From Candidatus Hermodarchaeota archaeon (GTDB taxonomy: Archaea; Asgardarchaeota; Heimdallarchaeia; Hodarchaeales; Hodarchaeaceae): 14,190 nt of DNA. Both the position numbers and the translations under genes were made by a program. This document shows positions 1 through 14,190 of this stretch, piece after piece. The notes beneath the pieces were generated by a model. It had not been told where the DNA came from. It was given only the letters and a program-made list of their open reading frames with translations, and ran no database searches. Location: assembly GCA_048886185.1 (NCBI GenBank), contig JBHLKY010000044.1:1-14190 (forward strand). Direction: 5' to 3'. Numbering within the stretch: position 1 is the stretch's first letter; each line of letters opens with the position of its first letter.

Positions 1-380
1 ACCTCTTTGGCCCCAATGCAAGTAGCACCTACACAATTGTCTGTCAATGTACCTGTGATAATTAATTGAGTGATATTTCTCGTCTCAAGTTCTTTCTGAA
101 AATTTGTTTTTTTGAATGTGTTGGGATATCGTTTATGAACCAGAAGATCATTCTCATGCTTTGTTAGCTGAGGGTGGAGTTGCCATTTATCTGATCCCTC
201 AATGAGGGTGGTATTGTTCGCATGTTGAATGTATATGATAGGAATATTGACTGATCGGGCGTACTTTTCTAACTTATTGATGTTTTCCAATAATTTTTTC
301 TCTCTGTATATTGGTGTTTGCCGTTGAAAAAGCCCTATTTGAACATCAACAACAATTAAGGCGGTATTTTCCCACTTCAT
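1..380 (-). CDS. Isochorismatase-like cysteine hydrolase (nicotinamidase/isochorismatase superfamily), partial, runs off the window edge
   Basis: Not in the ORF track. Manual translation from ATG at 380: MKWENTALIVVDVQIGLFQRQTPIYREKKLLENINKLEKYARSVNIPIIYIQHANN...DLLVHKRYPNTFKKTNFQKELETRNITQLIITGTLTDNCVGATCIGAKE. The Asp (VVDVQ), Lys (HKRY) and Cys (TDNCV) triad has the family spacing. Confidence 0.9.
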   Translation of the reverse strand, partial: MKWENTALIVVDVQIGLFQRQTPIYREKKLLENINKLEKYARSVNIPIIYIQHANNTTLIEGSDKWQLHPQLTKHENDLLVHKRYPNTFKKTNFQKELETRNITQLIITGTLTDNCVGATCIGAKE

Positions 381-494
381 AGATAGCGGTTTAATTTGAT
401 GAAACTTAAGAGTTTTGAAATTGGCAATTATATCAATAGAAAAATCAAAATTATACGTGAATAAGTTTACTTTCCTTAACAGGATGAGGTTCTC

Positions 495-2105
495 TTGGAA
501 ATTGATGACCCTGAAGTGAACTGTGACATATTAATCATTGGTTCAGGAATCGCTGGCCTATCTCTTGCTCTCAAATTGGCTAAATTTGGGAAAATAGTGA
601 TTTTAACAAAAACGATACTTGCTGATTGTGCAACAGCTTTGGCTCAAGGGGGAATTGCTTCTGTCTTTCGGACGGAGGATTCTTTTGGAGCTCATTTACA
701 AGATACACTTACTGTAGGTGAAGGAATTTGTCATCGTGATATTGCGCAACAAATTATATCTGCTGCACCTGCACGTATTCAGGAATTGGTTTCATGGGGT
801 GTTGAATTTTCAAAAACTGGAAAGGGGGATTTTGATCTTGGATTAGAGGCTGGTCATTCATATCGACGAATTCTCCACGCTAGGGATATAACAGGAGCCG
901 AAATTCATCGGGCGCTTTGTGCAGCAATTACACGAGAGTCCCAAGTTGAAATTCTTGAACAACACATTGCTATCAATCTAAAGATTCGTGCTGGGCGTTG
1001 TTTAGGCGCCTACGTGTTGGACAAAACGCGAGGGGTAGTTAAGAACTTCTCTGCTAAAGTAACAGTTCTCGCTACTGGCGGTTTAGGGAAGGCTTTCCTC
1101 TATACTAGCAATCCTGATGTCTCAAGCGGAGACGGCATCGCAATGGCATATCGTGCGGGAGCAACCATAATGAATATGGAATTTATACAATTCCATCCTA
1201 CTCTTCTATACCATCCATACGCGAAATCTTTTCTGATATCAGAGGCTTTACGTGGTGAGGGTGCACGATTAATAGACAGTGATGGTAATCGGTTCATGGA
1301 AGCTTATGATTCTCGTCTAGAATTGGCTCCACGAGATATTGTTGCCCGAGCTATCGATTCAGAATTAAAACGGACAGGAGTAAACCACCTCTTCTTGGAT
1401 ATTTCATTTAAAGACTCATCATTTATAAAAAACCGATTTCCTAGCATTTACGATAAATGTTTTTCTTTTGGGATAGATATAACTAAAGAACCCATACCCA
1501 TCGTACCCGCAGCTCATTATTCTATAGGTGGCGTTCGTACAACAATTTCTGGTGTGACAGATATACCTGGGCTTTTAGCAATTGGAGAAGTAAGTTGTAC
1601 AGGATTTCATGGAGCCAATCGGTTGGCTTCCAATTCATTATTAGAAGCAGCTGTTATGGCTCATTATGCAGCTCAAACATGTAGAGATTTGATAGATAAG
1701 GAAAAACCACTTTCTTTTTCACCTTGGCACGCTGGAAATGCTGTTGATAGCGATGAATCCGTTGTTGTCAGTCAAAATTGGATGGAAATTCGTTTAATGA
1801 TGTGGAATTACGTAGGAATCGTTAGATCTGACAAACGTCTTCGACGGGCTAAGCAGCGAATTCAATTACTTCAAGACGAGATTAATCAATATTATTGGGA
1901 TTTTAAAATCACTTCTGACCTTATTGAGCTCAGGAACCTCGCTGATATAGCACAAATGATTATCGATTCAGCTTTCCATCGTAAAGAGAGTCGTGGTGCG
2001 CACTATACTGTTAATTATCCATATAAACGTAAAACTGCCAAAGATACCCTCATTAGGAAATCAGTGGTCAGTGATTTGCTGGCTCAAGAAACACAAAATC
2101 ATTGA
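495..2105 (+). CDS. nadB: L-aspartate oxidase (FAD-dependent, de novo NAD biosynthesis)
   Basis: GSGIAG FAD motif; AQGGIA, HSYRRILH, QFHPT, SEALRGEG, LAPRDIVARAI, AAHY and HGANRLASNSLLE; C-terminal ELRNL...RKESRGAHY. TTG start with GAGGT at 486-490. Confidence 0.95.
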   Translation: MEIDDPEVNCDILIIGSGIAGLSLALKLAKFGKIVILTKTILADCATALAQGGIASVFRTEDSFGAHLQDTLTVGEGICHRDIAQQIISAAPARIQELVSWGVEFSKTGKGDFDLGLEAGHSYRRILHARDITGAEIHRALCAAITRESQVEILEQHIAINLKIRAGRCLGAYVLDKTRGVVKNFSAKVTVLATGGLGKAFLYTSNPDVSSGDGIAMAYRAGATIMNMEFIQFHPTLLYHPYAKSFLISEALRGEGARLIDSDGNRFMEAYDSRLELAPRDIVARAIDSELKRTGVNHLFLDISFKDSSFIKNRFPSIYDKCFSFGIDITKEPIPIVPAAHYSIGGVRTTISGVTDIPGLLAIGEVSCTGFHGANRLASNSLLEAAVMAHYAAQTCRDLIDKEKPLSFSPWHAGNAVDSDESVVVSQNWMEIRLMMWNYVGIVRSDKRLRRAKQRIQLLQDEINQYYWDFKITSDLIELRNLADIAQMIIDSAFHRKESRGAHYTVNYPYKRKTAKDTLIRKSVVSDLLAQETQNH

Positions 2106-2315
2106 AAACAATTGTGGAGTTCTTCAGGATGATTCACACCCTTTCAAATATCATTTTCAGGTTTTGACAAATTTATTTCTGACTAATATTGAATGAAAAA
2201 TTTATTGTAATTTTGACAACTAAAATCATTGTTGGAGCAAAAAACTAAAGAATAAAATAAAGGAGGACAATAAACGGGCAAACACCCCGATTATTTTGAG
2301 GAAAATGCATTGTCA

Positions 2316-2480
2316 ATGGTAGAATTACTTACAAAAGAAAATTACCCAGAATTATCAGGATCATGGGATATACCCTGCATGATTTGTGAGCATTTAGAAA
2401 AATGTAGCATAGGTCAGGAGTTCAATCCTATTGGTTGTCCCTGGTTAAACCATTATTTAGCAATGCAGTTAAATCCTTAA
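2316..2480 (+). CDS. 54-aa protein with an RPC34/TFE-beta-type four-Cys (putative 4Fe-4S) motif
   Basis: Below the ORF-track cutoff. MVELLTKENYPELSGSWDIPCMICEHLEKCSIGQEFNPIGCPWLNHYLAMQLNP*. Motif PC-x2-C-x5-C-x2-G-x4-P-x2-C-x2-L. GAGG at 2298-2301; an in-frame TTG at 2310 is an alternative start; T-rich tracts follow the stop. Confidence 0.75.
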   Translation: MVELLTKENYPELSGSWDIPCMICEHLEKCSIGQEFNPIGCPWLNHYLAMQLNP

Positions 2481-2537
2481 TCCTTTTCTGATTCCAATAC
2501 TCTTTTTGATATTATTGCAGCTTTTTCTTAGCCTCAT

Positions 2538-2551
2538 CAGAAATTTTTAAT
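2538..2551 (+). promoter_or_regulatory. Putative BRE-TATA promoter for a leaderless radical SAM transcript
   Basis: CAGAAA followed by TTTTTAAT (2544-2551), about 24-31 nt upstream of the ATG at 2575. No SD precedes that ATG. Confidence 0.4.
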
Positions 2552-2574
2552 TTATGTAATTTTGAATTACCTTT

Positions 2575-4023
2575 ATGAAATTAATTTTGATAGAACCTCC
2601 CAAACAATTCTGGTTTGTGATGGGGGACTATTTACCACCTCCTTACAGTCTTCTTCTCTTAGCTGCAGTAGTAGAGAAAGAACTACCTGATGTCGAGATA
2701 AAAGTTATTGACTCTCAAGCGGAAGAATTAGACTGGGCAGGGTTAAAAGAAAGGATTAAGAAAGAAAAAGCTGATATTATCGGTACGGGGAGTCACGCTA
2801 CCTGTAATGTGTATAAGACGATTCGTACGCTTAATCTTGCTAAACAGGTAGATCCAGAAGTAATCACCATTACTGGTGGATCACACTTCACCGTTCTCGA
2901 TGAGGAAACCTTAACTCAATACCCTTTCATTGATATTATTCTTCGTTATGAGGCAGAGAAGTCCCTTGTAGATTTATTAAGACATTTTCAGACTAATGGT
3001 ATGTCTAAAGATGGATTAAAGAATGTTAGAGGAATAGCATTCAGACAAAATGGTGAATTTCGAAGAACATCTGATTATCTCCCCCTAACAAACGATGAGT
3101 TGGATAATTTACCATATCCCGCGTATCATCTACTCCCAGATATGAAGCGATACCATTTTGCCATGATGAGTGATACACCCTACATTCTTCTTGAAGGGTC
3201 AAGAGGTTGCACACATCATTGTACATTCTGTTCTCAAACCACTTTTTATCGTCATCATTGGAGCACCAAATCAGTAAAGCGAATAGCTAATGAAATGGAG
3301 TGGATGTATGATACATTTGGTAGTCGATTCTTTTGGTTCACAGACGACAATTTCTGTGGAGGTTCTCCCCGAAGAATCGAAGAACTCTGTCAAGAGTTGT
3401 TAGCTCGTGGATTAAATGGTGATGATATTGAGTGGTTTGCTCAGATGAGGGCTGATAGTATTATTAAAGTTGGTGATGGATTATCCACAATGAACCGCAC
3501 AGGTAATTATTGGCAACTCGTGGGTGGAGAGTCCCCCTTTACAAGTGTATTAAACGATTTTAATAAAGGGATTCGCGGAGATCAAACAGTCATTGCAATA
3601 AAACTATTGAAAAGAAATAATATTTTGGCTCAACTTATGATCATGTTGGGTCATGAAAATGAAACACGAGAATCCATACAAAAGACCATGAAATGGGCAA
3701 CAGATGTCGTTAAACCAGATTTTATTATCACAATGCTAGTAACGCCATACCCTGGAACACCATTGTATGAGGATTTAAATCAGAAGGGACGGATCATTGA
3801 TAACAATTGGACGAATTATGATATGATTCATGCGGTTTGTGATATGAAATATCTCACAGCAGCTGAATTGCAGGAGGAACTGTATAAAGCTTATCGTCAT
3901 GTTTATGACAGTTGGTCCAGACGATTTGGAGGAATATTCTCAAAAAACAAGTATAAACGAAGAATCTTTTGGTATTACTTCAAAGCGGGCGTTATTGGTC
4001 AGCTTAGGCGATTAATTCCGTAG
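2575..4023 (+). CDS. Cobalamin (B12)-binding-domain radical SAM enzyme (class B methyltransferase/BchE-like)
   Basis: N-terminal B12-binding-like domain (LILIEPP...PPYSLLLLAA...ITITGGSHFT); CxxxCxxC in SRGCTHHCTFC; FTDDNF and TPYPGTPLY motifs; no C-terminal SPASM Cys cluster. Confidence 0.9.
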   Translation: MKLILIEPPKQFWFVMGDYLPPPYSLLLLAAVVEKELPDVEIKVIDSQAEELDWAGLKERIKKEKADIIGTGSHATCNVYKTIRTLNLAKQVDPEVITITGGSHFTVLDEETLTQYPFIDIILRYEAEKSLVDLLRHFQTNGMSKDGLKNVRGIAFRQNGEFRRTSDYLPLTNDELDNLPYPAYHLLPDMKRYHFAMMSDTPYILLEGSRGCTHHCTFCSQTTFYRHHWSTKSVKRIANEMEWMYDTFGSRFFWFTDDNFCGGSPRRIEELCQELLARGLNGDDIEWFAQMRADSIIKVGDGLSTMNRTGNYWQLVGGESPFTSVLNDFNKGIRGDQTVIAIKLLKRNNILAQLMIMLGHENETRESIQKTMKWATDVVKPDFIITMLVTPYPGTPLYEDLNQKGRIIDNNWTNYDMIHAVCDMKYLTAAELQEELYKAYRHVYDSWSRRFGGIFSKNKYKRRIFWYYFKAGVIGQLRRLIP

Positions 4024-4058
4024 GTTTGAATGGATTTGAATAATTATCAAAAAAGTTT

Positions 4059-4189
4059 TCAAACTTACAGATATTATCTAAAATAATAACTATCTGGCTT
4101 TTAGTGTGGTATTTTCTTGGATCTATCAAACTTACAGAGATTATCTAAAATAATAACTATCTGGCTTTTAGTGTGGTATTTTCTTGGAT
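4059..4189. repeat. Tandem direct repeat, 64 nt x2 with a 67-nt period and one mismatch
   Basis: 4059-4122 and 4126-4189 both read TCAAACTTACAGA(T/G)ATTATCTAAAATAATAACTATCTGGCTTTTAGTGTGGTATTTTCTTGGAT. Confidence 0.95.
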
Positions 4190-4524
4190 TCCTATATATG
4201 GTGATCTCATTTTTACCATCTGTATCAGTATGGAATATTCAAGAATCATTGAATTTTGAAGATAGTTCATTGAATATAGAAAGTAAAAGTATAGTGCAAG
4301 TATTACTATCTGCTGCGCTTTGGCCTATTATATTAGTCGCACTTCTCACAGTTGGTTTATTAATTGGGGGAGAAGTTGTTGGATACGAATATAGCTCGAA
4401 TATCCCGCTTCTCATCCTCTTGTACTATATTAAAGTGGTTCAAGCATTTCTAATTCTCTTTTTAACAGGAATTTTGTCTGGAATCATTGCATTACTTCTC
4501 ATAAGGCAAAGAATATTTAAGTAG
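4117..4524 (+). CDS. Small hypothetical membrane protein (about 3-4 TM helices)
   Basis: 135-aa ORF with several long hydrophobic stretches and a basic C-terminus (IRQRIFK). The TTG start lies at the junction of the tandem repeat. Confidence 0.65.
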   Translation: MDLSNLQRLSKIITIWLLVWYFLGFLYMVISFLPSVSVWNIQESLNFEDSSLNIESKSIVQVLLSAALWPIILVALLTVGLLIGGEVVGYEYSSNIPLLILLYYIKVVQAFLILFLTGILSGIIALLLIRQRIFK

Positions 4525-4575
4525 AAGAAACTAGAAGTAATTTTAGAATATCTATGGTTATTTCAGATGATTATC

Positions 4576-5415
4576 TCAATATTCCGCAAGATTACCTTCT
4601 TTTTTAGCAGCTTGAACTGTGCGACGAAAATACCAAATCCCTAGAAGAGGGAGAACAATTGCTGATACCACTACGATAACAAACTCAAATTCAAAGGGTA
4701 ATAACTCTGGTGCTTCTCCAATCATGACGGTCCGAAATAAATCCACACAGTAAGAAAGGGGAATTAATCGAGAGAACACTTGAATGAATTCAGGAAGAGC
4801 TGAGAAAGGAAAGAACATTGCACATACTATCATGAGAAGGAATTGAAGAAAGTTAGTAAAGGTATTCATAGATTCCTTATACTTCAAAGCGAGTCCAGCA
4901 AATCCAAATGAAAAACCAAAACATACAAAAAGGCTAAAGAACAATACAATAAGACCAAAACCTAAATTTGCAAGAGGTAACTGGCCAAACACGAGAGACA
5001 TGAAGAAAAAAGTGACAATTACATTGAGGCCTGTCCACATAAGATTAGCAAAGATCCTGGAAACTAATGTAGAGAAGTAGCTGATAGGGGTCATGAATAA
5101 GGACTCTAAAGTGCCTTGATATTGTTCCTCTCGTAACGAATTGCCTATATCCCAAAGCGCTGTAGAAAGAAACATAAATAAGATAAAGGAATAAAACATT
5201 ATACCAATCCCATAAGAAGCCTTATCTGGGGGAGTCAAGACTAATGCTGCTACCGTAAAAATGAACATAATGAAAAAAATCTGGAAAAAACTTAAGATAA
5301 AGGATAATTTGTAACGTGTTAATACAGTGAATTCTTTTTTTGTCATAGACCAGAATTGATTCCACCACAGTTGAAAACCATGTACTTGTTGTTTATTGAG
5401 AGAGATAATAGCCAT
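4576..5415 (-). CDS. ABC-2 type exporter permease
   Basis: About 6 TM segments; EEQYQGTLESLFMTP; MFFPFSALP...LIPLSYCVDLFR. AGGAGG SD overlaps the upstream gene's TAG stop. Confidence 0.92.
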   Translation of the reverse strand: MAIISLNKQQVHGFQLWWNQFWSMTKKEFTVLTRYKLSFILSFFQIFFIMFIFTVAALVLTPPDKASYGIGIMFYSFILFMFLSTALWDIGNSLREEQYQGTLESLFMTPISYFSTLVSRIFANLMWTGLNVIVTFFFMSLVFGQLPLANLGFGLIVLFFSLFVCFGFSFGFAGLALKYKESMNTFTNFLQFLLMIVCAMFFPFSALPEFIQVFSRLIPLSYCVDLFRTVMIGEAPELLPFEFEFVIVVVSAIVLPLLGIWYFRRTVQAAKKEGNLAEY

Positions 5416-5427
5416 GATTATTTCCTC

Positions 5428-6291
5428 CTAAAATTGTCCAATTCCCTCTGCTCTTTTACTCCTTGCTTCTGTCTTAGCAAAGAGCCAGTATCCGATGAGG
5501 GGGCAAATGATAGCAAAAGCAAAGAGTACACCTAAATCCAGAAATATATTACCAAAAAGCCACTTAAGACCAGTAAGCGCTGCCTGAATATCGTGAGTAA
5601 CATAAAAACCTGGGAACATGAAAGCAAAAAGCTGTATAAAAAGTGGTAACACAGTAACGGGAAAGAAAACACCAGAGATTATTGCTAAGGGCCATTGGAA
5701 CGTGTTGAAAATAGTATTGGCTTGTTTAACCTTCAAAACTAGCGCACCAAGAAGGAAAGATAAACCATTAACAGGGATCAATCCTAGGAGAAGGATAAAT
5801 AGTGCTAAGAGTACTTGTCCTTGTAGTGGATTGACTCCGAAAATGATACAACCTAAAGCATATCCTAGTACAAATGTGAAAAGGGATCTTGCTTCCACAT
5901 AAAGTGTCAATCCCGCTAAAATAGAAAGTTTATGGGCAGGAGACATAAATAGAGATTCAAGAGTTCCAAGAGTCTGCTCACGACGAATGAAAAGACCGAA
6001 GAGCCAGAATGAAGTCATTATAGATGAAAAAACATTTGCCCCAATAATAATAAAAGCGATGTAGTTTGCTTCACTTAAACCAGTATTTTTTTGGAAGTTA
6101 GCAGACGCAGCAGCAGTGGAACCAGCCATAGCTTGGCCTAATAAAATAGGCATGGCGGCCAGAAACAATGGTGTGAGAACATCCATGAATAAAGCTCCCT
6201 TATACCGTGAAATGACCTTTAATCGAACAATAAATGTCCCCCATAATACTCCTAGATGGCTGCTAAAAGAAATATCAGTTGATAGTACCAT
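5428..6291 (-). CDS. ABC-2 type exporter permease
   Basis: REQTLGTLESLFMSP; ISGVFFPVTVLP; multiple TM helices; GAGGT SD. Confidence 0.92.
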   Translation of the reverse strand: MVLSTDISFSSHLGVLWGTFIVRLKVISRYKGALFMDVLTPLFLAAMPILLGQAMAGSTAAASANFQKNTGLSEANYIAFIIIGANVFSSIMTSFWLFGLFIRREQTLGTLESLFMSPAHKLSILAGLTLYVEARSLFTFVLGYALGCIIFGVNPLQGQVLLALFILLLGLIPVNGLSFLLGALVLKVKQANTIFNTFQWPLAIISGVFFPVTVLPLFIQLFAFMFPGFYVTHDIQAALTGLKWLFGNIFLDLGVLFAFAIICPLIGYWLFAKTEARSKRAEGIGQF

Positions 6292-6307
6292 CTCTAAACC
6301 TCAGATA

Positions 6308-7351
6308 TTAATTTGAAGCGTCAATTTGACGCGTGTCATCCATCAATGACCGACCTGTGATATGTACAAATACATCTTCTAAAGTAGTCTCTTGTTTGTC
6401 AATATTTCGGATGACTGCTCCTTTAACGTTTAGAGTTGAGATAATTTCAGGGAGGATCTGACGACTATCCTCACAAACAACGTTTAGATATGGTTTCTCA
6501 TTTGTAGAACCATTATTTGACCGTTTGACAAGCATCGTGGCTGATATAACACCTGGAAGAGAGATCACCGCGAGTCTTGCTTCTTCAGAGATGGTACCCT
6601 CAATACTAAGTATGTCAGATTGGTTCAATCTGTCTTTCAAGTCATGAGGGTCATCAAGAGCGATGATCTGACCGTGATCAATGATCGCAATCCTATGACA
6701 AAGCTCTTCCGCTTCGTACATTTGATGAGTACAATAGATGATGGTCTTATTCTCAGATTCATTGTGTTCTTTGACGATTTTTCTGAGACGTCTTGCTTCT
6801 TTGACATCAAGAGTATTAGTGGGCTCATCTAGCATTAAAATGGGAGCATCATTGATCAATGATCGAGCGAAAACCATCTTCATTTTTTGACCAGAGGAGT
6901 AAGTTTCGACTGTCCTATCAGCAATCTTCTCTAGCTCTAACAGATCAATGAGGTTTTGAATACGCTCTCGTCGCACTTTTTTGGGGACATGGTACAAAGC
7001 TCCGAAATATTCCAAGTTTTCACGACCAGTAAGTTTCCAATATAGTCCTCGTTCACCCATCAACATGGCTCCAATAGAGGCTTTGACCTGCTTATCCTGA
7101 TCTAGAGAAAATCCGTTAACTTTGGCTGTACCTGAAGTAGGCAGGAGGAGAGTGGTCAAAATTTTTATCAAAGTAGTCTTCCCTGCACCATTCGGGCCAA
7201 GAAGGCCAAAAATCTCCCCCTGATTGACATGAAAAGAAACGCCTTTTAATGCCTCCACTTCATTTTTTTGACTACGAAATAATCCTGTTCGCTTCTTAGA
7301 GAAATAGATTTTACTTAAATCCTGAACTTCGATCATTTTTTGGTGGGACAT
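6308..7351 (-). CDS. ABC exporter ATP-binding subunit (DrrA/NodI-like) with a C-terminal accessory domain
   Basis: Walker A GPNGAGKT, signature YSSGQ, Walker B ILMLDEPT, H-loop CTH; C-terminal TLEDVFVHITG. Confidence 0.96.
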   Translation of the reverse strand: MSHQKMIEVQDLSKIYFSKKRTGLFRSQKNEVEALKGVSFHVNQGEIFGLLGPNGAGKTTLIKILTTLLLPTSGTAKVNGFSLDQDKQVKASIGAMLMGERGLYWKLTGRENLEYFGALYHVPKKVRRERIQNLIDLLELEKIADRTVETYSSGQKMKMVFARSLINDAPILMLDEPTNTLDVKEARRLRKIVKEHNESENKTIIYCTHQMYEAEELCHRIAIIDHGQIIALDDPHDLKDRLNQSDILSIEGTISEEARLAVISLPGVISATMLVKRSNNGSTNEKPYLNVVCEDSRQILPEIISTLNVKGAVIRNIDKQETTLEDVFVHITGRSLMDDTRQIDASN

Positions 7352-7389
7352 GAGTAAGTAACCTTCAATTGAGTTTATGAAAATGAGAC

Positions 7390-7429
7390 TGTAATAAAAT
7401 TACATTAACTGTTTTGTATTAAAATTACA
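7390..7429. promoter_or_regulatory. Two palindromic operator-like sites upstream of the ABC operon
   Basis: TGTAAT-AAA-ATTACA (7390-7404, perfect 6-bp arms) and TGTATT-AAA-ATTACA (7415-7429, one mismatch), 25 nt apart and 39-78 nt upstream of the ATG at 7351. Confidence 0.6.
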
Positions 7430-7896
7430 GAAAGCATTTAAATAGCCTTTCGTTTCGGCAATCCTCCTCTGGCGATATAAAATCTCACTTAGCTGAAACT
7501 AATTTTAGATTCGCTTTTCTTTATCGGTTAAAACTCTTCTTTTTAGAATCGAACTCAATAATCTAAGAGATCACCATATTTAGGGAAATATTATTCTCTA
7601 AATTGGTAACCATTTTAGATTTTGCCACAGATTTTAGTATAATAGAAAATGATACCTAGAAGGAATTTATTGAGCCTTAAAAGTTGGATAGTGTTAAGTT
7701 CTTTCTTCAAAAAGCTTTTTCTCAACACAGAAAATGGAGAGAAATACTATTGATCTTCCTTTTCCTATCTCGTTGCCAAATTTCTTATAATACGGGCTGT
7801 AACACTGGATATAGCAATTATTTAAGAAATAAGATTGATTTCATTTAGAAATATGTCTGTATTAGCTTAAATAGCTACTGATGTCATTTATTCTCA

Positions 7897-8009
7897 GGAC
7901 AGAAATGTGGAGATACTAGTCGGTCACATTCAGTCGCATCAGACCTGCTAGTCCGAATAGCCTCATGGCTTTCCTTGCGACTCTTTCTGTCATGTAACTC
8001 TTTTTCTTT
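7897..8009 (+). ncRNA. Candidate structured small RNA or cis-regulatory leader, family not recognised
   Basis: Nested helices: GACAGAAA/TTTCTGTC, AGTCGCA/TGCGACT, AATGTG/CACATT, AGCC/GGCT and GAC/GTC. TATA-like TTAAATAG at 7867-7874 and a T-rich tract at 7999-8009. The strand is not certain. Confidence 0.45.
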
Positions 8010-8020
8010 GGTGAGTCTTC

Positions 8021-8158
8021 ATGCCTTCCAATCCTAAAAACTCATCAAACAGTTCTGATAAACATAAATCTCCTAATTCCGACCATTTGCACCCTTTAGA
8101 ACGTAAATACGGGAAAGAACCGAAGATTAAAATGGAAAATTTATGGTATTGGCACTAA
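8021..8158 (+). CDS. 45-aa small protein of unknown function
   Basis: MPSNPKNSSNSSDKHKSPNSDHLHPLERKYGKEPKIKMENLWYWH*. Archaeal-type SD GGTGA at 8010-8014, 6 nt before the ATG. Confidence 0.5.
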   Translation: MPSNPKNSSNSSDKHKSPNSDHLHPLERKYGKEPKIKMENLWYWH

Positions 8159-8222
8159 TCCTGCAAATATGAATCCTTAATCTATCTTCTAGAAATTTAG
8201 AAGTGGAATAATTGACCATAAG

Positions 8223-8537
8223 ATGGTGAACATCTTTTCTTTAGGATGTCATTTTTTGGTACAACCAGAAGATAATTCATATATTTATTGTCTAATGTTG
8301 AAAATCTGGAATGAACCATTTCCTCCACAATATCAATATACAGAACCTGGTAGTCTTGAAGAGGTTGAGATCTAGCGATATTCTTCTGATTATAACCAAT
8401 TCACGAAATATAGCAATCTAAGTGGTGAGGCAGAGTATTGGTATAAATTCAATTTCACGAATAATCCTCCTTGTCATAATGGAAATGCCACGCCATGTTT
8501 TTGGGCACATTATTTATGTTGGAAATTACTTATTTAG
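8223..8537 (+). pseudogene. Possible gene remnant: 104-codon frame broken by one TAG
   Basis: ATG at 8223 to TAG at 8373-8375, then 53 more open codons in frame to TAG at 8535-8537. Tyr/Asn/Trp/Pro-rich and protein-like, but no family recognised. Confidence 0.3.
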
Positions 8538-8550
8538 CCATTTGATAATC

Positions 8551-9441
8551 TCACTCATCCCACTCATACTCATCCTCAAGGTCGTGAAATTCAATATCAA
8601 TAGTACTCACTGGAGCTCCTTTCTTCTTCGGATAGGGTATGAAAAAAATGTCTGACCGCTGTATCTTCCCACGGAGAGCGAAGAGCGCTATCGCGAATAA
8701 TCCCCAGAGGTACAGGATGAATGCGACTGTTCCGACCAAAATAGCTATGAAAAAATCTGTAGTACGCCAGAATGTGTCGAGAGTGAACACAATCAGTACG
8801 ATCACAGCATTGAAAATATAGATCGGACGGATATTCAAATTTAGGATGATTGTGTTAAGGATAAAGAGCCAATCATTTAGAGTGGGCATCATGACGCCAA
8901 AAATGCCCATAAAGAAGTAAAAGTGAATAGCTGCGCCCGCCACTGTTGTCAAAACCTGTGTGAGGGGGGTAACCAACGCCAAGGGGGAAATTACTAGATA
9001 CCCGATCAATAATACCCATCCAAACCGGTTGGGGGCCATAGCAACCTTTTGAGCATATCCAATACGGTTGAAGGAGGTGATTAACATTGAATTCTCATCA
9101 TTGCGACTAAGACCTGTGGCAAAGCTTGAACGAAGGATGTATTGGTCATGAATATCGTCATAATCGTCCTCTTCCTCATTTTTCTTCTGATCAAGGATCT
9201 GAACAAGTTCTTTGGCACTATAGACATGAAGATAGACATGAAGGAAACGAAAGGGAAACCAAAGGGCGTTGATGAGGGATTTGATGAATGGCAAGAAGTG
9301 CATGACTAACTGAAGTAGGAAGTACATAAACAGCTGCCGTACAAAAAACGCGAGTATGTCGCTCGGATCAAGGACTTCCTGGGAATACCACTGGAAAAAT
9401 CCAATTAATCCTAATGCAATGAGGTCTAATGGTGTGGTTAT
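8551..9441 (-). CDS. Polytopic membrane protein, M50/site-2-protease-like with a degenerate HExxH motif (HVYLH); probable start ATA at 9441 (ORF track uses ATG at 9327)
   Basis: The frame is open upstream of 9327 as far as 9483. GGAGG at 9453-9449 sits 7 nt before ATA at 9441. Motifs FPFRFLHVYLHVYSA, MAP and MMPTLND; acidic loop and acidic C-tail. Confidence 0.7.
   Translation of the reverse strand: MTTPLDLIALGLIGFFQWYSQEVLDPSDILAFFVRQLFMYFLLQLVMHFLPFIKSLINALWFPFRFLHVYLHVYSAKELVQILDQKKNEEEDDYDDIHDQYILRSSFATGLSRNDENSMLITSFNRIGYAQKVAMAPNRFGWVLLIGYLVISPLALVTPLTQVLTTVAGAAIHFYFFMGIFGVMMPTLNDWLFILNTIILNLNIRPIYIFNAVIVLIVFTLDTFWRTTDFFIAILVGTVAFILYLWGLFAIALFALRGKIQRSDIFFIPYPKKKGAPVSTIDIEFHDLEDEYEWDE
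9220..9243. repeat. Exact 12-nt tandem repeat encoding LHVY-LHVY
   Basis: ATAGACATGAAG x2 on the + strand. Confidence 0.9.
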
Positions 9442-9728
9442 GAGTCTCCCTCCCCAAAGTGGGTGAAAGGTAAGAATAAACGGTTATGAATCAAACACTC
9501 TTTCTCGAGGGTTACACGTACGAGAAATAAATTGGTCTTCAGATCCGTCAGGCGATGAAGGATCGATTTGATGGCAGAGAGGAATAAAGGGTTCCAAATT
9601 CCTTGTGTGAGATTAGAAAGGAGAGGGAGAATCTCATGGAGGCTTGTTTTCAGTTTAACGACTTGTCCTAATTTGGAAAATTCCTGTTCAACCTTAATAG
9701 TGTTTTGGACATATTTTTTGATTATCAT
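9438..9728 (-). CDS. Hypothetical protein, 96 aa
   Basis: Its TAA stop overlaps the proposed ATA start of the next gene (ATAA, same geometry as ATGA coupling). TATA-like AATATAAA at 9767-9760. No family recognised. Confidence 0.55.
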   Translation of the reverse strand: MIIKKYVQNTIKVEQEFSKLGQVVKLKTSLHEILPLLSNLTQGIWNPLFLSAIKSILHRLTDLKTNLFLVRVTLEKECLIHNRLFLPFTHFGEGDS

Positions 9729-10167
9729 ATCTTCTCAGAAGATTATTCGATTTGAGACTTTTATATTAGAAAATTATTACTATTCTTTTAAAAAGAACGG
9801 AGTGAGAGTTTTTTGTGTTCCTTAGTTATCCTTCACAGACTCAGTAGCTCCTACTGAAATATCTGAACATATCAAATCCATACACATATCCTCAACAGAA
9901 ACTACAGGAAAACTTTTGATTAGCGCTGATTTAAGAATTGGTGGATTGGAGATCATTTCATTACTGATTCTTGTCCTTGTTTTAGGTTTAAAACATCAGA
10001 TTAAGGGGAATACCAATTTAAATTGAAAGTATCTAATTTAGACTAATATCCCTCTCTGCGAATGAAAGGTAATATCAATATTTGTTGCATTAAAAATTTT
10101 ATACTCCTTTTTGCTAAAAAGAGGTTGAATTGATATTTCTGATCTATTTCCTTTCTCATTGAATAAA

Positions 10168-11349
10168 TTATCGTTCAATAATCATTGTGAGAGCTTCTCC
10201 ACCACCAAGGCATATTGTTGCGAGGCCACGGTTTCCATTTCGTCTTATTAATTCATGGGTTAAGGTAACTAATATTCGTGAACCTGAACATCCCAATGGA
10301 TGGCCTAGGGCGACTGCCCCTCCGTTTACATTAAATTTATCATCAGGAATATCTAAACTATTTCGCACCGCACAACTAGCGGATGCAAATGCTTCGTTAT
10401 GCTCGATTAAATCAAAGTCTTTTATTGAAAAACCTGTTTTTTCTAGTAGTTGTTTAACACCAGTAACAGGTGCCTCCATAACCCATTCAGGTTTTGTCCC
10501 ATTTGTGCCATACGGCCCAATTTTTGCAAGTATTGGAATCCCCTGTTCTTGTGCCCGATCTTCAGACATTACCACAATGGCACTAGCACCATCTGATATC
10601 TGCGATGCGTTCCCAGCAGTAACTTTTCCATCTTTTTTAAATACAGGAGGTAATTTAGCTAGTTTCTCTAATGTAGTATCTGGTCGAATTCCTTCATCTT
10701 TAGTAACTGTAATTGTCCCTTTTCTTGGGATGGTAATTTCCACAGGGACAATTTCCTCTTTAAATTTTCCCGCCTCTGTTGCCTGATGAGCTAGTTGGTG
10801 TGATCGAAGGGCATACGCATCCATTTCCTCTCGACCAATATCAAAGCGTTCAGCTATAATATCCCCTGTATTCCCCATTGCCATATCATTATATATATCA
10901 TAAAGGCCATCGTAATACATAGCATCAACTAATTGATCATTACCAAACCGATATCCTTGTCGTCCTTTCATGAGAAGATAAGGCGCCATTGACATGTTTT
11001 CTGTTCCTCCAGCAATGATAACCTCCATATCACCTGTCTTAATCATCTGCGCAGCCCACATGACTGCAGCCATACCTGAACCACACACTTTATTGATAGT
11101 TATAGCTCCTGTTGACACTGGTAGCCCAGCATAGATGCTTGCTTGACGGGCTGTATTTTGAGCGCATCCAGCAGAAATAACTTGGCCCATCAGTACATGA
11201 TCAACGTCCTCAGGTTGAATTTGAGAACGATCAACCGCTTCCTTGATCACGACTGCTCCTAGTCGTGCCGCGGATAAATTATTAGAGAAAGCTCCTAACA
11301 TCCGACCCATAGGTGTTCTACACATACTCGTTAAAACTGGTGTCTTCAA
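10168..11349 (-). CDS. atoB: Acetyl-CoA C-acetyltransferase (thiolase, AtoB/PhaA type)
   Basis: NKVCGSG (acyl-carrier Cys), NEAFA, GHPLGCSG and ATICLGGG (second Cys). TTG start with an AAGGAG SD. Confidence 0.95.
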   Translation of the reverse strand: MKTPVLTSMCRTPMGRMLGAFSNNLSAARLGAVVIKEAVDRSQIQPEDVDHVLMGQVISAGCAQNTARQASIYAGLPVSTGAITINKVCGSGMAAVMWAAQMIKTGDMEVIIAGGTENMSMAPYLLMKGRQGYRFGNDQLVDAMYYDGLYDIYNDMAMGNTGDIIAERFDIGREEMDAYALRSHQLAHQATEAGKFKEEIVPVEITIPRKGTITVTKDEGIRPDTTLEKLAKLPPVFKKDGKVTAGNASQISDGASAIVVMSEDRAQEQGIPILAKIGPYGTNGTKPEWVMEAPVTGVKQLLEKTGFSIKDFDLIEHNEAFASASCAVRNSLDIPDDKFNVNGGAVALGHPLGCSGSRILVTLTHELIRRNGNRGLATICLGGGEALTMIIER

Positions 11350-11751
11350 TATACAGTCTCCTTCAGATGTTGAAAGGATCTAATAAACCATCATTTTTAT
11401 TCTTTAGCAAAGTTACATTTCAATGATTAAGTCAAATTTCAATGCCACGACCAAATTTCCAGTTCCTTAGAATGCCATACAAGAACCCCTTTAGTTGATT
11501 TCAAACCATTTAATGACAGTTCATCAAATTGATGATTAGATTATTTTTTTTTTCTCTGTTTTTGTATCCTTTAGCGAGTTTGAGAAAATATAAGTTTATT
11601 GTTGGCATCTTTATATCGAATCCTTTTTAAAGGGGGATGTGTGAGGTTGACGAAACTAACTTAGAGGAAAGACCATATAACCAACAGATGTTATAATGAG
11701 TTTCATCTGGGTAAAAACTGAATACTGTGTGCAGATAGGGGAAACACAATA

Positions 11752-12456
11752 ATGAAGAATAGAGGGGCATCCCGAGGAACATCAAAAGGCACGTCATTAC
11801 GACCAGATACTAAATTACGTGCTAAAATCGTTCTCATTGGCGATGGAGGTGTTGGTAAGACTGCTCTCCGCCGCGCATGGTTGGGTGAAGGATTTAAGAC
11901 AGAATACCTTATGACAATAGGTGCTGACTTTGCTTCCCAAGAAATCTCTTTATATTATTCAGAAACCAAATCGACATATGATTTAAAGTTTCAAATATGG
12001 GATCTTGCAGGTCAACCACGATTTAAGGCTGTTAGAGATCTTTACTATCGGGGTGCAATCGGGGCTTTGTGTTTTTTTGACATTACAAATCAGGAATCAT
12101 ATATGAACCTTGTAGAATGGATCCAATCATATTGGGCGTTAAATGGTCTTGGTAAAGCGCCCCTTCTCATCATTGGTGCTAAATGTGACTTACGTGATAA
12201 TCCTGCTTTTCCAAGCCAAGTTTCTGCTCGTTATGGCAAGGAATATGCCGCTGAACTAACTAAACTCTTGCAACATAAGTATGGGTTCAGTGTCCATTAT
12301 ATAGAGACATCTGCGAAGGAAAACATTAATGTAGATAAAGCATTTAAAATTCTAGCAACAGAGATTATTCGAAGTACAATCCATCAAGAAAAGCTACGGA
12401 ATGACCGTAAAACTAGTCAAAAAAATATGCTGACCGACCAGCTTCGATCTAGGTAA
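11752..12456 (+). CDS. Rab-like small GTPase (Ras superfamily; Asgard eukaryotic signature protein type)
   Basis: G1 GDGGVGKT, G2 MTIGADF, G3 WDLAGQ, G4 GAKCD (atypical), G5 ETSAK. RabF-like motifs IGADF, KFQIW, RFKAVR, YYRGA and FFDIT. No C-terminal Cys prenylation motif. Confidence 0.95.
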   Translation: MKNRGASRGTSKGTSLRPDTKLRAKIVLIGDGGVGKTALRRAWLGEGFKTEYLMTIGADFASQEISLYYSETKSTYDLKFQIWDLAGQPRFKAVRDLYYRGAIGALCFFDITNQESYMNLVEWIQSYWALNGLGKAPLLIIGAKCDLRDNPAFPSQVSARYGKEYAAELTKLLQHKYGFSVHYIETSAKENINVDKAFKILATEIIRSTIHQEKLRNDRKTSQKNMLTDQLRSR

Positions 12457-12772
12457 TTTTATCACCATTATACTCTTTCTAAAGGAATCTCTTAGTCTCT
12501 GTTAACATTTCAGTATAAGAAATGTTCTTTTTTGTTTACTCCAGTCCTCTTCCTTGATATTATAACCTTGTTTGGCTTAACAACCAATTGAGCTAACTTA
12601 TCATTTTTATGGGAACTTATCAGATTCCTCTTGTAATTATTGTATCCCCATTTTGTATTCCCATAAGAATTTTATGAGGATTATTTTGCTTTAAACCTAA
12701 TGGAAAAAGCTATCACTTTTCGATTTAAATCAATTAGCTGCTTTAGTTTTCACCAAGTTTGAGGTTCTAATT

Positions 12773-14002
12773 ATGAAACAAATTTTAAAGATTTTAAAGA
12801 CTTTTAATTTTACAAAAGAGGAATATGACCAAAATCAGATGATTTTAGATATGGTTTACGATTTAGCTATGAATGAGATCATAGAAAAGGAACAAGAATG
12901 GGATGAGGAGGGAGCTCATTTTGACCCTGCAACAAAACAAGTATCTTATCCTTCAGGAATGATGGATCTTTTTAAAAAATGCCAAGAAAATGACTTATTT
13001 GCTATCATAGTTCCTGAAGAATATGATGGGTTTGGTTTAAGTTATACTTTATGGACTGCAGTCATTGAGTTGATGGCCCGAGCGTCATTAGCTTTCTCAA
13101 TGTTCTTTCCGAGTCAAAGTCTCAGTATAGAGATCATTAATAATCATGGAACTCCTTCTGCTAAAGAAAAGTACCTTCCTCTCCTTTCCAGTGGTGACGC
13201 TATAGGGGCTATGGCTTTTTCTGAACCGAATGCAGGATCCGACATTTCAGCAGTAGCCACTAGAGCAGAATTGGAAGGAGATTCTTATTATCTTACAGGT
13301 AACAAAGTTTGGTTGTCACATGGTGGTGCCGCTGGTACTAATATCACTCTTGCTGTAACTGACAAATCAAAAGGTCCAGGAGGTTTAAGTGCATTTATCC
13401 TTGATCCTAAAATCGCAAAAGACGGGTATGAAGTAGTTCGGATTGAAGAGAAAATGGGTTTACATGGATCTATCACATCTCAGGTAGCTCTTGACCGTGC
13501 TGAAGTGCCCAAAGAGAATCTATTGGGGAATGAGAATGAGGGATTAAGGTTAGTTCTTGGAAGTTTAGCGTCGAGTCGTATTGGGATTGCTTCCCAATCA
13601 ACTGGTATTGCTGAAACCGCGCTACAAGAAAGCATCAATTACGCTAATCAACGTGTACAGTTTGGTAGACCTATAGGAAAACATCAAGCTATCTCATTTA
13701 TGCTTGCAGATATGGCTACTCAAGTTCACCAAGCTCGTTTACTTTATCTTAATACTGCTCGTATGAAGGATCTTGGAGAGAACACTCAAATAGAATCTTC
13801 AATAGCTAAATATCTCACAACGGAAATTGCTCAAAAAGTTACTTATGATGCAGTTCAAATTCACGGAGGATATGGTTATAGCAGAGAATACCGTGTAGAA
13901 CGTCTTTTCAGGGATGCCCGAGTTCTCACTATATATGAGGGTACTTCAGAGATGCAAAAGACAATAATATCTCGCGGAACCTTAAGTAGAGCCCAACAAT
14001 AA
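12773..14002 (+). CDS. Acyl-CoA dehydrogenase (short-chain/butyryl-CoA dehydrogenase-like)
   Basis: AFSEPNAGSD, LTGNKVW, EEKMGLHGS, RVQFGRPIGKHQAI, QIHGGYGYSREY and IYEGTSE (catalytic Glu). GAGGT SD. Confidence 0.95.
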   Translation: MKQILKILKTFNFTKEEYDQNQMILDMVYDLAMNEIIEKEQEWDEEGAHFDPATKQVSYPSGMMDLFKKCQENDLFAIIVPEEYDGFGLSYTLWTAVIELMARASLAFSMFFPSQSLSIEIINNHGTPSAKEKYLPLLSSGDAIGAMAFSEPNAGSDISAVATRAELEGDSYYLTGNKVWLSHGGAAGTNITLAVTDKSKGPGGLSAFILDPKIAKDGYEVVRIEEKMGLHGSITSQVALDRAEVPKENLLGNENEGLRLVLGSLASSRIGIASQSTGIAETALQESINYANQRVQFGRPIGKHQAISFMLADMATQVHQARLLYLNTARMKDLGENTQIESSIAKYLTTEIAQKVTYDAVQIHGGYGYSREYRVERLFRDARVLTIYEGTSEMQKTIISRGTLSRAQQ

Positions 14003-14020
14003 GAAAGGAAGAATGGTAGA

Positions 14021-14190
14021 ATGAATATAATTGTGTTTGTTAAAGCAACGATAGATCGAAATGCTCCCCTTTCCCCAGATACAACCTTCCCTGGGGATCG
14101 TGATGACAAAGCAGACGTTATGACGAATAATTATGATAAGCATGCCATTGAAGCCGCTCTTCAAATTGTAGAAAAGACGGGTGCTGGTAA
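14021..14190 (+). CDS. etfB: Electron transfer flavoprotein beta subunit, partial (runs off the window edge)
   Basis: Not in the ORF track in this frame. MNIIVFVKATIDRNAPLSPDTTFPGDRDDKADVMTNNYDKHAIEAALQIVEKTGAG matches the EtfB N-terminus (MNIIVxxKxxxD...NxYDxxAIEAAL). It lies 18 nt after the acyl-CoA dehydrogenase stop. Confidence 0.88.
   Translation, partial: MNIIVFVKATIDRNAPLSPDTTFPGDRDDKADVMTNNYDKHAIEAALQIVEKTGAG

Follow-up and report, generated by a model that had tools for sequence, protein, structure and literature searches.

A TFE-beta reduced to its Fe-S domain is probably the only TFE-beta of a Hodarchaeales archaeon

A gene of 54 to 56 codons on the plus strand of the window (the whole 14,190-nt stretch of Hodarchaeales DNA analysed here) encodes what appears to be the Fe-S domain of the transcription initiation factor TFE-beta, stripped of its winged helix. 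The interpretation that best accommodates our results, to which we assign a probability of about 0.7, is that this protein (mini-TFE-beta) is the sole, N-terminally shortened TFE-beta orthologue of its genome and that it acts as a natural minimal TFE-beta, a cluster-bearing plug that completes TFE-alpha and helps to hold it on the clamp. The gene and its flanking elements are located as follows.

2310..2480 (+): winged-helix-less TFE-beta gene, 56 aa from TTG 2310 or 54 aa from ATG 2316
2373..2459 (+): Fe-S domain core, P20 to L48 (54-aa numbering)
2376-2378, 2385-2387, 2403-2405 and 2436-2438 (+): codons for C21, C24, C30 and C41, putative 4Fe-4S ligands
2478-2480 (+): stop codon TAA of the mini-TFE-beta gene
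2271..2273 (+): in-frame TAA, 13 codons upstream of TTG 2310
2298..2301 (+): GAGG, Shine-Dalgarno-like by its sequence, 8 nt upstream of TTG 2310
2247..2261 (+): A/T-rich box AAAGAATAAAATAAA, putative promoter of TATA/BRE type, conserved in part among aligned upstream regions
2481..2574 (+): spacer of 94 nt, followed by the radical SAM gene; it contains T-runs at ~2503-2507 and ~2523-2527

Translation of 2316-2480 (+) reproduced the 54-aa frame that a first-pass annotation had picked out, with the Cys spacing C-x2-C-x5-C-x10-C and a 29-residue motif. At most 14 codons are open upstream of ATG 2316, and the TAA at 2271-2273, also recorded in that annotation, closes the frame so that a winged helix cannot be encoded in it; only 19 to 21 residues precede the motif. 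The ORF list gives the gene as 2310-2480 from TTG, and TTG 2310 is more likely than ATG 2316 to be the start, in which case the product would begin MSM. We prefer it because the orthologues begin MSM, because one of them has ATG at that position (the codon is TTG or ATG among ten aligned orthologous upstream regions), because the GAGG 8 nt 5′ of the start is invariant in the same ten regions, and because a public protein collection holds a 56-aa product 100% identical to the query (P0002). The A/T-rich box, ~50–60 nt upstream of the start, is partly conserved in this alignment, and the gene would appear to have its own promoter and to form a separate transcription unit. The T-runs in 2481..2574 look similar to archaeal oligo-T terminators and could serve as such. 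Rfam and ARAGORN searches of the window gave no matches. Four sediment metagenome runs of one study are listed as containing the DNA of the window, and no RNA run is listed as containing it.

Conservation indicates that the reading frame is a constrained gene. All four Cys residues are kept in seven close homologues of 53–59 aa, in which W17, P20, G33, N37-P38-I39-G40 and W43 are also kept; with the four Cys, P20, W17, G33, N37-P38 and G40 unchanged in all seven, the ORF is not a product of chance. Across 57 Asgard sequences P20, C21, C24, C30 and C41 are invariant. Among 20 orthologues of the order, median dN is 0.14, median dS 1.4 and median dN/dS 0.09, the ratio being taken over the 87 pairs in which dS is not saturated, as it is in the other 103. 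The mini-TFE-beta gene is thus protein-coding and under strong purifying selection. The suggestion that it is short enough to be missed by gene callers did not hold, since NCBI Hodarchaeota MAGs include called orthologues under the name 'hypothetical protein'; two of the seven close homologues carry this label, one in an NCBI Hodarchaeota MAG and one in a JGI record. The gene is therefore unannotated in the sense that it has no functional annotation, but not in the sense that it has been overlooked.

Assignment to the TFE-beta/RPC34 family depends on profiles. As a single sequence, the 54-aa protein (P0001) returned no family from Pfam, NCBIfam or the PDB, and a shared-word search for longer homologues found none. 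An exhaustive profile search recovered more distant small relatives of 45–102 aa, plus one of 259 aa, which have in common the pattern P-C-x2-C-x5-C-G-x-G-Q-x3-P-x2-C-x3-N-x-W-L. Seven of ten distant relatives match the last 40–60 positions of Pfam PF05158 (RNA_pol_Rpc34) at E values of 7e-5 to 0.2, and 14 of 31 family members match PF05158 below its gathering score (best E 2e-6). Where per-protein coordinates are listed, the Fe-S-only relatives align with the C-terminal end of PF05158 and the long protein L022 with its winged-helix part. Two Fe-S-only profiles that include the window protein, A2 and A6 (the latter built from the 57 Asgard sequences), both have human RPC6 residues 284-315 as their top PDB match, at E 2.2e-5 and 3.2e-5, respectively. 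When long Asgard forms were added (A3), RPC6 was matched at E 1.1e-12, with both the winged helix and the Fe-S stretch aligned. The columns that align with RPC6 comprise the P-C pair, the four Cys, the internal Pro and the W-L that follows the last Cys. The link of the short protein to RPC6 is one of family profiles, at E of about 1e-5 over 32 residues, and on this footing homology to the RPC6/TFE-beta Fe-S domain holds. The first-pass annotation had recognised the RPC34/TFE-beta relationship and a free-standing Fe-S domain of the RPC34/RPC39/TFE-beta type in an Asgard archaeon; the profile matches, together with the lack of room for a winged helix, bear this out.

A LIM or zinc-finger assignment was considered and rejected. 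Matches to TESTIN (E 0.0036–0.12) stop short of C41 and take in just three of the four Cys, and they were outranked by RPC6 once the profile was broadened; a LIM domain needs eight Zn ligands in two fingers, and the protein has four Cys and a His26 that is not conserved. By analogy with the family, the four invariant Cys would bind a cubane 4Fe-4S cluster, although the same residues may hold Zn in place of Fe-S. AlphaFold2 models of the small protein reached a pLDDT of 54 with 7 sequences and 67.7 with 57. With the model as query, Foldseek found no match in the PDB and a wide VIA-align search gave none at Z of 2 or more; these nulls say little, because a 54-residue, cluster-dependent domain was modelled without its metal.

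The distribution of the family across Asgard genomes bears on whether the short gene is an orthologue or a paralogue of TFE-beta. Exactly one match to the Fe-S profile was present in 78 of 81 sampled Asgard genomes (E 1e-13 to 1e-6 for the full-length examples L015, L022 and L035). Loci outside the window's class mostly encode proteins of 109–127 aa in which an N-terminal MarR-like winged helix is followed by the Fe-S motif, and at least 75 residues precede the motif in 24 of 29 loci fetched from other families. Within the window's order, to which NCBI labels on homologues give the name Hodarchaeales, a single match was obtained in each of 20 of the 24 genomes. The stop-to-stop frames of these matches are 56–107 aa and leave no space for a winged helix, upstream stops are found in all 20 loci, and only about 20–46 residues lie between the likely start and the motif in the extracted sequences. 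The source genome, which is 96% complete, has a single copy of the Fe-S domain, and a search of it with PF05158 gave nothing above the cut-off and no full-length TFE-beta candidate. No copy was detected in the remaining four of the 24 genomes of the order (71–94% complete), roughly what incompleteness predicts, but the gene could be dispensable there or lie in unassembled DNA.

These counts contradict the proposal, made in the first-pass annotation, that the gene is a short paralogue whose product vies with full-length TFE-beta for TFE-alpha and modulates transcription in response to redox state. It is through this domain that TFE-beta binds TFE-alpha, and the predicted complex described below (0.76 versus 0.00 for the best control) is compatible with the first step of such a scheme. 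Yet neither a full-length TFE-beta nor a second Fe-S domain is found in the source genome at 96% completeness, no full-length form turned up in any of the order's 20 genomes with the gene, and one copy per genome is the rule across the phylum. With no full-length TFE-beta in the source genome there is nothing to compete with, and the gene is an orthologue that has been shortened; we regard competition as highly improbable.

Several other matches met in these searches were set aside. The second-best Fe-S profile match in the source genome (C19) is a PP-loop ATPase with a chance P-C-x2-C, and of the sub-threshold matches to the PF05158 winged helix, in a membrane protein and one other ORF, neither is TFE-beta. 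Elsewhere in the phylum, L033 (G004:C141) and several other matches have an in-frame stop within or just upstream of the match, which could reflect a frameshift, an assembly error or a pseudogene.

The window protein has no N-terminal winged helix. Every copy in the order is short, and across Hodarchaeales the loss of this domain is fixed. For this reason we class the protein as a variant and not as a canonical TFE-beta/RPC34 member. A winged helix encoded by a separate gene could in principle join the Fe-S module in trans. Winged-helix proteins are numerous and fast-diverging, and a detached one could escape a profile search; still, a profile of Asgard TFE-beta winged helices (A4) found only an Lrp/AsnC regulator and a generic wHTH protein in the source genome, at E of at least 0.03, and a profile of the N-terminal domain of sister-order proteins (A8) found nothing there at E up to 1. 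A split gene therefore seems improbable to us.

The sister orders, in the same class, have proteins of 142–184 aa with a divergent N-terminal domain of 90–105 aa whose pattern looks winged-helix-like. Alignment of this domain with the canonical Asgard TFE-beta winged helix by hhalign fell into a sensible register but was not significant (E 0.026, probability 2%). The N-termini of full-length Asgard TFE-beta proteins match PF05158 positions 90-135, MarR and DUF7646. Short forms also occur in lineages outside the window's order. An 85-aa protein of family f21 (L034:1498-1752, minus strand, G061) has 48 residues before the motif and one of family f18 (L041:1342-1725, plus strand, G025) has 59; their N-termini are short or of low complexity, and neither has a recognisable winged helix. 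From these two cases, reduction of the winged helix may have occurred more than once, independently. A longer form is seen as well: in family f10, TFE-beta is ~200 aa, represented by L024:1096-1704 (plus strand, G077), with open frames of about 205–228 aa at the other sampled loci. The L024 protein has an extra N-terminal, zinc-ribbon-like C-x2-C...H-x-C segment before the winged helix, and its third Cys gap is 12 residues instead of 10.

In the window, the neighbours of the mini-TFE-beta gene are nadB (L-aspartate oxidase) on one side and, on the other, a gene for a BchE-like radical SAM enzyme that binds B12. This position raises another explanation, namely that the small protein serves the adjacent enzyme as substrate or partner, as a precursor peptide of the RiPP type or an Fe-S accessory protein might. 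The radical SAM gene is directly downstream on the same strand in the window and at three other loci (L003, L004 and L005), and an ABC-2 exporter is encoded near the mini-TFE-beta locus. Every locus with this pairing, however, belongs to one genus, and five loci of that genus (L058, L059, L060, L062 and L065) have no radical SAM gene downstream. At L072 (G096:C342) and L073 (G088:C121), again of the same genus and from two of the order's four genomes that show no copy, the orthologous radical SAM gene is assembled with a different upstream neighbour and no small gene, and mini-TFE-beta was not detected anywhere in these two assemblies, which are 91–94% complete. More distant copies, in the order's sister family and in other Hodarchaeales-labelled MAGs, adjoin genes for SRP19, FtsJ, Sec61-beta, GlmS or TFB. 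Finally, the peptide is conserved along its whole length, as a folded domain would be, and is homologous to RPC6/TFE-beta. A role as radical SAM partner or substrate is accordingly one to which we give little credence. In the source genome FtsJ directly follows SRP19 with no small gene between them, which is consistent with one gene that was relocated and not with two paralogues.

Other features of the window were recorded in passing. The radical SAM enzyme itself (2575-4023, plus strand) is a B12-binding protein of 482 aa with 66–83% identity across the genus; among NCBIfam models it is most similar to BchE, although its 217 bits fall far short of the 481-bit cut-off, and to HpnJ. Just after its stop codon, at 4059-4189, is a 67-bp direct tandem duplication (2.0 copies, 98% identical) that overlaps the start of a 135-aa ORF at 4117-4524. 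A stretch of ~1.2 kb at 7352-8550, between an ABC transporter ATPase gene and a 258-aa ORF on the minus strand (8551-9327), has no ORF of at least 60 aa wholly inside it, no tRNA and no Rfam match. A Ras/Roc-family small GTPase of 234 aa is encoded at 11752-12456 on the plus strand (PF00071, E 2e-39).

The putative partner of mini-TFE-beta, TFE-alpha, was found in 36 of 41 sampled Asgard genomes and is strongly conserved in the order; in the source genome it is encoded at L043:1261-1890 on the minus strand, where PF02002 matches above its cut-off with 44.5 bits. Relative to other Asgard proteins, this TFE-alpha has a short acidic insertion and a C-terminal tail that is ~17 residues longer. Structure prediction of TFE-alpha with a 4Fe-4S cluster and mini-TFE-beta gave a complex score of 0.76, as opposed to 0.00 for the best control, and so passed; the mark was attained by 58 of the 80 solved complexes and by 2 of the 110 mismatched pairs in a calibration that used neither ligands nor user-made alignments. 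Runs agreed in at least 61% of contacts, with a partner pLDDT of at least 73, and the predicted interface on TFE-alpha involves the N-terminal helix, residues 99-116 and the C-terminal tail at 158-170. The score may reflect likeness to known structures, because RPC3–RPC6 structures have been solved (e.g. 7a6h). Together with the profile matches to RPC6 284-315, the modelled complex makes binding of mini-TFE-beta to TFE-alpha plausible; the interaction, which the first-pass annotation had also proposed, is a predicted one. The genes for TFE-alpha and TFE-beta are no more than about 4 kb apart in family f16 (TFE-alpha 1123-1575 and TFE-beta 5325-5450 in G020:C208; TFE-beta 34734-34850 and TFE-alpha 38582-39085 in G031:C88), and this proximity lends mild independent support to the idea of a functional pair.

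Comparison with characterised systems places the short form in context. The published TFE-beta plan is a winged helix followed by the Fe-S domain. TFE-beta of Saccharolobus solfataricus resembles mini-TFE-beta in its C-terminal four-Cys domain, in which the spacing is identical and a cubane cluster is held by C92, C95, C101 and C112 (PMC4495717), and in being single-copy per genome; it differs in having a winged helix, whereas the window protein, known from sequence, has ~20 residues before its first Cys. The winged helix (residues 1-73) is dispensable for dimerisation, clamp binding and open-complex formation (Blombach et al. 2015, PMC4495717), and an engineered protein lacking these residues is the laboratory equivalent of the natural mini-TFE-beta. 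The Fe-S domain and its cysteines, on the other hand, are essential for dimerisation with TFE-alpha, and the minimal complex joins this domain to the winged helix and tail of TFE-alpha (PMC4495717). In RPC6/RPC39 (yeast C34; PF05158) the Fe-S domain is likewise at the extreme C-terminus (human residues 284-315), where it aligns with the family profile and serves as an interaction hub for RPC3, RPC7 and the RPC1 clamp in human Pol III (bioRxiv 10.1101/2020.06.29.177642). RPC6 differs in being a stable polymerase subunit of 316 aa with three winged helices, and the window protein by itself falls below every Pfam threshold. Full-length Asgard TFE-beta proteins (L015, L022 and L035; 110–127 aa) share the Fe-S motif and belong to the same single-copy family but have the N-terminal MarR-like winged helix. 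Lineage-specific reduction of the two-domain TFE-beta/RPC34 plan is also seen in haloarchaeal TFE-beta (Haloferax volcanii, PMC5861453) and in S. cerevisiae C34, but in the opposite sense: there the winged helix remains, and the cysteines and cluster are gone. The whole TFE-beta gene is absent from several euryarchaeal lineages and DPANN, and TFE-beta is present in Asgard archaea (PMC7289017). We found no description of a TFE-beta form without a winged helix in Asgard archaea in the literature searched, although one may still have been published.

Based on these comparisons, we infer cluster binding, TFE-alpha binding and activity in initiation for a protein that would consist of the C-terminal four-Cys domain preceded by a short conserved N-terminal linker. 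By homology, the four Cys would hold the cubane 4Fe-4S cluster; the folded domain would dock onto TFE-alpha, encoded elsewhere in the genome, and probably also onto the RNA polymerase clamp. Sensitivity of the cluster to oxidants would be inherited from the family. The redox or iron responsiveness suggested in the first-pass annotation is not peculiar to the short form: sensitivity to redox state or iron has been published for the cluster of Saccharolobus TFE-beta (PMC4495717). Since the Saccharolobus winged helix adds stability to the pre-initiation complex (PMC4495717), a form without it might be weaker or need compensation, and no clear compensating feature was found.

The same difference could instead mean that the protein descends from TFE-beta but has been repurposed, with no role in initiation, as a free redox or iron sensor or as a partner of some other protein. 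Besides the missing winged helix, such a change would suit the movement of the gene, within one genus, from housekeeping neighbourhoods (SRP19, Sec61-beta, TFB) to a metabolic locus, as well as the four of 24 genomes of the order that show no copy. It fits less well with a gene that is single-copy in genomes where no other TFE-beta is present and that is under strong purifying selection. The modelled TFE-alpha interface, moreover, is confident and falls on regions implicated by biochemistry, and in vitro the core activity of TFE-beta needs no more than the Fe-S domain (PMC4495717). On balance we consider repurposing unlikely and retain a natural minimal TFE-beta as the preferred interpretation. 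Its extension to the whole order, that all Hodarchaeales initiate transcription with a TFE whose beta subunit is only a ~55-residue 4Fe-4S plug, is one that we lean towards by a small degree.

Through TFE-beta, RPC34 and TFIIE-beta, the initiation machinery of archaea is linked with that of eukaryotes, and recent phylogenies put the order Hodarchaeales near the eukaryotic stem. Retention of the cluster domain with loss of the winged helix is the opposite of the reductions described so far. Full-length Pfam surveys are likely to score such genomes as lacking TFE-beta, because PF05158 finds nothing above its cut-off in the source genome; re-annotation is now possible for the 'hypothetical protein' records of Hodarchaeales MAGs and of some other Asgard ones. 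As a natural counterpart of the engineered deletion, mini-TFE-beta tests the TFE-alpha winged helix plus the TFE-beta Fe-S domain as the functional core, and it offers a 55-residue model for studying the Fe-S interaction hub. If the order-wide reading is true, the winged helix would be dispensable in vivo, with the somewhat longer tail of TFE-alpha, or some other factor that contacts DNA, possibly making up for its loss, and the oxidation-labile cluster domain would be the irreducible core of TFE-beta/RPC34 function.

Follow-up and report, generated by a model that had tools for sequence, protein, structure and literature searches.

The window analysed here is a 14,190-nucleotide stretch of DNA, which is contig C44 of a 4.8-Mb, 75-contig genome from a Candidatus Hermodarchaeota archaeon of the order Hodarchaeales. 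The Hodarchaeales count among the archaea known to be most closely related to eukaryotes. An ABC ATPase gene and a 258-aa ORF, both on the − strand, flank a 1.2-kb gap (7352–8550) in which the longest ORF is at most 77 aa, and a Ras-family GTPase is also encoded in the window. The original prediction, made from the letters of the sequence, had pointed to a GC-richer island in AT-rich DNA inside this gap, and the G+C content is indeed 47% at 7900–7999 compared with 26–30% in the flanks. The segment 7898–7991 on the + strand is the core of a small structured non-coding RNA gene, the family of which is absent from Rfam. The features of the region are as follows.

6308–7351, − strand: ABC ATPase gene, one flank of the 1.2-kb gap
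7866–7873, + strand: TATA-like box CTTAAATA, at a conserved position in 11 of 11 copies
7894–7897, + strand: predicted transcription start region, placed by its spacing from the TATA-like box
7898–7991, + strand: conserved RNA core of 94 nt, closed by helix P1; BLAST and covariance-model matches start and stop here
8001–8009, + strand: U-tract (T5 C T3) separating the RNA from the ORF; a candidate signal for archaeal termination
8010–8158, + strand: SD-like GGUGA (8010–8014) and 45-aa ORF (8021–8158); G008 and G021b keep the ORF at 30 nt from the RNA
8247–8486, + strand: decayed copy of a Cys-rich ~106-aa gene (34–36% identity by tblastn; in-frame TAG at 8373–8375; cysteines of CPPRCPYY lost)
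8551–9327, − strand: 258-aa ORF, the other flank of the gap

Rfam 15 gives no match in the window at gathering scores, and at E ≤ 10 there is nothing credible over the RNA element. A chance-level antisense match to HrrF that overlaps the 3′ half of the element scores 19 bits (E 1.5), where the gathering score is 77. At the 10 homologous loci described below, no match at E ≤ 10 overlaps any copy of the RNA. A clear hit to a known Rfam family, which would have removed the novelty of the element, was thus found neither in the window nor at these loci. ARAGORN detects no tRNA or tmRNA gene in the window, and neither a C box (RUGAUGA) nor a D box (CUGA) is conserved on either strand of the 11 copies. 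The earlier failure to match the element by eye to tRNA, SRP, C/D box RNA, common riboswitches or small ribozymes agrees with these results. By inspection, the ends of the RNA form a continuous helix of 8–10 bp that lacks the two 3-nt bulges expected of a circular RNA excised at a bulge-helix-bulge. Three further readings, namely a U6-like ACAGAGA/AGC pair of motifs, a GCUAGUCGGU resembling the D arm of tRNA, and a K-turn in the loop between P1 and P2, were dropped by eye because the bases are paired or not conserved or because the required G–A pairs are absent. A literature search found no paper describing this RNA and, for Asgard archaea in general, no account of non-coding RNAs that goes further than routine annotation with Rfam; one paper on cultured Hodarchaeales annotated non-coding RNAs with Rfam only.

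Homologues and the conserved fold

Folding of the single sequence gives z-scores of −1.75 on the + strand and −2.22 on the − strand. The element thus folds better than its shuffles on both strands, but only modestly, and these scores alone would be a weak case for a structured RNA. The case rests on sharply bounded homologues and on covariation. A DNA search of 60 relatives gives matches in five genomes of the same genus, and the BLAST alignments span query positions 37/39 to 132, which correspond to 7896–7991 of the window, the ends of P1. A covariance model (R1) finds a second copy in the genome of the window itself (G000:C5:170751-170851, − strand, 72% identical), which BLAST had missed, and confirms two copies in G021. 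The metagenome contig WOR8_10000524 carries one copy, and two further MAG contigs, reached through a neighbouring protein, also carry copies. Together with the window, the 10 homologues make 11 copies of a discrete block of 88–95 nt with pairwise identities of 58–90%, all in one Hodarchaeales genus, and the similarity is confined between the ends of the closing helix P1. The RNA is present in 6 of the 22 representative genomes of this genus, and the covariance models draw a blank in 61 further genomes from the class and, beyond the genus, in about 145 genomes from the phylum. A 23-bit model match in G005 is a false positive, because it overlaps the 3′ end of a nitroreductase-like ORF. DNA-pattern matches in three Hapalosiphonaceae cyanobacteria and one Korobacteraceae MAG are attributed to chance because the covariance model does not match them; the cyanobacterial ones, a single match each to the 40-bit pattern in Nostochopsis, Fischerella and Pelatocladus (L037, L040, L041), most likely represent one shared locus.

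The + strand is the RNA strand. The original prediction had left the orientation open since one helix pairs better on the − strand. In the 11-copy alignment there are 35 G–U cells, and 96.8% of the pair cells are paired on the + strand compared with 87.1% on the − strand. The RNAalifold energy is −20.05 kcal/mol on the + strand and −14.53 kcal/mol on the − strand. These two results and the position of the TATA-like octamer settle the orientation.

RNAalifold applied to the + strand of the homologue alignment yields a fold that differs from the nested drawing proposed earlier. From its ends inward, the RNA has P1, then an internal loop with unequal sides, then P2, which leads into a three-way junction with P3 and P4; the P3 loop adds a pseudoknot. 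Along the chain, the strands follow in the order P1, P2, P3, pseudoknot, P3′, P4, P4′, P2′, pseudoknot′ and P1′.

7898–7905/7984–7991, + strand: P1; 97.7% paired, two pairs with double changes
7909–7911/7972–7974, + strand: P2, GGA/UCC; 100% paired, compensatory A–U to G–C in two copies (G006, WOR8)
7915–7920 and 7922–7925/7942–7945 and 7947–7952, + strand: P3, 10 bp, from the RNAalifold consensus; 93.6% paired, compensatory G–C to A–U in G021b and G000b
7932–7937/7977–7982, + strand: pseudoknot, AGUCGC/GCGACU; 98.5% paired, compensatory C–G to U–A in two copies (G006, WOR8) and two single G–U changes
7959–7970 (stem 7959–7962/7967–7970), + strand: P4 hairpin, AGCC UCAU GGCU; 97.7% paired, double changes in three of four pairs

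Standard pairs occupy 96.8% of the 341 pair cells of the alignment. Compensatory double changes are seen in 8 of the 31 pairs, with at least one in each of the five helices, although 11 copies from one genus, some of them closely related (up to 90% identity), limit the statistical power for covariation. When the 3′ partners are slid by 1–3 columns as a control, only 34–47% of the cells are paired and 0–2 pairs show double changes. In P4, AGCC/GGCU is replaced by AGUC/GACU or by GGUU/AACC, and one column pair of P3 (30/53) is G–C in five copies, G–U in four and A–U in two. In several copies, P1 is extended outward by 1–2 pairs into the predicted start region (7894–7897). Homologues and compensatory changes, the lack of which would have spoken against the original prediction, are thus both present: the changes touch all five helices, and the homologues end where P1 ends.

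Two helices of the earlier drawing, P1 and the hairpin that is now P4, are retained at the same positions, and both covary. The helix AGUCGC/GCGACU, previously placed at 7932–7938/7976–7982, is real, conserved and covarying at 7932–7937/7977–7982, but it is a pseudoknot rather than a nested helix. Its 5′ strand lies in the P3 loop, and its 3′ strand belongs to the 3′ side of the internal loop that separates P1 from P2. The helix becomes a pseudoknot once the two invariant CUAG motifs are paired with one another in P3. Contact between these motifs had been foreseen as one between two hairpin loops; the contact exists, but within the 10-bp P3. In contrast, the hairpins drawn at 7904–7909/7925–7930 and 7939–7944/7951–7956 are each only 63% paired across the copies, the same as shuffled columns, and are abandoned. 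The crossing helices could instead be alternative conformers. Taken with its boundaries, this pattern of pairing makes it very likely that 7898–7991 (+) is a genuine structured RNA gene.

Predicted transcription signals and neighbouring genes

In every one of the 11 copies, the TATA-like octamer starts 32–34 nt upstream of the first base of P1, in DNA that is otherwise not conserved. Six copies carry a perfect TTTAAATA, and in the window the octamer reads CTTAAATA. The promoter guess of the original prediction is therefore borne out by conservation in 11 of 11 copies, with the box shifted from 7867–7874 to its true coordinates, 7866–7873. Because archaeal promoters keep a usual spacing between the TATA box and the start site, the position of the box would place the transcription start 1–4 nt before P1. 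The T-tract that was noted after P1 is also present, with a T5 run at 8001–8005. Past P1, a run of T5–T6 comes at +10/+11 where the ORF follows (three copies), and a run of T4–T5 comes at +37 to +43 in most of the others. In G006 and WOR8, an 8-bp hairpin precedes the T run, so that a hairpin and U5 stand about 40 nt past P1 with no conserved ORF behind them. Transcription would end mostly at the U-tract, which is 8001–8009 here, giving an RNA of about 105–115 nt; in copies without the ORF, the RNA would be about 135–145 nt long.

Ten of the 11 copies have a purine-rich, SD-like box at +12 to +25 downstream of the RNA. The pairing of GACUC in the RNA with a GAGUC that overlaps the SD, put forward earlier as an alternative structure, is lost in the closest homologue, which reads GAGCC. 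RNAduplex of the RNA against its own 3′ flank gives no pairing that is consistent across copies, and no conserved anti-SD or anti-terminator pairing was found. In the crotonase-linked copies, the purine-rich box ends in AGGGAU (AGGGUG in L029) 20–25 nt past the RNA and is the sole conserved patch of the spacer (L004, 1612–1625; L042, 2723–2735; L043, 2772–2785; equivalent positions in L005 and L029). No conserved ORF follows it there, and the short ORFs present are not conserved.

Two kinds of genes are found downstream of the RNA. At the ORF-linked loci, which are the window (G000a), G008 and G021b, a conserved ORF of 43–45 aa, preceded by an SD-like GGUGA, begins 30 nt after P1. No A/T-rich promoter-like stretch separates the RNA from the ORF in the window, and the 45-aa ORF, which reads LHPLERKYGKEPKI...WYWH, is probably co-transcribed with the RNA. 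Its small-protein family occurs in 21 of the 22 genus genomes with 1–4 copies each, in frames of 43–133 aa, and has a strongly conserved C-terminus, LHPLExKYGxEPKI(E/D)PxxxWxWH. The 45-aa ORF matches nothing in Pfam, NCBIfam or the Atlas, and a search of 5.8 billion proteins returns only the protein itself. The covariance model detects no RNA beside eight other loci of the family that were examined, and, to judge from these loci, the family mostly occurs without the RNA. Many of its members are preceded by a GGAGAAAAGGTG-like box.

At the crotonase-linked loci (G000b, G017, G010, L042 and L043), a crotonase gene stands on one side of the RNA and the Cys-rich ~106-aa gene on the other. The latter is the next co-directional gene and starts 200–420 nt downstream of the RNA; a conserved TATA-like box of its own precedes its ATG by about 48 nt. 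A AAATTGGGTAATTAAAAATAAC-like box at this distance is seen in L042, L043 and L045 (~2945–2965, + strand), including a locus without the RNA, and is probably the promoter of the Cys-rich gene itself. The Cys-rich family, with eight conserved cysteines and the motif WNEPCPPRCPYY, is multi-copy, being present in 20 of the 22 genus genomes with up to 8 copies per genome. The protein belongs to no Pfam or NCBIfam family, the Atlas search gives only sub-0.9 matches, and its AlphaFold2 model is unusable (mean pLDDT 37). The first 17–18 codons of this gene are duplicated beside a run of N at G000:C5:170457-170510 (L029), which looks like an assembly gap artefact. A guess that the 258-aa ORF of the window (8551–9327) is a homologue of the convergent neighbour of the Cys-rich gene elsewhere proved wrong on comparison.

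The order crotonase gene, RNA and Cys-rich gene is kept across species whose Cys-rich proteins are only 60–70% identical, and an inversion separates the neighbourhoods of G000a and G008. The RNA lies upstream of the Cys-rich gene in 5 of the 11 loci and beside a decayed or inverted paralogue in two more, while orthologous Cys-rich loci in six other genomes are without the RNA. Because both gene families occur at loci without it, the RNA is, as far as gene order tells, tied to neither the 45-aa ORF nor the Cys-rich gene. In 7 of the 11 copies, no cistron lies directly behind the RNA.

Possible functions and relation to known RNAs

The original prediction inferred a new sRNA, a riboswitch-like leader or a ribozyme. 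The 11 copies, the covariation and the lack of an Rfam family support this set as a whole. With slightly better than even confidence, we favour a stand-alone small RNA that would act through its own fold and that in the window would also serve as the 5′ leader of the 45-aa ORF, a view drawn from comparison of the loci. It is favoured because 7 of the 11 copies have no cistron directly behind them. In G017, G010, G000b, L042 and L043, the distant downstream gene has its own TATA-like box; in G006 and WOR8, the RNA is followed by the hairpin and U5 without a conserved ORF; and the Cys-rich orthologues of six genomes and most members of the 45-aa ORF family do without the RNA. Because helices take up nearly all conserved bases and leave conserved single strands of only about 3 nt, the RNA would act as a compact fold that binds a protein or a small ligand, and not by antisense pairing. 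In the window and the two other ORF-linked copies, the promoter of the RNA would also have to drive the ORF 30 nt downstream, so that the RNA would double as its 5′ leader. Expression of the 45-aa ORF would then depend on read-through of the U5 tract acting as a leaky stop.

The SD-like box of 10 copies and the nearby ORF of three count against a purely stand-alone RNA and also fit a cis-acting 5′ leader. Such a leader, a riboswitch-like aptamer or a protein-binding element, would control read-through of the U-tract or access of ribosomes, here for the 45-aa ORF. At the ORF-linked loci, the 30 nt between P1 and the ORF hold T5–T6 and the SD-like box and leave no room for a separate promoter. 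The fold, in which P1 closes a three-way junction with a loop-to-internal-loop pseudoknot, has the topology of the THF-I aptamer (PMC6614920). However, most copies have no cistron directly downstream, the ORF family is found in nearly every genome of the genus and yet has no RNA at the eight other members examined, and no conserved anti-SD or anti-terminator pairing supports a switch. Moreover, it is the helices rather than the junctions that hold the conserved bases, an unusual pattern for a ligand pocket. We therefore regard the leader, the strongest alternative, as possible but not likely. A more specific proposal, that the RNA is a new Hodarchaeales ligand-sensing or RNP-scaffold class in which a THF-I-like loop-receptor aptamer gates termination at the U-tract and so controls the LHPLExKYGxEPKI...WxWH small proteins, is doubtful. 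If true, it would be among the very few riboswitch-type regulators native to Asgard archaea.

The remaining explanations are far less probable than a stand-alone RNA or a leader. A new class of self-cleaving ribozyme, or of self-processing RNA more generally, would agree with the compact pseudoknotted fold of about 95 nt and its highly conserved helix sequences, since such size and complexity are typical of small ribozymes. However, no Rfam ribozyme family matches any of the 11 copies at E ≤ 10, the helix order is, by our reading, unlike the HDV-like, hammerhead, twister and pistol topologies, neither repeats nor a mobile-element context are present, and the promoter puts the 5′ end at P1, so that there is no upstream part to cut off; self-processing is very unlikely. 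An RNA of, or left by, a mobile element (such as the omega-RNA scaffold of TnpB, or an RNA from a virus or plasmid) is highly improbable. The patchy spread over 6 of 22 genomes, the two diverged copies in each of G000 and G021 and the inverted neighbourhood of G000a relative to G008 would suit it, but there are only 1–2 copies per genome, the synteny with the crotonase and Cys-rich genes is kept across species, IMG/VR viral contigs contain no match to the RNA, and no terminal repeats were noticed. In addition, no ORF of TnpB size (none longer than 265 aa) lies within 1 kb of the nine copies with ORFs listed, which sets the RNA apart from TnpB/IscB omega-RNAs. Least probable of all is that the element is not an RNA but codes for protein, as a short exon or a peptide gene, or acts as DNA to which a protein binds. 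In favour of this, the CUAG motifs are palindromic, and the best frame, DRKSR...DRLASPHFC on the − strand, is open through the element in 6 of the 11 copies, but stops or frameshifts interrupt it in the other five and it contains no ORF of at least 30 aa from any start codon in the window. Across the homologues, neither strand keeps any frame open throughout: every frame is stopped in at least 5 of the 11 copies, and 1-nt indels distinguish G006, WOR8, L043 and G021b. Compensatory changes that preserve pairing and the strand asymmetry of G–U pairs are a signature of RNA rather than of DNA or protein.

A stand-alone small RNA has precedents among archaeal RNAs. Orphan promoter-driven structured small RNAs of Archaea form G+C-rich islands in A+T-rich genomes, as exemplified by the Hgc RNAs found in GC-content screens. 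The present family is new within this known kind. It shares with the Hgc-type RNAs the G+C island, its own TATA box, a U-rich 3′ flank, covarying helices and the lack of an assigned function, whereas its sequence and fold are different, with a pseudoknotted three-way junction found in part of one Hodarchaeales genus and with three copies fused to a small ORF as a leader. Non-coding RNAs with a protein partner may be encoded beside the partner gene, as in the ssrA-smpB pair. The RNA resembles this pattern in lying upstream of the Cys-rich gene, or beside a decayed or inverted paralogue of it, at seven of the 11 loci; unlike in that pair, the link is loose, since the Cys-rich orthologues of six genomes lack the RNA and the family is multi-copy.

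The closest likeness in architecture is to the aptamer of the THF-I riboswitch (RF01831), a bacterial class, whereas the host here is archaeal. Both are about 90–100 nt long and consist of P1, an internal loop, P2, a three-way junction and a pseudoknot of a terminal loop, a topology supported here by covariation. In the THF-I aptamer, a terminal hairpin loop forms Watson–Crick pairs with a receptor in the helix below the three-way junction, producing a loop-receptor pseudoknot (PMC6614920). In contrast to THF-I, no covariance-model match to RF01831 is obtained at E ≤ 10 for any of the 11 copies, no folate genes are nearby (the downstream gene is the 45-aa ORF or that of the Cys-rich protein, and the neighbours include an ABC-2 transporter and crotonase), most copies have no downstream cistron, and the conserved bases lie in helices. 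The resemblance is thus one of topology only, and may serve as a lead rather than as evidence of membership.

The narrow and patchy distribution, in part of one genus, limits the general importance of the RNA. If it is a sensor of a ligand or a protein, it would add a class of regulatory RNA to a lineage in which none has been characterised. Because the RNA is well delimited, with a covariation-supported, pseudoknotted fold and a recognisable promoter, it can be tested directly, and cultured Hodarchaeales strains with RNA-seq data exist (10.1101/2025.02.26.640444).

Two minor observations concern the surroundings of the small ORF and its paralogues. A 10-bp long-range stem, UUUGGUGAGU/ACUCAUCAAA, between 8007–8016 and 8040–8049 (+) would close around both the SD and the AUG start codon of the 45-aa ORF; its folding z-score is −2.96, and a GGUGA/UCAUC pairing is, by eye, also possible in the G008 copy. 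Regions about 100–150 nt upstream of the small-ORF paralogues in L053 and L054 have AGTAGCACTCNGGTAGTAACGT and other blocks in common, which may be a different conserved leader or promoter region.
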